Source: Escherichia phage 235Ecol030PP
DNA length: 64,000 bases
Reading direction: 5' to 3' (one strand)
Sequence record: PP355091.1
Shown here: positions 1 through 64,000 of the stretch, piece after piece
Layout of the letters: each line of letters begins with the position of its first letter
Position numbering within the stretch: position 1 is the first letter of the stretch
The notes under the pieces: model-generated
What the model was told of the DNA's origin: nothing
Seen by the model: the letters and a program-made list of their open reading frames with translations, nothing else
Databases searched by the model: none
Position numbers and translations under genes: made by a program

Positions 1-11
1 AATTTTCCTTA

Positions 12-2189
12 TTAGGCCGCAAGGGCCTTCATAGTTTTAGCGATTTGGGAAACTTCATCATCACTTAAAGAACTGCGATATCCGATGAAGTCGGAAACAA
101 TACGGAATTTCTTGGTAAACTCAGCAACCATTTTATCACTGTTTTTTGAAGCATTATTTGATAATACATCAAAAAGATTAGTTACTGTCCAGATGTCATG
201 ACCAATGGTATCTTTTCCACCATTAAAATATACACCGCGCAATGAACTAACTATATTAGCGAGTCGTGTATATTCTTCAGAAACTTCATCTGTACTGAAG
301 TACTTCATCATAAAATCTAGTTCAGGATACTTGATAATTTTATCAATATATCGTTGAGCTGAACTTGAATAACCTACATACTTATCATAATCTACATCAT
401 CAAAAGCATCTACATATAAATCACGCAAAGCTTCAAAAATACATTGGCACTGACCGAGTTCTTTTACCTTTTTCTGCAAAAGCGGACGAATAACATAAAA
501 TTCATTAATGCCAATAAGATTAGCCATACGAATCAAAATATTCATAGATGGATGACAAAGAGATGTAGTACCATCCATAGAGAAAATATCAGAACGATGC
601 ATATACGCTACATACCCAGTAATTTCATCTGCTTCTGATGTAAGCGTAAATAATTCCTCTTTTTCCCAGCGCCCGTCTTTAATTTCAAACTTAAATGCTG
701 TAGCAGCTTTAGGACGAGGAGCTTTACTTTTAACTACCTTTGGAATATAGCTTTTAACTAAAGCTTCAATTTCTGACAAATAATGAATGTTAACTTCATC
801 ACTTTCAAACATTGCCATAATATCAGGAAGCAAATCAATCTGCGATTCTACTTCTGGGTTAATAAACAGAAGACGCTCATTGTGATGAATATTCAAAGTG
901 TTATTAAATTCACTATCATCTAACGCATGTGCTAATCCACGGACAATATTAACACGATTTTTAATATTATCAATAACGATATTAATTTTTGTTGTATTAA
1001 TACCAAACAGACGATAACTTGATGCAACGGCTGAAGTTTCATGACTTTGCTTAATGCGCTTCAGTCGAGGGTCAAGATTTACTTCATACACAACCCCTGC
1101 ATTACATAACTTACTGTCAGGTTCAAACATGCTCTGCATCTTTTTATATGACAGATTTTTAGTCGTGAATTTGACTGAATTGCTAATCATATAATCTCGA
1201 GCAGAATACCCCATCTTCATCAATTCACGATATGTGTGACGAGGAGATGTAGATTCTTTAAATCGTTTTACATCTTCATTAAATGCTTTCTCACTAAGCT
1301 CTTTAACTCGTTCAATAATATTTTTACGAGTACGATCATCCAGTGAAAGAGCTTCACGTGATGGAGCAATATCAAGTGAACCCATTGGAAACTTAATGTA
1401 ATTCACTTCATTGCGAATGCTTAGCCAGTTACGGTCTCTAATAACACCATCGATAGGATAAACAATACCGCCGTAGATAGCATATAATCCGCCACGATCA
1501 GGCCAGTATCTTTCTGGATTTACACCATAATAATCATCAAAATCCGGAAAATAATCAATTTCGCGGTCAAGACCATTAATGATAGCCAAATCTTTGAACG
1601 GTCGCATGATATAAGAAACTTCATAAGCAAAGTTTCTAAAGTCTTTTTCTTCAACTGGAACTACGATTTCAATACCAGTTTTATCATCTGGACCCATTTC
1701 TTTTACGAATGTAGGTTTAATCTGTGGACCATCACCATCCATGTAAGCTACATAACCACGAATTTCACCTTTATGATACGAAGTAATACTAAACGTATCA
1801 GTATAACTAAACGGAGATTTAGAACCTAAACCAAATCCGCCAATGAAATCGTTAGATTCAGCCTTAGATGAACTGAAGTATGAATTATACAACCCAGGAG
1901 AATTATCATCACCCTGAATATCAAAATCACTCATACCCGGACCAAAATCTCGGCAAACAAATCGTGGATCTAAACGTCCAGGAACTTGTATGATAAATTT
2001 TTCAGGATTTCCATTGAGAGCATGGGCATCAATCATGTTGGTAATTAATTCACGGACTACTGCGCGAATCTTGTTTGTATACAAATCAGATGATAGAATT
2101 TTAAATACTTTAGGAGATGCTGTGATGCTAAATGCTTTTGATTTAGAACCATTACCAAGAATTGTTTCTTTTTCAGTGGTGATAATCAT
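12..2189 (-). CDS. rIIA: rIIA-like protein, 725 aa
   Basis: 725-aa ORF with GHKL/Bergerat-like N-terminal segment ([10 protein letters not shown]); size and position next to topoisomerase gene match T-even rIIA; recalled, not searched. Confidence 0.85.
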
Positions 2190-2199
2190 AATTTCCTCA

Positions 2200-2403
2200 T
2201 TAATTCATATTGCGTTTAATAACTTCAGCAACTTCTAGTAGTTCATCTTTAGTTGCGGTGTCGGATTGAATTTTATCTCTAATATCTTTAAAGCGGTTTT
2301 TAAATTCTTCGGCTTCTCCCATATCGAAAAAGCGTTGAATGATTCTATATTCTCGATGAACTGCTTTATCAAAAAGTTCTAAATTTACTTTATATGATTT
2401 CAT
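2200..2403 (-). CDS. hypothetical protein, 67 aa (positional equivalent of rIIA.1)
   Basis: compact ORF between topoisomerase gene and rIIA, downstream of an early promoter. Confidence 0.55.
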
Positions 2404-2428
2404 TTCAATATCCTCATTTGCCCAATTA

Positions 2429-2458
2429 ATTATACCACATCCTTGTGGTAAAGTAAAC
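2429..2458 (-). promoter_or_regulatory. T4-type early promoter (GTTTAC -35, TGnTATAAT -10)
   Basis: minus strand GTTTAC-18nt-TATAAT with TGG extension. Confidence 0.7.
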
Positions 2459-4278
2459 TACTGGCTCATCCATTCTTTACGAAGGTCAGCATTATCTCCC
2501 ATGAGCATTTCAAAAAGCTCTTTCCAGTTCTCAGGAAGTTTAACAACATCATATACTGGGTTTTGAATCATCTCACGATATTCAGATTTTTCCAAAGAGC
2601 CAAGTCCCTTAATATAACGGATGCTATGTTTAGGTAGAGTATCTTTGGCACTCTCATATTCAGCGACTGTATAAAACCATTCTTGTTTTTTACCGACCTG
2701 AGCGATGATTACAGGAGTTTTGACAAAGCGAATTCGTCCTTGCTCAAACAATTCTGGCCAATTACTAAAAAATCCGAGCAGAGAAGGATAAATGCTTCCT
2801 AGACCATCATGGTCAGCATCAGTCATAATAGCGATATTATGATAATTCAAGTTTTCAGCTTTTTCACCAAGAACTAGACCAGTTATTGCGCAAATATCAA
2901 ACAGTTCTTTGTTTTTAAGCATATCTGCATAAGACATACCCCAACTGTTGAGAACTTTACCACGTAATGGATAACCACCGTGAAGTTCTTTATCACGAAC
3001 ATCAATAAGATATCCGATAGCCGAATCACCCTCAGTCAAGAAAAGAGTAGTGTCAGCATCTTTACCACAAAGATTCGCTTTAATATGTTTATGAACCTTA
3101 GCTTTAGAAGCCTTTTTAGCCGCTTTAGTTTCTGCTGCTTTTTCTGCCGCCAATTTACGAGCTAATGCTGCTTCAATAATCGGCATTAAAATTGCTTCAT
3201 TATTTAGAATAGCACGTGAAATCTTTTTAGCATCAAGTTGAATATGACTACGGATTTCACCAAATGGAGAAGTCAAACGCTCTTTAGTTTGAGAATCAAA
3301 TCGCATGTTTTTCATATCACGAACAAACATAACGATAGTCAAACATTCTTTGACACGCGCTTTAGTTACATCAATTTTGAATTTACGTTTGATTTGTGGA
3401 ATAAGGTCTTCACAAATATCATCCATAACACAGTCAATGTGATGGCCACCATTCTTAGTGTGAATGTTATTCACATAAGTTAATTGACGAAAACCATCCG
3501 GTGAACGACCAACCGCAATAGAACAATTTTCTTGTTCTTGAACGATAGCATGTTCATCATACTGTCGTGCATATTTCTTAAAATTGCCCTGAACCTTTTT
3601 ACCATTAAAGGTAAATTGAATATCAGGATAAACTACTGCAAGTGTCTGGAGACGATCCAGTGTAATGTCAAGATAAACTTGGGACAGCTCATTAGTTTCA
3701 AATGACATAAAATCTGGAATGAAAGTAACACGAGTTCCTTTCCATTTTCCAGGAATAGTTTCCCAGGATTTATTTTCCATGCCATTTGAACAACGAACTA
3801 CAATATTATTTTGACCATCGCCAGTTTCACCAACAAACATCACAGAAAAAATGTTTGTCAAACTAGAACCAACACCATTCATACCGCCAGTGACGCGTTC
3901 TTTATCATCACCGAAGTTACCACCTGCTTTTGGAATAGTCCATGCAGCAACAGGACCAGGAATTTCTTCACCGGTAGGTGTTTTAACCATCGCCTGTGGA
4001 ATACCACGACCGTTATCTTCAACTGTTACTTGATTGTTTTTAATAGTAACATTAATTTTATTTGCGAATTTAAACTTAGTACGAATACCTTCATCTACTG
4101 AGTTATCGATAATTTCATCAATAAGCTTAACAAGACCAGGTACATACTGAACACTTTCCCATTTACCAAACAGAAAGCGCTCATGCATTTCATTAGCAGA
4201 AGAGCCAATGTACATGCCGCTACGCTTTTTGATATGTTCAATATCGCTCAGAATTTTAATTTCATTCTTAATCATCAC
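2458..4278 (-). CDS. 39: DNA topoisomerase II large subunit (GyrB-like ATPase + Toprim), unsplit 606 aa
   Basis: KRSGMYIGS ATPase N-terminus, GHKL motifs, Toprim LTEGDSA and DxD (TDADHDG); continuous ORF, no internal stop or bypass gap. Confidence 0.9.
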   Translation of the reverse strand: MMIKNEIKILSDIEHIKKRSGMYIGSSANEMHERFLFGKWESVQYVPGLVKLIDEIIDNSVDEGIRTKFKFANKINVTIKNNQVTVEDNGRGIPQAMVKTPTGEEIPGPVAAWTIPKAGGNFGDDKERVTGGMNGVGSSLTNIFSVMFVGETGDGQNNIVVRCSNGMENKSWETIPGKWKGTRVTFIPDFMSFETNELSQVYLDITLDRLQTLAVVYPDIQFTFNGKKVQGNFKKYARQYDEHAIVQEQENCSIAVGRSPDGFRQLTYVNNIHTKNGGHHIDCVMDDICEDLIPQIKRKFKIDVTKARVKECLTIVMFVRDMKNMRFDSQTKERLTSPFGEIRSHIQLDAKKISRAILNNEAILMPIIEAALARKLAAEKAAETKAAKKASKAKVHKHIKANLCGKDADTTLFLTEGDSAIGYLIDVRDKELHGGYPLRGKVLNSWGMSYADMLKNKELFDICAITGLVLGEKAENLNYHNIAIMTDADHDGLGSIYPSLLGFFSNWPELFEQGRIRFVKTPVIIAQVGKKQEWFYTVAEYESAKDTLPKHSIRYIKGLGSLEKSEYREMIQNPVYDVVKLPENWKELFEMLMGDNADLRKEWMSQ

Positions 4279-4330
4279 TTATCCTCGTTTGGTTTCGGGA
4301 ATATTATACTCCGGTAATCATAAAGTTAAA

Positions 4331-4342
4331 GGCCCGAAGGCC
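4331..4342 (-). other. UUCG-tetraloop hairpin upstream of the topoisomerase gene
   Basis: GGCC-UUCG-GGCC. Confidence 0.5.
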
Positions 4343-4344
4343 TT

Positions 4345-4605
4345 TTATTTAAAACGAATAGTTGAATCCTTAAAGAACAGCCCAGAACATACTGTTCCTT
4401 CTACTTTCTGCCCGGTAGGTCCAATAGCACGAAATCCAGTATGTTGGAAATCATTTTCAGAGCAACCGAGCCAGTTATATCCAGTGATTTCAATATTAGT
4501 AAAACCACTTGAAGACAAAACTTTGGTTGCATTATCAGCATCAGTACATCCTGCTAAAGACACTGCTAATACTAATGCTGCAATAGAACGATTAACATAT
4601 TTCAT
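4345..4605 (-). CDS. putative lipoprotein, 86 aa
   Basis: N-terminal signal peptide with lipobox (LAGC). Confidence 0.6.
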   Translation of the reverse strand: MKYVNRSIAALVLAVSLAGCTDADNATKVLSSSGFTNIEITGYNWLGCSENDFQHTGFRAIGPTGQKVEGTVCSGLFFKDSTIRFK

Positions 4606-4607
4606 AA

Positions 4608-4784
4608 TTACCCTTTAAGCAAGTCGTAAAATCCGCCATTCACATGCTTAGGAGCGGAAACTAACCGAATAGCAATCCGATGACAATCAGGACATACATC
4701 AGTATCCCTTTCAGAAATTTTCTTGATTTTTTCGTATTCTTTTGCGCAGTCTTTGGATTGGCATTTATAATCATAAAGCGGCAT
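4608..4784 (-). CDS. small zinc-ribbon protein (FmdB-like CxxC...CxxC), 58 aa
   Basis: ATG start 3 nt after upstream stop; two CxxC pairs (CQSKDC, CPDC); below ORF-track length cutoff, translated by hand. Confidence 0.45.
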   Translation of the reverse strand: MPLYDYKCQSKDCAKEYEKIKKISERDTDVCPDCHRIAIRLVSAPKHVNGGFYDLLKG

Positions 4785-4786
4785 AA

Positions 4787-5206
4787 TTATTCCTTAAAGT
4801 GAGCTTTCAACATCTGATACAAGGACCATGCTTGTTCATTATTTTCAATAGTAATTTTCATGACTGGGAATTCTGTGAAATCTTCTATTTGTTCTTGCTC
4901 TTCCTGCTCTTGTTCTTCAGCTGCCTGGTATGGATTTTCAACTTCATTAAAGAACTCGGCTTCGTTGCTAGAAAGCCAGATAAAGTTTTCGTCAATGACT
5001 GTACCTCGTGATGAATATCCAACTGTGCCAGTAGATGTCACAATTTTAGTAGGACGCCCGTAATAGTCAACATCTAAAATTTTAAAAGGTTCCATACCTA
5101 AACGCCGCGCATAGATTCCGTTATCAGTATGGTCTTTAATAAAATTTTCTTGAGCTTGTTTATTTTTAAATTGATACCATTTATTAACTTCAAATTTAAT
5201 AGCCAT
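4787..5206 (-). CDS. hypothetical protein with acidic EQ-repeat, 139 aa
   Basis: ORF with [10 protein letters not shown] low-complexity segment; coupled to downstream gene. Confidence 0.6.
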
Positions 5207-5421
5207 TAATAAATTTCCTTCCAGTAAGTTGTGCCATCTTCAGTAATTTCACGAAATACACCATAAATTGGCTGTTTATCGCCGACTTTCTCATACACAT
5301 AAACAGAAGTCAAGTGAGTAAACTTGCTAGTATGTTCCTTTTGAACTACTACCAAATCTGGATCGAATAATACATCTTCAAATTCGTCATTAGTGCAGTT
5401 CTGAACAATTTTACGTTTCAT
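5206..5421 (-). CDS. hypothetical protein, 71 aa (size and position resemble T4 cef)
   Basis: SD GAGGAAA before ATG; early promoter-like element upstream at ~5539-5568. Confidence 0.55.
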
Positions 5422-5592
5422 TACAATTTCCTCATTAATTGAACATTGGAGCGATGCGTTTCAGAAGAGTATCAGCACCTTTAGCGAATTTCCATTTTAT
5501 TCTCCAAGTTGTTTTCTATATCAGTAGTTGATATTGATATAGTACCATAATCAACTACTGATGTATATAGTTTTATGAAAAAATTTTAAACT

Positions 5593-6090
5593 TTATGCAC
5601 AGCGAGCTTTGCTATAGTGTTTAATCCAACTTTCAGGAATGACTTTGTATGTTCCTAAAAATACCGCGTTGTACAGCTTAACACCATCTTCTACCCACTG
5701 ATCGGTAATGTATGCGCACATAGCACGAGTACGGTGTTTTTGAACAACCCCTTCCTCATCTTCAGTAAATTCAAACTCATAAGGAGCAATGAACTTGATA
5801 GCTTGACCAAGTTTCCACTTAAAGTCTACACCTACATGCGAAGTATCAATCGTTTCAATTCCTTTAGCGGGAACAGCTTTCAAAAACGCAGATTCAAGAA
5901 ATTTCGCGCGAACATAACCAAACTGAGGTTTAGACTTTCCATCTTTAGGAATGATACGCACTTTTACTTCAGAATCTTCATCTTTAACGCCGTGTTTAAG
6001 CTGAATGCTTACAATTTCGACCAATTTTCCTGCTGCTTTAGAACGGGATTTATCAGATACACGAGCAATTTCACCAATATTAATAATCAT
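5593..6090 (-). CDS. hypothetical protein, 165 aa (paralog of 6167..6706)
   Basis: ORF; C-terminal block TDQWVEDGVKLYNAVF shared with neighbour. Confidence 0.65.
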   Translation of the reverse strand: MIINIGEIARVSDKSRSKAAGKLVEIVSIQLKHGVKDEDSEVKVRIIPKDGKSKPQFGYVRAKFLESAFLKAVPAKGIETIDTSHVGVDFKWKLGQAIKFIAPYEFEFTEDEEGVVQKHRTRAMCAYITDQWVEDGVKLYNAVFLGTYKVIPESWIKHYSKARCA

Positions 6091-6166
6091 AGTTATCTCT
6101 CACTTGTTAAAAAGATTTTATACTCCACGGGACCATTATACTCTGGTCCCAAGAGTTTGTAAACTA

Positions 6167-6706
6167 TTAATTCAAAATAGCTACCACTGCACTACGAGGT
6201 ACTACGCTAAAATCACCTGCATGAACAACGTTCAGAAGTTCAACACCATCTTCAATCCATTGGTCTGTTACCCAACCACAGACCGAAATAAATGGAGTCT
6301 TGATAGCTACCGCATGAGTTAGAAGGTCAGTAGGATCGCATTCTTGGAAGAGAATAAGCTCTGCTTCAAAGACTATAGTTTTAATTACTTCATCATTATC
6401 TAAGCGATGTGCTCGAATCACATAAGCTTTATTCTTATCATGCCAATTACTTTTTGAAAAACTTTTAACCACAAACTCGCCTTCACCAAAAACACTGGTC
6501 AATGCTTTATAACCCAAATTTAGTTCAGTAGTTTTAATTTCAGTTTCAACCAGTTTGTAGGTTTTGCCAATTTCAATAGCGGTAGTCATAGTAGGTTCCT
6601 TAATTTCCAGTGGTTTAACAGGGCATACATAAGTGCTTACAACATCAAAATCAATCAGTTTAGCTACCGGATTTGGTATGTATTCAGGATTATAATTAAA
6701 TTTCAT
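6167..6706 (-). CDS. hypothetical protein, 179 aa (paralog of 5593..6090)
   Basis: ORF; C-terminal block TDQWIEDGVELLNVVH shared with neighbour. Confidence 0.65.
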   Translation of the reverse strand: MKFNYNPEYIPNPVAKLIDFDVVSTYVCPVKPLEIKEPTMTTAIEIGKTYKLVETEIKTTELNLGYKALTSVFGEGEFVVKSFSKSNWHDKNKAYVIRAHRLDNDEVIKTIVFEAELILFQECDPTDLLTHAVAIKTPFISVCGWVTDQWIEDGVELLNVVHAGDFSVVPRSAVVAILN

Positions 6707-6708
6707 AA

Positions 6709-7209
6709 TTATCTCATTTCAATAAAATCTACGAGTTCAGCATGGGATTTACGGAACATTACTTGGTGCCCGCCAATGATAACTTCATCTTCAGGAACTT
6801 CGTATACAGCGAGATAAAATCCTTTAGAAGATAATTCTTCCCGCTCTTCTCGTGTGAACCATCTCATCATATCATATTCGCTAGCGAAAGCAAAATGATA
6901 AAGAGCTATAAACCATCCTGGAATATGATATTCTACTCCAACATAATCTTTCTTGAACTTAGTATTAATTACTATATTAGCGTTTTTAACTAATAGTTTA
7001 TCTTCGTGTGGTAAAGGAATTCTTTTATTATTATCGCTATGATGCATAAAATTAGGTCTGTCATAACCTACGTGTAATAACCACTCTTCACTCCATGAAT
7101 CTATTATACTTCTATATGGCGTTATTTGAACACAAAGATTTCGACGTATTGTTATAGCATCTTCATAATTAAGAATACTAAAAGATGATTCAACACGATA
7201 AATTTTCAT
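6709..7209 (-). CDS. hypothetical protein, ~166 aa
   Basis: start trimmed to ATG preceded by SD GAGGA; the longer track ORF runs into the upstream promoter. Confidence 0.55.
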   Translation of the reverse strand: MKIYRVESSFSILNYEDAITIRRNLCVQITPYRSIIDSWSEEWLLHVGYDRPNFMHHSDNNKRIPLPHEDKLLVKNANIVINTKFKKDYVGVEYHIPGWFIALYHFAFASEYDMMRWFTREEREELSSKGFYLAVYEVPEDEVIIGGHQVMFRKSHAELVDFIEMR

Positions 7210-7234
7210 TTTATTATCCTCAGTAGCTATGGTG

Positions 7235-7266
7235 TTATAATACCACAACTAACCGAGGAAGTAAAC
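7235..7266 (-). promoter_or_regulatory. T4-type early promoter
   Basis: GTTTAC then ~18 nt then TATTAT on minus strand. Confidence 0.55.
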
Positions 7267-7272
7267 AACTTT

Positions 7273-7956
7273 TTATCGTTTTGTTGGAAGAGACAGAGGA
7301 TCGCACTCTTCCTCTGACGGAGCATCTTCAAGACCCATAGCGTATCGCAAAGCATACTTCATCATCAGGATGTCTTTCGCACAGTCATGAATAGAATTAT
7401 GCGCAACGAATCCATCTAAAGTTCCTTTTGGAAGAGGACATGTGGTCATATCACGAACAAGCAGAAGTGCTTCAATTCTGGTACGAATATCACGCTGATT
7501 CCAAAATTTACAAGGTTCTAACTTAAATGTATCAAGCTCATTCTCAGAAACACCATTAAGACGTTGAATATCGCGAATGAGATCGACTAAAATTGGAAAA
7601 TCAAACGACATTCCACGGCACCAGCCTTGAGATTTCCAAGGATCGATATTATGCGCATTGATGTAATCATTAAATTTTACAATACCATCGATAGTGCTTA
7701 CATCTTCATCTGATGGTGCAATATTTTTTCGAGCTTCAGGAGATTGGTTCTTCCACCATTCAATAGTGCTTTTAGTAAAAAGACGATGTCCTTTTTGGCT
7801 TTTTAAATCAAATTTGATTTTAATGCCACGTGAAACTAATTCATCGAATGTTTCAACGACTTCTGGATTAGGGTCAAAAGCAATTACAGCCAAATCAATA
7901 ACAGCTGCTTTTTCGCCGCTTCCCATTGTTTCAAAATCTATAATAAAATCAAACAT
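7273..7956 (-). CDS. dexA: exonuclease A (DnaQ-like DEDDh 3'-5' exonuclease), 227 aa
   Basis: Exo I motif IDFET near N-terminus, Exo III H-x4-D (HNSIHD); size and position match T-even dexA. Confidence 0.8.
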   Translation of the reverse strand: MFDFIIDFETMGSGEKAAVIDLAVIAFDPNPEVVETFDELVSRGIKIKFDLKSQKGHRLFTKSTIEWWKNQSPEARKNIAPSDEDVSTIDGIVKFNDYINAHNIDPWKSQGWCRGMSFDFPILVDLIRDIQRLNGVSENELDTFKLEPCKFWNQRDIRTRIEALLLVRDMTTCPLPKGTLDGFVAHNSIHDCAKDILMMKYALRYAMGLEDAPSEEECDPLSLPTKR

Positions 7957-8159
7957 TAAATTTTCCTTGCTAAATCGCGAATTTGACCTACAGTATAGTC
8001 TTGAATATAAACTTTATTAATGGGCTCATCAATAAATTTTGCCACAGATTCAATGTCTTTTTGTATCTCTTCAAGACTGTATACTATCTTTGAAGCTTTT
8101 TCGCGAATAGTAATATTTTCAGGACCTGGATTTTCTTCAATGACATCTTTAACACTTGT
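7956..8159 (-). CDS. small hypothetical protein (paralog of 8191..8451); start uncertain
   Basis: shares LEEI..D and I.DY..G.I motifs with neighbour; start set at an internal Met to avoid overlap. Confidence 0.45.
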   Translation of the reverse strand, partial: TSVKDVIEENPGPENITIREKASKIVYSLEEIQKDIESVAKFIDEPINKVYIQDYTVGQIRDLARKI

Positions 8160-8190
8160 CATAAGAGATTTAAACTGCCACCAACTTAAT

Positions 8191-8451
8191 TCAATCATTA
8201 ATAACCGCCTTATAAAGATAGCTAATTTCACCTAAAATATAATCACTGATTGTAACAGTTTTTACTTCACCACAAAAGAATTCTAACGCAATCAAATCTC
8301 GTTCAATTTCTTCCAATTGAAGCATTAACTTGCCTGATTCAGTTTTCACATTTTTGCGATTTTTGCTATAAGCTATTTCATAAATTTCGCTTACTTTATC
8401 TTGAAGAAGATAAAACTGATCTTTAGTTATTTCCACGAATAGCTTCCTCAA
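8191..8451 (-). CDS. small hypothetical protein, 86 aa
   Basis: ORF immediately downstream of dda; paralogous to adjacent small ORF. Confidence 0.55.
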   Translation of the reverse strand: MRKLFVEITKDQFYLLQDKVSEIYEIAYSKNRKNVKTESGKLMLQLEEIERDLIALEFFCGEVKTVTISDYILGEISYLYKAVIND

Positions 8452-8457
8452 ATTTAA

Positions 8458-9777
8458 TCATACATAAAATACATCATAACGACCACGGGTAACACCAACA
8501 TAAAGAAGTTGTTGGGCCAATTCAGCATCTGCATAATGAATACAAGGCGTATAAATGAAAGCACGGTCTACAGACATACCCTGAGCTTTATGGAATGTTG
8601 ATGCAGGAAGTGCTTTCACTTTACTAAACTGTGATTTAGCATCCCAAAAATCACTCCATGGAGCTTTTCCGCCTTTGTTCCAATTTTTATAAGTTTCTGC
8701 CGTTTTACCTAAAAATAGGTTAAACTTATATAACTCTTCATCAGATGAAATTATTTTAATCTTTTCACGATAATATTCATCATCGCCATAAGTTTCTACT
8801 GTTAAATCCCAATGACGAATTAGATATTCTCCAGGAACACCACGAGCTTTAACAAATGTTGATGTATATTCTGCTTCTATAATACGAACTAATTGTCCGT
8901 TATTAAAAATAATTTCTGACACAGGCTTTCCATCAATTTTATATGTTTTAATTAATGGTTCCTGCATTACAATAATTTCACCGACAATAAAATCTTTATC
9001 AGTTTCAAAAATCTTTTTACGAATAATGCTATTTAACTTATCAACAGATTTATTCGTAAATGCCATTACGCGATTTTCAAACAAATCATCTAGAGATTTG
9101 ACGATTGAAAAATAATTTACCATAAAATCGCGTAAAGCGGTATCACCAGTAAATCCACGTACTCCATGCCCGTCAACAACTTTATCATAAATCCACTTAC
9201 CGCTACGAACGTCAGTAGCTACATCAATAATAGGAGCATTACTGCGTTTAACTTCAGTGAGTTCACACTGATAAAAATCTTTATGTGTAAAGAATGGACT
9301 GATATAAGCAGTATTTTCTCCTGGGTCAACAGGTCTAATTTGCTTATTATCACCTATTCCAATTATAGTACACCACGGCGGGATAGTTGAAAGCAGAATT
9401 TTAAATAGCTTTCTATCATACATTGACACTTCGTCGCAGATTAATACCCTGCATTTAGCTAAATCTGGTACTTCCTTCTGTTCAAAAAGAACATTTTCTT
9501 CATATGTTACTGGGTTAATTTTAAGAATACTATGAATAGTACTCGCTTCTTTCCCTGATAGTTTTGAAAGAATCTTTTTAGCTGCATGTGTAGGAGCTGC
9601 TAAAATAATACCAGTTTCACCCGTAGATATTAAAGCTTCAATGATGAATTTAGTAAGAGTAGTCTTACCAGTACCAGCAGGTCCATTAATAGTTACATGA
9701 TGTTTCTTTTCTTTAATAGCCCTCATAACGATGTTAAAGGCATTTTTCTGGCCTTCGGTCAAATCATCAAATGTCAT
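8458..9777 (-). CDS. dda: Dda-like SF1B DNA helicase, 439 aa
   Basis: Walker A GPAGTGKTT, Walker B LICDEVSM, SF1 helicase motifs; size matches T4 Dda. Confidence 0.9.
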   Translation of the reverse strand: MTFDDLTEGQKNAFNIVMRAIKEKKHHVTINGPAGTGKTTLTKFIIEALISTGETGIILAAPTHAAKKILSKLSGKEASTIHSILKINPVTYEENVLFEQKEVPDLAKCRVLICDEVSMYDRKLFKILLSTIPPWCTIIGIGDNKQIRPVDPGENTAYISPFFTHKDFYQCELTEVKRSNAPIIDVATDVRSGKWIYDKVVDGHGVRGFTGDTALRDFMVNYFSIVKSLDDLFENRVMAFTNKSVDKLNSIIRKKIFETDKDFIVGEIIVMQEPLIKTYKIDGKPVSEIIFNNGQLVRIIEAEYTSTFVKARGVPGEYLIRHWDLTVETYGDDEYYREKIKIISSDEELYKFNLFLGKTAETYKNWNKGGKAPWSDFWDAKSQFSKVKALPASTFHKAQGMSVDRAFIYTPCIHYADAELAQQLLYVGVTRGRYDVFYV

Positions 9778-10085
9778 CGTAAATTCCCTGCAATTGGTAT
9801 ACTAACAATACGCCCAGTATCTAAAATTCGCTGATATAATCTTTGTGTGTCTACGTCAGGCTTAACATGTTTAACTTCTATTTTATTAAACCAAAACTTG
9901 CGTGGAGTCTCAACTAATCTTGGAATTCCCTTGCCTAAAGCTAGTTGATACTGCTCTTTAAGAGTGGTAAATACTTTGTCAGCAATATTCCATTCAAAAA
10001 ATACAGCAGGACGATGTTCATCAAGTGGAACTGGCGCCGTAAATCCGTCTTTGTCTCGGTAAACTATCGCATACACATAAACCAT
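9774..10085 (-). CDS. hypothetical protein, 103 aa
   Basis: ORF coupled to dda start. Confidence 0.6.
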   Translation of the reverse strand: MVYVYAIVYRDKDGFTAPVPLDEHRPAVFFEWNIADKVFTTLKEQYQLALGKGIPRLVETPRKFWFNKIEVKHVKPDVDTQRLYQRILDTGRIVSIPIAGNLR

Positions 10086-10086
10086 A

Positions 10087-10833
10087 TTATCCTCGGATAA
10101 GTTTAAAAATTGAACAATTTAGCGGGTATCCTCTTTTCAGTTTAAGTTTATCAATAAAAGACAAGTTTTGATACCGCTCTACACCTTGAATAATTTTATC
10201 ACACATATCATATTGCATTTCTGCTTCTGACAACTTTTTCACAATTTTCCAATCCGAGCCTTTAAGAAGAACGTTCAATTTAACAACTTCAGCGCCTTCG
10301 GCTATGCGAGAACCATCAATACGTGCTTTAAGTGCTATAATCCTTAGCTTAATGTCAGAGGTCTGTTTTGATTTAGAAAGCTGAGAAATGTGTTCAATTC
10401 GGTTTTCACGTTTTTTCTGTATAGCTTTAATTTGATTATAAGTCTTTTTGATTTTAGCCCATTTCTTTTCATCTAAATTTAGTTTATGAACTTTTTTCGC
10501 AGATGAACGACCAATTCGCAAAGCAAATAAATCACGCTTTTCAATCAACTCTTCTAAAGTATAATCAGAACGAAATGTATTATACTTTTTCTTTACTGCA
10601 ATAACATTCCCTTTAATGTATCCAACGTTATTATCAAAACGTTCTAATGATAATTTCTCTCCTTCAATACGATTATCAAAAGGTTCTCCCGAGTAAGCAC
10701 AAACTTTCTGATCTAAAATGTTCTTAATGTAATTGAAGTCTAAGTTAAAATCTTTAGAACGTCTTTTTGCAGATGCCTGAGTATGCTCTAAACGACGTTT
10801 AATTTTACGAATTTGATTATTAGACAGCTTCAT
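10087..10833 (-). CDS. hypothetical basic protein, 248 aa (position of T4 srd)
   Basis: Lys/Arg-rich ORF downstream of modA; assignment by position only. Confidence 0.55.
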   Translation of the reverse strand: MKLSNNQIRKIKRRLEHTQASAKRRSKDFNLDFNYIKNILDQKVCAYSGEPFDNRIEGEKLSLERFDNNVGYIKGNVIAVKKKYNTFRSDYTLEELIEKRDLFALRIGRSSAKKVHKLNLDEKKWAKIKKTYNQIKAIQKKRENRIEHISQLSKSKQTSDIKLRIIALKARIDGSRIAEGAEVVKLNVLLKGSDWKIVKKLSEAEMQYDMCDKIIQGVERYQNLSFIDKLKLKRGYPLNCSIFKLIRG

Positions 10834-10914
10834 ATTTTTCTCACATCTTACGGTCGGTTAACTACTTATACTATAACATTTTTACCTTAACTTGTAAACA
10901 ACTTTATGTAAAAA

Positions 10915-10939
10915 TGCTTTAAAACTTTCATGGTATAAT
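10915..10939 (+). promoter_or_regulatory. plus-strand MotA-box middle promoter candidate, antisense to modA
   Basis: plus-strand TGCTTTA-12nt-TGGTATAAT. Confidence 0.35.
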
Positions 10940-10956
10940 GAATCTAAGTCCTTCCA

Positions 10957-11559
10957 TTATAGATTAAATCCTTCAAAATCAAGAGTATAGATAGTATATG
11001 TTGAATACTTTTTGTACTCATATCTATCTGCAATTCTAAATACACTTCCAGCTGGTATCATTACTTCTTGTTCATCTGAAACTAATTCCATATTACGATA
11101 ACGATGGCTATCCGGAAACTTAAAGTTTGGATTGTATTCTTTACAGCGTAGAGCTTTTATAGCATACTCCTGGAAATTGAATACCATAGGAGCTTTGAAT
11201 TCAAAAATAACTTGTGTGTTATACTCTAAACCAGAAGCAAAATGTAGAGCTATATTTTTATCATATGAAGCTGATACTACTTTATCAAATGTAATAATAT
11301 CAATTCCTTGATTTAACACTTGCTTAGTCTCGACTGGAACACCTCTCCAAAGAGGTTTATCGTTTGGTTCCAAACGAGATTTGATTATTTCATTTAACCA
11401 AGTATGGTCATCTGGTTTGTTGGTAATACAATGAATTAAAAGTTCAATTTCAGATAAATTAAACCCTTCAGAAAGTAATTCTTCACGAATAGAAGCACGC
11501 ACCGATGCATCCATTGATTTTATTTTAAAATCTTTTAGTTGCATTACTGAGTATTTCAT
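10957..11559 (-). CDS. modA: ADP-ribosyltransferase (R-S-ExE type), 200 aa
   Basis: ART triad: LWRG, SASYD, DEQEVMIP; size 200 aa matches ModA; which of the pair is modA vs modB is by size only. Confidence 0.6.
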   Translation of the reverse strand: MKYSVMQLKDFKIKSMDASVRASIREELLSEGFNLSEIELLIHCITNKPDDHTWLNEIIKSRLEPNDKPLWRGVPVETKQVLNQGIDIITFDKVVSASYDKNIALHFASGLEYNTQVIFEFKAPMVFNFQEYAIKALRCKEYNPNFKFPDSHRYRNMELVSDEQEVMIPAGSVFRIADRYEYKKYSTYTIYTLDFEGFNL

Positions 11560-12179
11560 TCAACTACCTCAATATCATAAACTTTAAATGTTCCAAATGA
11601 ATCGTGTAATTTTTCTTTTGAAATAGAAGTTATTTTATACTTTCCAATTGGAATCATCCATTCTTGTTCACGCACAATCATCATTAAGTTATCAGTACGC
11701 TCTGAATCTAGCCCATCAGTATCTTCATACGTGTACTTAAACTCAGTATTAGGAGAAGAAAGTATAATATCGCTGATATGGTCAGAATAATTAAAAGCTT
11801 TATCAGTTTTTAAGCGAAGTATTATTTTAGTAAAATATTCAGCGTAAGAAAAAGAACATGCTGTGAGCAAACTAGTAGTAAATGAATCTACTCTATTCGT
11901 TGAAAACACTTCTCCAACTTGTAAATCTTTAATAAGTTCTTCTGTTGATTTTGATATACCACGATATAACTGATAAGGTGATTTAGTTAAATGCTTTTTA
12001 ATGATTTTATTCAATTGCCGATGAAGAGCTTCATTCTTTTTGGCTTCCATACATTGCCAAAGAACAGACTGCTCAAAATCAGTAAATTTTTCACAGACCT
12101 TTTTATACATATCATATTGAAAATCAACGCTTTCAGCTTTTATAGATAACTGTTCAACATCTGCAAGATTAATAATCAT
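11556..12179 (-). CDS. modB: ADP-ribosyltransferase paralog, 207 aa
   Basis: ART triad: LYRG, FSTNR, REQEWMIP; paralog of the adjacent gene. Confidence 0.6.
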   Translation of the reverse strand: MIINLADVEQLSIKAESVDFQYDMYKKVCEKFTDFEQSVLWQCMEAKKNEALHRQLNKIIKKHLTKSPYQLYRGISKSTEELIKDLQVGEVFSTNRVDSFTTSLLTACSFSYAEYFTKIILRLKTDKAFNYSDHISDIILSSPNTEFKYTYEDTDGLDSERTDNLMMIVREQEWMIPIGKYKITSISKEKLHDSFGTFKVYDIEVVE

Positions 12180-12205
12180 GATAGCCTCCGTATACTTCAG
12201 AAGCT

Positions 12206-12235
12206 ATCATATCATCGTTAGGAAGGAAAGTAAAC
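12206..12235 (-). promoter_or_regulatory. T4-type early promoter
   Basis: GTTTAC...TATGAT. Confidence 0.5.
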
Positions 12236-12246
12236 AACTTTTTGAA

Positions 12247-12429
12247 TTATTTTGCCCAGGGAGCCCAAGGCGGAGGGTCAAGATGGTATGAAGCTAGTTC
12301 TTCTAGAAGAGCATCTGGGGCTTCAATTCCATAATTCTGTAATACTATACGGTACTCTTTCTTATAATCACTGGAATCATTCTGGATATTCGTAGAATGA
12401 TTATCTTCTAACATCTCAAATAAATCCAT
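12247..12429 (-). CDS. hypothetical protein, 60 aa
   Basis: ORF downstream of an early promoter. Confidence 0.45.
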   Translation of the reverse strand: MDLFEMLEDNHSTNIQNDSSDYKKEYRIVLQNYGIEAPDALLEELASYHLDPPPWAPWAK

Positions 12430-12437
12430 ATTAATTC

Positions 12438-12908
12438 CTAGCGATAAAAACCAAAATGACGATTAGCTTCAGCAATCTTTCTTTCTTCTTCGGACATTCT
12501 CCAGCGTAGTCCAACATCAAAATGAGCCCAGACCATCCTAACAAATGCATTTATATCTTTAATATCTTCAATAATGAATGTTTTACTTTTAGAAGGTTGA
12601 CTCGCTAATTTAACTTTATCGTCTTCAAACATGTCAAAAAGACCATATTCATGAGCTCTTTTATAGCCTTTAATAGTTAAAGCTTCAGAAGAAGAAAATG
12701 GTGAATCTGTATTCTGCAAAATATCTTCAGTATGCTTTATAATTAGAATAATATTTTCTGGATATTTTCTTTCTTTTATATCTTTAATTAAAAAATCCGG
12801 ATTTTCTGCTAAAGGAATAATTAACGAGCAATTTTTATCAAGTGTATTTACTGATTTACCTTCTTTAGACATAAATTCTATTGAATAATGTTTTGCTACT
12901 TCAATCAT
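12438..12908 (-). CDS. hypothetical protein, 156 aa
   Basis: ORF. Confidence 0.55.
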
Positions 12909-13061
12909 GGGATTTCCTTTTGCCTACTAATGGACCATCGGGAATTTTGTTTTCCTGGATATATTTCTCATTTTCTTCCATCATTTTACTGCCAATTTTA
13001 AGAAGCAAATCCATTGCTTCATTTGCTTTAGCCTTTGCCTCTTCTAACGTCATATCTTTGC

Positions 13062-13265
13062 TCATGATTTATCACCATAGATGTCTCTCATCAATTTAAG
13101 CGCTGAGCGTTCTAATTTCTTTTCTTTCTCAGCACTAATCATTGATTTCATCCATTCTTCCGATTCGTTCTGCATTTCTTTATTTGCTTGTTCAACCCAA
13201 CCATCATCAATGTACATTGAGTTTGGTCTATTGAACCATTCAAACATTTTCTTCAGAACTTTCAT
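13062..13265 (-). CDS. hypothetical protein, 67 aa
   Basis: ORF. Confidence 0.45.
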
Positions 13266-13725
13266 TTATTTTACCTAAAACAATAGTAGGAGCATCGTCA
13301 AATTCATGAATTTTTAGCAATTTTGGATTTAAATTATTCCATACATAATAAATGAAGTATGATAAAGCATCTTCACTCGCAATTATAAATTTATTTCCTT
13401 TATCTATTTTCCAGTCATATACTGAATCGTACGAATAAAAAGATAAAGGGTTATCATTATACTGTTCTGCGCTAACATTAATGTATTCGGATTTAGTAAA
13501 TGCTTCAATTGCTCTAAACGGACTATTTGGCACAGTTTCAATAATTCCGATCTTTTTAAGTTTTATTTCAACATCTTCTGGAACTGGCATTGAAACGAAA
13601 TTTTCTACGAGATACATAGGGTTACAATAACCCTTATCAATCACTACGGCTACAGTAATTGGAACATCTTTAGCAAACGACATGCTATTACTGCTAATAT
13701 ACATTTCAAATAAAATCGCTTCCAT
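13240..13725 (-). CDS. hypothetical protein, ~161 aa (start trimmed)
   Basis: ORF; internal Met chosen to remove overlap with upstream gene. Confidence 0.5.
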
Positions 13726-13733
13726 AATTTTCC

Positions 13734-14228
13734 TCAATCGCAAGATGTAGATGAACAACCAGAATCACAAGAACTTCCACATGAATCACCAGTCCAAGAA
13801 CTAACAGCCGTGGCTGTTATAATAGGAGCGGTATCGATATAGCTTTCTGAACGTCTTGAATCTAAATGTTCTTTTAACTTTTTAGAATTCAATGGAAGCG
13901 CACCTGCACCAACATTACCAGCTTTTTCTGGTTGACGAATAATTTCTTCCATCGTATCGTCGCTCGCATAAACATTAGTATCATATGAATCAGAACTAGA
14001 CTGTGTATTAGATGATGTAGTAGGTACTGACCAGCGCCAAGGATTTTTATAATATTCTTGGGCTTCTTCATAAGTCATAGTAACTGCTTCTACTGTTCCA
14101 TCTCCCATATAAACATACTCAACTACAGTTAAAGGAAGGTAGTCATTTGAAATAGGAACTACACCTTCTCCAGGAGTTGTAGAGAAAAAATCCGTAAAGA
14201 AACTTTTAAACCAATTAAAGATAAACAT
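13734..14228 (-). CDS. hypothetical protein with Cys/Ser-rich C-terminal tail, 164 aa
   Basis: C-terminus [22 protein letters not shown]. Confidence 0.55.
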
Positions 14229-14434
14229 TACAAAAAGCCTCTCTTGAATTCGACTTGCTTTTCACCATAATCATATCGAATCTCTGCATTAAATTCAACA
14301 GAACCATCTGCGTACATCATAAATGAATGCACAACAACTTCTGTAGACCATGGTTGTAGTTCATATTTCTTCATTACATGTCGTGAAATGATAATATCTA
14401 AATCTTCATTTGGTTTAATCCAGCGATTTAACAT
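14228..14434 (-). CDS. hypothetical protein, 68 aa
   Basis: ORF downstream of early promoter at 14461-14490. Confidence 0.5.
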   Translation of the reverse strand: MLNRWIKPNEDLDIIISRHVMKKYELQPWSTEVVVHSFMMYADGSVEFNAEIRYDYGEKQVEFKRGFL

Positions 14435-14460
14435 AGTGCTCTCCTCTATAAGATAATTCT

Positions 14461-14490
14461 ATTATACCATACTCATTTTGGAAAGTAAAC
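14461..14490 (-). promoter_or_regulatory. T4-type early promoter
   Basis: GTTTAC-18nt-TATAAT. Confidence 0.7.
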
Positions 14491-14500
14491 CATTTAAATG

Positions 14501-14525
14501 AAAAAAAGGACTCCCGAAGGAGTCC
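14501..14525 (-). terminator. rho-independent terminator after soc
   Basis: GGACUCC-UUCG-GGAGUCC hairpin followed by U7 on the minus-strand RNA. Confidence 0.7.
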
Positions 14526-14533
14526 TTGAATTA

Positions 14534-14770
14534 TTAACCACCTATTGATGTAGGCGTAAACATTGCAGCATTCTTAGTTTTCCAAGTTGCTGCATCGGAA
14601 ACTACATCAGAATATGCTGCCTTTTCAGAAGGAAAGGTCTGATAATGAGAATCTGCAATACGATGCTCGTTAGAATAGATTTCAAATGGAACAGAAACTT
14701 CCATACCTTTAACTTCTTTGCCTTCACCCGCTGGATGAGTAAAGGTCTTGATGTTAACGAAACCACCCAT
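14534..14770 (-). CDS. soc: small outer capsid protein Soc (RB69-like variant), 78 aa
   Basis: MGGFVNIKTF...HYQTFPSEKAAY matches Soc family; late promoter TATAAATA upstream; terminator downstream. Confidence 0.8.
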   Translation of the reverse strand: MGGFVNIKTFTHPAGEGKEVKGMEVSVPFEIYSNEHRIADSHYQTFPSEKAAYSDVVSDAATWKTKNAAMFTPTSIGG

Positions 14771-14801
14771 AATAAACTCCTTTATTGTTTAATTACAGGT
14801 G

Positions 14802-14809
14802 TATTTATA
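14802..14809 (-). promoter_or_regulatory. late promoter (TATAAATA) for soc
   Basis: exact TATAAATA on minus strand ~35 nt upstream of soc ATG. Confidence 0.65.
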
Positions 14810-14951
14810 ACTTACAATTTAGCGGCTTTCCAGAGTTGTTCAATAATCTCTTGGTCTATTTCTTTAGTTATTTCATTACGTAATAAAGCAGTAAGGGCTT
14901 TCGCCCTTTTCTTATTCAACTTTTTGAGTTGGCGTTTATTTAAACGGGACA

Positions 14952-15470
14952 TTAATAACCTCGGTCTTGACGTGCGAAATTTTCAGCATTTTTCAGATAA
15001 TAAAGTTTAAAGATTTCTTCTGCTGTAAGACCAAGACCCTGGAACATATTCAGAACGAAATGAAGAATATCAATCATTTCGAATTTAATTTCCAACTGGT
15101 CTTGTGGAGACAAATCAGTAATCAGAGTTTCACGTCGTTCACCATGTTGTGCCTTCCACGGCTTCCATACACTGCTGGCGGCTTTTTCACCATTGCTCAT
15201 ACCACCAAGTGAAGTCAGCAGTTCACGGAATTCATCATCAATATAATCTTTCTGATTACGCAGCCAATCAACAACATCACCAGCAGTGGCCAATTCATCA
15301 GGATGTTTGTTATGTTTAGGCTTGTCATTTGCCAGACGAACCTGTAGAGATTTCTGCATGTCAAGCATTACCTGCAGCGGGTCTTTTTCATCACCGAGAA
15401 TATCCCAATATTCATTTTGAGCTTTATCAGCGCCTTCGATCAGATGACTACATTCGTTGAAATGTGGCAT
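14952..15470 (-). CDS. 56: dCTP pyrophosphatase (MazG-like), 172 aa
   Basis: size and position between soc and primase region; MazG-like helical fold assumed; recalled T4 gp56 ~171 aa. Confidence 0.7.
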   Translation of the reverse strand: MPHFNECSHLIEGADKAQNEYWDILGDEKDPLQVMLDMQKSLQVRLANDKPKHNKHPDELATAGDVVDWLRNQKDYIDDEFRELLTSLGGMSNGEKAASSVWKPWKAQHGERRETLITDLSPQDQLEIKFEMIDILHFVLNMFQGLGLTAEEIFKLYYLKNAENFARQDRGY

Positions 15471-15471
15471 G

Positions 15472-16122
15472 TTATTTTTCCTTTCTTATGAAGTTTTCTA
15501 TCATATGTCTATAGCAGATATTAGGATAACCTGCCTTGACAGCTATTTTATTAAATTTTGTGCGCTTAGGTCTATTATTATAAACCCACAACTCGTAAAG
15601 CGAATCATACGAATTCCATATCTCACCACGTCTTGGATTCGGTAAACCATATCGAGGTGAATTTTTACCGCTAAATCTTCCTTTTCGGGCTTTACTCATA
15701 TTAGCCTTGGCTTCATCGGATATAATTTTACCTTTATGAGCTAGACGCATTTTAGCCTTAGTTTCTTCAGGTGTTTTTAACCCCTTTATCCACGATGGTT
15801 TTCCAAACCTTGGATTATTTTCACCCGAGAAAAGAGCAGAGTTTTGGATTTTAAGAGTTTCTATTAATCTACTTGTTAATTTAACACCTTTATTATATCG
15901 CATTAAATTTACAGCATAATGCAATCCTCTCACATCTGGATATATTTTAGTTAATAATCTATGAGCTATAAAATGCTCACGCGCAGTTAACTCAACAAGA
16001 TTGTTTTTGCCATCTTCTCCTCCCATACATCTAGGAATTATATGATGGCGTTCTTTATATCCGCCAAGATTCCGGCATTTAGCTTTTGTAATTAAAGCCG
16101 AGTAAATTTTTTGGTAATTCAC
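15472..16122 (-). CDS. HNH (His-Me finger) homing endonuclease with NUMOD3-like repeats, 216 aa, GTG start
   Basis: motif ERHHIIP...N...EHFIAH; basic GK/KG repeats; C-terminal helix-turn-helix-like tail also seen in the other endonuclease ORFs in this window. Confidence 0.7.
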   Translation of the reverse strand: MNYQKIYSALITKAKCRNLGGYKERHHIIPRCMGGEDGKNNLVELTAREHFIAHRLLTKIYPDVRGLHYAVNLMRYNKGVKLTSRLIETLKIQNSALFSGENNPRFGKPSWIKGLKTPEETKAKMRLAHKGKIISDEAKANMSKARKGRFSGKNSPRYGLPNPRRGEIWNSYDSLYELWVYNNRPKRTKFNKIAVKAGYPNICYRHMIENFIRKEK

Positions 16123-16155
16123 ATATATCCTTTCAATTCATGGGTTAGTAGATTA

Positions 16156-16179
16156 ATTATACAATAAATATATAAAGCA
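16156..16179 (-). promoter_or_regulatory. MotA-box middle promoter candidate (TGCTTTA-11nt-TATAAT) upstream of the HNH gene and gene 56
   Basis: minus-strand TGCTTTA followed 11 nt later by TATAAT. Confidence 0.5.
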
Positions 16180-16192
16180 ATAAGGAGGATAT

Positions 16193-16393
16193 ATGGTACA
16201 AAAATTAATGGCACTTGTTAATGCCATCAAAGGTAATAAAAAGCGTATAGCTTTTACTATTTCTGCTATGGTAGGAATTTTACTCTGGAACTTTATTTTA
16301 TCACCTGTTGCTATTGCTCATGGCGTTAGTATTCCAGTAGTTACTCTTGATACATTCGTAGATTTAGCATTTGCTTTAGTTGGGTTAATTTAA
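16193..16393 (+). CDS. plus-strand small hydrophobic protein, 66 aa (putative 2-TM membrane peptide)
   Basis: strong SD AAGGAGG 4 nt before ATG; hydrophobic segments; lone plus-strand ORF in a minus-strand region. Confidence 0.4.
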   Translation: MVQKLMALVNAIKGNKKRIAFTISAMVGILLWNFILSPVAIAHGVSIPVVTLDTFVDLAFALVGLI

Positions 16394-17418
16394 ATCTTAG
16401 CATATTTAGATAGCCGCATTTTAGCCATTAACCCCTGGGCAATATTATTTTTCATATATTCCATAATTTGTTCAGGGGTTGCACCTTCCTTTCTAATCAT
16501 ATCATTAACATCTTTTGATTTCCAGGGAGATTTATCCCAAAACATAACCCTTTCTCCTGCATCAACTAATTTAGTCATTCGCTTAATAGTGTCAGGATGA
16601 CGAGGTTCATTATCTAAAACCCACACTCGTCTATCTTTAAATGGAACAACTTCTAGGTCTAATTGACCACCCGTAATAGCTATACCATTTTCAATAAAAA
16701 GTGAATCTATAGGTCCTTCTAGAACATATACATCGCCATCTTTAACTCGTTCGACTCCATAGATTTTTGTTGCTTCAGGATAAGCTTTGATGGTGATATA
16801 TTTTTGAGGAGCATCTTTCTTTAATGCACGTCCTTGAAAAGACTCAGCTTTTCCATTAGCATTATAAATTGGAATAACAAGACGAGGCTCAGAAATTTCC
16901 TTTTTATATGTTCCCGGTGCTATGCTATTAACCAATTTAGGCCATTCGGTTGTAAACCAAAGATATTTCCATTTATCCTTTGGAATACAACGAGCTTTTA
17001 CGTATTTTATAATTGGATGGTCTTCCGCCAATTTATCTAATCTAACGCATGACGGAAGAGATTTAATTATTTTCTTTTCAGGTTGTTTAGGAAGTTCTTT
17101 AGGTTTTTCTACTGGACGACTTTTACCTTTTTCTTTTCTTATTTCAAAGATATACTCACGATATAAATCAGGTTCAAACTCCTTTAAATATATTCCGATT
17201 GGTGCATGATAATTACAGTTATAACAATGAATATTTCCTTCATTATTATCACCATAATACCATCCACGGGCTTTATTTTGGTCGGTTTTTGAATCTCCAC
17301 ACACTGGGCATCTAAACCGTAATTTAAAAGTTGAACTATTATTTACTTGTGTGAATTTAGGTAAATGAGCTAATGCACGGTATGCAAACTCATTATCAAT
17401 CCAAGGTATTGATGACAT
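16390..17418 (-). CDS. 61: DNA primase (zinc ribbon + Toprim), 342 aa
   Basis: CPVCGD...CYNC zinc ribbon, Toprim acidic motifs; size matches gp61. Confidence 0.9.
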   Translation of the reverse strand: MSSIPWIDNEFAYRALAHLPKFTQVNNSSTFKLRFRCPVCGDSKTDQNKARGWYYGDNNEGNIHCYNCNYHAPIGIYLKEFEPDLYREYIFEIRKEKGKSRPVEKPKELPKQPEKKIIKSLPSCVRLDKLAEDHPIIKYVKARCIPKDKWKYLWFTTEWPKLVNSIAPGTYKKEISEPRLVIPIYNANGKAESFQGRALKKDAPQKYITIKAYPEATKIYGVERVKDGDVYVLEGPIDSLFIENGIAITGGQLDLEVVPFKDRRVWVLDNEPRHPDTIKRMTKLVDAGERVMFWDKSPWKSKDVNDMIRKEGATPEQIMEYMKNNIAQGLMAKMRLSKYAKI

Positions 17419-17583
17419 TTTTACTCTTCTTTTTCTTTAGATTCCTCTTTTTTCTTTTTAGGAATCTGTTCAGGACCTTTATTTACTACAGCGCCTGATG
17501 TTGTTCCAGTAGAGATATTTTCAGGACTACCACCTGAATCTCCAGCGACCATATCTTCTTTGATAAATTCTTTATATGTTTTC
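17419..17583 (-). CDS. small acidic/basic protein, 54 aa (position of T4 61.1)
   Basis: hand-translated ORF MKTYKEFIKEDM...; below track cutoff. Confidence 0.4.
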
Positions 17584-17586
17584 ATA

Positions 17587-18213
17587 TTAACCTCTATTCA
17601 TAAAAGCATTAAAAATTTGGTCATCAATAGAAACATTTGCTTTAGACTGTTTTTCGGATGGTAATTCATATCCACATATTACAATTTTATGATCAATATC
17701 AAAATACACAGAAGCAATATGATTAATGCTGTTTTCAGTAAAGTCTAAATCAACATCAATATCTTTTTGACCACAGCCCAAAGGATAAATAATGCGAGTA
17801 ATTCGATTATCTTTAACAAAGATTCCACCGACATACTCTGTGCTGCGTTTAAAGTCTACACGCCGACGAAATGAAAAATATTCAGGCTCTTTATGAGCTC
17901 GGCTCATAGGGCATAACGAATAACTAGAATAAGAGATGTCAAATCCTACGCCTTCAATATGAACTAAATTGTCATGATTAAACCAATTATAATCATATGC
18001 CAAGTCCATTAGATTGTCATATGTGAAAGGCACCGGATTAACATCATTGGTCACAAGCATATAATTAGCAACTGCTATAATTTCATTATTTTTAACGAAT
18101 ACAAACCGTGATTGATGCGAATGGCCTGGACCTGCGTTTTCACGATTAATGATATAACACTGGGCACCTTTATATTTGTATGTATCTTTGCACTTGTGCA
18201 TTTGATAAAGCAT
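17587..18213 (-). CDS. hypothetical protein, 208 aa (position of T4 61.2)
   Basis: ORF; its first 39 codons and 5' leader are duplicated in tandem upstream. Confidence 0.7.
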   Translation of the reverse strand: MLYQMHKCKDTYKYKGAQCYIINRENAGPGHSHQSRFVFVKNNEIIAVANYMLVTNDVNPVPFTYDNLMDLAYDYNWFNHDNLVHIEGVGFDISYSSYSLCPMSRAHKEPEYFSFRRRVDFKRSTEYVGGIFVKDNRITRIIYPLGCGQKDIDVDLDFTENSINHIASVYFDIDHKIVICGYELPSEKQSKANVSIDDQIFNAFMNRG

Positions 18214-18377
18214 TATTCACCTACCACTTCAGCGATCGAATACAAACCGTGATTGATGCGAATGGCCTGGACCTGCGTTTTCACGATTAATGATATAACA
18301 CTGGGCACCTTTATATTTGTATGTATCTTTGCACTTGTGCATTTGATAAAGCATTATTCACCTACCACTTCAGCGAT
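18096..18377. repeat. perfect tandem direct repeat, 2 x 141 bp (18096-18236 and 18237-18377)
   Basis: the two copies are identical base-for-base on inspection. Confidence 0.95.
18238..18354 (-). pseudogene. truncated duplicate of the 5' end of the 208-aa gene (41-codon reading frame)
   Basis: inside repeat copy 2; ATG overlaps the stop of the spackle-like gene; frame closes after 41 codons at the repeat junction. Confidence 0.6.
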
Positions 18378-18647
18378 GATATTTTTATTATTAAAGTTTT
18401 TATCGCAATACAGAACATAATTATACTGCATTACACCACCAGACTTAAGCTGTTTTTGCACTTCAGCTTTCATTTCAGGACGATCACGCTTAACGATATT
18501 CATAATATCTGCTTCAATTTGAGTTTCAACCTCAGTCTGATCTGCAGTCATAGACCATTCGCACAAATCTTTATCATAACCTGCCATAGCAGGCTGAGCA
18601 GCACAAGAAGCTAAAGCAAAAATTGTAGCAAAGATAAATTTTTTCAT
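18354..18647 (-). CDS. sp: periplasmic protein with signal peptide, 97 aa (spackle-like, position of T4 61.3)
   Basis: signal peptide MKKFIFATIFALASCAAQPAMA; SD GAGGAG; size 97 aa matches spackle. Confidence 0.65.
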   Translation of the reverse strand: MKKFIFATIFALASCAAQPAMAGYDKDLCEWSMTADQTEVETQIEADIMNIVKRDRPEMKAEVQKQLKSGGVMQYNYVLYCDKNFNNKNIIAEVVGE

Positions 18648-18676
18648 GATTAATCTCCTCAGTAGTTTATGTTTAT

Positions 18677-18706
18677 ATAGTATCTCAATTTCCAATAAAA
18701 GTAAAC
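18677..18706 (-). promoter_or_regulatory. T4-type early promoter
   Basis: GTTTAC-18nt-TACTAT. Confidence 0.55.
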
Positions 18707-18708
18707 AG

Positions 18709-18966
18709 TTATTTTAAAACTTTTGCGTAATCACATGTTACAAACTGTTTCTCTAGCTTAACGATCTTACGAAAATACCTTTTACACTGACGAATCTGCC
18801 GCTTCGTAGGACGTACAACAAACTTAATAAATTCCACTCGACCAGATGGAGGACTTTCTTCTGGTGGAATATCTAGCACCAATTCCCACGTATCTGCAAT
18901 AAGTGCTTTGAATTGAGTATTTTTCCTGACGTTATACGGAGTAGGTTTAAATAAAACAATATGCAT
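18709..18966 (-). CDS. hypothetical basic protein, 85 aa (position of T4 61.4)
   Basis: ORF; positional assignment only. Confidence 0.55.
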   Translation of the reverse strand: MHIVLFKPTPYNVRKNTQFKALIADTWELVLDIPPEESPPSGRVEFIKFVVRPTKRQIRQCKRYFRKIVKLEKQFVTCDYAKVLK

Positions 18967-18967
18967 A

Positions 18968-19150
18968 TTATCCTCGGCAATCTACTTCACATACTTTCTT
19001 GTCATCAATGAAAGCTTTAACTAATGCTTTATTAACTTCAGCATACTGAGTAGTAGCCCATTGAACGTCATCTTTCATCATTGTGATTTCTTTAGTAAAC
19101 ATGCTTTCATTCTTAAACCACCCCATAAAAACTACCTTTACCAATTCCAT
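18968..19150 (-). CDS. dmd: small protein, 60 aa (position and size of T4 Dmd antitoxin)
   Basis: 60-aa ORF immediately downstream of an early promoter and upstream of the 61.x cluster. Confidence 0.55.
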   Translation of the reverse strand: MELVKVVFMGWFKNESMFTKEITMMKDDVQWATTQYAEVNKALVKAFIDDKKVCEVDCRG

Positions 19151-19178
19151 AACAATCTCCTATTTAACCAACAAGACT

Positions 19179-19208
19179 ACTATACCATAGTCTTGTCAGC
19201 TTGTAAAC
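19179..19208 (-). promoter_or_regulatory. T4-type early promoter upstream of the 60-aa dmd-position gene
   Basis: GTTTAC-18nt-TATAGT with TGG. Confidence 0.65.
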
Positions 19209-20635
19209 TAAAATTTTAATTCATTTGCCAAAGCATCTAACTGAGCTCGAGTCGATTCATTTCTTTGATAGCGATTCTGTTCAGCTTGTATCTGTTGTGA
19301 ACCTGCTACTTCATTCACTTCAGTTGGAGTAGAATCTTGTTCAATTTCTACCCATTTCTGATTTCCTTTTTGAACACCCATCAAAAACTTATTCCACTTA
19401 TTCTTATCACCATATCGTGATTTGATTTGCTTAATGAGTTGTTGTTCAGCAGCTGCTAGCTCCTCGGTTTCAATGACCGCAAGCATAAAATCAGCTGTTG
19501 CTGGAAGACCAGCAGATTCTGCAATATCGCTCATGTTAACATCGGAAGAGTCCCAAGCTTGTTTACCAACCTGTGCTGCAGTCCAAAGAACAGTTTCGGT
19601 TTCAACAGCCAGAGCACGCAATTCCTCTGCAATAGCTTTAACAGTTGTGTAACTATTTTCTGAATAAACTCTAATGCGGCAAGATTTACAAATACCTAGA
19701 TAGTCGACAATAATGATTGTTGGAACAAAATTCTTCTTGAGCTTCAATTCGTTTAAAAGTGATCGAAATGTATTAGCGTCTGCTCCACCAGTAGGATACT
19801 GTTTAACGATTAAACGACCAAGAGTAGATTTCTCACGCCATTTTTCCATTTTTCCTTTATACTCAGCGTAAGAAATATGCCCATCATCAATGTCATCAAG
19901 AGAAACATCAAGCATATTAGCATCAATACGCTTAGCGCAAACTTCTTCAGCCATTTCCATGGAAATGTAAAGAACATTATGTCCGAGCTGTAAATAATCT
20001 GCTGCCAATGAACACAATCCTAATGACTTACCAACGTTAACACCAGCCATTAAAACGTTCAGTGTTCCAGTCTCAGCTCCGCCTTTAGTAATTTTGTTCA
20101 GAATTCTGAGTTTAAATGGAACCTTACGAGCTTTATTCATATAAGATAACCAACGTGCTTCGTAGTCATCCATCCAATCATGACCAACATAGCTATCAAA
20201 TGAAATTGATAATGCCTGGCGCATGATGTCAGGAATAGCACCAACATCCGGCATTTTCTTATTTCGTTTTTCCGGAGGAAGTTCAGCATTGGTTTGAATT
20301 TCGATTATTTTAGACGTAGCATTAAACATCGCCCTTTGCTGAACATATTTTTCTGTTTCTTTTATTAACCAGCTGTGGTCTTCCGGAGAATCAGCTAGTT
20401 TTGAAATAAGTGTTTTTACACCAGAATATTCTGTTTCAGTAAATGAACTATTTTCTAATGCAACATTTAACGCATTAATAGATGGAACGCTATGATACTC
20501 ATTAACATGAGATTTAATTAATTTGAATGTATTTTTAGCTGGACCACTTTCAAAATATTCTGAATCCATATATGGCCAAACTTTTGAAAAATAAGCTTGA
20601 TCAAATATGAGATGAGAAAGAATAATTTCTACCAC
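19208..20635 (-). CDS. 41: replicative DNA helicase (DnaB-like), 475 aa
   Basis: Walker A GVNVGKS, RecA-like core; size matches gp41. Confidence 0.9.
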   Translation of the reverse strand: MVEIILSHLIFDQAYFSKVWPYMDSEYFESGPAKNTFKLIKSHVNEYHSVPSINALNVALENSSFTETEYSGVKTLISKLADSPEDHSWLIKETEKYVQQRAMFNATSKIIEIQTNAELPPEKRNKKMPDVGAIPDIMRQALSISFDSYVGHDWMDDYEARWLSYMNKARKVPFKLRILNKITKGGAETGTLNVLMAGVNVGKSLGLCSLAADYLQLGHNVLYISMEMAEEVCAKRIDANMLDVSLDDIDDGHISYAEYKGKMEKWREKSTLGRLIVKQYPTGGADANTFRSLLNELKLKKNFVPTIIIVDYLGICKSCRIRVYSENSYTTVKAIAEELRALAVETETVLWTAAQVGKQAWDSSDVNMSDIAESAGLPATADFMLAVIETEELAAAEQQLIKQIKSRYGDKNKWNKFLMGVQKGNQKWVEIEQDSTPTEVNEVAGSQQIQAEQNRYQRNESTRAQLDALANELKF

Positions 20636-20644
20636 ACTTACTCC

Positions 20645-21007
20645 TTAAAAGAATTTAAATTTTTTCTTTGACCTTTTATTAAATGCATCTTGTAGTTGCA
20701 TTGTAATACATTTTTCTACATGAGGAGCTAACTCAGCTTTTCTTTCTTGGTCAAGAACAGCAAAGTCCATTACAACCTTTCCATCAACCCAATCCAGTTT
20801 TGTTACATACACTATATGTGTAGAACCATCTTCTAGTTTAATGACAATCTCCTGGATAACATTTTCCATAGCAGATTTAATTATCTTAAGAGACTCATTA
20901 AAAAGACGTTCTTTTCTTTCTTCTTCCCCCTCCGAAGAGGGGGATTCGTCGATAATTTCTAGATCTAAATCTAAATCATCTTTATTCATTAAATTCTTCC
21001 ATATCAC
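20645..21007 (-). CDS. hypothetical acidic protein, 120 aa (position of T4 gene 40)
   Basis: ORF overlapping the uvsX 3' end; contains a GC hairpin in its 5' region. Confidence 0.5.
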   Translation of the reverse strand: MIWKNLMNKDDLDLDLEIIDESPSSEGEEERKERLFNESLKIIKSAMENVIQEIVIKLEDGSTHIVYVTKLDWVDGKVVMDFAVLDQERKAELAPHVEKCITMQLQDAFNKRSKKKFKFF

Positions 21008-22157
21008 TTAACTGTTCTAGGTCAGTTTCTAAATCAGCTGCTGATTTACTTTTACTTTCTGGAGATTTAAATTTTTCAACCTTTGAGTTAATCAATTCAT
21101 CAACTTCAGCTTCAACAATTTCATTACTATCAATAGCACCTAACTGATAAGCACGTTTAATAGCATCTCGGAATGGTTGATGCTTAAATAAAGGACCCCA
21201 GAATGTAGTACAGTTGGTATCTTTTGCACGCCAAGATTTTTCTTCGCGAATCATCTCGCCGGTTTCTTCATCAAGAAATTCACGAGCATACCAGCCATTT
21301 TTAGGTTTTACTACAAATCCTAATTCTAGCGCCATATCTAACAATCCAGAATAAGGATCGATACCACCGTCAAATTTAACATCAATAAAGAATTTACTTT
21401 TTTCTTTAACGGTACGAGATTTTTCTACATTTAGAACAAATTGATACCCCTGAAGATCAGAACCATCTTTAATTTGACGTTTACCGATAATGAATACAGT
21501 ATCAGCCGAATACATCGGTCCAGTACCACCTCCCATAACTGTTTTACTAAACATTTCTTGTGTTTCGTATGTATGGTTAATAGCAATACATGGAATATTT
21601 TTAGTACTAAAATAGGGAGTTACGATACGAAATAAGCTTTTCATTGTTTTAGCTCTAGTCATATCACTAACAACTTTTTCATTTAAAGCATCTTCAGTTT
21701 CTTTCTTAGAAGCTAAGTTACCAAGTGAATCGATAAAAACGACTACCTTTTCGCCGCGTTCAATTGCATCCAATTGATTAACCATGTCAATACGTAATTG
21801 CTCAAGTGATTGAACCGGAGTATGAATTACTCGTTCTGGATCGACTCCCATAGACCGCAAATAAGCAGGAGTAATACCAAATTCACTATCATAAAACAAA
21901 CATACTGCATCAGGATATTGACGCATGTAAGATGACACCATTGTTAATCCAAAGTTTGATTTAAATGATTTTGATGGACCTGCCAAAATTAACAGACCAG
22001 ATTGCATACCACCAGTAATTTCACCAGAAAGTGCAATATTCATCATAGGAATTTTTGTTCGAACTACATCTTTTTCATTAAAGAATTTAGATGCTGTTAA
22101 TTCTGCAGTCAATTTAGAAGTAGAAGCTTTAATCAAACGAGATTTTAAATCAGACAT
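20982..22157 (-). CDS. uvsX: RecA-like recombinase UvsX, 391 aa
   Basis: RecA fold with Walker A GPSKSFKS; size matches UvsX. Confidence 0.9.
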   Translation of the reverse strand: MSDLKSRLIKASTSKLTAELTASKFFNEKDVVRTKIPMMNIALSGEITGGMQSGLLILAGPSKSFKSNFGLTMVSSYMRQYPDAVCLFYDSEFGITPAYLRSMGVDPERVIHTPVQSLEQLRIDMVNQLDAIERGEKVVVFIDSLGNLASKKETEDALNEKVVSDMTRAKTMKSLFRIVTPYFSTKNIPCIAINHTYETQEMFSKTVMGGGTGPMYSADTVFIIGKRQIKDGSDLQGYQFVLNVEKSRTVKEKSKFFIDVKFDGGIDPYSGLLDMALELGFVVKPKNGWYAREFLDEETGEMIREEKSWRAKDTNCTTFWGPLFKHQPFRDAIKRAYQLGAIDSNEIVEAEVDELINSKVEKFKSPESKSKSAADLETDLEQLSDMEEFNE

Positions 22158-22165
22158 ATAATACC

Positions 22166-22843
22166 TTATAGTAGTGTTCTTGTTCCACGAAATACTTCGA
22201 GCATTCTTGCATAAGATTTATTTGGAAATCCAGCTTCAATTGCTAATTTTTTAAGCTTAATAGCACCGGGTTTTCCAGAGTTTTCCCATATTTCTTTAAT
22301 CTTTTCAATGTTATCCCACATTATTGGGTCACGTTTATGTGATGGTTTATTTCTATTATAACCATATGGATTATTAAGCAAAGCTTCTTTTCGTTTTGCT
22401 TTAGTTTCTTCTGACTGCTTTTTGCCTAGCTGGGCTTTCCGGCAAACATCACTAAATCCAAGATGTTTTGGTTTTCCTTTTTGAGCTTTTGAAATTTTTT
22501 CTTTGGTTTCTGATGAAACTCTATAACCAATTCTTCTACCACCCTCTCCACCAATTTTTAAATTATAAGTCATAGGATCATTTACCACATCTATTGTTAC
22601 TAATTCTCTTTCAGCATCACGGGCTGATTTAAAATCTTTATAAAACCCAAGAATGCTTAAATTAAAATTTTTCTTACCATACTTTTTCTTGGCTTGTGCT
22701 AATAAAGTTCCTGACCCCATATAACCATCATTTAAATCATCGGTTGAATGAGTTCCATAGTAAATTTTATTATTAACTAAATTAGTTATAACATAAGTAT
22801 AATTATATTTCTTTTCTTTATGTCTTTTCATGTCATTAATCAA
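22166..22843 (-). CDS. GIY-YIG homing endonuclease (Seg-like), 225 aa
   Basis: N-terminal YVITN...KIYYGTH (GIY-YIG), basic NUMOD-like repeats, C-terminal DNA-binding tail. Confidence 0.75.
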   Translation of the reverse strand: MINDMKRHKEKKYNYTYVITNLVNNKIYYGTHSTDDLNDGYMGSGTLLAQAKKKYGKKNFNLSILGFYKDFKSARDAERELVTIDVVNDPMTYNLKIGGEGGRRIGYRVSSETKEKISKAQKGKPKHLGFSDVCRKAQLGKKQSEETKAKRKEALLNNPYGYNRNKPSHKRDPIMWDNIEKIKEIWENSGKPGAIKLKKLAIEAGFPNKSYARMLEVFRGTRTLL

Positions 22844-23684
22844 CTGCTATTGGATGAATAGCATTAAACTTATGAAATGCTTCTGATTTTTCTTTACGCG
22901 AAACGCACATGCGAAGAACCTTTAGTGGTTCATCTTCTTCACCCAACGATTTTCGTTTTTCAATATTAGAAGTTTTCCAACGAGCTTGCTCTGGAAACTC
23001 TCTATTGATTTGTTCAAGCGCTCTATTATGTTTAGAATTACTACGAATTGAACTACACCCACCGGGAGCGTGTGATTTTCCAGATACAACCAGATATTTG
23101 AACAAAGCCAAATGTGGATAACCTTGATTAATTAAATTGAGAAATGCATACATATCTTCACATAAATCAATTTTTCCATACCCAATTTGTTCTGTCGTAA
23201 GTTTTCCGAGGTCATACCATGTATTCGTGAATCCATATGAATTTTCACGATAATTACCCCAAGATGAAGTAATTTTAAAAATAGGTAGACGAGCATGACC
23301 GTGATAATACCCGCAATCCATGGCATCTTCAACATATTGAATCAATTCATAGAACTGTTCACGAGTTAATTGATTAATTTTATCTACGCGCCGTTTATCG
23401 TCTCTCTTTCGTATTGAACTCATACGAATAGTAGTATCATCATCAATCATCCATATTCGTTGACCTGCATACATATCAGTAATTGCTTTACGAGTACCGG
23501 AAATTCCATTAACATCATCAGGAATAGTTACAATTTTAGCTCTAGACCCATAGGCATCATAATAAGCTTTTTCTTCATGTTCACGCACTACAATATGGGG
23601 TTCATAATCAATCGGAAACATATCAAGGGCAGAAACTGCCCCTACACGTTGATAGCTCGGAATTACGAATTGAATCATTTCCAC
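22836..23684 (-). CDS. GT-A-fold glycosyltransferase, 282 aa (at the beta-gt locus)
   Basis: N-terminal VIPSYQR and DxD-like IWMIDDD; does not match my recollection of T4 beta-gt (351 aa). Confidence 0.5.
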   Translation of the reverse strand: MEMIQFVIPSYQRVGAVSALDMFPIDYEPHIVVREHEEKAYYDAYGSRAKIVTIPDDVNGISGTRKAITDMYAGQRIWMIDDDTTIRMSSIRKRDDKRRVDKINQLTREQFYELIQYVEDAMDCGYYHGHARLPIFKITSSWGNYRENSYGFTNTWYDLGKLTTEQIGYGKIDLCEDMYAFLNLINQGYPHLALFKYLVVSGKSHAPGGCSSIRSNSKHNRALEQINREFPEQARWKTSNIEKRKSLGEEDEPLKVLRMCVSRKEKSEAFHKFNAIHPIAVD

Positions 23685-24415
23685 TCACCTTTATAGTCTT
23701 TTTTCACAATATGAGTTTCGCCAGTATTCCACCAATGATCAACCAAGTAAAAATGACGAGAATATACATGAAGACTTCCAACATTCCATATAATAGAACC
23801 TACTTTATACTGACGAGTTGAATCGCCTGCATTCAAATCAGATACTAATTTATCTAATACGTATTTTTGCCATGCATAATCATTACGGAATCCGAAGACC
23901 ACGTCATTTGAGCGCATGCTTACTACTGCATTGACTTTCTTATCACGAATCAGGTACTGTACTGTATTCGTACACATGAAATCTGACATACCATCTTTAT
24001 TGTAGTCAAATTGCATGGATGGACGAGTATAAATCATGATACCACGTCGAGAATCAGGATTTTGACCAAGTTCAGCTAAACACATGTCATATTGAGCATA
24101 GTTATCTTCTGACCAGATAGCCCAACCATAATTCGAGTTAATTTCACCTTTAGAAGATGCTACTTGTTGCCAAATCTTTGGTGTTTCACCCGGAATATCT
24201 TTAACGAACAAGCTCTTAGATTTATACCATTCAAGTTCACGCTGAATGTATTCATCATTAAGAGCGCCAAAAATAAACGGTTCATCTGCTACAAATGATG
24301 CGCCAATAATTTCAATAGTTTTAACACCAGTTTTATCAATTACGAAATCTTTTTCCTTTAATGCAATTCCCAAATGAAGACGGATTTCTTCAACTGTCAA
24401 AGAGTCATTAATCAT
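23675..24415 (-). CDS. 42: dCMP hydroxymethylase (thymidylate synthase fold), 246 aa
   Basis: size 246 aa; position upstream of the glycosyltransferase. Confidence 0.8.
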   Translation of the reverse strand: MINDSLTVEEIRLHLGIALKEKDFVIDKTGVKTIEIIGASFVADEPFIFGALNDEYIQRELEWYKSKSLFVKDIPGETPKIWQQVASSKGEINSNYGWAIWSEDNYAQYDMCLAELGQNPDSRRGIMIYTRPSMQFDYNKDGMSDFMCTNTVQYLIRDKKVNAVVSMRSNDVVFGFRNDYAWQKYVLDKLVSDLNAGDSTRQYKVGSIIWNVGSLHVYSRHFYLVDHWWNTGETHIVKKDYKGEWK

Positions 24416-24568
24416 TTAAACCTCAATTGATACATTCATATTTAACTTGTAACAGTAATAAACCCCAACCTAAAATAATAGTTGGAATCATAAGAGGAAC
24501 CGTTACACTATAGTATATACTTATTATAACCATCAAGATTAAAAGCAATGCTGTTATAATTTTGCTTT

Positions 24569-24820
24569 TCATTCCTTCTCTCTGATGATAATTACCTGAT
24601 TTGGCTGCGCAGACTTTTTAGTTTCACCTGCAATTGACCAAATAAATGTAATAAACCAACCAATAATTGACCAGTTAAACAGTAAAGACGTGAAAAAGAT
24701 TCCTACTGTCGATTTTGACCCACGCATCAAGGCGATAAACCATGGAAGCATGTATATAATAATAGCCAACACGCCTGAAACTAAAACCATAAAAATTGAA
24801 CCTGCTACTAAAGTTTCCAT
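24569..24820 (-). CDS. imm: small membrane protein, 83 aa (Imm-like superinfection immunity)
   Basis: two hydrophobic helices; size and position match T4 imm. Confidence 0.7.
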   Translation of the reverse strand: METLVAGSIFMVLVSGVLAIIIYMLPWFIALMRGSKSTVGIFFTSLLFNWSIIGWFITFIWSIAGETKKSAQPNQVIIIREKE

Positions 24821-24827
24821 GTTTTCC

Positions 24828-25208
24828 TCACTTAGTCAAATTTTTTACACATGAATTATAAGAATTCACTACATACTCCATCGGAGCATTTTTACCTGTA
24901 CGCCATTGGTAATTATTAGCCCAATTTGCCCAAAGTTCTGCGCAGTAGTTTTCAATTTTTTCTTCGCGTGTAATTACATCAGAATTACGATATGCTTGAG
25001 CAGATTCATCTGGACGAATAGCTTCGTCAAAATTCGCCTGCATTTGTTCTACTGTTTGCTTTGGAGCTTCTTTATAACACTTGACATTAGGATTATAAAA
25101 TTTGTTTGAACAGTTTACAATTTTTCCTACATCAGACTGATTTACTACCGGTCCTTGAGCTACACAACCAGTAAGACCTAATGCAATAACCAAAATAGCG
25201 ATTTTCAT
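24828..25208 (-). CDS. putative lipoprotein, 126 aa
   Basis: signal peptide with lipobox LTGC. Confidence 0.6.
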   Translation of the reverse strand: MKIAILVIALGLTGCVAQGPVVNQSDVGKIVNCSNKFYNPNVKCYKEAPKQTVEQMQANFDEAIRPDESAQAYRNSDVITREEKIENYCAELWANWANNYQWRTGKNAPMEYVVNSYNSCVKNLTK

Positions 25209-25218
25209 AATAATTTCC

Positions 25219-25467
25219 TCAAATGCAAGTAGTAATTACTCCAGTAGTGCTTATGCAGGTATTACCCATTTGCACACCTAAAGATCCATTTGTATTCACA
25301 TGAAGATTATCATCAATTTTAACTGATATTTTACCATTAGTGTGAATAACGGTGCTAGATTTAATCACAGGTTGAGTATCATTTTCAACACTAACAAATG
25401 GAACTGCTGCTAATGCAACTAAACACACTGCTAAGCAACCATAAACAATTTTCATTTCATTCTCCAA
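25219..25467 (-). CDS. secreted/membrane-anchored small protein, 82 aa
   Basis: N-terminal signal-like hydrophobic segment; early promoter and conserved leader upstream. Confidence 0.55.
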   Translation of the reverse strand: MENEMKIVYGCLAVCLVALAAVPFVSVENDTQPVIKSSTVIHTNGKISVKIDDNLHVNTNGSLGVQMGNTCISTTGVITTCI

Positions 25468-25492
25468 ATCCGTATCAGTAGTTGATAGTTGT

Positions 25493-25522
25493 ATAGTACC
25501 ATAGAAGAACAGGGATGTAAAC
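25493..25522 (-). promoter_or_regulatory. T4-type early promoter with conserved leader
   Basis: GTTTAC-18nt-TGGTACTAT, followed by ACAACTATCAACTAC leader. Confidence 0.7.
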
Positions 25523-25595
25523 AGTTTTGTGAAAAAATTTTTAGGGAATCCAAAGGGTCCAGAATCATCTCTTTTTCATAAGTATAGATTTATAT

Positions 25596-25616
25596 TACTT
25601 GTATGAAAAAGGGACC
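25596..25616 (-). terminator. rho-independent terminator after gene 43
   Basis: GGGACCUCCAGGUCCC hairpin followed by U5. Confidence 0.65.
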
Positions 25617-25639
25617 TGGAGGTCCCTAGATTTATTCTA

Positions 25640-28336
25640 TCAGCCAAACAGGAAGTCTAACGAAGCTTTTTCTTCATAGTCCATGCCAGCCGATTCACAC
25701 ATACCCGCAAGCGGTTTAACAAACGATTTTTGGAACAAAGTTGAGTGGTCAATCCAAGATAGCACATCAGAACGAATTTCTTTTGGAAGTTCTGTACCCG
25801 ATGGCCAAGCAATGCACTTGTCACCAAATGGATTTCCTTCACGTAATGGAAGAACCATTACTTTATTTCCATCCAAAATTGGAGCTACACCCAGACCACT
25901 AACAGCTCGACGATAAGTTAGCACACCACGAATATGGAACGGACATTTAAATCCTGGCCAACCTTTATCATCATATTTCGCTATATCGTTCGCAGTTTTT
26001 ACTTCAGCAATAACTTTATAGTCAAGTTGACGATATTCTTTCTCGAAGTTCTTGTAATATTCTTGGACAGACTCTTCACCTTCCTGAAGAATACGACGAA
26101 TACTTTCTTCGAGAGCTTCTTGTACTGCTTTTGGTGTTGAACTCTGCTGAGTTTCCATACCCATGATTTTTAGATGCGGTTCAGCAAATCGCTTATCTTC
26201 CATATCATAAACGTTCAGAGCATAACGCTTTTTCGCTTTCCAAAATCCGCCAATGCCCTTTGAACCAAGTGGAGGGCAAGAAATAGCTTCACGGTCCATA
26301 TGCATCAGATGCTCGCGGTTATTCATATAATCACATAACTCACGATATGCAACATCAATCATAGGTTCCATCTTTTTCTTACCGAACTGATTCATAAATT
26401 CAACCAAATCGTTCTGCTCTTTGAATCGGTCAAGACCAACTTTTTCAATAACTTTATCTACACAAACATATACCGAATCAGTATCACCTGCTGCAATGAA
26501 ATCTTCGCCATTAGTTCCGCATACTTTATTCAGATATTCATTAATTTTACGAGCAATCCACTGAATACCAACTTGGCCGAAAATTGTGATAGCAGTAGCA
26601 TTTCGCAAATCATAGTAACGAAAATGAATATTACCAAGAGCACCGTAAAGACTGTTAATAAGAATTTTACGGTTCAGCTGATTTGTGTTAGCAAGTGTAG
26701 CTGCTTTTTCACATTCCTCAATCAGACTATTGAGAACAGATTCAGTATAATTCGATAGTTCATTTAAGAAATCATCACTGAACTTAACATATCGTTCAAC
26801 TTCTGGTTTAGTTGAACAAGACCCTGCGCCTTTCATAATAATCTTTTTAATAGCTTCGGCATTCATTTCTTCAGCGAACATTTTCTTTTTCCAATCTTTA
26901 CGTTGGAAAAATACTTTAGCGATTTCCTTTGGAATGATACCTTCTTGATGCTTATCATACATCCATCCATTCGGAGAACAAGAATATTCTTCACTTGGCT
27001 TAGGAGCTGTTCCTGCGATATATTCATGGATTGGATGAACTTTAAATTGTCCACGAATAGTCTCAGGACTAATGTTAACCTGACGAATAATGCTCGGATA
27101 CAGAGACGTCAAGTCAAAACTCATAATATATCGACGAGCAATTGGTTTAGGTTCAAACACAAATGCACCCGGAAAACTTTGTTTAACGTGCGAACCTTGT
27201 TGAGGAATAACCTTATGTTCACCTTTCAATGAGTTAAAAATAATAGCATCCCAAGTTTTAATAGGACTCATTACACCGGAAAAAGGCATTTTAGCGTAAT
27301 AAGACATACTTAAAACTAGATCGATAAACCCGCGAATTTTATCAATTGCTTGAACTGATTCTACGTCAATGATGTTATAACTAATGTATCGTTGATGATT
27401 AGTCTCACGAAGTTTATTAATAGGACCGTCGTATGGTAATTTACCTTTTTTGGTTTCATGCTGAGCAACTGATTCCAAAGAGAATGACGGCAAATTAGTA
27501 AATGCGAATTTCTTATACAAATCTAAATAATCAAGAATAGATACGCCATCAATAGAATAAATTTCTTTGCTACCGTACACATTTTGAATTAGTTTAGATT
27601 TTACTCGACCGATTGGAGAGAAGCGTTTCATACTGCGTTCACCGAGAACCATTTTAACGCGATTCATGATATATGGAACGTCAAACCCCTCAATATTCCA
27701 ACCAGTAAAAATAGCAGGTCGTTTCTGTTCCCAGAGATTGATATATTCCATGAGCATATCGCGCTCATTGTCGAATGGCATATAAATTACTCGGTCAAGA
27801 ATTTCTTGAGGAACTTCATCGCCACCTTCACAGTCAAGCTTAGCAGCTAACTTTGCATCCCATTTTGATACTGAACCATACATTGAATTCAAAAGGTCGA
27901 AAACATAAAAACGATCATCAATTGAATCATAATGAGTGATAGCATCAATTTCATATTCAGCTTTCATTGGGTCAGGAAATTTATCACCAGTAACCTCAAT
28001 GTCACAGTTAGCTATACGAACAAATTTTCGGTCATAAACAATTTCTGAACCATATGTATCACTGATATAAGCGAGTTTAAAATCGTTCATACCGAGAGCT
28101 TCGAGACCGATGTCTTCCATTCGTTTCATCCAATCTCGAGCATCTTTCATTGATGGAAATTTTTGAGGAGCGCAGTTTTTACCATAGATGTCTTTGTACT
28201 TTGACTCTTCCTTACAATGCCTAAACATAGTTGGAAGATATTCTACTTCACGAGTACGTTCCTTTCCGTTTTCATCAATATAACGTTCAACAATGTTATT
28301 TCCGACTGTTTCAATAGAGATATAAAATTCTTTCAT
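25640..28336 (-). CDS. 43: family B DNA polymerase, 898 aa
   Basis: exonuclease and polymerase motifs incl. YGDTDS; size matches gp43. Confidence 0.95.
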   Translation of the reverse strand: MKEFYISIETVGNNIVERYIDENGKERTREVEYLPTMFRHCKEESKYKDIYGKNCAPQKFPSMKDARDWMKRMEDIGLEALGMNDFKLAYISDTYGSEIVYDRKFVRIANCDIEVTGDKFPDPMKAEYEIDAITHYDSIDDRFYVFDLLNSMYGSVSKWDAKLAAKLDCEGGDEVPQEILDRVIYMPFDNERDMLMEYINLWEQKRPAIFTGWNIEGFDVPYIMNRVKMVLGERSMKRFSPIGRVKSKLIQNVYGSKEIYSIDGVSILDYLDLYKKFAFTNLPSFSLESVAQHETKKGKLPYDGPINKLRETNHQRYISYNIIDVESVQAIDKIRGFIDLVLSMSYYAKMPFSGVMSPIKTWDAIIFNSLKGEHKVIPQQGSHVKQSFPGAFVFEPKPIARRYIMSFDLTSLYPSIIRQVNISPETIRGQFKVHPIHEYIAGTAPKPSEEYSCSPNGWMYDKHQEGIIPKEIAKVFFQRKDWKKKMFAEEMNAEAIKKIIMKGAGSCSTKPEVERYVKFSDDFLNELSNYTESVLNSLIEECEKAATLANTNQLNRKILINSLYGALGNIHFRYYDLRNATAITIFGQVGIQWIARKINEYLNKVCGTNGEDFIAAGDTDSVYVCVDKVIEKVGLDRFKEQNDLVEFMNQFGKKKMEPMIDVAYRELCDYMNNREHLMHMDREAISCPPLGSKGIGGFWKAKKRYALNVYDMEDKRFAEPHLKIMGMETQQSSTPKAVQEALEESIRRILQEGEESVQEYYKNFEKEYRQLDYKVIAEVKTANDIAKYDDKGWPGFKCPFHIRGVLTYRRAVSGLGVAPILDGNKVMVLPLREGNPFGDKCIAWPSGTELPKEIRSDVLSWIDHSTLFQKSFVKPLAGMCESAGMDYEEKASLDFLFG

Positions 28337-28394
28337 AGATATTCCTTAGTTTATAGCCCGAGTTATTAGGCTCTTGATATATTATACTCCAAAT

Positions 28395-28412
28395 AAGGGG
28401 TCGAAGCCCCTT
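28395..28412 (-). other. GC hairpin in the gene 43 upstream region (possible operator/terminator)
   Basis: AAGGGG-loop-CCCCUU. Confidence 0.45.
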
Positions 28413-28414
28413 GC

Positions 28415-28636
28415 TTAAATTAGTACTATTTGCCGGGTGAAAATTGTCAATCCATCTGCATTAATTGACTTAACGACTGCAGTAAAATGTTTTTGTTCTG
28501 GGTGAACTAATTTTTGAAATTCTACCTGAAATTTTAGTTGGAGGTTTTCTGGTAAATCAAAAAGTGTTTCTGTTGCAGAAAGATTATATTTTTCTTTAAG
28601 AGACGCCATGTATTCTTGCGGGGTTATAGCAGTCAT
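28415..28636 (-). CDS. hypothetical protein, ~73 aa (start trimmed)
   Basis: ORF between regA and gene 43; internal Met removes overlap with regA. Confidence 0.4.
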   Translation of the reverse strand: MTAITPQEYMASLKEKYNLSATETLFDLPENLQLKFQVEFQKLVHPEQKHFTAVVKSINADGLTIFTRQIVLI

Positions 28637-28637
28637 A

Positions 28638-29006
28638 TTAATTACCAATCGTATATTTAGGAACGAGTTTCCATTCATGTTTTTGTTTAAAAGAAATAAC
28701 TCGGAAGTTATTAGTTAAATCTTTCATAAAAGTTCTTTGACCAGGAACGATTTCAATCAGTCCCCAATCTTCTAACAGCCATGCAATCGAATCACGACGA
28801 ACTTCATCTTCTTCTGTCATTTCAACTTGACGGCCATCCATACGAAGCATTTCTTTAAAATGAACGATATAGTATAGTCCTTTTTTCTGAAGAATATGAC
28901 AGGACTGATACAGAACTTTATCTTTATTATTAGCAATTCCCATACGAGTCAAAGTTTCTTTTACTTTCAGAAAATCTTCAGGTTTTTTAAGAGTAATTTC
29001 AATCAT
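28638..29006 (-). CDS. regA: translational repressor RegA, 122 aa
   Basis: size 122 aa and position between 62 and 43. Confidence 0.85.
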   Translation of the reverse strand: MIEITLKKPEDFLKVKETLTRMGIANNKDKVLYQSCHILQKKGLYYIVHFKEMLRMDGRQVEMTEEDEVRRDSIAWLLEDWGLIEIVPGQRTFMKDLTNNFRVISFKQKHEWKLVPKYTIGN

Positions 29007-29007
29007 T

Positions 29008-29571
29008 TTACCATTCCAATGCTAGTTTTTTGAGTTGTTTCTGTTCTTTTACGTTCTTAGTCACTTCTTTCAAAAAATCATCCGTGACTAAACCTTTTAG
29101 TTCTTTTAATACTAAAGGAAGTTTTCCATTTTTAGTAAGAATTGATTTATAGTTAATTGCATCATTTGTATTAACTTGATACCGCTTAGCAAGTAACTTA
29201 ATAATCAATACTTCGGTGGAATCTTCAACTAGTTTTGCCCATTTACCATATCTTTTACCACGAGGAACTGCAGCCATTAGATAATTAAAATGGGCTTCAT
29301 CACTTAAGCCTGATCCAATTAAATTCATAGCATATACAGCTGGCATGCATTCAGGAAATTGTGATAATGCATTCTCAACCATGTATTTTGAATAATCTTT
29401 TTGAACAATAGAGCATTTAGTTTTATTATTAATAGCTCCAATTATTTCAAAAAACTCATTTTCAGCTTTTTCTTTAAAAGAATCAGCAGCGGATTGGACA
29501 GCTGTCCAATCTTTTGAATACCAAGCAACTTGATGCTCGTTTAATTGAATATCATCTTCAAATAAGCTCAT
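29008..29571 (-). CDS. 62: clamp loader small subunit, ~187 aa
   Basis: start set at MSLFEDD; position between 44 and regA. Confidence 0.8.
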
Positions 29572-29572
29572 A

Positions 29573-30532
29573 TCACTTCCACTGCATTTCACATGCCAAT
29601 TGAATGAAAAGATATGCTAAATGTAATTCAGTATTAGCCGCAATTCCATGATACTGGTTATTTTCACCAACAATTTCATACATACGAATAATACTTTGCG
29701 GAGTTACGCGTGTATAGATTTCTTCGGCAAGTTTACCCACGAACCACGAATAATCAGCCGCGTATTTTGGTGCTAAAGCTCTGAGTTGTTTAACATCTTT
29801 ATTTTTGAGAGACTCAAGAACATCATCAATAGCACCACGATCGTTAGTAACCAGTGATAAAATACCAGCATCCAAAACACCTTTAGATGAATAACTATCG
29901 AGCTCGCCAATAGTTTTACGAAAATCAGGAAAATTCTTTTTAACCAAAGCTGCTACAACTTTCATATCAGCTATAGCAATTCCTTCACGCTTGCAGATTT
30001 CAGTCAATCGACGAATCATCTGCTTCATCATTTCAATTTTATCTTCATCGGTCGGTTGACCGAATGTAATAACTCGGCAGCGTGACTGAAGCGGTTTAAT
30101 AATACCATCAATATTGTTAGCAGTAATAATAATACTACAGTTTGAGCTATAAGCTTCCATAAAGGAACGAAGATGTCGCTGAGACTCTGCTAACCCTGAG
30201 CGGTCAAATTCATCAATAACGATTACTTTTTGACGACCATCAAATGAAGCGGCGCTGGCAAAATTAGTCAAAGGACCACGAACGAAATCAATTTTACAGT
30301 CTGATCCATTTACAAACATCATATCAGCATTTACATCATGACACAATGCTTTTGCTACAGTTGTTTTACCTGTTCCTGGAGAAGGAGAATGAAGAATAAT
30401 ATGTGGAATCTTACCTTTACTTGTAATAGATTTAAAGGTTTCTTTATCAAAGGCGGGAAGAATACATTCATCGATAGTAGATGGACGATATTTCTGTTCA
30501 AGAATGTGTTCTTTTTCATTTACGGTAATCAT
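29573..30532 (-). CDS. 44: clamp loader large subunit (AAA+), ~319 aa
   Basis: Walker [13 protein letters not shown] box, SRC motif. Confidence 0.9.
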
Positions 30533-30565
30533 AATTTCCTCATTCAAGTTTTAGTGTAAATTATA

Positions 30566-30583
30566 AAGGGCCGAAGCCCTTTA
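30566..30583 (-). other. intercistronic UUCG-tetraloop hairpin between genes 45 and 44
   Basis: AAAGGGC-UUCG-GCCCUUU on minus-strand RNA. Confidence 0.6.
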
Positions 30584-31270
30584 TTAAAAATCGTGGGTAG
30601 AATCAGCTTCAAGAGCTACCACATAATTCGCGTGTTCACCTTCAAATTTAGCAGCACCTTGTTTACCTTTTGCCCAGAGCAGAAGTTTATAATTTCCTGG
30701 TTGCATTTTCATATTTGCCATATTGATAATGAAATTAAATGTATTTTCACCATCATAATCACCAAGAGTCAAAGAATATTTAACACGGGTCAGAGCAGAA
30801 TCTTCTACTTTATTAAAACCGTTAATTACGATTTTACCTTCTTTTACCGTGATAGCAATTGTATCAATTTGCAGACCACGAGATACACGCAACAGTTGTT
30901 GAAGGTCTTCAGCTTTAATTTCAGTAACAACAGATGCTACCGGGAATGGAATTGGTTTATTAGGAGCAACTACTGTACTCGGATCGGCTGCTGGCCAAAA
31001 AATTGTTGAGCGGGCATCAGCAATTTTAATATTTCCATCTTCTGACTGGGAAATTTCTGCATCATCATTAACTAGCGACAGAATACCGAGAAAACCGTTC
31101 AAATCGTAAATTGCTACATCAAAATCAATAACGTCAGAAATATTTGCTTCCGCATAAGTTGTACCATTAACTGCGCGAGTCATAATAAATTGACCGGATT
31201 TAAGCATAATACCAGAGTTAATAGTAGCGAAATTTTTCAAAATATTCAGTGTATCTTTAGACAGTTTCAT
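30584..31270 (-). CDS. 45: sliding clamp, 228 aa
   Basis: size 228 aa, position upstream of 44. Confidence 0.85.
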   Translation of the reverse strand: MKLSKDTLNILKNFATINSGIMLKSGQFIMTRAVNGTTYAEANISDVIDFDVAIYDLNGFLGILSLVNDDAEISQSEDGNIKIADARSTIFWPAADPSTVVAPNKPIPFPVASVVTEIKAEDLQQLLRVSRGLQIDTIAITVKEGKIVINGFNKVEDSALTRVKYSLTLGDYDGENTFNFIINMANMKMQPGNYKLLLWAKGKQGAAKFEGEHANYVVALEADSTHDF

Positions 31271-31325
31271 GTAATTTCCTTCAATTCAAATGAGATTTAA
31301 TTTTATAACTAATTTAATAAAGCAA

Positions 31326-31715
31326 TTAACGATTAAAATCAGCTGCGATTGTTTCGGCAACAATTTGAGCAGCAACAATCAGACGTTCATCTGCATTACC
31401 GCAATAATCATCTTCAAGACGTTCACCACATGAAGTCATAATAAATTTAGCACCGGCGTTTAGGGATTCTGTAGTATGTTTGCGCATTAGTTCAATCCAT
31501 TTATTACTTACTTCACGATCGATAGCTTCATAATACGCATGACGAGCAGGTGCAGATTTAATTTTGTTCTGAATAACTTCCATTGCGTTATCAGAAAGAG
31601 ACAAAACCCATGCTCGACGAATTTTATTTTGGTTTTGTGGATTTGATTCAGAACGCACGTGTTTTGGCTGAATATCTTTTACGTCAACAGTATAATTCAC
31701 AGTAATTTTAGTCAT
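31326..31715 (-). CDS. rpbA: hypothetical protein, 129 aa (size and position of RpbA)
   Basis: positional; 129 aa between 46 and 45. Confidence 0.55.
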
Positions 31716-31724
31716 AATACACCT

Positions 31725-31925
31725 TTAGTCATAATAATCAGTAACAGTCCAAGCTTCATTTCTATTGGACATTATTTTTGTATATTCTGATTTAAATGCA
31801 TTCCTAAGCATAGATTCAGTAACTATATGCTCTTCATTAGAAAAATTATTTCTCAGAATATATCGTTTTATTTCAGGAAAAGTTAATAGATGCTGTCCAG
31901 TTGAATATTCCATTTTTTCCTCCAT
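31725..31925 (-). CDS. hypothetical protein, 66 aa
   Basis: ORF. Confidence 0.45.
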   Translation of the reverse strand: MEEKMEYSTGQHLLTFPEIKRYILRNNFSNEEHIVTESMLRNAFKSEYTKIMSNRNEAWTVTDYYD

Positions 31926-31967
31926 AGAGATTATACTCTAATAAATTAAAGCATAATCTCTTATAAA

Positions 31968-33650
31968 TTAAACCATTACAGTAAATCGACCGACTTTCTT
32001 CATTTGAAGATGCTGACCATATTCTTGCGGGTCATGGTCTTTATGCGAAATTATAAAGACATTAGTGTTTTTCATTGAATTTATAATATTAGCTACACCT
32101 TTAATACCTTCGGCATCAAATGACCCATCAAACACTTCATCGAGTATTAATGTACTAATACTAACACCAGATACGATAGAAGCAATATCACGCCAAGTAA
32201 ATAAAAGAGCAATATCGATTCGTGCCTTTTCACCTTCACTAAATGAAGCATAACTAAAATCTTCACGACCACGGGATTTAATTGTCTCATTAAATTCTTC
32301 ATCTAATGTAAACACATAATCCGCTTCCATTATTTTAAGATAATGGTTAATCTGCTTATTAAATAATGGAATGTACTTTTTAATAATAGCACCTTTAATA
32401 CCAGAATCTTTGAGCATATCAGTCAAAATTCCTCGGTGGTATTTTTCCATTACTAAATTAGTTTTTGTCTTAACAATTTTATCAAGTTCTTCTTGAAGCA
32501 GTGCTATTTCATCAGCATGGTCAATAAACTCAGAAGATGCTTTTTCTATAGCCGCTTTAACCTTTTTGGCTTTATCTACCGTCGTGATTAGAGATTGCTT
32601 TTTATTGCGAATATCATTTGCCAACGACTGCTGGGTTTTAATATTATCTCGGTATTCATCAACAAGAACTTTTAAATTATCACGATGTGTTGAAAGCTGT
32701 TCAAACGAATGCGTGCATTCAGAAACTTTATCTTTAATTTTAGAAACAACTTTATCACCGGAACTTAATTGTGACAAACAGGTTGGACATAATCCACCTT
32801 CGTGATACATATTAATGACTTTATTATACGAGTCAATTTTTGATTTAATTAAAACTGCTTCTTGACCGATTTTATTAAATGCATCAGTCGGGTCTTCATC
32901 TAAAACAATATTAACTAATCTTTCATTAGCTTCTTCTATTTCCGATTTTAGCGTTCTAGCTTCTTTTGCCAAATCATCATACATATTTTGAAGACGAGTA
33001 AGGTTGTCACCCGTTAATTTTTTCTGGCGTTCAACGTTATCATTATATATTTTAATTTGTTGGATAATACTATCTTTTTTAACATCAAGCACTTGGTTTT
33101 GTGAATTTAATTCACGTATTAGTGCTTTATTAAGCTTATCCATTTCAGCTAATGTTCCTACCTCAAGCAGGTCTTCCACAAGCTTTCTTCGCGCAGGGGT
33201 CGACAACCCCATGAAAGGGGTATACCCTGCTGTACCAAGGACAACAATCTGCTTGAAACTGGCATATGACATTCCGATAAGCTGTTCAAATTCTGCTTGG
33301 AAATCTTTACTGCTGGCAGATTCATTAAGACGTGTACCGTTAACGGTGATTTCAAAAACGTTCGGTTTTTGTCCTCTTTTGATATAGTACTTTTTCTCAT
33401 CATATTCCATCCACAGTTCAACTAAAAGTTCTTTCTTATTTGTGCTGTTTATTAATTGACCTTTCTTTACATCACGAAATGGCTTGCCAAAAAGCCCAAA
33501 TGTGATGGCTTCTAGCATAGTAGACTTACCACCGCCATTTCGTCCAGTAATAAGAGTTTTTTGAACCTTATCTAATTGAATGTCAACCCCATTTTGACCA
33601 ACTGACATTATATTTTTATATTTTACTCTATTAAGTTTAAAATTCTTCAC
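31968..33650 (-). CDS. 46: recombination nuclease ATPase subunit (Rad50/SbcC-like), 560 aa
   Basis: Walker A GRNGGGKST, central coiled coil with CPTC zinc hook, C-terminal ABC signature/D-loop. Confidence 0.9.
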   Translation of the reverse strand: MKNFKLNRVKYKNIMSVGQNGVDIQLDKVQKTLITGRNGGGKSTMLEAITFGLFGKPFRDVKKGQLINSTNKKELLVELWMEYDEKKYYIKRGQKPNVFEITVNGTRLNESASSKDFQAEFEQLIGMSYASFKQIVVLGTAGYTPFMGLSTPARRKLVEDLLEVGTLAEMDKLNKALIRELNSQNQVLDVKKDSIIQQIKIYNDNVERQKKLTGDNLTRLQNMYDDLAKEARTLKSEIEEANERLVNIVLDEDPTDAFNKIGQEAVLIKSKIDSYNKVINMYHEGGLCPTCLSQLSSGDKVVSKIKDKVSECTHSFEQLSTHRDNLKVLVDEYRDNIKTQQSLANDIRNKKQSLITTVDKAKKVKAAIEKASSEFIDHADEIALLQEELDKIVKTKTNLVMEKYHRGILTDMLKDSGIKGAIIKKYIPLFNKQINHYLKIMEADYVFTLDEEFNETIKSRGREDFSYASFSEGEKARIDIALLFTWRDIASIVSGVSISTLILDEVFDGSFDAEGIKGVANIINSMKNTNVFIISHKDHDPQEYGQHLQMKKVGRFTVMV

Positions 33651-33862
33651 AAAAGATTCCTTTTAATGTATCTTTTAGACCATTCTATCATATCATCATA
33701 ATCTAAAAAGTATTCATCAAATTCAGCCATGCAAACAACACCTTGTGCTGCTTTTGATGTGATATAAATTATTCCAACATATCTAGAATCTTCTTCGGTG
33801 TAATCAATATTTGCTATGAATTCATCGTTAATGTCAAATGTCGAAAACTTCACAGTATGCAT
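33647..33862 (-). CDS. hypothetical protein (start uncertain)
   Basis: ORF coupled to gene 46 start. Confidence 0.4.
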   Translation of the reverse strand: MHTVKFSTFDINDEFIANIDYTEEDSRYVGIIYITSKAAQGVVCMAEFDEYFLDYDDMIEWSKRYIKRNLL

Positions 33863-34097
33863 CCTTAATACAAGATACAGCCATATCTTGTAATGATTTA
33901 GGTGTGTCATTATCTAAAATGTTGAAGTTAAAAGATACGGCCCAATCAGTGCAGACAGTAACCTTTTTAATACAATTATCTTCAACCTCTAGTGGTTCAA
34001 ACCAATATTCAATAATTTCTTTATGCCCAATATCATCTTTTACTTCGCATTCAAAATGCTGACTCATCATAACATTTTTAAATTCATCAAAAGTCAT
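33834..34097 (-). CDS. hypothetical protein, 87 aa
   Basis: ORF coupled to gene 47 stop. Confidence 0.45.
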   Translation of the reverse strand: MTFDEFKNVMMSQHFECEVKDDIGHKEIIEYWFEPLEVEDNCIKKVTVCTDWAVSFNFNILDNDTPKSLQDMAVSCIKDAYCEVFDI

Positions 34098-35113
34098 TGT
34101 GTTGCCTCTACATATAACTGATTTGCATATTGAATAAGTGCTTCACGGTCAGAATCAGTGATGTCTGGAATTGCATTAATGTATTCTTCCATCAATGTCT
34201 GAAGCGATTGAACTTCAACTTCTTCACTGTCATCTGACTCAACAGAGTTATCAATCTTTGACACAACTCGTAATGAATGCACAACTTTCTCTAGTTCAGA
34301 TTCGAACTTCGTTAGATTTTTGTCTACTTCAGTTACTATAACACGTACTGATAGATTTGTAAAATCTTTATAGTCAATTTTTCCTTTAAATGGATAATGA
34401 ATTCTACGATGCCAGGTAGTGTTGTTTGGAATAAATTCCATTCGTTCTGTTTCTGTATCAAACATCCAGAACCCACGAGGGTCATTCTCGTCACCTGCAG
34501 TTAGTGTCCATGGTGTCCCAATATATCTGACGTTAGCAGCCTCAGAGATAGTATGGAAGTGACCAGACCACACTTCTTTATAAGTCTTAAGGAAATCAGG
34601 TTCAAGACCGTGAGATTTCATTCCTTTATAAAAATAAAATCCATTCAGCTCCCAGTGACCAACACAAAAAGAAGCAGATGAAGTTTTGATGTGCTCAAGA
34701 ATTTCACCAGTATTTTCTTCGCACATCCAAGGAATCAAATCAATCAAACATCCGTCAAAATCTACTGTAGTAGGCTTATCATATACTTTAACATTAGGAT
34801 ATTTAGCCAAAAGCTCAGTAGAAGCATTTGGATGCATTACATTTTTGTAGTGGAGATCGTGATTTCCTACAATAGTATGTAATGTGATTCCAGCACCATC
34901 AAGCATTTGAACTATTTCACGGGCAAACTCCATAGTTTTATGTGTGATTGCTTTTCGCACATCAAAAATATCACCATATTGAATCCATACAGTAATTCCA
35001 TTTTTCTTAGAATATTCTATCGCTTGCTTAATTCCATCAATTTGAATACCGCGAATCCACTCATCATCAGCTTTAACGCCTAAATGCCAATCACCTAAAT
35101 TTAAAATTTTCAT
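34094..35113 (-). CDS. 47: recombination nuclease (Mre11/SbcD-like phosphoesterase), 339 aa
   Basis: calcineurin-like motifs GDWHLG, GDIFD, GNHD, GHWE. Confidence 0.9.
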   Translation of the reverse strand: MKILNLGDWHLGVKADDEWIRGIQIDGIKQAIEYSKKNGITVWIQYGDIFDVRKAITHKTMEFAREIVQMLDGAGITLHTIVGNHDLHYKNVMHPNASTELLAKYPNVKVYDKPTTVDFDGCLIDLIPWMCEENTGEILEHIKTSSASFCVGHWELNGFYFYKGMKSHGLEPDFLKTYKEVWSGHFHTISEAANVRYIGTPWTLTAGDENDPRGFWMFDTETERMEFIPNNTTWHRRIHYPFKGKIDYKDFTNLSVRVIVTEVDKNLTKFESELEKVVHSLRVVSKIDNSVESDDSEEVEVQSLQTLMEEYINAIPDITDSDREALIQYANQLYVEATQ

Positions 35114-35265
35114 ATATCAAGAACCGTCATTGAAATGCAAAATAAAATTATTGAAATAAATCCATCTGGAGTGCTAAAGAACCCAATCCAACATGCTCTA
35201 GCAAATAGATAGAATGCAAGAAAAAGTATCACATATCCAAGAAATATCATTATATCAAACTCCAT
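35110..35265 (-). CDS. small hydrophobic membrane protein, 51 aa
   Basis: hand-translated; stop overlaps gene 47 start (ATGA); two hydrophobic segments. Confidence 0.4.
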   Translation of the reverse strand: MEFDIMIFLGYVILFLAFYLFARACWIGFFSTPDGFISIILFCISMTVLDI

Positions 35266-35274
35266 ATAAAGCTA

Positions 35275-35292
35275 AAGGGCCGAAGCCCTTTA
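35275..35292 (-). other. UUCG-tetraloop hairpin overlapping the a-gt stop
   Basis: same AAAGGGCUUCGGCCCUUU element as at 30566. Confidence 0.6.
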
Positions 35293-36492
35293 TTTTGTAA
35301 TAATGTCAAACTGTTCTTTAAAGCAGAAGCTTGAATCTTGATGCTGATACAAAAATTCATATGCTTTTTCTCGCTCACGGTCATAAAGAGCTCGGTCAGA
35401 TGACAGTTCTTTAATACGCTCGAATGTTGATTCCATATCATTTTCATCAAACCAAATGATACCGCTATCATGTGAGGTCAAAGGAGTATTATCAACACGG
35501 AATTTTAAATTTTCGCCAGTAGATTTCCAAAATACCGGAATTGTTCCACATGCACCAAGCTCGAGATGAGTATATTCTAAAGAACGTTGTAAGTATTTCT
35601 GGTTAAGTTTACTCAACTGATATCCAAAGCCAGATTTACTCATTCGTTCAAGCATTTCACTATTAATATAACAATCTAGGATTTGTGCCGGTTGATTCGG
35701 CGTGAGATTCATTTTATCAATCTCACGATTACCATAATATTCATACGGAATACCTTTTTCCTTAATTGCAATAAAAGCAGGGGAACGTTCAAGACCTTCC
35801 ATTACAGTGGATTTACCAGCAGGTTTTAAGAATTTTTCGTGAAAATCAAACATCTGATAAAAACCTTTCCATGTAGTCGTACGACCAATCCAACGGTTGA
35901 TGTTCATGTTAATTTCAGAAACATCTTTCCAGTAGGTTGATCGAACCTTCGCAATATCCATAGGAGGCTGAAAGTTATATACTGCCGGCGCTTCTTCAAT
36001 ATCATCAAACAAAGAAACTGTTTCAGGATACCATTCTTTCATCAGAACTTTATTAAAATCGCCATTATCAGAATGACTAAAAATAACATCAGCTCGACGA
36101 ACAGTTTCTTCTAATCCCAAATTTCGACGCAAAGAAAGAACAGAATGATCATGCTGATAAACTACAACACGAATAGAAGGTTTAATATTATCTAAAAGTT
36201 TTTTATAGTTATTAATCGTGGCTTCTTGAACGGAAGTAGCAGGAACAGAATTAATAATTAGAATATCACAATCATTTACCAGCTTAAGTGCTTTATCGTA
36301 TTCTTTAGCTAAAATAACTGGAATTGAAAATGATTTGTGGTCATGAGAACTTGTACGAGTAAATGATTTATCTTTAGCATAAACCAAAGTTACTTCATGA
36401 CCATTTTTAATAAACCAATCACGTTGCTCAAGAGAAAATTTAGTTACACCGCAACCTTCAAGACCTCGAGCCAGAAAAATGCATACTTTCAT
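35290..36492 (-). CDS. a-gt: DNA alpha-glucosyltransferase, 400 aa
   Basis: size 400 aa and sequence recalled as T4 alpha-gt; putative middle promoter upstream. Confidence 0.8.
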   Translation of the reverse strand: MKVCIFLARGLEGCGVTKFSLEQRDWFIKNGHEVTLVYAKDKSFTRTSSHDHKSFSIPVILAKEYDKALKLVNDCDILIINSVPATSVQEATINNYKKLLDNIKPSIRVVVYQHDHSVLSLRRNLGLEETVRRADVIFSHSDNGDFNKVLMKEWYPETVSLFDDIEEAPAVYNFQPPMDIAKVRSTYWKDVSEINMNINRWIGRTTTWKGFYQMFDFHEKFLKPAGKSTVMEGLERSPAFIAIKEKGIPYEYYGNREIDKMNLTPNQPAQILDCYINSEMLERMSKSGFGYQLSKLNQKYLQRSLEYTHLELGACGTIPVFWKSTGENLKFRVDNTPLTSHDSGIIWFDENDMESTFERIKELSSDRALYDREREKAYEFLYQHQDSSFCFKEQFDIITK

Positions 36493-36516
36493 TTAATATC
36501 CTCATTGTTTTGGTTT

Positions 36517-36542
36517 ATTTTACCAAAAAAATTTATAAAGCA
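36517..36542 (-). promoter_or_regulatory. MotA-box middle promoter candidate upstream of a-gt
   Basis: minus-strand TGCTTTA-13nt-TAAAAT. Confidence 0.4.
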
Positions 36543-36737
36543 ATATAGGAGCCGAAGCTCCTATCCACATAATACGTCATACAGAGGCTCGTTAGAACTT
36601 TTAAATTTTATGCGCTTATATGTTATAGTTCCTTCTGCTTTAGCTTTATCGTGAGCCTCTTTAAAGCGTCTCATCATTTCCTCTTTAGAGGAACGAATTT
36701 TATTATAATCTATTTCAGAAGTCTGGGTGTTCATCTT

Positions 36738-36944
36738 TCATAACTGCCACCATTTTTTGACTTGATAAGAATCAACCCACACTTTCATATTAGGGTCTGC
36801 TCTTACAATAGGAGGATTAACTTCTTTAATTGAACTATCATGGTATTCTTTTTCAGAAATTTTCACACAAAGATGACCATTCAAAGATTCAGTAAATCCT
36901 GCATTAATTTTAAGACGCTTGAATTTTACGTGTGTAAGCATCAA
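36738..36944 (-). CDS. hypothetical protein, 68 aa
   Basis: ORF. Confidence 0.4.
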   Translation of the reverse strand: MMLTHVKFKRLKINAGFTESLNGHLCVKISEKEYHDSSIKEVNPPIVRADPNMKVWVDSYQVKKWWQL

Positions 36945-37227
36945 TCATATCCTCAATCTGCGATCTAGTAGTCTTCCAAAGAATACTGATGAGTTCATCG
37001 TTATATGGCTGTTTTAGAATATCCCGACTTTTCTTGATAGCATATTCGTATTGAGCAAAATTATTATTTTCAGCTGCAATCTGAGCGTGCTTATAAAGAC
37101 GATTCAGTTCACGTTTGTTTTTAGACAATAACTTATTTGCTTTTCTTTCTGCTTCAAGACGGTTCTTTTCTTCAATAGAAGAAATAAGCTTTTCCACTTC
37201 ATCATTGATTTCGGGTTTATCAGTCAT
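36910..37227 (-). CDS. hypothetical helical protein, 105 aa
   Basis: ORF. Confidence 0.5.
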   Translation of the reverse strand: MTDKPEINDEVEKLISSIEEKNRLEAERKANKLLSKNKRELNRLYKHAQIAAENNNFAQYEYAIKKSRDILKQPYNDELISILWKTTRSQIEDMIDAYTRKIQAS

Positions 37228-37228
37228 A

Positions 37229-37447
37229 TTATTTCTCTAATATAAAATAAAAATCATCATCTGTTAAATGATACCGATAGTTTAATTCTACACCATTAGA
37301 TTTAAAAGCGGTATCATACGGATTTTCTGGATCAATATCAATGTCAAGAGCTAAAACTTCCCTGAGATACATTTTAAGTAAATAGGGAATAGCTTCAACT
37401 TCAGGTATTTCTTCCAAGAATCCGGAGAGGTTAATCGTTAGCCTCAT
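37229..37447 (-). CDS. hypothetical protein, 72 aa
   Basis: ORF coupled to gp55 gene. Confidence 0.5.
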
Positions 37448-37994
37448 ATAAAAAATCCAAACTAGGAGAATCGTCTACAACACTTTTCTTTTCAGCCCCC
37501 GGTGTTCTATAGGTTGATTCTTCGTAATGCGTCATTTTATCGTAGATGTCTTGAATAAAAGTTTCATCTACTAACGCAACCATATCGTCGTCACGGCTGT
37601 CATAGACATTGTGAACGAAGTAACTATATTTCTTTGCAACTTCCTTACGTTCTTTTTTAATACGTTGGACGAATGCATTAAAACAAGCTTGAGTTATATA
37701 CGCATGTGGGTTTTTATATTTCGTTTCATCAAAATTATGAAGCCCCTTAATAGAAGCTTCTATACCATCTGCAATCATTTCTTGTTTCCAAGACTGGGTG
37801 TATCCTGAAAAGTTGAAACGTTTAGATAAGCCTTCTGCAATAAGCATAATGGCTAATCCGATAGTATCATTCTGACGAACTACTTTATTTGGGTCTTTAT
37901 TATTTGCTAATTCTGTTTTCCAATCAATAATAGCTTGTAAAAGCTCTTTATTGTTTACGTAATTATATTTAGGCTTAGTTTCTGACATTTTCAC
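37431..37994 (-). CDS. 55: late-transcription sigma factor gp55, 187 aa
   Basis: size and position; recalled N-terminus of T4 gp55. Confidence 0.8.
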
Positions 37995-38066
37995 CTCTTA
38001 GCTCAATTCATAGATCTATTATATCATAACATTTGAAGATCTATCTTAAAGCATAGAGGATATCAG

Positions 38067-38336
38067 TTATCTAAGTAAGCAGTATGCTTGGAATACTTTC
38101 TCCATCATCTTTTTAAATTCATGAATATCTATATAATGACTAGTTAGATCAGCATGATATAAAAAGTCTAAAAACTTTTCATGTGTGCTAACATATTCGC
38201 TTTCATTTAATTCAGAAACATGGCTTTCCCAATATCCAACACCAGTCTTATTTGGGAAAAATGAAATTTTCATATATTGGTCAACATAGAAAATACCAAA
38301 ATTTTCAATAGCAATAGAAATATTAATAAATTTCAT
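38067..38336 (-). CDS. hypothetical protein, 89 aa
   Basis: ORF. Confidence 0.45.
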   Translation of the reverse strand: MKFINISIAIENFGIFYVDQYMKISFFPNKTGVGYWESHVSELNESEYVSTHEKFLDFLYHADLTSHYIDIHEFKKMMEKVFQAYCLLR

Positions 38337-38548
38337 ACATTCATCAACTTAGCCGCTTCAAGAGCTGCATCTAGTGAATCAAATTGGTCAACGTATTCAA
38401 TCAATTCGCCATAATTAGCGTATAACCACCATTGGCTAAATTCATACTCAAGGATGAATCCATTTCCTTCAATTTGAGTTAAACCAATGCCATTTGTATT
38501 TACTTCGTATCCGGCAAGACGCAAATCATTGATAAGAGATTCATTCAT
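38333..38548 (-). CDS. hypothetical protein, 71 aa
   Basis: ORF. Confidence 0.45.
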   Translation of the reverse strand: MNESLINDLRLAGYEVNTNGIGLTQIEGNGFILEYEFSQWWLYANYGELIEYVDQFDSLDAALEAAKLMNV

Positions 38549-38550
38549 AA

Positions 38551-38877
38551 TTATGCCTTAGTAATTTTCAGATCAGCAAATTTTTTCTTGCGTTGATTTT
38601 TCATACGACGAATAGTTTTATCGGAAATTTCATGTTTTTGATAAGCTTTAGATTCTACACCAAAAGCTTTAACATCAAATTCTGACAAGATATATTGAAC
38701 CAACAATTCACGGACAGTATTGCGTCCAATCTTCTGATCATTCTGTTTCATCATCTGATGAAGCTCTTTTTCCCATTTATCCAAAATTTGAGGAGTTACA
38801 ATATCGTCTTTTTCTAGCAAAGAAACTACTTTATCATATGCGTAAGAATTAATGACGTTTTTAATTTGAATAGTCAT
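38551..38877 (-). CDS. hypothetical protein, 108 aa
   Basis: ORF. Confidence 0.5.
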   Translation of the reverse strand: MTIQIKNVINSYAYDKVVSLLEKDDIVTPQILDKWEKELHQMMKQNDQKIGRNTVRELLVQYILSEFDVKAFGVESKAYQKHEISDKTIRRMKNQRKKKFADLKITKA

Positions 38878-38929
38878 ATATTATCCTCAATTACGTTAAA
38901 ATTTTATTATCCAAAAAGGGCCGAAGCCC

Positions 38930-39130
38930 TTAGCTAAACTTTTTGGCACCCTTCCAGCCTTCATACATCATTGCGGCTGATATTAATATTGCTCCTGAGC
39001 AACTTGAATATTTGTGATTCCAAAACCAGTTCAGAAAAACTTCGTCATCAATACCTTGGGCTATCATATTTTCAAAGAACTGACGACGAGCTTCAGCAAT
39101 TCGCTGCGATAATTTAGATTCAGGATTCAT
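38930..39130 (-). CDS. hypothetical protein, 66 aa
   Basis: ORF following UUCG hairpin. Confidence 0.45.
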   Translation of the reverse strand: MNPESKLSQRIAEARRQFFENMIAQGIDDEVFLNWFWNHKYSSCSGAILISAAMMYEGWKGAKKFS

Positions 39131-39272
39131 TTAAATTTCCCACCAATTGCCATTTTCATCAATAAATTCAATCCAGTCATTTACTGACCACTTAGTTGTA
39201 TCGCCTTTTGGAGTAACATTTAAAGTGTATAATCCTTGTTTAAAAAGCATTCGTTTGATATTCATATTTTCC

Positions 39273-39566
39273 TCAGCTATAACGATAGCACTCGTTTGAT
39301 TTACGCTTAGCAACTCGTTGAGAAGTATTGTAATCAAAATCATCGTCAATGTAAACTGATTTTTTCAACTTTCTTACTTCACCGCGTAATTGACGATTTA
39401 GCTCATCTTTAACTTCTGAATCAATGCCTTTCATTCTACGCCATTTATCTGAGCGAAAAATGTTTTCAACCATATCTTTATGACTTACCCCATCAGGAGC
39501 TTTACGCTTTCCGAAATAGTCATAATCACGCACTTTTAAGTCTTTACGACGATACGTTTTACCCAT
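39273..39566 (-). CDS. hypothetical basic protein, ~97 aa (start trimmed)
   Basis: ORF. Confidence 0.4.
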   Translation of the reverse strand: MGKTYRRKDLKVRDYDYFGKRKAPDGVSHKDMVENIFRSDKWRRMKGIDSEVKDELNRQLRGEVRKLKKSVYIDDDFDYNTSQRVAKRKSNECYRYS

Positions 39567-39741
39567 GGAGTTTAATTTCCTTAGCAACTGAACTAAATAC
39601 AGCACGGTCACAAATCATGTGTTTATGTAACTTAAGTATAAGATAATAAACATCATAACCATTTACGTAAGTAACGCGAACAGCATTACCATTAATAAGA
39701 TAATACTGTCCCTTTTTAATTTCTTTATCAACCACAACCAT
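39559..39741 (-). CDS. hypothetical protein, 60 aa
   Basis: ORF downstream of early promoter 39772-39801. Confidence 0.45.
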   Translation of the reverse strand: MVVVDKEIKKGQYYLINGNAVRVTYVNGYDVYYLILKLHKHMICDRAVFSSVAKEIKLHG

Positions 39742-39771
39742 ATCAAATCCTCAAAGGCAATTCATATGTTA

Positions 39772-39801
39772 ATAATACCACGGTTTGAACTTGTTGTAAA
39801 C
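39772..39801 (-). promoter_or_regulatory. T4-type early promoter
   Basis: GTTTAC-18nt-TGGTATTAT. Confidence 0.6.
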
Positions 39802-39899
39802 AACTTTGTGAAAATTATTTTAGGGAATGATAAGAAGGGAACGATAGCTTAGAATGGTAATATACAGAATGTAAGAAAGAAAGGCCCAGAGGGCCCATC

Positions 39900-40223
39900 T
39901 TAGTCTTCTATGATATCTCTATCATATCCAAGTGAAATGAGAGTTTCTTTGAAGTGTTTAATGTTCTTTTGTCTAGAACCATTGATGAAAATGACTGGAT
40001 AACGAATGTTAAGAGATGTGAATCCAGCACGTTTAGCAAGAGATACAATCAGTGGACGATCATACTCAATCTTACCGTTATTTGTAAGAACTTTATAGAA
40101 AGTAAAAGGAGCATTGAGCTCCTTTAGAAGTTTTGTAACTGATTGACATCCAGGACAACGACCTACTTCTTCGGGGATGCCATAGATTTCAATCTTATTC
40201 TTTAAGTTCGAGTTTTGTTCCAC
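39900..40223 (-). CDS. nrdH: glutaredoxin/NrdH-like thioredoxin-fold protein; start codon uncertain (GTG shown, no in-frame ATG nearby)
   Basis: KIEIYGIPEE...CPGC redox motif; upstream in-frame extension looks like non-coding translation. Confidence 0.6.
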   Translation of the reverse strand: MEQNSNLKNKIEIYGIPEEVGRCPGCQSVTKLLKELNAPFTFYKVLTNNGKIEYDRPLIVSLAKRAGFTSLNIRYPVIFINGSRQKNIKHFKETLISLGYDRDIIED

Positions 40224-40506
40224 GAGAAATAATTCCTTGATAAGCCCAGTATGGCGGGTTAACAGAATCCTCACCAGAGTTTTCTTCAGGAAAATAAACC
40301 TGGATAACAAATCCAGATGCATCAAAGGTAAAATAAACCGTAGGCAGTTCACCTAACAATTCGGCACGAGCATTAATTTCTTCGAGATCTCGTTCACGTC
40401 CAGCCCAAAAACTAGGATTTAGACTACATTCGTAAAAATAATAGTCATTACCGAACATATCAAAACCATTCCAACTCTCTACTACATACCGCTCAAAACT
40501 AATCAT
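40195..40506 (-). CDS. hypothetical protein, 103 aa
   Basis: ORF whose stop lies 1 nt before the conserved start of the glutaredoxin fold. Confidence 0.55.
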   Translation of the reverse strand: MISFERYVVESWNGFDMFGNDYYFYECSLNPSFWAGRERDLEEINARAELLGELPTVYFTFDASGFVIQVYFPEENSGEDSVNPPYWAYQGIISRGTKLELKE

Positions 40507-40508
40507 AA

Positions 40509-40724
40509 TTAAGCCTTTTTATCAAGAACAGCATTCAGCTTGTTAGTAATTTTATCCAGACGCTCATTAAACTCACTAGAAGATAAACCCTTTTCTGGAG
40601 AAATCAAACTAATCACGAAAAATATAGCAATAAAAGGAATAAGGAAAATAGCTCCAACTGCCATAAACAGAAAGAATGTTACAGTTGTAAGAAAATCAGC
40701 TAAACCTTTACGAAATTTATACAT
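40509..40724 (-). CDS. small membrane protein, 71 aa
   Basis: long hydrophobic stretch TVTFFLFMAVGAIFLIPFIAIFFVISLI. Confidence 0.55.
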   Translation of the reverse strand: MYKFRKGLADFLTTVTFFLFMAVGAIFLIPFIAIFFVISLISPEKGLSSSEFNERLDKITNKLNAVLDKKA

Positions 40725-40839
40725 ATTTTACCCTTAATTAATTAACCAAGCATTGATAAGCACTAAACTATACTGCGAATAAAATTCTGGACCAAAATGA
40801 AAAATCATATCATTTATAGTATCCATAATATAATTCAAT

Positions 40840-41310
40840 TTAATCATGTTTCCACACCCCATCGGTATTTGACCAAAGTCGCTGATTATCTGATCCTCGC
40901 CACAGCTTTTTAGTCGGAAGATTTTTCTCATACTTCCCATCAATAATAACATCAACATATTTAAGCATTTCTAGTTGTTTAATATCTTCAAACTTATATC
41001 CTGTCCACAACCAAATGCTTTTATTTGGATAAAGATTTTTTACTGTTTGAACAATGCAATGAATAACATCTCGATTATCAGGATAGAGAGGGTCACCTCC
41101 GGTTATAGTCAATCCTTCTATATAATCATTATTCAAACATTCAATTAATTGTTCTAGTGTTTCACCAGTGAATGGAATACCATTTCTAGCATTCCATGTT
41201 GATTTATTATAACACCCTTCGCATTTATGCAAACAACCTGTAACGAAAAGAACTGTCCTGCATCCAGGGCCATTCACAAAGCAGCACGGGTATATTCTGT
41301 CATAATTCAT
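40840..41310 (-). CDS. nrdG: anaerobic RNR activating protein (radical SAM), 156 aa
   Basis: CxxxCxxC cluster (CLHKCEGCYN), size 156 aa. Confidence 0.85.
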   Translation of the reverse strand: MNYDRIYPCCFVNGPGCRTVLFVTGCLHKCEGCYNKSTWNARNGIPFTGETLEQLIECLNNDYIEGLTITGGDPLYPDNRDVIHCIVQTVKNLYPNKSIWLWTGYKFEDIKQLEMLKYVDVIIDGKYEKNLPTKKLWRGSDNQRLWSNTDGVWKHD

Positions 41311-42139
41311 TTATATATTTCCAATTATAGCCTTCAACACTTTTACGTTCGCCATTTAAACATTTTAAAATATTTCCTTTGCTAGAAATATTAAAATATT
41401 TTGCTGCGTCTGGTATATAATTAAATGTTTTTAAAAGAACACCATCTTTATATGCGCCAAATAAATTAAGAGTATATTTTTCTCGAAGACGTTGATGTTT
41501 CCTTTTCATAACCTCAGGATTTGCATACGCCAACCTCAATGAATTTCTATGTTTTTCTTTTACTTCAGGTTTTTGCATTGCTAACTTAGTTAGCCTGGAA
41601 ATTTTATTTCTAACTTCGTCAGTTTTCATTGCATTTGACAAATTTAATAAAGTTTTATTTCTAACTTCAGGTTTTTGCATTGCTAACTTAGTTAGTTCTC
41701 TATGTCTTTTTCTAAAATCGTCATCCTTCCATATATTTTTCGATAATTTTGACATAGAGCGGTGAAATAATTCCTTTTCACCGGAATACAATTTAAGAAT
41801 TTCATCCAATTCATCTGTATTAAATCTATCGGTATTCGAGTTTATCATTCTATGAAAGGCATAACACATTTTACTATTACTTGTTTTAGCTAAATAGTAA
41901 TGAGCTAACGCGTGGTCATAATATGACAAATTAACAATATTCCATTTATCTGTTTTATATTCAGGAAATATAGATTTGGGAAGCACGTGATGTGCTTCCG
42001 TTTTTCCTTTTATTTTAGGATTATTATAATTTTTTGTTATCAAATCAACATATGACAATAGTAAATCATTATTTTCTTCAAATATTAAAGATAATTTATC
42101 ATTCACAAAATCGCAAGGATAAAATCTATCATAATTCAT
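41300..42139 (-). CDS. HNH homing endonuclease (Mob-like), 279 aa, with NUMOD3 repeats
   Basis: AHHVLP...N...DHALAH HNH motif; duplicated LTKLAMQKPEV units; first 13 codons mimic the nrdG N-terminus. Confidence 0.75.
   Translation of the reverse strand: MNYDRFYPCDFVNDKLSLIFEENNDLLLSYVDLITKNYNNPKIKGKTEAHHVLPKSIFPEYKTDKWNIVNLSYYDHALAHYYLAKTSNSKMCYAFHRMINSNTDRFNTDELDEILKLYSGEKELFHRSMSKLSKNIWKDDDFRKRHRELTKLAMQKPEVRNKTLLNLSNAMKTDEVRNKISRLTKLAMQKPEVKEKHRNSLRLAYANPEVMKRKHQRLREKYTLNLFGAYKDGVLLKTFNYIPDAAKYFNISSKGNILKCLNGERKSVEGYNWKYINEL
41566..41700. repeat. direct repeat of ~27 nt within the HNH gene (NUMOD3 repeat units)
   Basis: aggtttttgcattgctaacttagttag occurs twice about 103 nt apart. Confidence 0.8.
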
Positions 42140-43441
42140 TGGTGTTTAACCCTATGCATGATTTCTTTATTTTTACCGAGATTAAATCCGCGTTCGTTCG
42201 GGTTTCCAAGATATCCGCATGTTCTTCTTATGGTGTTCATCTTTTTAGGATCAGTTTCTCCACAAATAGAACAAACAAATCCGTTTTCAGTAGGAGTCAT
42301 TTCATGGGTACTTCCACATGTAAAACATTTATCTACTGGCATATTAACACCAAAATAATCTAAATGCTGTGCAGCATAATCCCATACGGCCTCAAGACCT
42401 TTTAGGTTATTTTTCATATCAGGAAGTTCAACATAAGAAATGTGACCACCTGTCGCAATGAAATGATATGGGGCTTCGCGAGAAATCTTTTCAAACGGAG
42501 TAATATTTTCTTCTACTGAAACATGGAAACTGTTAGTGTACCAGCCTTTATCAGTAACATCTTTTACACTTCCATATTTTTCTGTATCAAGTTTACAGAA
42601 GCGATAACAAAGGTTTTCAGCAGGAGTCGAATACAAACTAAAAGCAAACCCAGTTCTTTCAGTCCACTGTTTAAGACGAGCATTCATTTTAGTTAAAATT
42701 TCTTGTCCAATATCACGACCGACAAGAATATTCAATTCATGAATACCAATGTATCCTAAAGACACTGAACTTCTGCCATTTTTAAATAACTCAATTATAT
42801 CGTCATCAGGTTTAAGACGAACCCCGAATGCACCTTCTTGGTAAAGAATAGGAGCAACAGTCGCTTTAACTCCTTTTAAGGAACTAATTCTACACATCAA
42901 TGCTTCAAAACATAAATCCATTCGTTCATTGAACAATTCAACAAATTTCTGTTCATTGAACTGTGTTCCAATATAAGAATCTAACGCAATACGAGGAAGA
43001 TTCAATGTTACAACGCCAAGATTATTACGTCCATCAAGAATTTCATTACCAGTCGAATCTTTCCATACGCTCAAGAAACTACGGCAACCCATTGGAGAAA
43101 CAGGAATAGATGAACCGGTGATAGCTTTATTGTTCTTAGCTGAAATAATATCAGGATACATTCTTTTGCTTGCACACTTTAGAGCAAGCTGCTTAATATC
43201 ATAGTTCGGATCGTCTTTGTAAAGATTAACGCCTTCTTCGACGAACATAACAAGCTTAGGGAAAATAGGAGTTATCCCATCACGACCAAGACCTTTAATA
43301 CGATTTTTCAGAATTGCTTTCTGAATCATTCGTTCAGTCCAGTCAGTTCCCGTACCAAATGTAATTGTTACAAAAGGAGTCTGTCCGTTTGAACTGAAAA
43401 GTGTATTTACTTCATCATTATATTCAGCATGAGTCGCAAAT
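42136..43441 (-). CDS. nrdD: anaerobic ribonucleotide reductase NrdD, exon 2 (boundary approximate)
   Basis: C-terminal glycyl radical motif RRTCGYLG and CxxC zinc ribbon; 5' limit set by the upstream endonuclease stop. Confidence 0.8.
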
Positions 43442-44470
43442 TCATGCTCGTTTATATGAAACAACAAAATTTGGATAGTCCATAGATATGCAACGTTCTT
43501 TTATAGTGCTAGGATGAAAATTTAGCGCTTTAGCTGCTTCTATATAAGACGTATACTTAATACCGTCAACAACCACATATTCAGGAACTTTATGAATAGT
43601 AGTCTTAATACTCAAAACAAGAGGATGAGTTTCGACTTCACTTTCAGTGCAATTTAAATATTCCGCTGCTTTTTTAAAACTTCTAAAAGTTTTATTTTTA
43701 AGCTTTATCGATACTTGTTTTTTACTTTTTCGACTATTGATATTATTTTGCACATGTTCCTTAGATCTTCCGTTTTTAGCATAATATTCAGCTACAGAAG
43801 ATTTTATATTGTTTTTATGAGATTCGGATAACACTTTACCCTTATGAGCATCTCTTAATTTTTGAATATGTTCTTCAGTATCCGGATGCTTATAAAACTT
43901 TTTACCGCCTATGGATTTATTTAAACATTTTTTGCTATAAAAATATTTACGTATGACCTCTTCTTCATGTTTTAATGCATCTTTATAACTATCAAATGTT
44001 TTTAAAATTATCCATTTAGTAGGTGTATCAGTTTTTAAGCGTTCATTTATATACTTAGATGACGTTGTGTAAGTTTTCCAGTTTGTGGGCTTGTTTTTAA
44101 TTGTTCTAAATTTTTTATAACCGATATAAATGTCGCCATTAGAAAACTTAACTAAGTATGTAAATGCGTCTTTATCTTTTATTTTAGTACAACGTCTTTT
44201 TATCCATTTCATTGTTTCACCTCGTATTCATAAGATAATCTTATTTATACAAGATGACTGCTGCATGTCGCCATGCAGATTAGACTATATCTTCATCTTT
44301 CGATGCCGGCCGTTTCGAATAGCATTAGCTTCTATTCTACACCGCTACATTCATCACGGTTAGTCGTTAGGCATTTAGTTCAAAAGAACATTTAGCACGG
44401 GATTGTCTACTAGAGAGGTTCCCCGTTTAGACCGGTTTTACATGAGCCTGAATTAAATTAACTCATACGC
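43431..44470 (-). mobile_element. group I intron in nrdD carrying a GIY-YIG endonuclease ORF (boundaries approximate)
   Basis: nrdD frame interrupted; conserved group I core strings (AAGATATAGTC S-element-like, AAACGGGGAAC) at 44213-44452. Confidence 0.75.
43442..44212 (-). CDS. intron-encoded GIY-YIG homing endonuclease (I-TevII-like), 256 aa
   Basis: GDIYIGYKK GIY-YIG motif; located inside the nrdD intron. Confidence 0.75.
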   Translation of the reverse strand: MKWIKRRCTKIKDKDAFTYLVKFSNGDIYIGYKKFRTIKNKPTNWKTYTTSSKYINERLKTDTPTKWIILKTFDSYKDALKHEEEVIRKYFYSKKCLNKSIGGKKFYKHPDTEEHIQKLRDAHKGKVLSESHKNNIKSSVAEYYAKNGRSKEHVQNNINSRKSKKQVSIKLKNKTFRSFKKAAEYLNCTESEVETHPLVLSIKTTIHKVPEYVVVDGIKYTSYIEAAKALNFHPSTIKERCISMDYPNFVVSYKRA

Positions 44471-44998
44471 CTGAAACGCGTCATAGACATCTTTTTCTGT
44501 TTTAGATTGAGCATAATTCAACGCATCAGCGATTTGCCATTTTTCTGCATCCTCAATATGTTTTGCATAGGTGCGTTTAACATAAGGAGAAAGTACTTTA
44601 TCTACATTCGCAAAAGTCGTTCCGCCATATTGATGGGAAGCAACCTGTGCAGTAATTTGTGCCATAATTGCAGTAGCAACGCCAATTGATTTAGGAGTTT
44701 CAATCTGTGCATTACCGAGCTTAAATCCGTTCTCAAGCATTCCTTTTAAATCTACTAAACAGCAATTAGTAAATGGAAGAGCAGGGGAATAATCAATATC
44801 GTGCACGTGAATAATTCCGCTTTCATGCGCTTTCATAATAAAAGACGGGACCATATTTTTGGCAATGTGTTTAGACACAATACCAGCCATAAGGTCCCGT
44901 TGAGTTGGAAAAACACGAGAATCTTTATTAGCATTCTCGTTTAAAAGGTCTTTATTAGTTTTATGAATCAATCCTTCAATTTCTTTTTCAATTGTCAT
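44456..44998 (-). CDS. nrdD: NrdD exon 1 (3' limit approximate; in-frame stop at 44453-44455 lies inside the intron)
   Basis: N-terminal region of class III RNR; frame runs into intron sequence. Confidence 0.75.
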
Positions 44999-45468
44999 TT
45001 TAAACTCTTTCTAAGCTGCTTCTTAAATGAAGCTATTAACTGTGTTTTGGTGTCAGATTCATTATATTCAAATCCTCTTTGAAGCATCTCGGCCATCATT
45101 TCCTCTTTTCCTAAACGAGAAAATTCCTTTGATTTATCTCCAACAAAGTTAGGGTGAATATTATTTTGGGTGTAATCGGATTTTAAATAAGTAAGTAAAT
45201 TTTCTAACCATTCAAGATAATCAACACCTTGTCCCTTTAAGCCAGAACGATTAAATTTATGCTTCATTTGACCTTCTGCGGCATTGCAGAGATTACAAAG
45301 CAATCCACGCACCTTTCCTGCTTTTGGTCCATTTAATTCATGGTCATGGTCGAGGTGATTAGCTTGAACATCAGGATTTAGTTCTCGTTGGCAAATTAAG
45401 CATTTACCGTTTTGTGCATTATAAAATTTCTGTTTTTCTTCTTTATATAATTTGCCAGTCAATAACAT
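44995..45468 (-). CDS. 49: endonuclease VII (Holliday junction resolvase), 157 aa
   Basis: CxxC...HLDHDH...CNLCN zinc/His-Me motifs; size 157 aa. Confidence 0.85.
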   Translation of the reverse strand: MLLTGKLYKEEKQKFYNAQNGKCLICQRELNPDVQANHLDHDHELNGPKAGKVRGLLCNLCNAAEGQMKHKFNRSGLKGQGVDYLEWLENLLTYLKSDYTQNNIHPNFVGDKSKEFSRLGKEEMMAEMLQRGFEYNESDTKTQLIASFKKQLRKSLK

Positions 45469-45507
45469 AATAAAACCCTTACCTTAAATAGATAAGGGTA
45501 TTTATTA

Positions 45508-45684
45508 TTTTCAAGTATTGTAAAACATTCGATGCAATCGTTTATACTGTCGAATCATCTTTTTAGTAGGACGAGAATAGGTTCCTACGCAAGTGGTCAT
45601 ATGAGGGTCCGTAGAATGTCCTTTAATAAAAAGTTTCCAAACCTTACCGCCATTTAACTTTTCAGTATAAACCAATTCGGTTTT
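45508..45684 (-). CDS. small protein, 58 aa, sharing its C-terminal 15 residues with the upstream gene
   Basis: hand-translated; ends ...IRQYKRLHRMFYNT. Confidence 0.4.
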
Positions 45685-45723
45685 CATTAAAATGCCTTGT
45701 CAGAAAAAGAATTTTGAGTTTTT

Positions 45724-46227
45724 TCAAGTATTGTAAAACATTTGATGCAATCGCTTATATTGCCGAATCTTTTGGTCAGAAAAAGAAATTTGATTTTCAA
45801 GCCATTCAATGTATTCTGCGGCAGCTTGCATCAGGTTACCTTCATAGCCATCGTTATTTTCTTGTGCAGCTAATTTAGCTAATGCGTATGAAATACGTTC
45901 ACCTTGAAAATCGGCTTTAGGCTTCTGAACAACTTGATTAGTTTGCTCTACAACTTCTTCAATTTCGCCATTTTCTACTGATTCAGTATTCCACAAACAC
46001 CAATACGTAATTGGCTTATCGTAGATGTTAATAATCTTTCCATCAGAAAGTTCAATTTCAATAATTCCAGTATCAGGTTCTATATCATCTTCACATTCTT
46101 TTGCAAGTTCACGAACTTTAAAGACAGTACCTGCACTAAGTTCCGGCCAGTAATTACATAGCCCTGTATCAGCACGATTAATTCTAAACCACTTATCTAC
46201 TGTAATCATGTCCCATCTCCATATCAA
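45724..46227 (-). CDS. hypothetical protein, 167 aa
   Basis: ORF; C-terminus ...IRQYKRLHQMFYNT. Confidence 0.55.
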   Translation of the reverse strand: MIWRWDMITVDKWFRINRADTGLCNYWPELSAGTVFKVRELAKECEDDIEPDTGIIEIELSDGKIINIYDKPITYWCLWNTESVENGEIEEVVEQTNQVVQKPKADFQGERISYALAKLAAQENNDGYEGNLMQAAAEYIEWLENQISFSDQKIRQYKRLHQMFYNT

Positions 46228-46504
46228 TTAAGTCATTTATCATTGGTTCATTATACACCGTTTCTTCATCAGTGTAAACCGGTTCTTCCGGCTCTGGCTC
46301 TACAGTTTCCCATCTAGCCGCCCACCAAGGTTTAACCCCGAAGCTTATTAAGTTCTTCATAATCAATCCAGGATTCTAATCCTGATGGCAAATCAGATTC
46401 AATTTCCCAAAGAAGCTCTTCAATTTTCTGAAGACGATCTAGTTCTTCGGCTGGAATAGTAACCATTGATGGAGTTCTTGATACACTAATATCGTAAATC
46501 ATAT

Positions 46505-46720
46505 TTACCCCAGTTTGACCATACAATCGCCGTATTTCCACTTAGAAATAGACTTTTCACCGTTAGAATAATAAACTTCGAGTTTAGCACGATTATTTTT
46601 AATTTGAATAACCTTGGCTGTCATCAAAGTTCCATACCCGTAATAAACTGCAACTTCATCACCTACATATACCGCGCTTCCGCGGTAATCATGGATATAA
46701 TCAGTTCCTTCGAGAATCAT
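46505..46720 (-). CDS. hypothetical protein, 71 aa
   Basis: ORF coupled to nrdC. Confidence 0.5.
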   Translation of the reverse strand: MILEGTDYIHDYRGSAVYVGDEVAVYYGYGTLMTAKVIQIKNNRAKLEVYYSNGEKSISKWKYGDCMVKLG

Positions 46721-46980
46721 TTAAAGTATTCCCGCAATTGGTCAAATCCACCAATATGACTTCCATCAGGAGCAAATACCTGAGGCATCGTCAATCCGAT
46801 TTGAGTATCACGACCTAGTTTAGTCAGAAGCTCAGCAATTTTCTCATCATCAAAAACACCTTTTTCCGGCATAATGTTGATAAATTCAAACGGCTGTTTC
46901 TTCACAGTCAAAAGACGTTTTGCATTATCACAATACACACATTTATGAATGTTGCTATCATAACCATATACTTTAAACAT
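46717..46980 (-). CDS. nrdC: thioredoxin/glutaredoxin NrdC, 87 aa
   Basis: CVYC active site, size 87 aa. Confidence 0.85.
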   Translation of the reverse strand: MFKVYGYDSNIHKCVYCDNAKRLLTVKKQPFEFINIMPEKGVFDDEKIAELLTKLGRDTQIGLTMPQVFAPDGSHIGGFDQLREYFK

Positions 46981-47210
46981 ATTATTCCTTAATTCCTAGT
47001 ACTTGTTTAAAAGTCTCGTCGTAATCAAGACTTTGGCCCGTTTGTTCTTTATGTTTGTATATAATATCACTTACTTCTGATAGCATATTTTTATATGAAC
47101 GAGTTAAAGCAGATTTAAGCACGCTGTATCTATCAGGAAATTTACCATGTTCATTATAATAAGCTATTGCTAATTCACGGACTGCCTTTTCAGCAGTCTC
47201 CATATATTCT

Positions 47211-47525
47211 TTACGCTTGGTCATTTTCTTCTCGGTCAAATCGGTGTTTACAATGGCGACATTTATAACGAAGATTACTAGTCTGCCAATGGACCAATTG
47301 CACCTGTTCAGTTCCACATTCAGGGCAATTAGGAACGTTTTTAGAAGCACGTTCGCGACGTTCAACCATGACCATTACAGAATCCCAATTAACAGGAGGG
47401 CTATAATCATCACAACCATGAATCTTTCCACGCATTTCCAGATCGTCTTCTTCACCAGCCATAATAATTTTAATTAGACTGGAATTACTAGAAGCTGCAA
47501 TATCTTCTAATAGACGCTTTTTCAT
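47211..47525 (-). CDS. zinc-ribbon protein, 104 aa
   Basis: CPECG...CRHC. Confidence 0.5.
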
Positions 47526-48448
47526 TTCAATACCTCAATAGCATTACGTAAACCATTTGCTTTGGCGGTTAAAGCCTTAAGAACTTTAGTATGCTCTTCA
47601 ATTTGTTTTTCAACTTCAATCAAACGGGCACTGAGATATTCACGTTCTTCGCTCAAGTTATCAACCTTTTCTACTTTAGGTTCTTTTACAACTGGCTTAT
47701 ACGTATTAGGGTTCTTCAGTTTAATTAGAATGCGTGAACTGTATAACATTGAACCATTATCTTCGGTTTCATCATACATTTCCACTACGTCCATGATTTT
47801 TAACATCATGCGGAGTTTATAAGACAACGAACGAATAGTTTTGTTGTGCTTATTAATTTCTTTAGCTGTCATGGTGCCGAGATTACGTGAGTAATAATAA
47901 GGAACCTGGATATTAATTAATACTGATGAACCACCTGGCTTGTGTGTTACTTCATCAGCAATAACCCAGTCCTTAACATGAACTGTATTTGTACGGTCAT
48001 CGCCTGCGGTAAATAGTTTACGAGCATGCTTAAAAAGCATATTCACTTGGTCATTGAATTGACAAGCAAATTTATCAGCAAATTTAGTTTCAGGAATGGT
48101 AGATAACCAATCAGCCAAATGGGTCTTTTTAACATCGTTAACAATAGTAAATTCAACCAAATCGGTTATAGATGTCTCAGATTTAATGAAGCTCGGCTTC
48201 ATAAAATTTTTAATGTTATCGCGAGCTACAGTAGAAGATAACATACGAGAACGTTTAAACCATTCAAGCAAATTGCCCAACGAATGAGAATAAGCGTTTT
48301 GAGTATCTTTACAGATATGATTTTCCTGGCCAACATATTGAAGGAAATCACGAAGAATATTATTAATTACTGCTCTGTGTCCGATCTGATAATTGCGGTG
48401 TTTAGTAATAAGACTGTCAAAATAATCAATATAATGTTTACGAGTCAT
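47522..48448 (-). CDS. hypothetical protein with C-terminal coiled coil, ~308 aa
   Basis: start trimmed to ATG after SD GAGGAG; amphipathic heptad-like C-terminus. Confidence 0.65.
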   Translation of the reverse strand: MTRKHYIDYFDSLITKHRNYQIGHRAVINNILRDFLQYVGQENHICKDTQNAYSHSLGNLLEWFKRSRMLSSTVARDNIKNFMKPSFIKSETSITDLVEFTIVNDVKKTHLADWLSTIPETKFADKFACQFNDQVNMLFKHARKLFTAGDDRTNTVHVKDWVIADEVTHKPGGSSVLINIQVPYYYSRNLGTMTAKEINKHNKTIRSLSYKLRMMLKIMDVVEMYDETEDNGSMLYSSRILIKLKNPNTYKPVVKEPKVEKVDNLSEEREYLSARLIEVEKQIEEHTKVLKALTAKANGLRNAIEVLK

Positions 48449-48477
48449 ATTAATCTCCTCAGTAGAAAGTAAGAACA

Positions 48478-48506
48478 TTATACCACATCCTTGTGGCAAA
48501 GTAAAC
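48478..48506 (-). promoter_or_regulatory. T4-type early promoter
   Basis: GTTTAC...TGGTATAAT. Confidence 0.7.
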
Positions 48507-49525
48507 TAGTTCAGTGCATTTAGTGCATTGTTCAGTTTAGAACGTTGCTTTGTCAGATTTTGAACCCTTGACTGAGCTTGTTCTAACGCCTTTTCAGCTT
48601 CTAACACTTCATTGGTCGCTTTAACGAGTTCATCATCTACTGCCTTAAGAGACTTCTCAATCGCATCCGCGTGCCATTTTTCAACAGGTTTAAGACTCGG
48701 ATTTTCAATAGGAAGAAAATTCACTTTATTGAATTTCCATGCATCTTTATTACTTGAACTATACATCCAAAATTTAGGATCGTTTGATGAGTAATTAGAT
48801 AAATTTAAGTTATCTTGCACTTCTTGCTTTTTCTCTTGCGGGACTTCGTCCTTTCTCAAAAAATCGTATTTAAATGAAACGATCATATCAAGTTCATATG
48901 TTGTTGTATGTTCCCAATTTCGTTCAAAACGAGGTAAAATCTTAGATTGAACAGCAGCAACAACATCCATATACTTAAATGCTTCTGTCAACTGTGATTT
49001 AAGGCATTCACAAATTGAAAGAGAATTTTTAGTATTAGGCTTAAAGCTAATTCGTGCAGTTCTATTATTTTCTTTTAACGGTCTTACTTCCATCCGAAGA
49101 GTATAACCATCAAATTTCAGATTCTTTAAGTTAATATCAGAACCTTTTAATCGACTAGCCGTCGACAAAATTTGCTTTAATTGTTTACGGAACAGAGCAA
49201 TAAATCTCCATTCAAGACGATAATGATTTGGATTAAAAAATCCTGTTGATAAATCGACCTTACTTTGACCAACGCCTTGAACAAATAGAGGATTTTTATA
49301 ATCAATAGTTTTACAGAAATCGGTGAGCTGCTCACGAGCAGTCATTTGAGTAATATACCCTGCTTTACTAAAATTACGCACCCATTCACTGCTATTCATA
49401 TACTTAAAGTGAATGGAACTATTAACTCTATCAGGGTCTAAATTATTTTGGCACAAAAATGTCATAACATTACGAGTATAGCTGGCATTACGAACCATAT
49501 CTTCAATTTGAGAACGAGTTTTCAT
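48506..49525 (-). CDS. hypothetical protein with C-terminal coiled coil, 339 aa
   Basis: ORF; C-terminal LEAEKALEQAQSRVQNL... Confidence 0.65.
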   Translation of the reverse strand: MKTRSQIEDMVRNASYTRNVMTFLCQNNLDPDRVNSSIHFKYMNSSEWVRNFSKAGYITQMTAREQLTDFCKTIDYKNPLFVQGVGQSKVDLSTGFFNPNHYRLEWRFIALFRKQLKQILSTASRLKGSDINLKNLKFDGYTLRMEVRPLKENNRTARISFKPNTKNSLSICECLKSQLTEAFKYMDVVAAVQSKILPRFERNWEHTTTYELDMIVSFKYDFLRKDEVPQEKKQEVQDNLNLSNYSSNDPKFWMYSSSNKDAWKFNKVNFLPIENPSLKPVEKWHADAIEKSLKAVDDELVKATNEVLEAEKALEQAQSRVQNLTKQRSKLNNALNALN

Positions 49526-49533
49526 GGTGTTCC

Positions 49534-50442
49534 TTAAGATTTAAGTAAATCAACAATTTTAATTAATTTTTCACGTTCAGATTTAGCTTTACTACTCAAT
49601 CCAGATAGTCTGAAAATTTCATCATCATATTGCTGAATAGAAATATTTAGCTCTTCAATCTGCTTATTAAAATAAGCAATTTGTTCAGAATGTTTTTCAT
49701 TACTGCGAACTGGTACAGGTTTTGTAGGTAATTTAGATGAACTGGATTCATCCGGGCGATAAATTAAAATACAATTTGAACCAATCGGACATTTAGCACC
49801 AGACACATATTCTAATGTTCCGGCTTCTTTTAAAACTTCAAAAGCTAAACAGAGATGATGCCCCATATTAACATAATCTGTAGAGCGAGCTCTGATGTAA
49901 TAATCATCTCCACGAGTACTAAATTTAAAGCATTTAAGGTCTTCTGTATTATTAGTTTTAAAAATCATTTGTTTATCTAGACCTTTAGCTAATCGAGCGC
50001 CTAATGCTAATAATCGTCGTTGATTTTCCCACAAATCCGCAATCATTTGGTCAAATGATAATTTCGGCATTAGTCGACCATAAAGGTCGTATCCTTTATT
50101 ATAATTGCGAAGGATTTCACTCGCGTTAATGCGAGACAACGCTCCAATTTTATTAAGGGCTTTCATGATGCGATTAGATAAACCCATTCCAGACCCGTTT
50201 GTTCGTTGTAAATGTTTATCTAATCCAAACCCAATATCAACTTTAAATTTATCTAAAATTTCAGCATGAACATCTCTGTCAATAACATTCAAATCCAAAG
50301 TTGGGTTAAATCTATGAAAAAATTTATCTGGCTCTCCACGACGAAGTACAGTCCATTCATTCAATTTTTTATTAACTAAAGATTTAATTACTGCATTGAC
50401 ATTATTAATTACTACTGACATATTTTCCTCACTCAATTTCAA
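49534..50442 (-). CDS. hypothetical protein with C-terminal coiled coil, 302 aa
   Basis: ORF; C-terminal QIEELNISIQQYDDEIFRL... Confidence 0.65.
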   Translation of the reverse strand: MKLSEENMSVVINNVNAVIKSLVNKKLNEWTVLRRGEPDKFFHRFNPTLDLNVIDRDVHAEILDKFKVDIGFGLDKHLQRTNGSGMGLSNRIMKALNKIGALSRINASEILRNYNKGYDLYGRLMPKLSFDQMIADLWENQRRLLALGARLAKGLDKQMIFKTNNTEDLKCFKFSTRGDDYYIRARSTDYVNMGHHLCLAFEVLKEAGTLEYVSGAKCPIGSNCILIYRPDESSSSKLPTKPVPVRSNEKHSEQIAYFNKQIEELNISIQQYDDEIFRLSGLSSKAKSEREKLIKIVDLLKS

Positions 50443-50836
50443 TTTTACTAAATATACAGAATAAGATGGAACAGACTATATAAGCACCACACACAGATTG
50501 AACTAATACCATTCCAAAGAACCAAACAATATTATCAAACAATGTCTGTTTTACGTCGAAAGGACGTAAACTTACAGTAATATTATCGTCTTTTTCTATT
50601 GAAGAATACATCTCTGGGGAAATATATTCACTAAATCTATAACCGTCTTTGAGTTCATATACGGCAATAAACGATAAACTAGACCCCTTTCCTTGAGTTC
50701 CTGTAAGGGTATTAACTACAGTAACATCATAATCTTTATAATGCATATAATCATTAATTGCGTAATAACCATATGCAACTACTACACATAAACAACATAT
50801 CAATAAATTCAATCTTTTAATTATCAACTGTTTCAT
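50429..50836 (-). CDS. membrane protein, 135 aa
   Basis: N- and C-terminal hydrophobic helices. Confidence 0.55.
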   Translation of the reverse strand: MKQLIIKRLNLLICCLCVVVAYGYYAINDYMHYKDYDVTVVNTLTGTQGKGSSLSFIAVYELKDGYRFSEYISPEMYSSIEKDDNITVSLRPFDVKQTLFDNIVWFFGMVLVQSVCGAYIVCSILFCIFSKIEIE

Positions 50837-50891
50837 AATAATCTCAATTAAAAGGGCTTAGAACCATTATACCATCCTTGGTATAAAGCGG

Positions 50892-51419
50892 TTATGCGAG
50901 TACCGTCTTTAACCGTTCTTCAAACTTCCGAAGAGTATTTTGGCGTTCAGCTCTTTGCTTTTTGTAAGTTTCAATACGCTCTGAAATGAGAGTGTATCGT
51001 TCATTTACTGATTCTTTCATAAAATCAGGAATTTCACGAGAAGCTTTAATCTCGTCAAATTTATCAATAACAGCTTGCTCTTCAGCAATTAAGTTATCAT
51101 ACATCAAAATATCTTTCTTGATGAACTCAATATCTTCTTGAGTTACACGAGATAATTTAGATGCTTTATCCTTTTTGTACTGTTCGTTAGTATCACGAGA
51201 CCAGTGTAATGTACGATTTTTATTCGTATTCTTGTAAATTTCTACAATACCAATCTCATCAATAATAACGATCCAATTCCAACGGGATTTGTAAATTTGT
51301 CCTCCATCAACCGTGATTTCACCTCCGATTGAGATGTCATTAAAGAACTTGCTTTGTGCTTCAGATTTAAATTTACCATCGTTGTAATTTACCAGGTTGA
51401 AAATATCTTTAGCGTTCAT
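50892..51419 (-). CDS. hypothetical protein, ~175 aa (start trimmed)
   Basis: SD GGAGGAA before ATG; upstream track extension is a translated promoter. Confidence 0.6.
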   Translation of the reverse strand: MNAKDIFNLVNYNDGKFKSEAQSKFFNDISIGGEITVDGGQIYKSRWNWIVIIDEIGIVEIYKNTNKNRTLHWSRDTNEQYKKDKASKLSRVTQEDIEFIKKDILMYDNLIAEEQAVIDKFDEIKASREIPDFMKESVNERYTLISERIETYKKQRAERQNTLRKFEERLKTVLA

Positions 51420-51447
51420 TTTGTGTTCCTCCGTAGTTGATAGTTGT

Positions 51448-51477
51448 ATAGTACCACAGAGGAACGGTCTTGTAAAC
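51448..51477 (-). promoter_or_regulatory. T4-type early promoter with conserved leader
   Basis: GTTTAC-18nt-TGGTACTAT. Confidence 0.7.
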
Positions 51478-51479
51478 AA

Positions 51480-51794
51480 CTAAAAGAAACTTCTTTCACA
51501 ATTTTTTCCACTGAACCACGCACTCACTGCTTTCTTAGTCTCAGGAGCAGTGTTATCCATAAACCATTCAAAGGCAGCCTTTTTATGATTCTGGAGGGCT
51601 TCTCGGGCTTTAATCTGCTCACGGTCTATTAACACTAACATATGAGCCTTTCTTGTCACCAGGGGCTTCTTATGATTTTTTGAATACTCCCAATCATTTG
51701 TCCATCGCATCGTTGTTGCGAACTGAAATACTGCTTCTTTAATTTTAGTTTCGTAAATTTCACGAGCCTTTGAGTATAACATCATTACCTCCAT
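51480..51794 (-). CDS. hypothetical protein, 104 aa
   Basis: ORF. Confidence 0.5.
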   Translation of the reverse strand: MEVMMLYSKAREIYETKIKEAVFQFATTMRWTNDWEYSKNHKKPLVTRKAHMLVLIDREQIKAREALQNHKKAAFEWFMDNTAPETKKAVSAWFSGKNCERSFF

Positions 51795-51884
51795 TTACCA
51801 GTTTAATTCTAGTCATCTTTTTGATGGCAGTCCATATAATCTATTTCTGAACTGCCTTTTTGTCTTAGAAGGCCTCTTATGAAT

Positions 51885-52871
51885 TTATTTCAGAAGAGTA
51901 ACCTCAGCGATTTCTTGCCAACCGTTTTTGTCGGTCATAATAAAGTCAGCAAGATAAAGAGCAGTACGCAGTGAAACATTGCGTAAACGATTAACATTAA
52001 CTTTCATCCATGATAATGCTTTATAAGTTTCTTCATCAGAAAGACCGCGCTTTTGCATCATGTCGGTTGAAAGAATAACATCTTCAACCCTGACCATAAT
52101 TTCTTCATTAGTGTGAACACCCAAATCTAAATAAACTGAGCGGGACACTAATGCTTGTAAATGTGGAGCAAGTTTAGTACCACGGTCTAATTCGCGGTCA
52201 ATGTCAACGTTTGTGATAAAAACAATCGTTCCTTTAAATTCAAACTCACGCTCAATGCCTTTTTCTTCTAAGTAAGAAGATGCAGTGCTCCAGCAGACTT
52301 TACGGGTCTCTCCAGTGTCCAGAGCAGCTTTCAGAAGATTAAGAATGTCCATATCAGAGAAAACATCCACATCATCAATCAAAAGGACAGAATTCTCTTC
52401 ACGATTATTCCAAAGCTGTTCATAAAGACCGATACCAGAGATTTTACCATTAATGCTTTTATACTCAATGTATCCAATATCATTTGCTTTATTTAAAGCT
52501 TTATCTAAAGAATACGTTTTACCAATACCTGCTGCTCCCGAGATAATTAATGAACGAATGTTTCCGTTAATAATACCATTCGTCATCATTCCCATAACAT
52601 TAAATCTTTTATTAATGCGGGTTTTCATATCTTCATATGATTCTTTAACTTCTTCAACTTTTACACCATCATATGAAATGTCTGATTTGTAAACCCAAAC
52701 ACCGCGACGTTTACCGTCAATTTCAACAAAAACTTTACCATCTCCTTGTGCATCTACCGGAGCATTATCTGGGAACCATTCGCCTAAGAGCTCAAAAGTT
52801 CCAGAGATTTCTTTACCGAAGTAGATACCCTTATTGATAGTTACAGTTTTCATTTTATTCTCCAATTTCAC
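51885..52871 (-). CDS. AAA-like P-loop ATPase, 328 aa
   Basis: Walker A GAAGIGKT, Walker B VLLIDDVD. Confidence 0.7.
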   Translation of the reverse strand: MKLENKMKTVTINKGIYFGKEISGTFELLGEWFPDNAPVDAQGDGKVFVEIDGKRRGVWVYKSDISYDGVKVEEVKESYEDMKTRINKRFNVMGMMTNGIINGNIRSLIISGAAGIGKTYSLDKALNKANDIGYIEYKSINGKISGIGLYEQLWNNREENSVLLIDDVDVFSDMDILNLLKAALDTGETRKVCWSTASSYLEEKGIEREFEFKGTIVFITNVDIDRELDRGTKLAPHLQALVSRSVYLDLGVHTNEEIMVRVEDVILSTDMMQKRGLSDEETYKALSWMKVNVNRLRNVSLRTALYLADFIMTDKNGWQEIAEVTLLK

Positions 52872-52889
52872 ATTTGTTTTGATAGGGTA

Positions 52890-52919
52890 ATAGTATCACA
52901 CTACTACCCTTCTGTAAAC
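52890..52919 (-). promoter_or_regulatory. T4-type early promoter
   Basis: GTTTAC-18nt-TACTAT. Confidence 0.6.
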
Positions 52920-52922
52920 AAT

Positions 52923-53186
52923 TTATTTTAACATTCGCCAAATTTTTACTGCTTCGCGACGAGATACTTCTACAGCTCCAAGTTCTACAGCTTTTTGGCG
53001 TCGCCGAGCGTGTAAGTCATAATGTTTAATGCGTTTATCTTGAAACCAAGAACGTTTCATTCCTATTGCTTCTGCCATTTCATGAAGCTCTTCAATATCT
53101 CCATCAGTGAACATATGACAATTTTTAGTTGGATGACCGCGAAGTTTCCATCCATGATTCATTAAAACATCTACGTAAACTGTCAT
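52923..53186 (-). CDS. hypothetical protein, 87 aa
   Basis: ORF. Confidence 0.5.
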   Translation of the reverse strand: MTVYVDVLMNHGWKLRGHPTKNCHMFTDGDIEELHEMAEAIGMKRSWFQDKRIKHYDLHARRRQKAVELGAVEVSRREAVKIWRMLK

Positions 53187-53332
53187 TGATTCTTCTCCAA
53201 ATAAGTTTCGATAATTTTCTGGGCGAGATAAACCGCGTTATCTTCAGTTGCGTCTTCTAAGAAACTTTCAAAACACTCTGAAATTTCTTCTGTGTCAATC
53301 AATTTTTTTACTTCAATTGGTGTAATTTTCAT
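53183..53332 (-). CDS. small acidic protein, ~50 aa (start trimmed)
   Basis: ATG downstream of early promoter 53370-53399. Confidence 0.4.
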   Translation of the reverse strand: MKITPIEVKKLIDTEEISECFESFLEDATEDNAVYLAQKIIETYLEKNQ

Positions 53333-53369
53333 TTTGTTTTTCCGTTTAAGTGTTTGTTTTGATAGTTGT

Positions 53370-53399
53370 ATAGTACCATAAAGCTTTATGCTTGTAAAC
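53370..53399 (-). promoter_or_regulatory. T4-type early promoter with conserved leader
   Basis: GTTTAC-18nt-TGGTACTAT. Confidence 0.7.
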
Positions 53400-53420
53400 C
53401 ACTTTGTGAAAAAATTTTTG

Positions 53421-53448
53421 AAATAAAAAAGGGAGCCCGAAGGCTCCC
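53421..53448 (-). terminator. terminator after the nucleotidyltransferase-fold gene
   Basis: GGGAGCC-UUCG-GGCUCCC hairpin followed by U-rich tract. Confidence 0.65.
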
Positions 53449-53450
53449 TA

Positions 53451-54464
53451 TCATTTATAATAACTTCGGTGGTTTTCAAGATAGACCTTCTCAAGGAAGT
53501 CATCCCAAAAACTCATGTCTACTGTTTTAGGCATACCGTTCTTAGAAGCTTCAGTAGATGCTGCTTCTACTTGATCGACCACATCTTCCAAAAACTCTTG
53601 AACTGTTTTAAATGGATGTTTACCCAACTTCACGTCGAGAATAAATGGAGCATCTTGAAGTGGATAGACTAAGTCACCAGTTTTGTAAATTTCCAATAGT
53701 TGGAGTCCACCACGGCAAGCATGACTCAGAGCTTTCCAGTCAATGCCTTCATTGGCTTCGGCCTTACGAGCACGTTCACCGTATTCAGCATCTAATTTGT
53801 TCAGTGACTGCTTAAGCTCAATAAGAGAAAGCGTTGTCTGATATTTACGACCCAACACAGTGTAGAACATTTGTGGGCCTGTTTTCTCATGATTATGGAA
53901 CACCCATTCACAGAACTCGTTTTCAGGGAGTCTGTGTTTGATATCTTCTACCTTAGTACGACGAAGTCTATCAGGGATTCCTTCTTGATAATCAACCCAC
54001 TGATCGGGGATTTGATTAACTACTTTCAATACATCACGCAATGCGGCCAAACGAGAGCCCTTAACACCATATTTAGAAGCTTGCTTGCGAACATATCCTA
54101 AATAGGATTTCATGTTAGTTGTATAAAACCGTGAACGATTGTCTTGAATAAACTTCCATACATCAGGCAAATCAGATTTAACTACCAGTTCAGGTGGAGT
54201 ATGGAGCATATCCAATGCCACAGTTTCACCATCTGCTGCTAATTTAAAGAAATATTTAAGACTGTATAGTTCATGGTCAATATCATCTTTAGTGTTTTTA
54301 GATGATGTGTTGTTAGTGTTTTTACTCATATGCTCTTTAACATTTCCGATAAGAATATCGCGAGCAGGAGGAACAAAGATTTCTTTAAAATCTACATCAG
54401 ATTCTGGAGTAGAAGTTCCATAAAGATGACTACCAAAATAACTTTTCATTACTGTTTTCATCAT
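53451..54464 (-). CDS. nucleotidyltransferase-fold protein (Pol-beta-like GS...DxD at N-terminus), 337 aa
   Basis: YFGSHLYGTSTPESDVDF; terminator hairpin immediately downstream. Confidence 0.6.
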   Translation of the reverse strand: MMKTVMKSYFGSHLYGTSTPESDVDFKEIFVPPARDILIGNVKEHMSKNTNNTSSKNTKDDIDHELYSLKYFFKLAADGETVALDMLHTPPELVVKSDLPDVWKFIQDNRSRFYTTNMKSYLGYVRKQASKYGVKGSRLAALRDVLKVVNQIPDQWVDYQEGIPDRLRRTKVEDIKHRLPENEFCEWVFHNHEKTGPQMFYTVLGRKYQTTLSLIELKQSLNKLDAEYGERARKAEANEGIDWKALSHACRGGLQLLEIYKTGDLVYPLQDAPFILDVKLGKHPFKTVQEFLEDVVDQVEAASTEASKNGMPKTVDMSFWDDFLEKVYLENHRSYYK

Positions 54465-54946
54465 TCAGCCTTATATTCAATAACAGGACATACTTTAGCT
54501 TTACGAGCTTTTAAAAATTCAACGATAATCGATTTCTTGGGTTGAATAGGCTCAAGTCCATTTTTGATTCGTTCTTCGTTTTGTACAATGAGCTCAATTT
54601 CTTTATTGAGCTTTCGGTCGTTATATTTGTCTAACAACCAGGAAGGACCAATTACCGCCCCAACAGCAATAAGAACCATAACCGATAATGCTAAAATGCC
54701 TATACCAATTGAAGCCGGAACTAATGTCCATAGACTACTAAAGACAAAGAATTTAATTAAAATTTCTTGGCCAATTATTGCGGCACCTGCTAAAGTTGCA
54801 AATCCAACAATTGAAACAGCTAATACCGGGAGAAACGTTTTCCAAAAATAAGCACATAACGTTTTTGGACGATTCCATGTGCTATTAAATGCCGAGTAAA
54901 TTTTATAGTGCCAAGAGTTTTCATTAATAATCATAATTATAATCAT
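54461..54946 (-). CDS. membrane protein, 161 aa
   Basis: 2-3 predicted transmembrane helices. Confidence 0.55.
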   Translation of the reverse strand: MIIIMIINENSWHYKIYSAFNSTWNRPKTLCAYFWKTFLPVLAVSIVGFATLAGAAIIGQEILIKFFVFSSLWTLVPASIGIGILALSVMVLIAVGAVIGPSWLLDKYNDRKLNKEIELIVQNEERIKNGLEPIQPKKSIIVEFLKARKAKVCPVIEYKAE

Positions 54947-55464
54947 CCTTTCATTGAAGGTGTAACAGTTGTTAAATACTTAATCATAGCTTCAGCTTCT
55001 GATTTTGATAATGAAATTTCTCCATTGTTTTGACGAATAGAAATAAAATCCGGATGACGGTCACCACCAGCTTTTAAAACACACATATAAGTATCAGTTT
55101 CGCCTTCAATATTTGAAATGATTGAAGCAGTTCCACATGAATGCGGTTTTTGATAAATCAATACAGCTTTTCTTCCACCGTTTGACTGTTCATAGGCTTT
55201 TAATACATCAAGCAAATCAGTTCTTTTATCAATAGCTAAGATGTTATTTTCATCTTCAATATTAAATCCTTCGGATACTTCATAAAGAGTTACCCATAAA
55301 TCACCGATGTCAATAACAGCATTTACTTTTCCACGGCTTTCAAGAGTATGACAAATTTTCTTGATTTCATCATAACTCATTTTAATAATATCATCTCCTT
55401 GAATAAGGAAGATGTCATTTTTAAATTCAACGCGAATTAAACCACTTCCACTTGAAATAAACAT
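54943..55464 (-). CDS. hypothetical protein, 173 aa (paralog of 55471..56034)
   Basis: shared GFNIE and KSEAEAMIKYLTTVTPSM-type C-terminus. Confidence 0.6.
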   Translation of the reverse strand: MFISSGSGLIRVEFKNDIFLIQGDDIIKMSYDEIKKICHTLESRGKVNAVIDIGDLWVTLYEVSEGFNIEDENNILAIDKRTDLLDVLKAYEQSNGGRKAVLIYQKPHSCGTASIISNIEGETDTYMCVLKAGGDRHPDFISIRQNNGEISLSKSEAEAMIKYLTTVTPSMKG

Positions 55465-55470
55465 ATTTCC

Positions 55471-56034
55471 TCACTTTGAAATCATAGTTGGAATGACAGA
55501 ATCAAGATAAGTCTTTAGTGCAATAGCTTCGTCTTTGGTAAATGTGACAATATGTGCTCGAGAATCATCAATTTGACGAATAGTTAAGACATCTCCTTCT
55601 TCATAGCATTTTGATACATTTAAAACAGTTTCATCATTCTGATCGCACTGATCGCAAGCGTTAGTAATAATAGCATTGCAATTTTTAAGCCATTTTAAAC
55701 TGTGTTTTCTTTCATTAGAATAATAAAAATATTTAATGTAAGTTATAAAATTATCCCAATTATTAATTGATAAGCATATTGACTCGCTTTCAATGTTAAA
55801 TCCTGGGCATAAAGAATAGAAATGAATTTTATGCTCATCATTAATGCTTACAATTTTATCAGTGTAAGGTTTTTCAATTTGGGTTAAATGAATAATTTCG
55901 CTAGGCGTAAAATATAGCATATCGTCTTCTTGCGTCAAACGATACATATTATTTACTTTTTCTATAGCCAATTCACCAAAAAGTGAACTAACTTCTAATA
56001 CTAATCGTTTCATATTAATCCTTTTTATTGGCAC
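55471..56034 (-). CDS. hypothetical protein, 187 aa (paralog of 54943..55464)
   Basis: shared motifs with neighbour. Confidence 0.6.
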   Translation of the reverse strand: MPIKRINMKRLVLEVSSLFGELAIEKVNNMYRLTQEDDMLYFTPSEIIHLTQIEKPYTDKIVSINDEHKIHFYSLCPGFNIESESICLSINNWDNFITYIKYFYYSNERKHSLKWLKNCNAIITNACDQCDQNDETVLNVSKCYEEGDVLTIRQIDDSRAHIVTFTKDEAIALKTYLDSVIPTMISK

Positions 56035-56293
56035 GAATTTGTTCTAAAATTTTAGAATATTCCTTTGTATCAGATTTACGTACAATTGATACACTATAAG
56101 GCATACTATCGGTGTCTTTTATAAAGCGTTCCAAATGACACTCTAACAAAATTTCTGGATTATAAATCGTGTACATCAAATTACCTGTTGCTCCACGATA
56201 TTGGCAGATTTCTACTGATTGAACACCATTCCATAATTTTGTTAAAACTAAATCACCTACTTCTAATTTAGGAAAGCCCATGTTATTCACCAA
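56015..56293 (-). CDS. hypothetical protein, 92 aa
   Basis: ORF. Confidence 0.5.
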   Translation of the reverse strand: MVNNMGFPKLEVGDLVLTKLWNGVQSVEICQYRGATGNLMYTIYNPEILLECHLERFIKDTDSMPYSVSIVRKSDTKEYSKILEQIRANKKD

Positions 56294-56468
56294 TTAAAGT
56301 TTCAATATAAGAATCAAGATTTACTTTAGCTTCTTCCATAAGAGTTTTGTATTTAATCTTGTTAGCATGTCCGGAGAAAGCTGATTCATCAATAATTGTT
56401 GATGTATGAACAGCTTTACTATACGTCTCAATTAATTCTCTTAATTTAAAAGCCTGCTCACTTGTCAT
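56283..56468 (-). CDS. small helical protein, 61 aa (family member)
   Basis: N-terminal M.SEQ..KL..LI pattern shared with four other small ORFs. Confidence 0.5.
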   Translation of the reverse strand: MTSEQAFKLRELIETYSKAVHTSTIIDESAFSGHANKIKYKTLMEEAKVNLDSYIETLIGE

Positions 56469-56600
56469 TACATACTCCTTTGAATAATATCAATAATGTT
56501 GTTCACCAGATTATAAGTAAACATTGGGTAATTATATTGAATCATCACATACACAACAAACAAAACTTTCATTCTCTTCTCCTTGGCAGTTGACAAGATT

Positions 56601-56630
56601 ACTATACCATAACCTTGCCAACTTGTAAAC
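56601..56630 (-). promoter_or_regulatory. T4-type early promoter
   Basis: GTTTAC-18nt-TGGTATAGT. Confidence 0.65.
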
Positions 56631-56795
56631 CGTTAAATGTTGTTTTCAATAAAATTTTGAAGCTTTGTGTGAGCATCAACCATGATTTTCATTTCTTCTT
56701 TTGCGAAAGCTGTACCTCTTTCCCGAGCAGAATACTCATAGTCAGAAACTGCATTAGCATATTCTTCAATTAGCTTCATTAAAAACATCTGCTTT

Positions 56796-56990
56796 TCAGT
56801 TTTCATTATTCCACCTAATCATTTCAAGATATTGAACTAACTTAGCTTTAGATTTATCCAAATCCTTTTTAGCTGCTTCTATACCGTCGTATGAATATCC
56901 TTCACAATGCTCAACTGCTAATTGATATGAATCTATTTCAATATCACGTGCTAATTTAATGATTTTTTCAAACTGTTCGCGTGTTAGCAT
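56796..56990 (-). CDS. small helical protein, 64 aa (family member)
   Basis: MLTREQFEKIIKL... pattern. Confidence 0.5.
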   Translation of the reverse strand: MLTREQFEKIIKLARDIEIDSYQLAVEHCEGYSYDGIEAAKKDLDKSKAKLVQYLEMIRWNNEN

Positions 56991-56992
56991 AC

Positions 56993-57175
56993 TTAAACTC
57001 TCGTATTATGATCGATAATTTCATCAAGAAACATATCTAACGCTTCTACAGCATTATCAACTTTAGCTTCAAGTTCTTCAATACCTGATAAGGCAAAGTT
57101 AATGCGTTCCTCATCTGCTTTACGAATTAAAGATACCAATTCCTTAATTTTATCCGCTTGTTCGATACTAATCAT
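56993..57175 (-). CDS. small helical protein, ~60 aa (family member; start trimmed)
   Basis: [17 protein letters not shown]... pattern. Confidence 0.45.
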   Translation of the reverse strand: MISIEQADKIKELVSLIRKADEERINFALSGIEELEAKVDNAVEALDMFLDEIIDHNTRV

Positions 57176-57363
57176 TATTCCACCACATATGAAAGAGAGA
57201 ATATTGCACACGCCATGTGAGTTGCAACTTCATCACACATATTATAACGTTTCTTAAGAAGTTCTACAAGTTCTTCACTAGTAACTTCATCCATGTCGAC
57301 GAAAAAATCACCATTAATGATGACGTAGATATTTCCTTCTTGATTGAGTGCTTCAATTTTCAT
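57175..57363 (-). CDS. small protein, ~62 aa (start trimmed)
   Basis: SD GAGGAG before ATG; early promoter upstream. Confidence 0.5.
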
Positions 57364-57391
57364 GATGTTCTCCTCTTTATCCGATAGTTGT

Positions 57392-57421
57392 ATAGTACCA
57401 CAGCTCAAACGGAAAGTAAAC
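57392..57421 (-). promoter_or_regulatory. T4-type early promoter with conserved leader
   Basis: GTTTAC-18nt-TGGTACTAT. Confidence 0.7.
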
Positions 57422-57432
57422 CGGTAAAATGA

Positions 57433-57454
57433 AAAAAGTCTCCCGAAGGAGACT
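57433..57454 (-). terminator. terminator hairpin
   Basis: AGUCUCC-UUCG-GGAGACU followed by U5. Confidence 0.6.
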
Positions 57455-57458
57455 AATG

Positions 57459-57845
57459 TTATTCGAGGGAAAGAAGATACTTACTCTGGTAAAACATTCC
57501 AGTAATATCATCTATCGTGCTTTGGATGGCTGGAGGCATTTCTTTATAAATGCTGTTAGATTGGTCTAGTATGCGATCAATCATTTTAATTGTGTCGGTA
57601 GGAAGTTTACTGGCATCTGGAATTGAAGGTGTGTATTTTCTACCAGAATACCCCAAATATTGCTCACCAAATTTATCAATCAAATCTGGCAACTCGGAGA
57701 AAATAAAATCGTATGCTTTGTGTCTAGCATAACTTTTAGTTTCAAAATGTGCAGAATGAAAATAAGCTTGTGCAGCCATTAATAAACCTAAGTATTCATC
57801 TGCCTTTGAAGGTTTTCCACTTTGTGAAAAGTCACTGAATTTCAT
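57459..57845 (-). CDS. hypothetical protein, 128 aa
   Basis: ORF followed by terminator hairpin. Confidence 0.55.
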
Positions 57846-58135
57846 TCAGTCTCCAATTTAATGTTCATAATTCTAGCGTATGATTGTGCCATCTCCGCGC
57901 CTCGCTCTATACATTCAAAATCAGAAGAGCACGGGTCATTTTTATAGGTCGTTCTCATAAAACTATAGAATTGTTCAGACGATTCTACGCTTTTATTTTC
58001 AAAAAGCATATAAACATGCCTAATACCAGATTCCATAAATTTATCAAAATGAGGATCAACATTCGCTTCAATCGATGGAGATAAAACAAATGACAATCCT
58101 AGCATGGCAAATAGTGCCGTTGCTTTTAAGGCCAT
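57842..58135 (-). CDS. rI: lysis inhibition regulator rI (signal-anchor protein), 97 aa
   Basis: N-terminal signal-anchor MALKATALFAMLGLSFVLS; size 97 aa. Confidence 0.75.
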   Translation of the reverse strand: MALKATALFAMLGLSFVLSPSIEANVDPHFDKFMESGIRHVYMLFENKSVESSEQFYSFMRTTYKNDPCSSDFECIERGAEMAQSYARIMNIKLETE

Positions 58136-58147
58136 AAAGGCCTCCTA

Positions 58148-58360
58148 TCATTTTTGTCCTGTATTTACTTTATGCCGATGCACGGCCTTAACTTTATCAA
58201 GGTATTTTTCAAAATTTCGCAATCTAGTATAGTCTGCCGGAGATTGGTTGAGTGATACTTCTCGACGCAAAGCTGAAATGATATTTCCAACTTCCCTACG
58301 AATTTCATCTAATTGAAGCACAGTAAGATTGCGAAGTTGCTTTTCAGTTAATTGTAGCAT
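58148..58360 (-). CDS. hypothetical protein, 70 aa
   Basis: ORF. Confidence 0.45.
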
Positions 58361-58402
58361 ATATACCCCTTTAGTTAGATAAACCTATTTATAACTTTTG
58401 CA

Positions 58403-58984
58403 CTAACCGAGCTTTTTAGTTAATTCATTCCAATGTTTTCTACACAAAGAAACATAAATTTCATCACCAATACAGATTTGATTACCTTCTTTAACTGGTG
58501 TTCCATCTTCCATTAATCGAGCTGTCATAATCGCTTTTTTACCGCAATGACAAACTGCCTTTAGTTCAATAAGTTTATCTGCAATCGCTAAAAGTTCTTT
58601 AGAACCTTCAAATAATTTTCCAGCGAAATCAGTCCTTAATCCATAAGCCATAACAGGAACATTATATGTATCAACAATTCGACTTAATTGATGCACTTGT
58701 TCAGTTTTTAAAAATTGGGCTTCATCTACAAATACACAATGAATATCTTTTTGTGCTTCAGCCCATTTATAGAACTCGAAAATATCCATATCATCTGTAA
58801 TAATATTCGCTTCCTGCTTAATTCCAATGCGAGAAACGACTTCACAGACAGAATCGCGAGTATCAATAGCAGGCTTAAGAACTAATACACTCATTCCACG
58901 TTCTTTATAATTATGTGCAGCAGTCAAAAGAGAAGCAGATTTTCCAGCATTCATTGCTGCATAAGTAAAAATTAAACTCGCCAT
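58403..58984 (-). CDS. tk: thymidine kinase, 193 aa
   Basis: P-loop MNAGKSASLL, zinc-binding CHCGK...C motif; size 193 aa. Confidence 0.85.
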   Translation of the reverse strand: MASLIFTYAAMNAGKSASLLTAAHNYKERGMSVLVLKPAIDTRDSVCEVVSRIGIKQEANIITDDMDIFEFYKWAEAQKDIHCVFVDEAQFLKTEQVHQLSRIVDTYNVPVMAYGLRTDFAGKLFEGSKELLAIADKLIELKAVCHCGKKAIMTARLMEDGTPVKEGNQICIGDEIYVSLCRKHWNELTKKLG

Positions 58985-58985
58985 T

Positions 58986-59174
58986 TTAGTCCTTAGTTAA
59001 ATTTTCTAAATATGTTTCTAAATCATTTTCAGCTTTATCGATAGATTTTACTAATTCGTAATATGTTTCGGCATCTCCATATTCAGAAGATATTTCAAAA
59101 GACAAATCCTTTTCTAAACTAATAATTTCACCAACTAAAAATAATATTTCGTTCTTTTGTTCGCGAGTAATCAT
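58986..59174 (-). CDS. small helical protein, 62 aa (family member)
   Basis: MITREQKNEILFLVGEI... pattern. Confidence 0.5.
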   Translation of the reverse strand: MITREQKNEILFLVGEIISLEKDLSFEISSEYGDAETYYELVKSIDKAENDLETYLENLTKD

Positions 59175-59356
59175 AAGGAATTTATATAATCAATGAGTTC
59201 TTGTTCTTTATTATCAAATTCTTTGGAAAGTTCTTCATATTCATTTGCGCTAAAAGGACCGCATTCATTACAAACTTTTTCCAATTCACTATTTTTATCC
59301 ATAATTTCGTGGATAAGAGAAAAGAGTTTGTCTTTTTGTTCTTTGCTTAGGCTCAT
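59171..59356 (-). CDS. small helical protein, 61 aa (family member)
   Basis: MSLSKEQKDKLFSLIHEI... pattern. Confidence 0.5.
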   Translation of the reverse strand: MSLSKEQKDKLFSLIHEIMDKNSELEKVCNECGPFSANEYEELSKEFDNKEQELIDYINSL

Positions 59357-59522
59357 ATATTAATTTCCAGAAGTTTTAAAATAATTCGCTTTTGCTTAAA
59401 TATTTCCACAGTTAAATGATCAGTATCTTTTTGACCAATTCCAATGGCAAAACCTTTATTAACAGCGAGTTCAATTAAATTATCAAGTTCACGTAACACT
59501 TCATATTGTAACTCAGAACTAT

Positions 59523-59735
59523 TCATTTTGGTTTACCTTCTTTAACGAAATCAGGATAAGGATAAAATCCTGAATAAAATCCTTCACCTTTATGATTGAT
59601 GCATCCTTTATTAGAACAATAGCACCAATAATCGAAATCACAAGCCATTTCATCGTTGCATAAAGCAAAAACAACCGGCCACTTACACTTTTCACAGTGG
59701 GCATTTTTAAGAATACTAGTTTGGCTCATAACCAT
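59523..59735 (-). CDS. Cys-rich small protein, 70 aa
   Basis: multiple CxxC-like pairs. Confidence 0.45.
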   Translation of the reverse strand: MVMSQTSILKNAHCEKCKWPVVFALCNDEMACDFDYWCYCSNKGCINHKGEGFYSGFYPYPDFVKEGKPK

Positions 59736-59953
59736 GTCACCTTTAAGCAGTATTCTTCTACATGTTGTTTACGACCTTTCTTATCAATAAAGGTATATTC
59801 AACGAATGTTCCAATGTAGTCTTTATCTACATCATGTGGACTATTAATTGGACATTTAGTACGGCAAATGCGTTCCCATTGACGAATAATTACTGCTTTG
59901 TTTTTAGGATCAAACGGATGTGGATAATGTATATTCATAATAATGGTTCCCAA
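59726..59953 (-). CDS. hypothetical protein, 75 aa
   Basis: ORF. Confidence 0.45.
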   Translation of the reverse strand: MGTIIMNIHYPHPFDPKNKAVIIRQWERICRTKCPINSPHDVDKDYIGTFVEYTFIDKKGRKQHVEEYCLKVTWL

Positions 59954-60402
59954 TCAACAATCACAATTTCTAATTTAGAGGAATATGCATCTAAAATCCC
60001 CTCAATAATATCCCAGTTCCCTTTACCTATGCCTGCACCAATCCTAGGCATATAGATTGTAGGTTTAATTAGTTTATTTTCACCAAACTCATTTAATTCT
60101 AACATACAATTCATTAAAGCGGAATACTCAAAATTTGGCCCTGGCTGAAATTGAGTATAAAGGTTGAAGCAATACGCTTTATGAGTCCTAAAGTATTTTT
60201 CATAAACTGAGTAAGAACCGAGTTTAGTTACATCACCCCATTCAGTCTGTAATTTATCAGCTTCCAAAATTTTAGGGAAAGCTTTGGTTAATTGACCCGC
60301 TACGCCTGAACCCATAGTATGAAAACAATTGCATCCATGCGCAATATTTTTACCTTCAGCGAAAAGGGCGACAATATCGCCCTTGATATATTTTACAATC
60401 AT
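59935..60402 (-). CDS. macro-domain protein (ADP-ribose binding/hydrolase-like), 155 aa
   Basis: N..H...GSGVAG and GAGIGKG glycine-rich loops typical of macro domains. Confidence 0.55.
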   Translation of the reverse strand: MIVKYIKGDIVALFAEGKNIAHGCNCFHTMGSGVAGQLTKAFPKILEADKLQTEWGDVTKLGSYSVYEKYFRTHKAYCFNLYTQFQPGPNFEYSALMNCMLELNEFGENKLIKPTIYMPRIGAGIGKGNWDIIEGILDAYSSKLEIVIVDWEPLL

Positions 60403-60746
60403 CTAGTACTCAATCCTCGATTATAAGAATCTACCAAACGGTCAACCATTGAATGACAAGCGGCTTTATCTTTCTCCTCCGCAACTGAACATTCTAAAGT
60501 ATTCCACTTTTTAGCATATCGTTTTAACAATGTATAGTTTTTGTATCTGCTTGATTTATCCCTTTCTCCGTCTTTATATGCATATATTAATTTCTGTGCA
60601 AATTCAGCTTGGCATGCTTTATTTTTCCCACAATAATCTGCCGCAGTGCGGTTTACATATTCTCTAATTTCAGTATATGATGTATCTGCTGACGCAGAAG
60701 CAGAAAATGAAATTAATCCTATACATAAAACTAAAATTTTAGTCAT
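60399..60746 (-). CDS. secreted protein with signal peptide, 115 aa
   Basis: signal peptide MTKILVLCIGLISFSASASA. Confidence 0.55.
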   Translation of the reverse strand: MTKILVLCIGLISFSASASADTSYTEIREYVNRTAADYCGKNKACQAEFAQKLIYAYKDGERDKSSRYKNYTLLKRYAKKWNTLECSVAEEKDKAACHSMVDRLVDSYNRGLSTR

Positions 60747-61284
60747 TTACTATTTCCAAAAGTTTATTATTTTTAAGGTAATTAGCCTTTTCTAGGACTT
60801 CAGAAGCATATTTAGAACCAGCTTTAACATTCCATCCCGAATTATAAGAGGATATTGCTTTTCTTATATCGCCCTTATGTATATTTAACCAATAAGAAAG
60901 TTCAATGTACGCCCAGGAAGCTGAATTGGATCGTTTATTCAACATTCTTTTTATTTCAGCATCGGTCATATTATAACCAAGTTCCTTAACTCTTGCTCGC
61001 ATAGTAGGCAAATAATTTTGGAACATTCCGTAGGCGTGATGCTTTGGTTTAGATTTTAAATTAACTCCGCCAGAGCTTTCTTGCCATAAAATGGCTGCCA
61101 TTATATGACCTAATCCGCTCTTGTGGATATTTTTGTGTGTTTTATATTTTCCATCCTTAGAAAATTGTTCCCCGAATTGATACGCGTAACGCATGTTATC
61201 GAGTTGGACATTACTGAAAGTATGCTCGGAGCTATGTGCCATCATTGAAATGGCCAATAGACCAGCGAGTAGTGCTTTTCTCAT
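60739..61284 (-). CDS. secreted lytic transglycosylase-like protein, 181 aa
   Basis: signal peptide; SLT-like ...WQESSGG... and YNSG motifs. Confidence 0.55.
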   Translation of the reverse strand: MRKALLAGLLAISMMAHSSEHTFSNVQLDNMRYAYQFGEQFSKDGKYKTHKNIHKSGLGHIMAAILWQESSGGVNLKSKPKHHAYGMFQNYLPTMRARVKELGYNMTDAEIKRMLNKRSNSASWAYIELSYWLNIHKGDIRKAISSYNSGWNVKAGSKYASEVLEKANYLKNNKLLEIVND

Positions 61285-61291
61285 GCTTACC

Positions 61292-61753
61292 TCATTGAGT
61301 TTTAATTACTGCTTTAGAAGCCTTTCCTGGTAAACGACGACTGTTGATAATTGCCATCCTACATTGAAGTGACGGGTCTTTGAATTTCGCATTAGGTTTA
61401 CAAACTGTAAATCCAAGCCAAAGATTTCCATCTGTGATTTCTAAACGTCCAGGACGATATTCAACCCCATCAATAAAATCCTCGTCAATGTCAGGACGCG
61501 GAGGCATACTCAGGAATTCATTAACTTCTAAAACATGGTCTTTTATTTTATGGAATAATTCAAAAACATATGTCTCATCAATCTCCCGTTGAATTGCGCG
61601 ATCAAGAAGATGCTGAGAATATTTTAGATGAAACGATGAGACCCCTGCTGCTTTTGATGCCTCACGAATCTCATTGTTAATTTGACGAAACTCCGACTCA
61701 AAGTGACGACGAAGCTTATTTCGACGGATAAAAACTTCTGTATTGATAGTCAT
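61292..61753 (-). CDS. regB: endoribonuclease RegB, 153 aa
   Basis: size 153 aa; sequence recalled as RegB; early promoter upstream. Confidence 0.75.
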   Translation of the reverse strand: MTINTEVFIRRNKLRRHFESEFRQINNEIREASKAAGVSSFHLKYSQHLLDRAIQREIDETYVFELFHKIKDHVLEVNEFLSMPPRPDIDEDFIDGVEYRPGRLEITDGNLWLGFTVCKPNAKFKDPSLQCRMAIINSRRLPGKASKAVIKTQ

Positions 61754-61780
61754 GTTATTCTCCTCTTAACTGATAGAAAA

Positions 61781-61810
61781 ATTATACCACAGTCAAGAGG
61801 AAAAGTAAAC
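61781..61810 (-). promoter_or_regulatory. T4-type early promoter upstream of regB
   Basis: GTTTAC-18nt-TGGTATAAT. Confidence 0.7.
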
Positions 61811-61812
61811 AG

Positions 61813-62091
61813 TTATTCTTTAAATCTAATCAATTTATTCATAGACTTTGAAACTTCGGCACGAACCTCATGTAGATTTTTGAGCTGTTCAAGACGCTGC
61901 GTATAGTAAGCAATTTCATCTTCTTCGAGACAGTCCTGCGAATCTTCTTTAAGATAACGTGCATAGTCCTGGAAAGCGTTACGGACTACTTCCTGGAAGT
62001 CATCAAGACTTTGAATTTTCTTAGGAGCAACAGATACACGACGAGGGGCAGTATAATACTCATAACCAAACCCTGCGCTTAATTGAGCCAT
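61813..62091 (-). CDS. hypothetical protein (start trimmed)
   Basis: ORF. Confidence 0.4.
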
Positions 62092-62357
62092 TAGTATTTT
62101 TCCTCTGGTTGGAACACTGCACGACAAGCCCACATACTGGCTTCTTTGAGTTTCGTTTTAGCAATAGTTAACTGATCGAGGCTTTCAGCATAATTCTTCG
62201 CGAATTCACAGTCTTCACAATTATCTAGTGCTTCCCAGAATTCATCGTATAAAGCGTCAAAGATAAGTCCTAAACGAACTTCAGCGTCTTTGATAGCATT
62301 CACTTTACCGATTTTCTCTTCAGTATGTGGCTTATAACCCTTAATATCTTCAATCAT
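62091..62357 (-). CDS. hypothetical protein (start trimmed)
   Basis: ORF. Confidence 0.4.
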
Positions 62358-62571
62358 ATTTGACTTCCTCACCAGTACATAAATCATATTCAACTAAACG
62401 AATGGGTTCATGAATGCCATATCCCTGAACAGAAATTTCTGTCGTAGGATAAATTCCATCAATATCACCCATATTCCACGCTTCATTAAATTGCTGTTCG
62501 CCTGAATTACTAAACCACTCGGCGAAAGCATTTAGCACATCTTCAGAACCTTCAATAATTATCTTTGCCAT
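62350..62571 (-). CDS. hypothetical acidic protein, 73 aa
   Basis: ORF. Confidence 0.45.
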   Translation of the reverse strand: MAKIIIEGSEDVLNAFAEWFSNSGEQQFNEAWNMGDIDGIYPTTEISVQGYGIHEPIRLVEYDLCTGEEVKYD

Positions 62572-62933
62572 TACAAACTTTCGGTGAAGGTACGAGCGAT
62601 AACGTCGCGCTGCTGTTCCGGAGTCAGAGAGTTAAAGCGAACTGCATAACCGGATACACGGATGGTCAGCTGCGGATATTTTTCCGGATGCTTAACTGCA
62701 TCTTCCAGAGTTTCACGACGCAGAACGTTAACGTTCAGGTGTTGACCACCTTCAATTTTAACTGTAGGCTGTTGCTCAATTTCAATTTCACGGGCATGCA
62801 AACCATAGAAAATTTCTGGGTCTACAAAAGAGTCCTCTTTAAAGGTTTTAGAAACGATAATTCGTGCTTGAATACCATCTTCAAAATAAATAGTACCTTT
62901 GTGTGTGCCTTCAAGAATTTGATATGCTTTCAT
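62571..62933 (-). CDS. autonomous glycyl radical cofactor (GrcA/YfiD-like), 120 aa
   Basis: C-terminal half matches the PFL/GrcA glycyl radical region incl. RVSGYAV. Confidence 0.85.
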
Positions 62934-62940
62934 ATAAACC

Positions 62941-63270
62941 TCAATTAGAAAATAAATTTATCCAAGATTGTTCTTTAATTAAAAATGGCTCAGAATCATA
63001 TGCCATTAAACTCTGTGTGATTAGTCCTTTAAAAGGCCCATCAATAAATTCCATGGTAAAATATGGAATTTTATTCATTAGCCGTGCATTAGGAGCCGTG
63101 CACAAAACTCTGCATCCTTTGAATACGCCTTTTTGTAATTTGTATTGCTTAGGATAAAATTCGCTCAAAATGTTATTTTTTGCCAAAATTTCAAAATGAT
63201 TCACCAATTTATTTTTAATAGTTTTTGGTGAAAAATAAAGATATTCGAAAAGCTGAGTGTCTGTCATCAT
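62941..63270 (-). CDS. hypothetical protein, ~110 aa (start trimmed to MMTDTQ)
   Basis: ORF coupled to the upstream gene stop. Confidence 0.45.
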
Positions 63271-63806
63271 TGCATTCCGATTACGAAAAACTGTGGACGA
63301 GTAATACCACCAATGCAACATTTAATATTACAGCAGCAGTGTACAGTGTCAATATGGACACTATAAATCTTATCCATATCAGGAGATTTGACAGGCTCAT
63401 CAATTATATATAAAATTCGCGAAAGCTTTAAACCTCTGAACTTGCTTCCTTTATTACCGATAAAACTGCGCACAGAATCAGTAAATAAACGAAAACGTAT
63501 ATCATCATTAGAATAACGCGAAAATTCCTTTTTAATGTTATTTGCAGAAATTTTAGCGTAAGCTGAAGTATTAGAAAGAACAATAACTGTTCCGCCATCA
63601 TACAACCAATTAGCAGCAAAGTTAGTCACAGCAATTGATTTACCGGATTGACGCCCACCATCTAGTCGAAGTGTGCAATACTGTTTAAGTAAGTCTTCAA
63701 ATGGCGGGATATATTCGTTTTTACAAATTTCTTCTACTCTAGCATCAGAATGGTGTGTAAAAGCATTCATCAGGGATAGATAAGGACCAGTTAAAAATGT
63801 TCTCAT
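63267..63806 (-). CDS. P-loop NTPase-like protein with Cys-rich C-terminus, 179 aa
   Basis: Walker A-like DGGRQSGKS, Walker B-like ILYIIDEP. Confidence 0.55.
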   Translation of the reverse strand: MRTFLTGPYLSLMNAFTHHSDARVEEICKNEYIPPFEDLLKQYCTLRLDGGRQSGKSIAVTNFAANWLYDGGTVIVLSNTSAYAKISANNIKKEFSRYSNDDIRFRLFTDSVRSFIGNKGSKFRGLKLSRILYIIDEPVKSPDMDKIYSVHIDTVHCCCNIKCCIGGITRPQFFVIGMQ

Positions 63807-64000
63807 TTCTTCTCTCTAAATTTGGGCCATTCCGTGGCGCATGAATTGTCCATTTCTGTATTTACCCATTACCGCACTTGGGCTCGACCTTATTACAGGT
63901 TGGCGGGAATCCCTCACAGAATCATGAGGTCCAGCTTGTTCCCATTTTATTTGAATGTAAATAGATCTGAGTTAGGAATTACGGGCTGCATTAGCAACGG

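What the first reader, a model, noticed from the sequence alone, without database searches (positions are those of the whole stretch)
10915..10939. Textbook MotA-box middle promoter on the plus strand, pointing antisense into modA/modB
The plus strand reads TGCTTTA-12nt-TGGTATAAT, a perfect MotA box with an extended -10, back-to-back with a minus-strand early promoter. There is no plus-strand ORF downstream, so a transcript would be antisense to the ADP-ribosyltransferase genes. It could be a chance match (my rough estimate is a few percent over the window) or a real antisense control of toxic mod genes at middle times.
Basis: seen in the sequence. Interest (0 to 1): 0.45.

Follow-up and report, generated by a model that had tools for sequence, protein, structure and literature searches.

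The report
Conserved antisense MotA-type promoter behind modA
Just downstream of the toxic ADP-ribosyltransferase gene modA, this T4-like phage carries a perfect middle-period promoter pointing backwards into that gene; the same orphan promoter is kept at this spot in more than a dozen T4-like genera, so it is almost certainly functional, but its transcript and its role have not been shown.

Summary
Window 10912-10939 (+) reads aaaTGCTTTA-N12-TATAAT, with TGG as an extended -10. It lies in the 123-bp srd-modA gap, back-to-back with the srd early promoter. The exact pattern is expected 0.04 times per window.

It is not a chance match. T4 carries the identical sequence. A MotA-box-like element, a 12-14 nt spacer and a perfect TATAAT occur at the same place and orientation in 12 named genera plus four unidentified IMG/VR lineages, while spacer and flanks have diverged beyond alignment. 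The strict motif was found in 40 of 50 T4-like IMG/VR loci, against 4 hits in 316 kb of background. It is absent from Krischvirus; RB49 of that genus has no recognisable motA.

It is not among the 58 mapped T4 middle promoters (Hinton 2010). The RB69 copy was predicted computationally in 2006 as Pm:12081.

Best reading: a real sigma-appropriation promoter starting near 10946, giving a non-coding RNA antisense to modA/modB and competing with the srd early promoter. In some genera the two start sites coincide. Function is inferred, and no transcript data were accessible.

Verdict: new member of a known kind, moderate interest.

The parts
10912..10921 (+). MotA box with A/T-rich leader (aaaTGCTTTA), centred near -30 of the predicted start
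   Evidence: Sequence. It is a 10/10 match to the consensus (a/t)(a/t)(a/t)TGCTTtA quoted in Hinton 2010. It is identical in T4. TGCTT is invariant in 14 Tequatrovirus sequences. GCTT is kept in all 16 lineages.
10922..10933 (+). 12-nt spacer; its last three bases TGG (10931-10933) form a TGn extended -10
   Evidence: The spacer sequence is not conserved between genera (0.1-0.8 bits) and its length varies from 12 to 14 nt.
10934..10939 (+). sigma-70 -10 hexamer TATAAT
   Evidence: A perfect TATAAT is present in every lineage that has the element.
10940..10948 (+). discriminator and start region GAATCTAAG; predicted +1 at A10946 or A10947
   Evidence: The G directly after the -10 and the T four bases after it are invariant across 16 lineages. 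Conservation fades about 10 nt downstream. The +1 position is inferred from the usual 7-nt distance and was not measured.
10870..10898 (-). early promoter of srd (TTTACA-17-TG-TATAGT). Its UP-element zone (about -41 to -57, i.e. 10904-10920) overlaps the MotA box
   Evidence: Annotated as a predicted early promoter in fPS-65. The overlap was computed from the coordinates.
10957..11559 (-). modA (200 aa), whose 3' end lies about 10 nt from the predicted plus-strand start; first gene covered by the antisense transcript
11556..12179 (-). modB (207 aa), covered only if the antisense transcript extends beyond 0.6 kb
   Evidence: Only weak terminator-like hairpins occur on the plus strand at +396 and +415.
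10087..10833 (-). srd, the gene served by the divergent early promoter
   Evidence: 100% identity to T4 Srd.

Best explanation
This is a genuine, evolutionarily maintained MotA/AsiA-dependent (sigma-appropriation) middle promoter on the plus strand. Shown by sequence: a consensus MotA box, 12-bp spacing, TGn, a perfect -10, no -35 element, and a G-start discriminator. Shown by comparison: the module is retained at this position and orientation across T4-like genera, with conservation confined to the promoter elements. Inferred: once MotA and AsiA have accumulated, AsiA-remodelled sigma-70 RNA polymerase with MotA bound at 10915-10921 initiates near A10946 and transcribes rightwards. No credible ORF lies that way, so the product would be a non-coding RNA complementary to the 3' end of modA and, if it extends, to modB. 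Inferred consequences are twofold. First, head-on collision and RNA duplex formation would curtail expression of the early modB-modA unit and read-through into srd. Second, polymerase and MotA bound here would compete with the adjacent srd early promoter, whose UP-element zone contains the MotA box. In Gelderland-, Karam- and Moonvirus the start sites of the two promoters fall on the same base pair.
For: The sequence matches every element of the published middle-promoter consensus. The exact pattern is expected 0.04 times per window. T4 is identical and 14 Tequatrovirus sequences vary only at box position 6 (T to C, allowed by the consensus) and at two spacer positions. The same module was found in Mosig-, Gapriver-, Dhaka-, Gelderland-, Karam-, Jiaoda-, Teguna-, Moon-, Winkler-, Marfa- and Hadassahvirus, although the intergenic DNA is not BLAST-alignable beyond srd. 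In an IMG/VR survey anchored on Srd, 40 of 50 T4-like loci carry the strict motif on the strand opposite to srd and none on the sense strand, against 4 background hits in 316 kb. Gaprivervirus has a weakened box, CGCTTTT. Column conservation looks like a promoter footprint: box, -10 and discriminator are conserved while spacer and flanks are not, and spacer length is free between 12 and 14 nt. The element is absent from Krischvirus (Phi1 and L071-L073); RB49 of that genus has no recognisable motA or middle-promoter consensus (Nolan 2006, PMC1524935). MotA homologues are widespread in the groups that have the element. RB69's copy was independently picked up by an HMM for middle promoters as Pm:12081, plus strand. 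In S16 the early -10 and the P_M -10 are 13 nt apart and both predicted starts fall at L020 position 2172.
Against: No transcript evidence was accessible. A T4 dRNA-seq study reports 22 antisense start sites, but its table is not held. The site is not among the 58 experimentally identified T4 middle promoters (Hinton 2010). No conserved terminator or RNA structure defines a discrete antisense RNA. The element persists in Hadassahvirus, where the upstream gene is a phosphatase rather than mod, so mod cannot be its only target. Some loci with Srd homologues lack it (L069, L074, L077, L079, L082). Shut-off of early transcription still occurs in asiA- and modA- infections (Hinton 2010), so this cannot be a general shut-off mechanism. 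With TGn plus a perfect -10, some MotA-independent activity is possible in Tequatrovirus.
Confidence: 0.65

Rival explanations
1. Chance occurrence of a promoter-like string with no function.
For: A single 64-kb AT-rich window has roughly a 4% chance of one exact match. The site is missing from the list of mapped T4 middle promoters.
Against: The module recurs at the same place and orientation in more than 12 genera whose intergenic DNA is otherwise unalignable. 40 of 50 loci carry it, against a background of 1.3e-5 per nt.
Confidence: 0.03
2. The block is conserved for a minus-strand purpose, and the resemblance to a plus-strand promoter is incidental. Candidates are an UP element or upstream activating region of the srd early promoter, or a 3'-end or leader element of the mod-srd mRNA.
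For: In Tequatrovirus the reverse complement of the MotA box (TTAAAGCATTTTT) lies at about -41 to -57 of the srd early promoter, where UP elements act (coordinates). In S16-type phages the block lies inside the srd 5' leader.
Against: The TATAAT lies at about -71 to -76 of the early promoter, outside any UP element. The block's position relative to the early promoter flips between genera (upstream in T4, Mosig, Dhaka; downstream in S16, Karam, Moon). In Marfavirus, dmd separates the block from srd. The conserved columns are exactly GCTT, TATAAT and the discriminator, with a free 12-14 nt spacer, which is unlike an RNA structure or a single protein site. There is no Rfam match. The block is absent from Krischvirus, a genus in which RB49 has no recognisable motA.
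Confidence: 0.08
3. The promoter is real but serves replication. Its transcript would form an R-loop that primes rightward leading-strand synthesis, as at oriF and oriG, contributing to oriA.
For: oriF and oriG consist of a MotA-dependent middle promoter that is not needed for protein expression. oriA lies near soc, a few kb to the right, and a nearby MotA-dependent transcript has been suggested as its primer (Kreuzer and Brister 2010, PMC3016281). This is an orphan middle promoter pointing towards soc.
Against: The promoter usually linked to oriA is P56/69, a link drawn from my own knowledge; Hinton 2010 lists its start at 16813. No marked A+T-rich unwinding element follows: AT is 0.73 at +1 to +60 against 0.69 for the locus here, and similar or lower than the locus average in other genera. 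In Hadassahvirus a strong terminator follows at +107.
Confidence: 0.07
4. The promoter drives a discrete small RNA or micro-peptide with a trans-acting role, and the antisense overlap with mod is secondary.
For: In Acinetobacter phages (L078, L080) the promoter is followed by a conserved non-coding stretch with a GC-rich hairpin and a strong terminator at about +107 to +130. The first bases after the -10 are conserved across genera.
Against: In Tevenvirinae the transcript enters mod coding sequence within 10-70 nt. No conserved terminator, structure (z = 0.35) or ORF was found. There is no Rfam hit.
Confidence: 0.1

Closest known systems
T4 MotA/AsiA-dependent middle promoters (sigma appropriation; e.g. 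PuvsX, PrIIB2)
   Same: The MotA box (a/t)3TGCTTtA centred at -30, 12 +/- 1 bp to a near-perfect sigma-70 -10, frequent TGn, and no -35 element (Hinton 2010). All are present here.
   Different: The site is not among the 58 mapped T4 promoters. It points opposite to all neighbouring genes, with no gene to express, and it overlaps an early promoter.
RB69 'Pm:12081' (plus strand), an HMM-predicted middle promoter in Nolan et al. 2006, Additional file 4
   Same: It is the orthologous element. RB69 12090-12096 is TGCTTTA and 12110-12115 is TATAAT, between srd and modA.
   Different: It exists only as a coordinate in a supplementary list (score 7.9, '1 bp ins'). Its orientation, conservation and function were not discussed, and it was never tested.
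Phage lambda OOP RNA / cII (cis-antisense RNA starting just beyond the 3' end of its target gene; own knowledge, not checked here)
   Same: A promoter placed immediately downstream of a gene whose product must be limited, firing back into its 3' end.
   Different: OOP is a discrete 77-nt terminated RNA made by unmodified host polymerase. Here no terminator is evident, and the promoter is timed by a phage activator.
T4 origins oriF (uvsY) and oriG (34): middle promoter plus downstream unwinding element
   Same: A MotA-type promoter whose RNA is not used as mRNA. The site is close to the oriA region.
   Different: No clear unwinding element, and no origin has been mapped at this coordinate.
Convergent or overlapping promoter interference (e.g. 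coliphage 186 pR/pL; own knowledge)
   Same: Face-to-face or back-to-back promoters that cannot be occupied at the same time. In S16 the two predicted start sites coincide.
   Different: Here the switch would be driven by a change of polymerase specificity (MotA/AsiA) rather than by a repressor.

Membership tests
T4-type MotA-dependent middle promoter | MotA box (a/t)(a/t)(a/t)TGCTTtA centred about -30 | tested here: met
   aaaTGCTTTA at 10912-10921; consensus as quoted.
T4-type MotA-dependent middle promoter | 12 +/- 1 bp between the box and the sigma-70 -10 element TAtaaT | tested here: met
   12 nt, then TATAAT at 10934-10939.
T4-type MotA-dependent middle promoter | No functional sigma-70 -35 hexamer; the box replaces it | tested here: met
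   The hexamer 17 nt upstream of the -10 is AAAATG, 1/6 to TTGACA. The sigma-70 scan did not list the site.
T4-type MotA-dependent middle promoter | The phage encodes MotA and AsiA | tested here: inconclusive
   motA lies outside this 64-kb window. 494 records, essentially all Tequatrovirus relatives, encode MotA at 95% identity or more, and MotA homologues occur in 1142 phage records.
T4-type MotA-dependent middle promoter | A MotA/AsiA-dependent 5' end in vivo or in vitro | not testable with these tools
   The dRNA-seq table of bioRxiv 10.1101/2024.04.04.588121 (GSE255091) is not held. The site is absent from the Hinton 2010 table.
cis-antisense regulatory RNA (lambda OOP-like) | A promoter opposite to, and overlapping or abutting, the target gene | tested here: met
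   The predicted +1 at 10946 is 10 nt from the modA stop codon (10957-10959) on the opposite strand.
cis-antisense regulatory RNA (lambda OOP-like) | A discrete transcript with a defined 3' end | tested here: inconclusive
   Only weak hairpins at +396 and +415, and no terminator conserved between genera.
cis-antisense regulatory RNA (lambda OOP-like) | Antisense-dependent decay or repression of the target mRNA | not testable with these tools
   Needs a promoter knockout and RNA measurements.
T4 R-loop replication origin (oriF/oriG type) | A MotA-dependent promoter followed by an A+T-rich DNA unwinding element | tested here: inconclusive
   The promoter is present. AT is 0.73 at +1 to +60 against 0.69 for the locus, with no consistent enrichment in 12 lineages.
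T4 R-loop replication origin (oriF/oriG type) | Origin activity mapped at the locus | not testable with these tools
   The literature places oriA near soc, a few kb away. No mapping exists at 11.9 kb.
UP element of the srd early promoter | An A/T-rich block at -40 to -60 that accounts for the whole conserved block | tested here: not met
   The MotA box overlaps the UP zone, but the invariant TATAAT lies at about -71 to -76. In S16-type phages the block is downstream of the early promoter.

The most novel reading that the evidence does not exclude
A deeply conserved 'anti-early' module. In this reading, a MotA-activated promoter is physically interlocked with the srd early promoter. It shares the start base pair in Gelderland-, Karam- and Moonvirus, and it shares the UP-element zone in T4-, Mosig- and Dhakavirus. 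When polymerase specificity changes, the locus flips from early sense transcription to middle antisense transcription. That flip would silence the toxic ADP-ribosyltransferase genes and the early promoter locally. It would be a concrete, testable example of how T4-like phages switch off individual early units, a step that Hinton 2010 describes as relying on 'as yet unknown strategies'.
Probability: 0.3. Interest if true: 0.65.

Novelty: new member of a known kind. Interest (0 to 1): 0.5.

Why it matters
T4 middle transcription is the textbook case of sigma appropriation, and about 58 middle promoters have been mapped, all treated as ways to switch genes on. An orphan middle promoter that is kept for antisense or divergent firing across two subfamilies of T4-like phages would show that the same machinery is also used to switch early units off or to insulate them. 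ModA and ModB are toxic enzymes whose synthesis must be brief, and the mechanism of early shut-off in T4 is still unresolved. The element is intergenic, so it can be mutated cleanly. A public dRNA-seq data set could confirm or refute the start site without new experiments.

Tried and rejected
1. Rfam scans of the window region and of four related loci gave no hit.
2. Folding the first 155 nt of the predicted antisense RNA showed no excess structure, z = 0.35.
3. A search for a plus-strand coding target found only 25-59 aa ORFs with TTG or GTG starts and no ribosome-binding site. No start codon follows the conserved AAGG at the predicted 5' end in the other genera (inspection).
4. A search for a conserved terminator or an A+T-rich unwinding element downstream of the promoter found none in 12 lineages, except a strong terminator in Hadassahvirus.
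5. NCBIfam gave no family for Srd, ModA or ModB, so gene identity rests on tblastn to annotated T4-group genes.
6. GenBank records of T4 (NC_000866, AF158101, M30001) carry no promoter features here.
7. Literature: Miller 2003, Tiemann 1999 and Tiemann 2004 are not held. The TSS table of the T4 dRNA-seq preprint is not held. Full-text searches for an antisense RNA at modA/modB found nothing.
8. A ModA-based locus search in IMG/VR returned only close relatives and was replaced by an Srd-alignment search.

Full report
WHAT IS THERE

The window comes from a Tequatrovirus, with about 98.7% identity to its nearest records. ORFs 10087-10833, 10957-11559 and 11556-12179 on the minus strand are srd, modA and modB. 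Srd is 100% identical to T4 Srd. ModA is 99.5% identical to T6/RB32 ModA.

In the 123-bp gap between srd and modA the plus strand reads aaaaaTGCTTTA (box at 10915-10921). A 12-nt spacer follows, ending in TGG (10931-10933), and then TATAAT (10934-10939). The 12 nt separate the box from TATAAT, not from TGGTATAAT.

The published consensus for T4 middle promoters is (a/t)(a/t)(a/t)TGCTTtA, 12 +/- 1 bp, TAtaaT, often with TGn (Hinton 2010, PMC2988021). Every element matches. The hexamer where a -35 would lie is AAAATG.

On the minus strand an early-type promoter lies back-to-back with the site: TTTACA 10898-10893, 17 nt, TG-TATAGT 10875-10870. It is annotated as a predicted early promoter in fPS-65. 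The predicted plus-strand start, A10946 or A10947, is about 10 nt from the modA stop codon. No credible plus-strand ORF follows.

IS IT MORE THAN CHANCE?

Within the window alone the case is weak. The exact pattern is expected 0.04 times per window, and three copies are found, two of them on the sense strand. The decisive evidence is comparative.

T4 itself has the identical sequence. The box is at about 11866-11872 of NC_000866 and the predicted start is near 11897. In 14 Tequatrovirus sequences the only changes inside the module are T to C at box position 6, which the consensus allows, and two spacer positions.

Beyond Tequatrovirus, blastn aligns only the srd part of the query and not the intergenic DNA. 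Reading the homologous mod-srd gaps directly gives these sequences on the strand antisense to mod:
- Mosigvirus JK42 and RB69: aaaTGCTTTA-13-TGT-TATAAT.
- Dhakavirus QL01: tttTGCTTTA-12-TATAAT.
- Gelderlandvirus S16: TGCTTTT-13-TGG-TATAAT.
- Karamvirus CC31 and VPA32: TGCTTTT-13-TATAAT.
- Jiaodavirus KpV477: TGCTTTC-13-TATAAT.
- Gaprivervirus VR7 and RZ: a weakened CGCTTTT-12-TATAAT.
- Tegunavirus TG1, Moonvirus CF1, Winklervirus LC53 and Marfavirus BM7: TGCTTTA-13-TATAAT.
- The Acinetobacter phage AbTZA1 (Hadassahvirus, subfamily Twarogvirinae): TGCTTTA-14-TGT-TATAAT.

A less biased survey anchored only on the Srd protein fetched 80 IMG/VR loci. Of the 50 that are T4-like, 40 carry the strict motif within 700 nt upstream of srd on the opposite strand, and none carry it on the srd strand. 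The strict motif is a box matching at least 6 of 7 positions including GCTT, then 11-14 nt, then TATAAT. The rest of the loci contain 4 such motifs in 316 kb.

I aligned 16 lineages on the box and on the -10. The selection itself forced GCTT and TATAAT. Among the columns not forced by selection, the following are conserved: box positions 1 and 6, the G at -13, the G directly after the -10, and the T four bases after it. The spacer and both flanks carry 0.1-0.8 bits, and conservation fades about 10 nt after the -10. This is the footprint of a promoter, not of an RNA structure or a coding remnant.

The G-rich start of the discriminator is the kind of sequence that, from my own knowledge of sigma region 1.2 contacts, stabilises open complexes.

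NEGATIVE CONTROL AND EXCEPTIONS

Krischvirus (Phi1 and IMG/VR loci L071-L073) keeps the modB-srd arrangement but has no such motif. For RB49, a member of that genus, no motA orthologue or middle-promoter consensus could be found (Nolan et al. 2006, PMC1524935). MotA homologues occur in 1142 phage records covering the host groups in which the element was seen.

The element is also missing from L069, L074, L077, L079 and L082. It is rearranged in L083. It is therefore widespread but not universal.

GEOMETRY

Two arrangements exist.

In Tequatro-, Mosig-, Gapriver-, Dhaka- and Hadassahvirus the element lies upstream of the srd early promoter, back-to-back. In the window, 15 nt separate the MotA box from the GTTTAC motif of the early promoter's -35 region. 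The box falls at about -41 to -57 of the early promoter, which is its UP-element zone.

In Gelderland-, Karam- and Moonvirus the element lies between the early promoter and the srd start codon. It abuts the srd Shine-Dalgarno sequence, and the two promoters face each other. Winkler-, Teguna- and Jiaodavirus also carry the element right next to srd, but the early promoter there was not clearly placed. In S16 the early -10 (TAGAAT, L020 2160-2165) and the -10 of the element (2179-2184 on the other strand) are 13 nt apart. Both predicted starts fall at position 2172. Two polymerases cannot occupy these promoters at once.

In Marfavirus a dmd gene sits between the element and srd, and the element stays next to mod. 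In Hadassahvirus there is no mod gene at this place, and the element stays next to the srd early promoter. The constant feature is therefore an orphan MotA-type promoter firing against the upstream early unit and away from the downstream one.

IS IT KNOWN?

- Table 1 of Hinton 2010 lists the 58 identified T4 middle promoters. The neighbours are Pdda.1 (11138) and P56/69 (16813), and nothing is listed near 11897.
- The T4 GenBank records carry no promoter feature here.
- Nolan et al. 2006 list an HMM-predicted RB69 site 'Pm:12081', plus strand, score 7.9, '1 bp ins'. The RB69 sequence shows that this is the orthologous element: TGCTTTA at 12090-12096 and TATAAT at 12110-12115. It is not discussed in that paper.
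- A T4 dRNA-seq study reports 150 phage start sites, of which 22 are antisense, but the table is not held.
- Full-text searches found no paper describing an antisense RNA at modA/modB.

HOW IT MOST LIKELY WORKS

Shown: the sequence features and their selective maintenance.

Inferred: MotA/AsiA-modified polymerase initiates near 10946 at middle times and makes a non-coding RNA antisense to modA and possibly modB.

Two consequences are plausible and are not mutually exclusive. The first is head-on interference and RNA duplex formation, which would cut short expression of the toxic early ADP-ribosyltransferases and read-through into srd. The second is occupancy of the site competing with the srd early promoter. 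ModA-modified alpha subunits no longer bind UP elements (Hinton 2010), which would free the MotA box in the T4-type arrangement.

Against a broad role: early shut-off persists in asiA- and modA- infections.

Against a discrete antisense RNA: there is no Rfam family, no excess structure and no conserved terminator.

In Hadassahvirus a conserved GC-rich hairpin and a strong terminator at about +107 suggest a short RNA there.

ALTERNATIVES

- Chance is excluded by the comparative data.
- A purely minus-strand role (UP element or mRNA element) does not explain the invariant TATAAT at -71 to -76, the flip of position relative to the early promoter, or the absence of the element from Krischvirus, where RB49 has no recognisable motA.
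- An origin-primer role is conceivable. oriA lies near soc, a few kb to the right, and a MotA-dependent transcript has been proposed as its primer (Kreuzer and Brister 2010, PMC3016281). No A+T-rich unwinding element is apparent, however.

VERDICT

The promoter interpretation is strongly supported by conservation. The proposed regulatory function is plausible but untested. This is a new member of a known kind: a MotA-type middle promoter in an unusual orphan antisense setting. It is not in the experimental T4 catalogue and was previously only a line in a computational list for RB69. Interest is moderate (0.5). It would rise if the early/middle toggle proved real.

Noticed in passing
window 12177-12211 (minus strand): A 14-bp hairpin. 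Its 5' arm contains the -10 (TATGAT) of the modB early promoter. Its 3' arm contains the modB Shine-Dalgarno sequence (GGAGG) and the ATG at 12179. The hairpin could form only in read-through transcripts from upstream, where it would mask the modB ribosome-binding site. This is the kind of promoter-dependent translational control known for other T4 genes.
   Followed up: no
window 10846-10858; L016, L017, L019 srd leaders; L023 (KpV477) inside the promoter spacer: A short conserved motif, CTTACGGACG (sense strand CGTCCGTAAGA[C/T]G, a possible 4-bp hairpin), lies in the srd 5' leader in Tequatro-, Mosig-, Gapriver- and Dhakavirus. In Jiaodavirus the same motif sits between the MotA box and the -10. 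Its function is unknown.
   Followed up: no
L028 about 1040-900 (reverse strand); L078 and L080: In Acinetobacter phages (Hadassahvirus and relatives) the orthologous promoter is followed by a conserved stretch of about 130-190 nt with no obvious coding capacity. It contains a GC-rich hairpin (CGGCGC-loop-GCGCCG; the loop differs between two phages) and a bidirectional terminator GGAGCCAnnTGGCTCC. This is a candidate small RNA with no Rfam match.
   Followed up: partly
window 16156-16179 (-) and 31930-31953 (-): These are the two other exact TGCTTTA-N11-13-TATAAT sites in the window, both on the sense strand of early and middle genes. They are presumably ordinary middle promoters. They were not matched to named T4 promoters.
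   Followed up: no
L029 (Klebsiella phage Kpn BM7, Marfavirus) 1051-1242: A dmd (antitoxin) gene is inserted between mod and srd. The antisense promoter stayed on the mod side and the early promoter on the srd side, which separates the two elements that are adjacent elsewhere.
   Followed up: partly
window 10909: The window and several relatives have one extra T upstream of the MotA box relative to T4 (TGTAAAAATGCTTTA against TG-AAAAATGCTTTA). It lies outside the consensus positions.
   Followed up: yes

Follow-up and report, generated by a model that had tools for sequence, protein, structure and literature searches.

What kind of gene lies between primase and gene 56 in this phage, and how did it come to be there? 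The DNA analysed here (the window) is a stretch of 64,000 nucleotides from Escherichia phage 235Ecol030PP (PP355091.1), a T4-like (Tequatrovirus) segment beginning close to rIIA; the records closest to it match at about 96% over 25 kb, and none is identical. On its minus strand, the primase gene 61 (16390..17418) is followed by an ORF of 216 codons (15472..16122 in the ORF list), by gene 56, coding for the dCTPase/dUTPase (14952..15470; Pfam dUTPase_2, 74% amino acid identity to T4 gp56), and by soc (14534..14770). The ORF starts with GTG (16120-16122), with the Shine-Dalgarno sequence GAAAGGA 5 nt 5' of it, and stops with TAA (15472-15474), a single base (15471) away from the ATG of gene 56 (15468-15470). 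The original prediction had described a GTG-initiated HNH homing endonuclease gene in this position, its stop abutting gene 56 and soc beyond, and the coordinates agree with that description. It had also proposed that the gene replaced segF, the endonuclease gene of T4 on the other side of gene 56, a proposal that fared less well.

The match of the ORF to PHROG 655, 'homing endonuclease' (E 8.6e-59), and the 2984 homologues of its product recovered by database search (best E 6e-133) indicate that it is not a chance ORF. The closest record to the window copy is 96.5% identical in nucleotide sequence, and an identical copy occurs in no record. At the amino acid level, orthologues in GRNsp7, SSE1 and Klebsiella 15882-6-1 share 92.6-97.2% identity with the window protein (tblastn), and that of VR5 shares 78%. 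Annotated orthologues are found in fPS-90 (g031c), GRNsp7, IME537 (gp142), Klebsiella Jiaodavirus phages and VR5 (mobE), all of them between genes 61 and 56, and most of the 58 matching records label the gene 'homing endonuclease', 'HNH endonuclease' or 'mobE'. In the literature searched, no paper characterising an HNH gene at the 56-61 slot, or any of the orthologues by experiment, was found, nor were cleavage or inheritance data for the enzyme. The NCBIfam search with the protein gave no match, Pfam detected no GIY-YIG domain in it, and a PDB search with the single sequence returned nothing significant, the matches to HNH and I-TevI coming from the family profile only. A role in a defence system was also considered and rejected, as no PADLOC defence model matches the protein; the 'HEase' (homing endonuclease) model alone does, at residues 125-211. 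The ORF is an ordinary, well-supported member of a known family that is already annotated in related phage records, and it is a free-standing homing endonuclease gene rather than a core gene.

The sequence shows a protein built of three parts. The nuclease domain spans residues 1 to ~100, with an HNH catalytic core (beta-beta-alpha-metal) at residues 24-54 (15961..16053, minus strand) that comprises E24, H26, H27, P30, G35, N41, E49, H50 and H54 and contains the motif ERHHIIPRCMGG...NNLVELTAREHFIAH. Alignments of 56 and 63 family members gave the invariant columns Y3, E24, H26, H27, P30, G35, N41, E49, H50, H54 and L57, all of which are kept in the window protein, so that the predicted His-Me finger is present with its catalytic residues intact. 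The family profile matched the HNH motifs of EcoKMcrA (E 1.4e-3) and of a group II intron maturase (E 4.5e-3), its stretch 'YkE-HHIIP..GG.D...NLV.L...EH' being in register with both. In the AF2 model, strands at residues 24-27 and 42-45 are followed by a helix at 47-60, with a pLDDT of 93-95 there and above 90 for residues 1-70. Structure searches with this model added nothing on the protein; Foldseek with the whole model found weak HNH-domain matches only (Cas8-HNH, probability 0.87, E 0.55). The Pfam HNH model (PF01844) scored the isolated N-terminal domain below its cut-off (16.5 versus 21.4 bits), and the full-length protein had no Pfam HNH match at E <= 0.01; evidently, the Mob subfamily is too divergent for this model. 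Motif register and predicted fold place the protein in the HNH (His-Me finger) nuclease superfamily, and metal-dependent nicking or cleavage of DNA is predicted for it.

Downstream of the nuclease domain, residues ~99-164 (15631..15828, minus strand) form a NUMOD3-type region with two G-x-N-x-P-R-[FY]-G motifs and two basic helices. NUMOD3-like repeats had been suspected here, and the protein passed the curated cut-off of Pfam NUMOD3 (PF07460) with 28 versus 20.4 bits. Over the same region, the family profile matched the solved DNA-binding domain of I-TevI (1I3J; E 4e-4), and the DNA contains a direct repeat of 34 nt (15673-15706 and 15724-15757). Whereas I-TevI is intron-encoded and a GIY-YIG enzyme, the window gene is intergenic and of the HNH type; what they have in common is a beads-on-a-string architecture, in which a nuclease domain is joined to small DNA-binding modules (PMC2988022). 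The last part, at residues ~165-216 (15475..15630, minus strand), is a helical module to which Pfam assigns no family and for which the AF2 model has a low pLDDT of about 50-55. Related modules occur in a GIY-YIG ORF of the window (33% over 87 residues, E 2e-10) and in the second HNH protein of phage fPS-2 (47% over 48 residues); judged from these matches, the module is shuffled among homing endonucleases. Of the C-terminal DNA-binding tail that had been predicted, the module is thus real and its binding of DNA is presumed. The GIY-YIG ORF itself (22166-22843, minus strand) codes for a SegA-like homing endonuclease with NUMOD3 repeats and a TTG start as listed, and lies just upstream of uvsX.

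The closest characterised relative is T4 MobE, whose residues 1-81 align with the N terminus of the window protein at 63% identity over 82 positions (E 4e-33). Both genes are free-standing and sporadic among relatives, and both are promoterless and co-transcribed from an upstream promoter. They differ in location, mobE lying between nrdA and nrdB and the window gene upstream of gene 56, and in size: MobE, with 141 residues, has neither the NUMOD3 repeats nor the C-terminal module, and the similarity stops at about residue 82. In addition, the window gene starts with GTG, and no terminator was detected inside it of the kind found in mobE, which has an internal terminator-like hairpin, and in segF. 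Taken together, we consider it highly probable that the ORF encodes a free-standing T4 Mob (MobE-like) HNH homing endonuclease that spreads by homing.

Many homing endonuclease genes of T4 are defunct, I-TevIII being an example, and the gene might likewise be a relic that once homed, no longer cuts, and persists through its linkage to gene 56 and ordinary recombination. A few phages with alleles that look like footprints of the gene (described below) suggest that loss does occur, and one IMG/VR contig (L042) holds a copy truncated at its 5' end. On the other hand, the full-length frame and the GTG start are preserved in all five orthologues compared, every invariant catalytic residue is kept, and pairwise dN/dS among the five is 0.06-0.14, that is, about 0.1 over dS values of up to 0.44. 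These ratios indicate that the protein is under purifying selection and maintained, and together with the intact frames they make a relic quite improbable. The contig with the truncated copy (IMGVR_UViG_2974741249_000001, about 1-4300) is an oddity in itself: the locus is scrambled, with gp61 in several pieces and two partial copies of gene 56; the HNH copy (82% amino acid identity, with ~16 N-terminal residues missing) lies directly behind a gp61 fragment; and a second HNH gene of the fPS-2 type is also carried. The arrangement may reflect the decay or rearrangement of an endonuclease hot spot, or an assembly error.

How is the gene expressed? A MotA-type middle promoter is predicted from the sequence at 16156..16180 on the minus strand (TTGCTTTA, 11 nt, TATAAT). 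A 'predicted middle promoter' is annotated at the homologous position in fPS-2, and the same promoter sequence stands directly 5' of gene 56 in empty phages such as wV7. From its position, this promoter would drive the HNH gene, gene 56, a 46-codon ORF (orf46) and soc, and the probable end of the transcription unit is an intrinsic-terminator-like hairpin with a T-run 3' of soc (14506..14527, minus strand), where fPS-2 has an annotated terminator as well. The 181-nt gap between soc and gene 56 indeed has no segF, as had been noted, but it is not bare, since it includes orf46 (14812..14952, minus strand; phrog_14392), which is conserved. A scan for sigma-70 consensus sequences gave weak matches inside the HNH ORF, the region being no richer in them than the shuffled control, and there was no evidence of RNA structure hiding the ribosome-binding site of the HNH gene or of gene 56 (z-scores -0.37 and +0.32). 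As read from the sequence, the HNH gene is a promoterless cassette of 651 nt that rides the 56-soc operon, a pattern known for mobE, segF and others (PMC2988022).

The ribosome-binding site of the HNH gene (GAAAGGA, 16128..16134, minus strand) is that of gene 56 in phages without the gene, and the ribosome-binding site of gene 56 in the window (15479..15485) is rebuilt by the last HNH codons, AGA AAG GAA AAA TAA C ATG (RKEK-stop); GAAAGGA at 15479-15485 is a direct repeat of 16128-16134. The HNH gene relies on this captured site and starts at GTG, and its end recreates the site of its neighbour. At the start itself, GGATATATGTGAAT (16117-16124, minus strand) contains an out-of-frame ATG-TGA two bases ahead of the GTG frame, a minimal ORF that may be meaningless or may dampen translation. 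Further upstream, a terminator-like hairpin with a T-run after gene 61 (16205-16230) falls inside a plus-strand ORF of 66 codons (orf66; 16193-16393, phrog_2024). This hydrophobic ORF is convergent with gene 61 and overlaps its end, is conserved at 94-97% amino acid identity in Tequatrovirus and at about 50% in other genera, and has a homologue in T4 (L001, 4739-4936) that is unannotated in the T4 RefSeq record.

The boundaries of the insertion can be drawn by comparison with wV7, relative to which the window has a net insertion of 651 nt between the leader and the ATG of gene 56, genes 56 and 61 both being intact. The sequence 5' of the HNH gene matches the wV7 gene 56 leader exactly, up to GAAAGGA (16128-16134), and the same junction on that side, gaattgaaagga|tat(a/c)tGTG, recurs in the window, GRNsp7 and fPS-2 (all three without dam), in IME537 (with dam) and in the Jiaodavirus-type Klebsiella phage Mexia. 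Between the window and Mexia, whose gp61 and gp56 are 61% and 73% identical to those of the window at the amino acid level, nucleotide identity is 93-100% only across ~15427-16138, with 30-70% in the flanks. This block of ~712 nt comprises the HNH ORF with its ribosome-binding site, and it reaches ~44 nt into gene 56 (15427..15470, minus strand); the high identity to Mexia ends there, and we regard these ~44 nt as a co-converted flank. With a dS of 0.23-0.44 between Tequatrovirus and Jiaodavirus copies of the HNH gene, the transfer across genera was not recent.

Whether this gene is part of the common inheritance of these phages can be judged from its frequency. A search with the 3.2-kb locus matched 769 phage records, which serve as the base for the counts below, and the HNH gene is present at >90% nucleotide identity in 55 of them: 33 from Escherichia, Yersinia, Salmonella, Shigella and one Pseudomonas-labelled phage, and 22 from Klebsiella phages. 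The gene is thus a minority state and not the common ancestral one, and the prediction of an HNH homing endonuclease at a variable site beside gene 56 is borne out. About 33 of ~750 Tequatrovirus records (~4%) carry it, dam is present in 183 records, and the junction is uninterrupted, as in wV7, in 294; so low a presence beside so many empty junctions means that the gene is dispensable. Klebsiella Jiaodavirus phages have it at the same point with 93% nucleotide identity, the Dhakavirus VR5 has the 78% relative annotated mobE in the same slot with an ATG start, and in a metagenomic T4-like contig a 55% relative lies directly upstream of a dUTPase_2 gene.

The same records bear on the proposed swap, in which the HNH gene would have displaced segF at a single hot spot for homing endonucleases. 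The proposal has some appeal, given that the window lacks segF (a T4 SegF query finds nothing in it) and has the HNH gene, and that both elements abut gene 56. SegF resembles the window HNH protein further in being free-standing and embedded in the 56-soc transcription unit, and it targets gene 56, which the HNH enzyme, by analogy, probably also uses as target and homology arm. However, SegF is a GIY-YIG enzyme, and the two genes lie on opposite sides of gene 56. In T4, the order is gene 61, the orf66 homologue, dam, gene 56, segF and soc, so that the T4 counterpart of the 56-61 slot is dam; the layout given in the original prediction had segF correctly between gene 56 and soc, but left out dam. 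No match to T4 Dam was found in the 64-kb window either. What the window lacks at this slot relative to T4 is therefore dam, which 183 records possess, and not segF. Moreover, other phages show every combination. Mexia has the HNH gene, gene 56, a SegF homologue (83% amino acid identity to T4 SegF) and soc; fPS-2 has the HNH gene, gene 56, a different HNH gene of 278 codons and soc; wV7 (61, orf66, 56, orf46, soc) has both slots empty; GRNsp7 has the same order as the window; and IME537 has gene 61, orf66, an ORF of 186 codons, dam, the HNH gene and gene 56. (The 186-aa ORF adjoins dam both in IME537 and in locus L008.) Gene 56 is flanked by two separate landing sites that vary independently, with both, either or neither occupied. 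Because of this independence the swap fails as an account of the locus, and we regard it as the least credible of the readings weighed here.

The linkage to the HNH gene extends into the 5' end of gene 56. Among Tequatrovirus loci, the sites that co-vary with the presence of the HNH gene are nt 4, 6, 7, 9 and 12 of gene 56 and an extra 'AC' before its ATG. The contrast is ATGCCACATTTC against ATGGCTTACTTT; all five loci with the gene have the former, and close loci without it read ATGGC(T/A)(T/C)ACTTT. The exceptions are three contigs that have the HNH-type flank but not the gene. One of them, L010, carries dam; the other two, L025 and L026, resemble Jiaodavirus. Alleles of the L010 and L025 types read TTGAAAGGAAAAATAA(C/T)ATGCCACATTTC. 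A search of IMG/VR for exact junction patterns found no HNH-bearing junction of the window clade and only these three alleles. They may be what was left when the HNH gene was lost through a deletion between the two GAAAGGA repeats (footprints), or they may be the native sequence of the donor lineage; the alleles fit the gain-and-loss cycle of homing elements. Given these two readings, an interpretation of the linked substitutions as immunity changes is not secure, and they may instead be a donor-lineage flank; the Pro2 (CCA) allele of gene 56 is likewise present in L024, L025 and L026, which lack the HNH gene. A longer co-conversion tract within gene 56 was also considered and discarded, since phages with the HNH gene are mosaic beyond about nt 24 and share no longer haplotype. 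Farther into gene 56, at nt ~100-300 (15170-15370), the window has a run of variants absent from the eight other Tequatrovirus loci compared, which points to another patch of recombination, from a donor not yet sampled.

By analogy with MobE, MobA and SegF, the element would spread as follows. In a cell co-infected by a relative without the gene, the enzyme would nick or cut the naive allele within the 5' part of gene 56, within its leader or close by. Recombination-dependent repair from the carrier genome would then copy the HNH gene together with a short stretch of flank. Such copying would give the element super-Mendelian spread, with neighbouring markers dragged along. There is a precedent in MobE of T4: it nicks T2 nrdB on the non-coding strand, and its gene is inherited preferentially (PMC2790892). 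The shortness of the shared flank suggests a cleavage target near the insertion point; nonetheless, free-standing T4 endonucleases often cut hundreds of base pairs from their own genes (PMC2988022), which makes a short co-conversion tract a weak guide to the position of the target.

One feature of the region could give this placement a particular meaning. In the T4 RefSeq record, the replication origin oriA lies at nt 23 of gene 56 and is primed by the gene 56 transcript; the homologous base in the window is 15448. The HNH cassette, 651 nt long, stands between the middle promoter and this point, and the tract that travels with the cassette covers it. The element might conceivably be aimed at oriA, a prospect that we rate as slim. 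Were the enzyme a nickase like MobE, its nick would lie beside an origin and the first fork would turn it into a double-strand break, which would explain how homing can be set off by HNH enzymes that only nick. Another possibility is that the insertion changes how the origin is used in phages that carry it.

The vicinity of oriA is also one of the arguments for a different view, namely that the nuclease has been domesticated or serves several purposes, and is kept for the exclusion of competitors, for DNA processing near the origin or for the regulation of gene 56. The strong purifying selection on the gene and its position within the operon, where it separates gene 56 from the promoter, would suit such a role, and sequence alone cannot separate homing from domestication (PMC10448857). 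Nonetheless, a gene found in only ~4% of Tequatrovirus records, and missing from the 294 with an empty junction, is dispensable; PADLOC offers a 'homing endonuclease' model and no other; and block-like transfer across genera is typical of a selfish element. Domestication therefore seems improbable to us, though somewhat less so than a relic or an element directed at oriA, and spread of a MobE-like enzyme by homing is the reading that we favour.

Other endonuclease genes were seen in the window and its relatives. A free-standing HNH-type endonuclease of 279 residues (41300-42139, minus strand), with sub-threshold I-HmuI NUMOD-like and NUMOD1 matches, is 42% identical over 105 residues to the second HNH protein of fPS-2. 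It lies directly downstream of an ORF of 443 codons (42136..43467), which from its sequence we take to be nrdD-like. In contig L037, a 38% relative with the same C-terminal module (829-1419) is located between 61.1 and 61, and Klebsiella phage 5N has a homing endonuclease gene upstream of gene 61 (L053, 3445-3651) that is different from that of the window. With such genes on the far side of gene 61 as well, the whole 61-56-soc stretch is rich in endonucleases. Elsewhere in the window, a perfect (100%) tandem duplication of 141 nt (18096-18377) takes in the leader of the gene 61.2 homologue together with the 5' end of that gene, and yields a truncated second copy of 41 codons (18229..18354) of the N terminus of ORF 17587..18213; it is either very recent or an assembly artefact.

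As its orthologues are already annotated as homing endonucleases, the identity of the gene adds little that is new. The locus is nevertheless a clean natural case of intronless homing, in which a cassette of 651 nt is accompanied by a short co-converted flank in an essential gene of nucleotide metabolism, and the element has been transferred across three genera of Tevenvirinae and has apparently left footprint alleles after its loss. A Mob enzyme whose target is probably close to its own gene would be convenient for studying gene conversion by HNH nickases. Finally, gp56 varies between 69 and 95% amino acid identity among phages whose primases are 98-100% identical, and the presence of two independent endonuclease landing sites on either side of gene 56 helps to explain this mosaicism.

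Follow-up and report, generated by a model that had tools for sequence, protein, structure and literature searches.

dam.1, a conserved gene for a small predicted membrane protein, lies opposite in strand to its neighbours at the gene 56-61 junction of T4-like phages

Analysis of a 64-kb stretch of DNA from Escherichia phage 235Ecol030PP (record PP355091.1; 64,000 nucleotides, hereafter the window), which derives from a T4-like (Tequatrovirus) genome, identified dam.1, a 66-aa reading frame on the plus strand that is almost certainly a genuine gene conserved among T4-like phages. Existing catalogues list it as dam.1 and as PHROG 2024, its function being given there as unknown. Our overall account, which we consider reasonably probable, is that its product is a late-expressed, N-in, single-pass inner-membrane microprotein acting by intramembrane association. 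The first-pass annotation had proposed a small hydrophobic protein gene on the minority strand at this site, and such a gene is genuine: it is conserved, it evolves under purifying selection and it carries a strong Shine-Dalgarno sequence. Because antisense ORFs of 60-120 aa are frequent near dam.1, the length of the ORF is not significant by itself; the case for the gene is made by its Shine-Dalgarno sequence, promoter, synteny and codon-level selection. The features of the locus, in window coordinates, are as follows.

16193-16393, plus strand: dam.1 coding sequence, 66 aa, ATG start (reading frame, homology and selection)
16182-16188, plus strand: Shine-Dalgarno sequence AAGGAGG, unique in the window
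16163-16170, plus strand: predicted late-promoter element AATAAATA (sequence; conserved upstream in the family)
16390-16393, no strand assigned: TTAA common to the stops of dam.1 and gene 61 (sequence)
16156-16179, minus strand: predicted MotA-box middle promoter (TGCTTTA, 11 nt, TATAAT; sequence and fPS-90 annotation)
16205-16230, minus strand: terminator-like hairpin followed by a T-run (11-bp stem, tail TTTTTGTACC), inside dam.1 codons 5-13
16390-17418, minus strand: gene 61, DNA primase, 99.4% identical to T4 gp61
15472-16122, minus strand: HNH/NUMOD3 homing endonuclease gene (Pfam NUMOD3, E 2e-6; weak HNH match)
14952-15470, minus strand: gene 56, dCTPase, a neighbour

The reading frame proposed at first pass was confirmed, with AAGGAGG lying 4 nt before its ATG. 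Counted over both strands of the 64-kb window, this heptamer occurs a single time, and that copy is the dam.1 Shine-Dalgarno sequence, the strongest one of the window; each of the 14 homologous loci has GGAGG or AGGAG at a distance of 4-6 nt upstream of the ATG. The reported 4-nt overlap with the primase stop was likewise borne out, the TTAA holding the stop codons of both convergent genes, and the same overlap with gene 61 exists in T4, Mosigvirus, Dhakavirus, CIP9 and Gelderlandvirus. The surroundings are minus-strand, as had been stated: every neighbouring gene from 13 to 20.6 kb lies on that strand, and the minus-strand order over 14.9 to 20.6 kb is 41, dmd, 61.4, sp, 61.2, 61.1, 61, HNH/NUMOD3 and 56. 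Within this cluster, a perfect 141-bp tandem duplication (18096-18236 and 18237-18377), extending from the 3′ end of sp to the 5′ end of 61.2, makes an extra 41-aa copy of the 61.2 N-terminus (ORF 18229-18354); the duplication may be either real or an assembly artefact.

Homology searches revealed a wide distribution among relatives of T4. The window protein matched 697 phage records by tblastn, and 945 records were matched with a divergent member as query. Protein identity in these searches was highest in Tequatrovirus, at 92-99% (T4, T2 and T6 among them), and fell to about 55% in Mosigvirus, to about 50% in both Gaprivervirus and Yersinia P8, and to 36% in Kanagawavirus, with the divergent query adding Dhakavirus, Jiaodavirus, other Klebsiella phages and Gelderlandvirus. 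At every locus fetched, dam.1 lies between genes 56 and 61, convergent with 61 and on the strand opposite to its neighbours. This synteny is kept in at least seven Tevenvirinae genera (Tequatro-, Mosig-, Gapriver-, Dhaka-, Kanagawa-, Jiaoda- and Gelderlandvirus). RB49 (Krischvirus) has no dam.1, its genes 56 and 61 being only 14 bp apart, and the gene therefore appears specific to Tevenvirinae.

Profile comparisons delimited the same family. The window protein matches PHROG 2024 (E 3.5e-31), its residues 2-66 aligning with positions 1-65 of the 65-position profile, and that entry carries no functional information. A family profile built here scored 79 bits on the window ORF and gave no other match in the window; no dam.1 paralogue was found when all six-frame ORFs of the window were searched with it. 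Among 5.8 billion proteins, the profile search returned 112 clusters, none of which bears a functional name; 107 of them are 61-74 aa long, the others are shorter fragments, and the longest contigs among them are T4-like genomes of 160-175 kb. A single-protein scan of IMG/VR returned five loci.

The naming of the gene is uneven across records. It is called dam.1 in T4T (HM137666; T4Tp032, ADJ39749.1) and in T6 (MH550421), where the annotated gene begins at the second Met (61 aa), and RB32ORF030w in RB51/RB32. T4 has a copy encoding a 97% identical protein, with the same position, orientation and 4-nt overlap with gene 61. Its reference records NC_000866 and AF158101 carry no dam.1 annotation; the ORF is intact at 17738-17938, within the 309 bp that separate dam from 61. 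dam.1 also goes unmentioned in the 1984 sequence record X01416, and the literature searched contained no publication discussing dam.1 or PHROG 2024.

Substitution patterns revealed that the dam.1 reading frame is under purifying selection. In five phylogenetically independent close pairs, pooled, pN/pS was 0.18 (Sd 62.5, Nd 33.5) and the differences were distributed 24/8/64 over the three codon positions (binomial p=2e-16). Four of the other five frames were neutral or worse in the same pairs, and the remaining one, an antisense frame, showed pN/pS 0.26 with an excess of synonymous changes. That frame is not open, and its signal is expected because it has its wobble position in common with the dam.1 frame. 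Pairwise dN/dS ranged from 0.07 to 0.4, with the exception of 0.6 in one near-identical pair, a value based on 8 substitutions.

In the family alignment, where overall identity falls to about 20%, four residues (W32, N33, P38 and A40) never vary, and conservation reaches at least 90% at G44, P48 and G64. The window protein carries the signature W-N-[FYL]-x(4)-P-x-A-x(3)-G-x(3)-P, lies within the 61-74 aa length range, and has W32, N33, P38, A40, G44 and P48 all in place. Across genera Dam.1 is 21-55% identical, against 60-84% for gp61 and gp56; it evolves faster than its neighbours.

The gene on the left of dam.1 varies between phages. The HNH gene found here is annotated as a homing endonuclease in relatives, among which its presence varies. 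The left neighbours elsewhere are as follows.

T4: dam
T2: dam and a 181-aa ORF
ELT1: HNH gene and dam
T6, Mosigvirus and three IMG/VR contigs: no left insert, gene 56 directly

In Yersinia P8 and Klebsiella Metamorpho, by contrast, it is the primase side that carries insertions. In the three insert-less IMG/VR loci, the upstream sequence of dam.1 matches that of the window and abuts gene 56, which indicates that the HNH gene was inserted between gene 56 and the middle promoter. A cassette with about 93% nucleotide identity is present in Klebsiella phages next to their dCTPase gene, and the similarity ends upstream of dam.1; this level of identity suggests recent horizontal spread of the HNH cassette. 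We also observed that no dam gene lies between 56 and dam.1 in the window, as is the case at this position in T6, and that gp56 is 74% identical to its T4 counterpart as against 99% for gp61, a sharp mosaic boundary at the 56-61 junction. dam.1 itself is most likely an ancestral resident of that junction.

Upstream of dam.1, the element AATAAATA differs from TATAAATA in having A at -13. The consensus for T4 late promoters covers positions -13 to -6, and its most frequent variant has A at -13, as at 9 of 50 listed sites (PMC2988020, PMC1524935). Early and middle T4 transcripts all have one polarity, either strand being used by late transcripts only (PMC2988020), and a T4 transcription-start table from dRNA-seq has been published, with 150 starts of which 22 are antisense (bioRxiv 10.1101/2024.04.04.588121). 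Across the family (14 loci from 7 genera), 13 loci have NATAAATA at a distance of 12-22 nt upstream of the ATG, where chance would place it at about 0.01 per locus; the upstream sequences of the 14 loci are otherwise unalignable across the seven genera. The match to TATAAATA is perfect in two Kanagawaviruses, has one deviation at -13 in T4 (GATAAATA) and is reduced to TATTAAATA in Gelderlandvirus. Upstream regions of the T4 and T6 types diverge on either side of the box, which is retained in both together with the Shine-Dalgarno sequence.

The core ATAAATA is strongly avoided in the window, occurring 7 times against 41±6 in shuffles, a six-fold depletion (sites at 14802, 16164, 17785, 44242, 45499, 58386 and 62886). 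Five of the seven copies are followed, 22-31 nt further along the same strand, by a Shine-Dalgarno sequence with its ATG; the reading frames concerned are soc, dam.1, the gene 49 homologue and ORFs of 256 and 70 aa. The spacing of the dam.1 box agrees with that of soc and of the gene 49 homologue, two genes known to have late promoters in T4. At 17785 (+) and 62886 (+) the core is not accompanied by an obvious ORF, and these two copies may be antisense late promoters.

Since dam.1 lies on the strand used by late transcription only and has a NATAAATA box, it is expected to be expressed late only. Established T4 biology makes late expression highly probable, and the gene is presumably translated. 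Transcription would be carried out by RNA polymerase carrying gp55/gp33, with the gp45 clamp as activator, and would start near 16176, giving a 17-nt leader. No plus-strand terminator was found from 16393 to 17700, so the late RNA would extend into gene 61, the primase gene, in antisense orientation; this is probably a side effect.

Back to back with this late promoter, and overlapping both it and the dam.1 5′ leader, is the predicted MotA-box promoter of the minus strand. TGCTTTA is the complement of 16173-16179 and TATAAT that of 16156-16161; in the near-identical phage fPS-90, a predicted middle promoter is annotated at the place matching window 16156-16178. The same sequence lies directly upstream of gene 56 in relatives that have no insert, and the promoter is predicted to drive the HNH gene and gene 56 here. 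The first-pass annotation had recorded this promoter and described it as overlapping the dam.1 Shine-Dalgarno sequence; the promoter is present by sequence, but it stops 3 nt short of that site. The minus-strand hairpin, at whose matching place fPS-90 has an annotated terminator, would terminate gene 61 transcripts. It occurs in T4 and not in other genera; being confined to Tequatrovirus, it was rejected as a conserved family feature. Because it lies within codons 5-13, that part of dam.1 is under two constraints, one from the protein and one from the opposite-strand structure.

These arrangements bear on two alternative readings of the locus. The first-pass annotation had suggested that the ORF arrived with the endonuclease, and the HNH gene does adjoin dam.1 in this window; however, it does so in only 29 records, compared with about 500 Tequatrovirus records that have the ORF. 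The ORF is retained where there is no HNH gene, insert-less genomes have the same promoter and ORF, and the similarity of the HNH cassette in other phages stops before dam.1 is reached. With left neighbours that vary from dam to HNH, both or nothing, dam.1 is therefore not endonuclease cargo, and the probability we attach to that origin is negligible. It is also very improbable that a late RNA antisense to the primase mRNA is the functional product and the ORF incidental. Convergent genes, overlapping stops and the lack of a downstream plus-strand terminator in the window would all suit such an RNA, but the substitution pattern is specific to the reading frame, particular residues are invariant, and EAWsc9, P8 and Metamorpho keep the ORF despite a spacer, hairpin or gene before 61. 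Because phages with these interruptions retain the ORF, we treat any antisense effect as secondary to a protein-coding dam.1.

The protein has a consistent architecture across the family. A hydrophobic 19-residue window around the W-N pair (mean Kyte-Doolittle 1.65-2.64) is present in 28 of 28 members, so that Dam.1 has at least one predicted transmembrane (TM) domain, which is also a criterion for holins. The N-terminal net charge is +1 to +7 in 26 of 28; a basic N-terminus before the TM window leads to an N-in prediction. The tail after Gly44 comprises 19-31 residues with a conserved Pro-rich turn and an acidic residue (28 members), and its mean Kyte-Doolittle value is 1.9-2.3 in Tequatrovirus and Gaprivervirus and 1.0-1.4 in most other genera. 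AlphaFold2, run on the family alignment (pLDDT 74.6), modelled helices at 2-11, 15-42 and 52-63, the last of which, at 12 residues, is too short to span the membrane. The predicted layout of Dam.1, by residue, is as follows.

1-18: basic cytoplasmic N-terminus
about 19-42: TM helix
43-51: loop
52-63: C-terminal helix

Across the family, one TM helix followed by a short amphipathic C-terminal helix is more likely than two TM helices, and Dam.1 is probably single-pass and N-in. In Tequatrovirus and Gaprivervirus, where its mean hydropathy is highest, the C-terminal segment is hydrophobic enough that it may form a second TM helix. The two TM helices initially proposed therefore fare differently: one is robust across the family, while the other falls on a segment that is short and acidic. 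The protein ends in ...AFALVGLI and has tryptic sites only in its first 18 residues; the hydrophobic peptide of 48 residues left by digestion would escape standard proteomics.

Searches for a known fold or function returned the family itself. Pfam, NCBIfam, PADLOC, PDB and BFVD folds gave no match beyond family members. At E values up to 10, no holin family was found in Pfam (28 members searched) or NCBIfam (5 members), and no defence or exclusion family in PADLOC. A PDB profile search gave only noise at E=1 (YejA), Foldseek against viral structures recovered family members only, and Rfam yielded no credible RNA family over 15800-16800. A phmmer search of 1.84 billion representative proteins returned family members and three long repeat proteins (P0032, P0036 and P0037), of which one is PQQ-like with a recurring 'LLWNF..SSPAV.NG' and another has a repeated unit of about 70 residues. 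We rejected these three as spurious homologues, because their strong scores come from a short recurring motif and are summed over many repeats. The names 'Holin' and 'head morphogenesis' attached to a few records have no model support, and the 'Holin' label in particular was rejected, no Pfam or NCBIfam holin model matching.

The toxin-like or exclusion role raised at first pass thus found no positive support in these searches, and three specific functions were weighed against the protein data. A two-TM hairpin of holin-like or toxin-like character, which would permeabilise the inner membrane, agrees with a small, hydrophobic, presumably late product, with the C-terminal 22 residues of Tequatrovirus members (mean Kyte-Doolittle near 2), and with the UniRef name 'Holin' for the OE5505 homologue and 'holin family protein' in the EAWsc9 record. 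We nevertheless consider it unlikely. Holin models remain silent even at E=10; the charge is at the N-terminus and the protein has a hydrophobic end in place of a charged cytoplasmic C-terminal tail; the modelled C-terminal helix has only 12 residues; and in most genera the tail is 19-23 residues long, with Kyte-Doolittle values of 1.0-1.4 and E-H, E-K or R residues. The genomic context is that of primase, HNH or dam, and dCTPase in every genus examined, not that of a lysis cassette, and T4 already has a characterised holin, T.

A secreted-peptide precursor, in which signal peptidase I would cut after Ala42 (P38-x-A40-x-A42|H43) to release a hydrophobic periplasmic peptide of about 24 residues, we regard as similarly improbable. 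The invariant Pro at -5 and Ala at -3, the A, S or T at -1 in 26 of 28 members and the basic n-region ahead of the hydrophobic stretch are what such a precursor would show, but Trp32-Asn33 is invariant in mid-core, where signal peptides are rarely so conserved, the hydrophobic stretch of about 19-24 residues has anchor length, and in two members position -1 is occupied by Met or Phe. In our estimate it is quite improbable that Dam.1 serves in superinfection exclusion or immunity as T4 Imm does. Dam.1 is a small inner-membrane protein by prediction, this phage group is known for exclusion, and the gene shares its early-region neighbourhood with sp. T4 superinfection exclusion, however, depends on early genes (imm, sp) and is established within minutes, whereas the plus-strand position and late-type promoter of dam.1 imply late-only expression; moreover, the profile search of six-frame ORFs in the window detected no paralogue.

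The reading we prefer, a late single-pass membrane microprotein, can be laid out as a sequence of predicted steps. The 66-aa product would insert into the inner membrane N-in, with its basic amphipathic N-terminus in the cytoplasm. Its TM helix (about 19-42) would bear the invariant Trp32-Asn33, Pro38 and Ala40, followed by the nearly invariant Gly44, and the C-terminal amphipathic segment of about 20 residues, with its conserved acidic residue, would lie on or at the periplasmic face. A buried Asn together with a face of small residues (P-x-A...G) leads us to expect helix-helix association in the membrane. In the most speculative step, Dam.1 would act in the late phase by forming oligomers or by binding the TM segment of another membrane protein, from either phage or host.

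For the purpose of such an association, lysis timing or envelope control are the leading candidates, and we put them forward only tentatively. A doubtful extension is that Dam.1 is an unrecognised late membrane effector that tunes holin T, RI or the spanins, or serves as the signal-peptidase-cleaved precursor of a peptide of about 24 residues. That decades of T4 genetics and omics overlooked such an effector would be explained by the omission of dam.1 from the reference annotation and by the blindness of proteomics to the peptide.

The main practical value of these results is a conserved gene that is missing from the T4 reference annotation. T4 serves as a reference organism, and most transcriptomic, proteomic and knock-down work on it uses the NC_000866/AF158101 gene list, which lacks dam.1, and the gene offers a concrete and cheap target for knock-out and topology work. 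It also clarifies the gene 56-61 region, in which dam.1 is the fixed resident while dam and homing endonucleases come and go around it.

Compared with known systems, dam.1 reveals no new kind of system. It is the same gene as dam.1 of T4T and T6, here with an HNH gene as its left neighbour instead of the dam of T4. In size, hydrophobicity and predicted inner-membrane location, Dam.1 resembles small holins (class II/III and pinholins) and Imm. It differs from small holins in having no charged C-terminal tail, no lysis-cassette context and no model match; Imm is the product of an early gene. RI is a small N-in/C-out membrane-tethered protein made late. The FVLSPSIEA of this antiholin, which has an N-terminal signal-anchor-release domain, resembles FILSPVAIA of Dam.1, but there is no detectable homology and a relationship was rejected (hhalign probability 0.3%); the RI periplasmic domain has about 70 residues, against about 20 after the Dam.1 TM helix. 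In regulatory layout, dam.1 resembles soc of T4, a late gene within the early region: in both, a TATAAATA-type box is followed at 22-31 nt by a strong Shine-Dalgarno sequence with its ATG, amid early and middle genes. The two differ in strand and product, since soc shares the strand of its early neighbours and specifies a capsid decoration protein, whereas dam.1 is on the opposite strand and encodes a predicted membrane protein.

Follow-up and report, generated by a model that had tools for sequence, protein, structure and literature searches.

A perfect 141-bp tandem duplication at the sp-adfA junction of a Tequatrovirus genome record is very probably an assembly artefact

Does a perfect tandem duplication that straddles two neighbouring genes of a T4-like phage record reflect an event in the phage or an event in the making of the record? 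The question is raised by a locus in the window, i.e., the whole 64-kb (64,000-nucleotide) stretch of DNA analysed here, which constitutes the left end of a T4-like (Tequatrovirus) genome. The present analysis indicates that the duplication is, in all likelihood, the untrimmed end overlap of a circular short-read assembly that was internalised by rotation, and not biology.

By direct string comparison, positions 18096-18236 and 18237-18377, 141 bp each, are the same base for base. Tandem Repeats Finder described 18096-18377 as a repeat with a period of 141, 2.0 copies, 100% matches, 0 indels and a score of 564, and a separate repeat search returned the same two 141-bp copies at 100% identity. 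The perfect tandem noticed in the preliminary description was thus recovered in three ways. When the window was searched for exact repeats of at least 30 nt, only the 141-bp tandem and a 32-nt stretch near 41562 were found. The 141-bp repeat cannot be chance, since it is the sole exact repeat of this size in the window besides that 32-nt stretch; it is a singular feature with no repeat-rich background. A tandem repeat with a 51-bp unit, imperfect at 66% matches over 2.7 copies, lies at 41562-41695 inside an open reading frame (ORF) at 41300-42139 on the minus strand. There, the repeat encodes reiterated 17-residue '...LTKLAMQKPEV(R/K)...' motifs in a 279-aa product with the appearance of a homing endonuclease of the HNH/NUMOD type, where they probably represent a common kind of repeated DNA-binding motif.

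The minus-strand gene order around the 141-bp repeat is the same as in T4 (Table 1), and the PHROGs assignments agree with those of Pfam for the genes of the locus. The two genes that meet at the repeat had been called spackle-like and 61.2-like from their sequence, and the full-length Pfam matches identify them as sp and gene 61.2. Gene 61.2 has been reported as adfA, the anti-DarTG1 factor, and gene 61.4 as tifA, the ToxN inhibitor. Together with the neighbouring tifA and dmd, adfA forms an anti-defence block, in agreement with the accessory anti-defence role that the preliminary description gave for the 61.x genes.

Table 1. Genes, repeat copies and copy-copy junction at the sp-adfA locus (window positions)
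Feature	Position	Strand	Content and basis
Gene 41, helicase	19208-20635	-	T4 order
dmd	18968-19150	-	T4 order; Pfam Dmd, full-length
61.4/tifA	18709-18966	-	T4 order
sp (spackle, 61.3), intact, 97 aa	18354-18647	-	Pfam PF25676 T4_Spackle 1.6e-44, full-length; phrog_1586
Repeat copy B (upstream in gene orientation)	18237-18377	-	True last 24 nt of sp and 118-nt adfA 5' fragment forming the truncated ORF
41-codon ORF, MLYQ...RFVFDR	18229-18354	-	Made by the duplication; AdfA residues 1-39 followed by Asp-Arg, stop TGA
Blunt novel junction CAGCGAT/CGAATAC	18231-18242		Between 18236 and 18237; repeat extension 0 left, 0 right
Repeat copy A (downstream in gene orientation)	18096-18236	-	24-nt remnant of the sp 3' end (IAEVVGE and stop) and first 118 nt of intact 61.2/adfA
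Gene 61.2 = adfA (anti-DarT factor A), intact, 208 aa	17587-18213	-	Pfam PF23813 AdfA 1.1e-136, full-length; T4 annotation
61.1	17421-17585	-	T4 order
Gene 61, primase	16390-17418	-	T4 order

The repeat unit comprises 24 nt of sp (seven sense codons and the stop) and 118 nt of 61.2 (39 codons and one further nucleotide); the sp stop and the 61.2 start share one base (TAATG). The preliminary description had given the stop, the overlapping ATG and the 39 codons of the 208-aa gene correctly, but its eight codons of sp are in fact seven sense codons and the stop. On the coding strand, sp (ending NIIAEVVGE-TAA) is followed by the 41-codon ORF, the 24-nt remnant of the sp tail and the intact adfA, in this order. 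Both sp and 61.2 are left whole by the duplication, as would be so for any tandem duplication, and the 41-codon ORF is its only new product. This truncated frame, which had been attributed to the upstream copy, was found as expected, reading from 18354 to 18229, and its start is the native TAATG overlap with sp.

The adjoining 208-aa gene encodes a full-length member of the AdfA (T4 gp61.2) family, and its product covers positions 1-211 of the Pfam profile. In contrast, the 41-aa product carries AdfA residues 1-39 and two foreign residues, and nothing suggests its functional membership. Its Pfam AdfA match (residues 1-39, 5.8e-16) covers positions 1-42 of the 211 in the profile and is not full-length. 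In exact look-ups, the 41-aa product corresponded to no gene on record, and the 208-aa AdfA allele was likewise without a match.

Inside the 141-bp unit there is no complete gene. A consensus scan of the unit detected neither a promoter nor a terminator on the coding strand, and promoter-like sites as a whole occurred at the frequency expected by chance; a duplicated promoter or terminator was therefore rejected. In the closest relative, the annotated early promoter precedes sp and falls outside the unit. There is no gene-dosage reason for selection of the unit, because it is devoid of a complete gene, a coding-strand promoter and a terminator.

The flanks of the repeat read TTTTTAA/CGAATAC and CAGCGAT/GATATTT, where the slash marks the boundary. 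The base preceding copy A is A where the last base of the unit is T, and the base following copy B is G where the first base of the unit is C. Since the flanking bases differ from the unit ends on both sides, the microhomology at the repeat boundaries is 0 nt at either end. A microhomology-mediated origin was accordingly rejected, the repeat extension being 0 nt on both sides. Where the two copies meet, they form CGATCG, a 6-bp palindrome and PvuI site, which is incidental.

How could an assembly give rise to such a structure? T4-like genomes are circularly permuted, and a de Bruijn assembler would return such a genome as a 'circular' contig in which the first k bases equal the last k. Under MEGAHIT defaults the final k is 141, and the end overlap would be 141 bp long. 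If the contig were then cut and its two pieces swapped, such that the sequence starts where the T4 reference does, upstream of rIIA, and if the overlap were left untrimmed, the old contig ends would be joined head-to-tail. The outcome would be a perfect internal two-copy tandem at an arbitrary place, here the sp/adfA junction. This scheme presumes an assembly of the record at k=141, by MEGAHIT or another program, and no reads across the junction.

The record itself bears the marks of such handling. Base 1 of the window aligns to base 1 of T4 NC_000866, and the first 70 nt are the same. A circularly permuted genome assembles with its break at an arbitrary point; as the window begins at T4 base 1, the record was re-oriented, and the original contig ends must be joined inside. 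Furthermore, the period of the repeat, exactly 141, is the final k-mer length of MEGAHIT. In its default k-list the last k is 141. The published parameters of this assembler give a k range of 21-141. The k-mer end overlaps of circular contigs (MEGAHIT k=141; SPAdes k=127/77/55) share with the present repeat the two identical copies, the blunt ends, the arbitrary position and the re-oriented record, and in length the repeat equals the MEGAHIT final k. In both cases, the removal of one copy restores the normal sequence.

Similar cases are on record. A published assembly from a default MEGAHIT run contained a 141-bp insert that exactly matched the adjacent region and was without read support; it is identical in kind to the repeat described here, and it was the one clear case of an explicit MEGAHIT 141-bp overlap found in the literature. 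SPAdes circular phage contigs have been shown to keep a 127-bp overlap equal to the k-mer (PMC7372960), and SPAdes assemblies also yield artefactual direct terminal repeats (DTRs). The Sphae pipeline couples MEGAHIT assembly with subsequent re-orientation as a routine for phage isolates. The link between the length of 141 and MEGAHIT, which we infer, draws on the default k of the program, a single published case and the precise match in number.

Public contigs of phiX174 (5,386 bp) display the same behaviour of end overlaps. Contigs of 5441 (5386+55) and 5513 (5386+127) have exact terminal overlaps of 55 and 127 bp, and other contigs in the sample have overlaps of 77 bp. None of the sampled phiX contigs, which are SPAdes-type with k = 55, 77 or 127, had a 141-bp terminal overlap. 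A single phiX-like contig is present in IMG/VR. Many stretches assigned to one metagenome record, FUFK010037421.1 (327,964 bp), consist of phiX174 repeated head-to-tail at intervals of exactly 5,386 bp, in one stretch with three copies. Their apparent source is a spike-in or control DNA that was assembled or stored as concatemers.

The comparison with related T-even genomes, which had been proposed for deciding whether a single copy is ancestral, gave a uniform result. All of the phage records that matched the region (630/630) spanned about 972-973 bp of the 1114-bp query, i.e., the query minus 141, in two overlapping pieces, and are therefore single-copy. A junction-centred 50-mer, searched by megablast such that every 28-nt seed must cross the junction, had no match in 50,697 phage records. 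The exact 26-nt junction was also absent from IMG/VR, from GTDB genomes (one per species) and from JGI/ENA metagenome contigs, and six IMG/VR loci with full-length AdfA relatives, close as well as distant, carried no repeat at the site. When one copy was removed, a gapless 240/240 alignment across both breakpoints was obtained to T4, fPS-2 and IMG/VR relatives. The single copy is the ancestral and universal state. The closest genomes were compared at 96-98% identity, with no same-strain single-copy comparator among them, and the genome itself does not occur among the 50,697 phage records. A real tandem duplication would likewise keep both flanking genes intact and would likewise be unique to one isolate, which is a point against the artefact explanation.

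A genuine duplication deserves the most attention among the alternatives. It would have arisen very recently and spontaneously by illegitimate (homology-independent) recombination or replication slippage, would have been fixed neutrally through a single-plaque bottleneck, and would face inevitable collapse through homologous recombination. In principle, junctions that lack homology can result from illegitimate recombination of the T4 topoisomerase type. The zero divergence between the 141-bp copies fits a recent event. Besides, the change would be tolerated: both genes are intact, and the downstream adfA retains the 24 nt that natively precede it, with GGTGA ahead of its ATG. Tandem duplications and amplifications form readily in T4, and the adjacent dmd-tifA locus is one of the sites. 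The present repeat resembles the T4 dmd-tifA amplification and other T4 tandem duplications (rII, genes 16-18/Hp17) in phage group and in its head-to-tail arrangement, and it lies within ~350 bp of the tifA gene.

The resemblance, however, does not extend to the structure of the units. The T4 dmd-tifA amplifications occur at microhomologies of 6-10 bp, of which one copy is left at each junction, and other T4 duplications and deletions at microhomologies of 2-10 bp; here, the microhomology is 0. Moreover, the T4 amplifications comprise whole genes and usually a promoter and are present in many dosage-selected copies with compensating deletions, whereas the present repeat is blunt, is without a whole gene or a promoter and has exactly two copies. 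A random event would arrive at the assembler default of 141 with a chance of ~1 in several hundred. The duplication occurs in no other isolate or metagenome (630 records, four collections), and the start at T4 base 1 is an independent sign that the record was rotated after assembly. Hence, we consider a genuine recent duplication unlikely.

In its most specific form, this alternative would have a real homology-independent duplication of 141 bp caught just after arising in a wild Tequatrovirus, inside the adfA-sp-tifA-dmd counter-defence cluster, and making a translated 41-residue N-terminal AdfA peptide; such a course of events seems improbable to us. If true, it would show in a natural phage the initial step of duplication/amplification dynamics known so far only from T4 laboratory evolution, by a mechanism other than the microhomology route. 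Even a real repeat would amount to no more than a modest natural case of T4-type duplication in a counter-defence region.

The repeat could also have been selected for a function. In that case, the 41-aa N-terminal AdfA fragment or an altered sp-adfA translational coupling would tune counter-defence against DarTG-type systems, or the repeat would be the residue of a collapsed adfA/sp amplification. The locus is indeed an anti-defence cluster (adfA, tifA, dmd), and the fragment ORF, which starts at the native overlap with sp, would probably be translated. However, no whole gene or promoter is duplicated, nothing similar occurs in any relative, and the zero divergence between the copies gives no sign of maintenance over time. 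From a collapsed amplification one would expect either a single copy or units flanked by microhomology instead of a 141-bp unit with blunt ends, and every argument for an artefact counts against selection too. Selection is thus a most improbable source of the repeat.

A laboratory engineering or cloning scar, e.g., a restriction-ligation join at the PvuI site, merits hardly any credence: the palindromic junction is the one point in its favour, but five 6-mers span any junction and each is palindromic with a chance of 1/64, such that ~8% of random junctions form one, no vector or foreign sequence is present, and the phage is a mosaic natural Tequatrovirus. An origin from a restriction site was therefore rejected, CGATCG being a chance palindrome in a natural isolate.

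Returning to the end overlap of a circular assembly, this explanation is favoured by a length equal to the MEGAHIT k-max, by the blunt junction and the rotated record, by the absence of the repeat from 630 relatives and by a unit that includes neither a whole gene nor a promoter. The preliminary description had offered a very recent event, selection, or an assembly or engineering artefact as the possible origins. Assembly has emerged as the favoured one, selection is without support, and engineering is unlikely because a natural isolate about 96-98% identical to T4 is not laboratory T4. The remark in that description on the instability of exact repeats in T-even phages holds, but it does not discriminate, as a 141-bp repeat could persist through plaque purification.

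It is therefore very probable that the phage itself has no such repeat, and its record is likely to exceed the true length by 141 bp. While the biological significance is small, the practical point is one of data hygiene. Specifically, gene callers will annotate the spurious 41-codon ORF as a truncated AdfA-like or hypothetical protein in a well-studied anti-defence cluster. The same features provide a reusable screen for errors in phage databases, namely two perfect blunt copies, a length equal to an assembler k (141, 127, 99, 77, 55) and a genome rotated to a reference start.

Apart from the repeat, the genome is about 96-98.5% identical to its nearest relatives (fPS-2, fPS-90, T4 and others) and shows mosaic differences from T4. 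The phage is a natural Tequatrovirus isolate and not a laboratory T4 derivative. In T4, gene 39 and gene 60 are split by mobA, and a 50-nt translational bypass is present. The window encodes an uninterrupted 606-aa topoisomerase II large subunit at 2458-4278 on the minus strand (Pfam HATPase_c, DNA_gyraseB, TOPRIM_C), and T4 positions 2794-3910 have no counterpart in it. Since the large subunit is uninterrupted and this T4 segment is without a counterpart, the phage lacks the gene 60 bypass arrangement. A short segment at 6279-6734 is without an alignment to T4 7331-7686 (motB.1 region), as is typical of the accessory-gene mosaicism among T-even phages. Similarly, 14540-16182 does not align to T4 15337-17725 (segF, 56, dam), and no segF-sized gene adjoins soc in the window. 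About where T4 has dam, an ORF at 15472-16122 on the minus strand encodes a homing endonuclease-like product of 216 aa with a NUMOD3 motif; its neighbours are the dCTPase homologue of gene 56 (14952-15470) on one side and the primase on the other. At the equivalent place, fPS-2 carries an annotated homing endonuclease.

Follow-up and report, generated by a model that had tools for sequence, protein, structure and literature searches.

The Escherichia phage 235Ecol030PP (PP355091.1) carries a short, GC-rich RNA hairpin just downstream of its recombinase gene uvsX, at a point where the next gene, gene 40, is already being encoded. We studied it within a stretch of 64,000 nucleotides of the phage DNA, called the window throughout. 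The structure exists, it is exceptional for this genome, and its pairing is under selection at a fixed position. Judged by comparison of the sequences of many relatives, the hairpin is clearly real, non-random, and functional at the level of RNA, and the same comparison indicates that selection is acting on the base pairing of the RNA and not on the encoded peptide. We think it fairly probable that it is a functional mRNA structure of the uvsX-40-41 unit, one that would define and protect the 3' end of a uvsX-only RNA by acting as a barrier to exonucleases. The exonuclease-barrier mechanism and its effect on expression ratios are what we infer for this structure. The hairpin is almost certainly already known, both through a stem-loop reported for phage T4 and as a member of the well-known T4 class of cUUCGg hairpins. 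What is added here is comparative, namely compensatory synonymous changes, swapped arms, and a shift between coding and intergenic placement, a pattern that suggests an ancestral 3' element of uvsX that the N-terminal part of gene 40 has overprinted.

The window belongs to a Tequatrovirus isolate distinct from T4, and its uvsX-40-41 region is 98.8% identical to that of T4 and 99.5% identical to that of Shigella phage SH7. All three genes are on the minus strand (Table 1). The ATG of gene 40 overlaps the TAA stop codon of uvsX (20982..20984) as ATGAATAA (20982..20989). The first-pass annotation had put the hairpin within the 5' part of a 120-aa ORF that overlaps the 3' end of uvsX, and the placement is right, the encoded peptide at this point being ESPSSEGEEE. 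The 120-aa ORF exists, starting from a GTG at 21007, but it is a purely mechanical reading frame, and the T4 records annotate the 114-aa protein from the internal ATG. The gene 40 product, gp40, matches Pfam PF11113 (Phage_head_chap; E = 7.5e-29, 100 bits against a cut-off of 25) over residues 44-99. This domain lies downstream of the hairpin, which spans +46..+65 of the gene 40 ORF, or codons 16-22 (S P S S E G E), and the hairpin codons therefore fall outside the domain, in an acidic and poorly conserved N-terminal tail. The 5' end of the gene (20951..20980, minus strand) consists of GATTTAGAT-type repeats encoding DLDLDL. A related contig (L007) has a 6-nt in-frame deletion in these D/L repeats, a deletion that could be explained by slippage within the stretch separating the uvsX stop codon from the hairpin.

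Table 1. Features of the uvsX-40-41 region and further CUUCGG hairpins of the window
Feature	Position	Strand	Description	Basis
uvsX	20982..22157	-	RecA-like recombinase, 391 aa	ORF list, Pfam RecA and T4_UVSX_C, T4 annotation
Spacer, uvsX stop to hairpin	20945..20981	-	37 nt, encodes acidic D/L repeats (GATTTAGAT units) of the gp40 N-terminus	Sequence
RNA hairpin	20925..20944	-	mRNA 5'-UCCCCCUC-UUCG-GAGGGGGA-3'	Exact match and MFE folds
Hairpin parts	5' arm 20944..20937, UUCG loop 20936..20933, 3' arm 20932..20925	-		Folds
Gene 40	20645..20989	-	Head vertex assembly chaperone, 114 aa from ATG 20989	T4 records, Pfam PF11113, protein alignment
Gene 41	19208..20635	-	Replicative helicase, GTG start	ORF list, T4 annotation
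Other eight CUUCGG hairpins	57437..57454, 53430..53449, 38916..38931, 36545..36564, 35273..35292, 30563..30584, 14506..14527, 4328..4345	-	mRNA sense	

Directly upstream of uvsX, where T4 has segA, is a homing-endonuclease ORF with GIY-YIG and NUMOD3 domains (22166..22843, minus strand). Next comes an ORF for a TAGT-family glycosyltransferase of 282 aa (22836..23684, minus strand), in place of the 351-aa b-gt of the T4 record. Since this ORF occupies the b-gt position, the DNA glucosylation gene of 235Ecol030PP may be different from that of T4.

The 18-nt sequence CCCCCTCCGAAGAGGGGG has a single exact occurrence in the window, at 20926..20943 on the plus strand, and it was not found in 100 dinucleotide shuffles even with up to two mismatches allowed. 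The first-pass annotation had this sequence right but gave it as 20909-20926, 17 nt away from its actual place. It also described the loop as CGAA, which is what one reads on the plus strand; the genes are on the minus strand, so the loop in the mRNA is UUCG, closed by a C-G pair. In the mRNA sense, the hairpin is U-CCCCCUC-UUCG-GAGGGGG-A, with an extra U-A pair that lengthens the stem from 7 bp to 8 contiguous Watson-Crick pairs, six of which are G-C. Its CTTCGG (20932..20937) is on the minus strand, the sense strand of uvsX, 40, and 41, and the hairpin thus has the features of a cUUCGg tetraloop, with UUCG in the transcribed strand and a C-G loop-closing pair on a Watson-Crick stem. The hyperstable C(UUCG)G tetraloop was first described in T4 mRNA by Tuerk et al. 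1988, as recounted in PMC4371310. The gene 40 hairpin shares with that T4 class the UUCG loop, the C-G closing pair, the GC-rich stem, and the location on the sense strand.

At -15.9 kcal/mol, the hairpin 20-mer is the most stable of the short hairpins in the 64-kb window. Only two hairpins in the 64 kb have a perfect stem of 7 bp or more that includes six or more G-C pairs, where 0.01 would be expected. The hairpin is present in both the MFE and the centroid structures, in a 96-nt as well as in a 358-nt context. Searching 20500..21300 against Rfam with E values of up to 10 returned only chance-level matches, the best of them with 14-17 bits against gathering thresholds of 38-77 and with E > 4, and no late promoter TATAAATA was found near gene 40.

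CTTCGG is frequent in the window as a whole, with 31 copies against 12.1 expected. Nine of the copies form good hairpins (stem of at least 6 bp), all of them on the sense strand. The gene 40 hairpin lies well within a real reading frame, unlike the other eight, which are intergenic and lie on or just after stop codons. Four of these eight have U tracts (at 57437, 53430, and 14506, and weakly at 38916) and four do not. Directly 3' of the hairpins at 36545 and 35273 are the sequences ATTGCTTTATAA (36533..36544, minus strand) and GCTTTATATGG (35262..35272, minus strand), which we take to resemble the MotA box of T4 middle promoters. This resemblance suggests hairpin-then-promoter junctions at both places.

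The codons in which the gene 40 hairpin is written are the rarest synonymous ones. CCC accounts for 2.4% of Pro codons, TCC and TCG for 5.2% and 6.0% of Ser codons, GGG for 7.2% of Gly codons, and GAG for 15.6% of Glu codons. The hairpin could nevertheless be a coincidental by-product of the peptide SPSSEGE, given that Pro/Ser and Glu/Gly codons are partly complementary and that 11% of the synonymous encodings of the hairpin peptide reach -10 kcal/mol. Under the codon usage of the window, however, the probability that ESPSSEGEE would fold as well as it does is 1.75e-5, and the peptide concerned is in the poorly conserved tail outside the Pfam domain. The element could also be a palindrome that works at the DNA level, as a protein-binding site or a cruciform, and the other strand does fold too, at -15.0 kcal/mol. 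We consider either of these explanations very improbable.

Two stem pairs are made up wholly of third-codon positions, Ser3-Gly3 and Pro3-Glu3. In RB69 and the other Mosigvirus loci, the Pro3-Glu3 pair has changed from C-G to U-A (CCT/GAA), and in a Klebsiella phage the Ser3-Gly3 pair has changed from C-G to U-A (TCT/GGA); in both cases, both changes are synonymous. The loop varies among the relatives (UUCG, UCAG, UUUG, GGAA, GAAG), and so does the amino acid encoded there (S, Q, L, E), with the stem being kept. In Gaprivervirus and Dhakavirus, the arms are swapped so that the G-rich arm comes first, and the peptide is EG..PS in place of PS..EG. The order of the peptide thus flips with the arms, and there are also versions of the hairpin that are not coding at all (described below). 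The coding by-product was rejected on the grounds of codon usage and swapped arms. In the Dhakavirus type, a single pair appears as U-A, U-G, or C-G, with an accompanying Asp-to-Gly replacement. G-U pairs occur in loci L021 and L039. Such G-U pairs, like the UUCG loop, are sensible only in sense-strand RNA, and together with the strand bias of the nine CUUCGG hairpins of the window they point to the element being a sense-strand RNA. The DNA-level palindrome was rejected on the strand bias and the G-U pairs.

Sequence conservation within the genus is also higher at the hairpin than beside it. For the 32-nt segment centered on the hairpin, an exact 28-mer is common to 466 Tequatrovirus records, compared with 304 and 69 records for the two neighboring 32-nt segments of gene 40. 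Covariation within a hairpin type is modest. Pairing is kept in 91.7% of cells for the T4 type, with double changes in two of the eight pairs and a shuffle control of 4/500; for the Dhakavirus type it is kept in 100% of cells, with a double change in one of the seven pairs and a shuffle control of 107/500. Given these modest counts, and the fact that the runs of C and G allow slid registers to pair too, the comparison between types is the stronger evidence.

That comparison covered 25 non-redundant loci from phage and IMG/VR collections. A hairpin was counted if it had at least six Watson-Crick pairs, at least four of them G-C, and started 40-110 nt upstream of the gp40 motif AM..V.QE. By this measure, 21 of the 25 loci have a hairpin at the equivalent place, or 23 if G-U pairs are allowed, although related loci are phylogenetically non-independent and represent about eight distinct hairpin types. 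Elsewhere in the same loci (52.6 kb) there are only four such hairpins, or 0.005 per 70 nt. Among the 25 loci, the hairpin is absent only from two Acinetobacter phages, in which the gene order is kept.

The distance between the hairpin and AM..V.QE is 52-54 nt in Tequatrovirus, Mosigvirus, Karamvirus, and Gelderlandvirus, in all of which the hairpin is coding. Pseudotevenvirus has the same distance of 52-54 nt, with a shorter gene 40 and with an intergenic hairpin that precedes the ATG by 13-15 nt. Krischvirus, Pseudotevenvirus, and an Aeromonas phage have a different GC hairpin at the equivalent place, which is intergenic in each. The Krischvirus hairpin is AAAGGGGC-UACGU-GCCCCUUU-UUC and has a U tract (UUUUUC follows), and the record of Citrobacter phage CfP1 annotates the equivalent hairpin as a terminator; several of the intergenic homologous hairpins have no U tract. 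Aeromonas phage Aswh_1 (locus L026) has two GC-rich hairpins with an extra ORF between them, GGGGGGCTTGAACCCCC right after the uvsX stop codon (212..230) and GAGGTGGGAAACCACCTC right before gene 40 (666..683).

Two of the gene 40 sequences are unusual further downstream. In Yersinia phage phiD1 (HE956711; locus L057, 312..515), gene 40 is annotated with 204 nt, and its 5' region and hairpin are identical to those of the window; the short gene is probably the result of a frameshift or a sequencing error further downstream. In RB69 (NC_004928; locus L002, gene 40 at 1799..2143), gp40 has the internal stretch HISLYYKTSTGLMVKSKWTLQFLTRTE where all other homologues have HIVYVT...DFSTLSE, which looks like a compensating pair of frameshifts or sequencing errors.

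It had been proposed that the true start of gene 40 might lie beyond the hairpin. This is not supported in 235Ecol030PP, and a start past the hairpin was rejected because there is no in-frame ATG, GTG, or TTG between the hairpin and Met41. A start at Met41 itself would delete the conserved ERLFNESLKIIKS segment. The upstream frame with its stop-overlapping ATG also stays open across genera, with indels in frame. The idea of a downstream start does fit the distant relatives, with gene 40 beginning after the intergenic hairpin in Krischvirus, Pseudotevenvirus, and an Aeromonas phage. These arrangements could be explained by an ancestral intergenic element at the 3' end of uvsX, a terminator or stabilizer, that was absorbed into gene 40 in the Tevenvirinae and some Klebsiella phages when an upstream start overlapping the uvsX stop codon came into use, with the RNA dictating about seven gp40 codons ever since. 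This history draws on the PS-x-EG or EG-x-PS peptide that goes with the order of the arms, on the replacement of Asp by Gly that goes with a change of pair, and on the spacing of 52-54 nt, which is fixed whether the hairpin is coding or not. We hold the chances of its being correct to be about even.

The hairpin sequence is identical in T4, where the region has been studied experimentally. Kim et al. 2025, from the Hinton laboratory, worked with a reporter whose leader was the 358 nt preceding T4 gene 41 (PMC12152347). With reference to Hinton 1989 (J Biol Chem 264:14432 and 14440), they describe an in vivo T4 RNA 3' end located immediately after a stem-loop within those 358 nt (PMC12152347). 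The T4 stretch corresponds to 20636..20993 of the window, where the cUUCGg hairpin exceeds every other stem-loop in stability by about 5 kcal/mol. Second to it is a bulged one (20730..20767, minus strand, -11.2 kcal/mol), which is located in the 3' half of gene 40 and is the sole alternative for the published structure. Because it is the strongest in the 358-nt stretch, the cUUCGg hairpin is almost certainly the published T4 stem-loop, having the same locus, an identical sequence, and in T4 an RNA 3' end (Hinton 1989, via the account in PMC12152347). The window represents another isolate, 98.8% identical to T4 here, and for it we infer the identity of the stem-loop. A terminator-like site is listed by our scan on the opposite (plus) strand at 20722..20742.

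The same account gives the region a part in the expression of gene 41. As described there, the level of gene 41 mRNA is affected by RNA ending upstream of the gene, and rho(nusD) hosts have more T4 RNA ending at this 3' end (PMC12152347). The GoF(D25Y) protein is described as restoring the level of RNA that extends into gene 41 and, in the reporter, as raising the amount of RNA carrying the 358-nt region post-transcriptionally, through a longer half-life (PMC12152347). The Uzan & Miller review makes no mention of the hairpin site, and our literature search found no cross-genus comparison of the hairpin and nothing usable in T4 3'-end transcriptomics.

The first-pass annotation had suggested that the hairpin could be a signal for RNA processing or attenuation, placed between uvsX and the gene downstream. 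An RNA signal at this place agrees with the conservation across genera at the RNA level and with the T4 3' end, but a classical attenuator or terminator does not agree with the sequence that follows the stem. The main rival to the exonuclease barrier is nonetheless a leaky intrinsic (Rho-independent) terminator or pause site, at which the polymerase would stop in a fraction of rounds and so attenuate genes 40 and 41. Like intrinsic terminators, the hairpin is a GC-rich stem-loop soon after a stop codon. The Krischvirus homologues, with UUUUUC after the stem, look canonical, the CfP1 equivalent is annotated as a terminator, and the T4 3' end is reported right after the stem-loop in this region (PMC12152347). 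The gene 40 hairpin differs from intrinsic terminators in that its stem runs into AGAAGAAAGAAA instead of a U run (the closest five consecutive U are about 20 nt off), in being within a translated ORF, and in having the essential gene 41 downstream. The missing U tract means that it is not a canonical terminator, and most transcription must pass it, because gene 41 is essential. Our scan for consensus promoters and terminators did not call a terminator at the hairpin, nor did it find a convincing promoter adjoining it, and several of the intergenic homologues are without U tracts as well. The effect of GoF(D25Y), as reported, is post-transcriptional (PMC12152347). Taken with these points, a partial terminator seems rather unlikely as the main role of the hairpin.

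The hairpin also has features in common with elements that stabilize RNA 3' ends. REP-type stem-loops at 3' ends block PNPase and RNase II and stabilize upstream mRNA in polycistronic transcripts. The uvsX-40-41 unit likewise has a stable stem that separates a highly expressed cistron from the less expressed ones downstream of it, and a 3' end is reported directly after this stem. Between the uvsX stop codon and the hairpin are 37 nt. A terminating ribosome is generally known to reach about 12-15 nt past the stop codon, so the 37-nt spacer would put the stem, stable and downstream of uvsX, beyond the expected reach of a ribosome terminating there. The hairpin differs from REP elements in having no sequence relation to them and in being embedded in coding sequence, and its stabilizing effect is putative.

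If the hairpin is an exonuclease barrier, transcripts that were cut or had ended prematurely within genes 40 and 41 would be trimmed in the 3' to 5' direction by host exonucleases until these stalled at the base of the stem. The hairpin would in this way define and protect the 3' end of a uvsX-only RNA species, and uvsX message would accumulate relative to 40-41 message, giving a high ratio of UvsX to gp41. Pausing of RNA polymerase or weak termination at the hairpin may make an additional contribution. In the T4-type genera, the N-terminal extension of gene 40 would read through the hairpin, leaving seven gp40 codons dictated by RNA structure. Ribosomes translating gene 40 would melt the hairpin, which could therefore act as a barrier only if translation of gene 40 were sparse, a putative prerequisite.

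The location of the hairpin 45 nt into gene 40, at a place that ribosomes must pass, also raises the possibility that it modulates translation, by slowing ribosomes and keeping gp40 low early in infection or by coupling translation to the fate of the downstream RNA. Its position within the ORF and the weak Shine-Dalgarno sequence of gene 40 would fit such a modulator. The hairpin is outside the initiation footprint, however, and elongating ribosomes normally unwind such stems. A primary role in gene 40 translation is unlikely because genera with an intergenic, untranslated hairpin keep it at the same position, and we regard a translational modulator as improbable.

Finally, the hairpin could be a site of processing by an endonuclease, for example by RegB, which cuts at GGAG. 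A GGAG tetranucleotide does occur at the junction of loop and stem, in UUCGGAGG. Its bases are paired within a very stable stem and do not form a Shine-Dalgarno sequence, and homologues with GAAGGGG or GCCCCC have no GGAG yet keep the hairpin. Since the GGAG is base-paired and not conserved, a RegB site, or endonuclease processing in general, is highly doubtful as an explanation.

An exonuclease barrier at the 3' end of the uvsX message remains the role that we favor. The hairpin probably helps to set the amounts of UvsX and gp41 message that are obtained from a single transcription unit, and it is located in the stretch of RNA through which the old T4 puzzle of rho(nusD) and goF acts. The comparative pattern offers a ready design for synonymous mutants in which the stem is broken and then restored. 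The element is not of a new kind; it is a small but clear example of an RNA structure that constrains, and has apparently shaped, the sequence of a protein.
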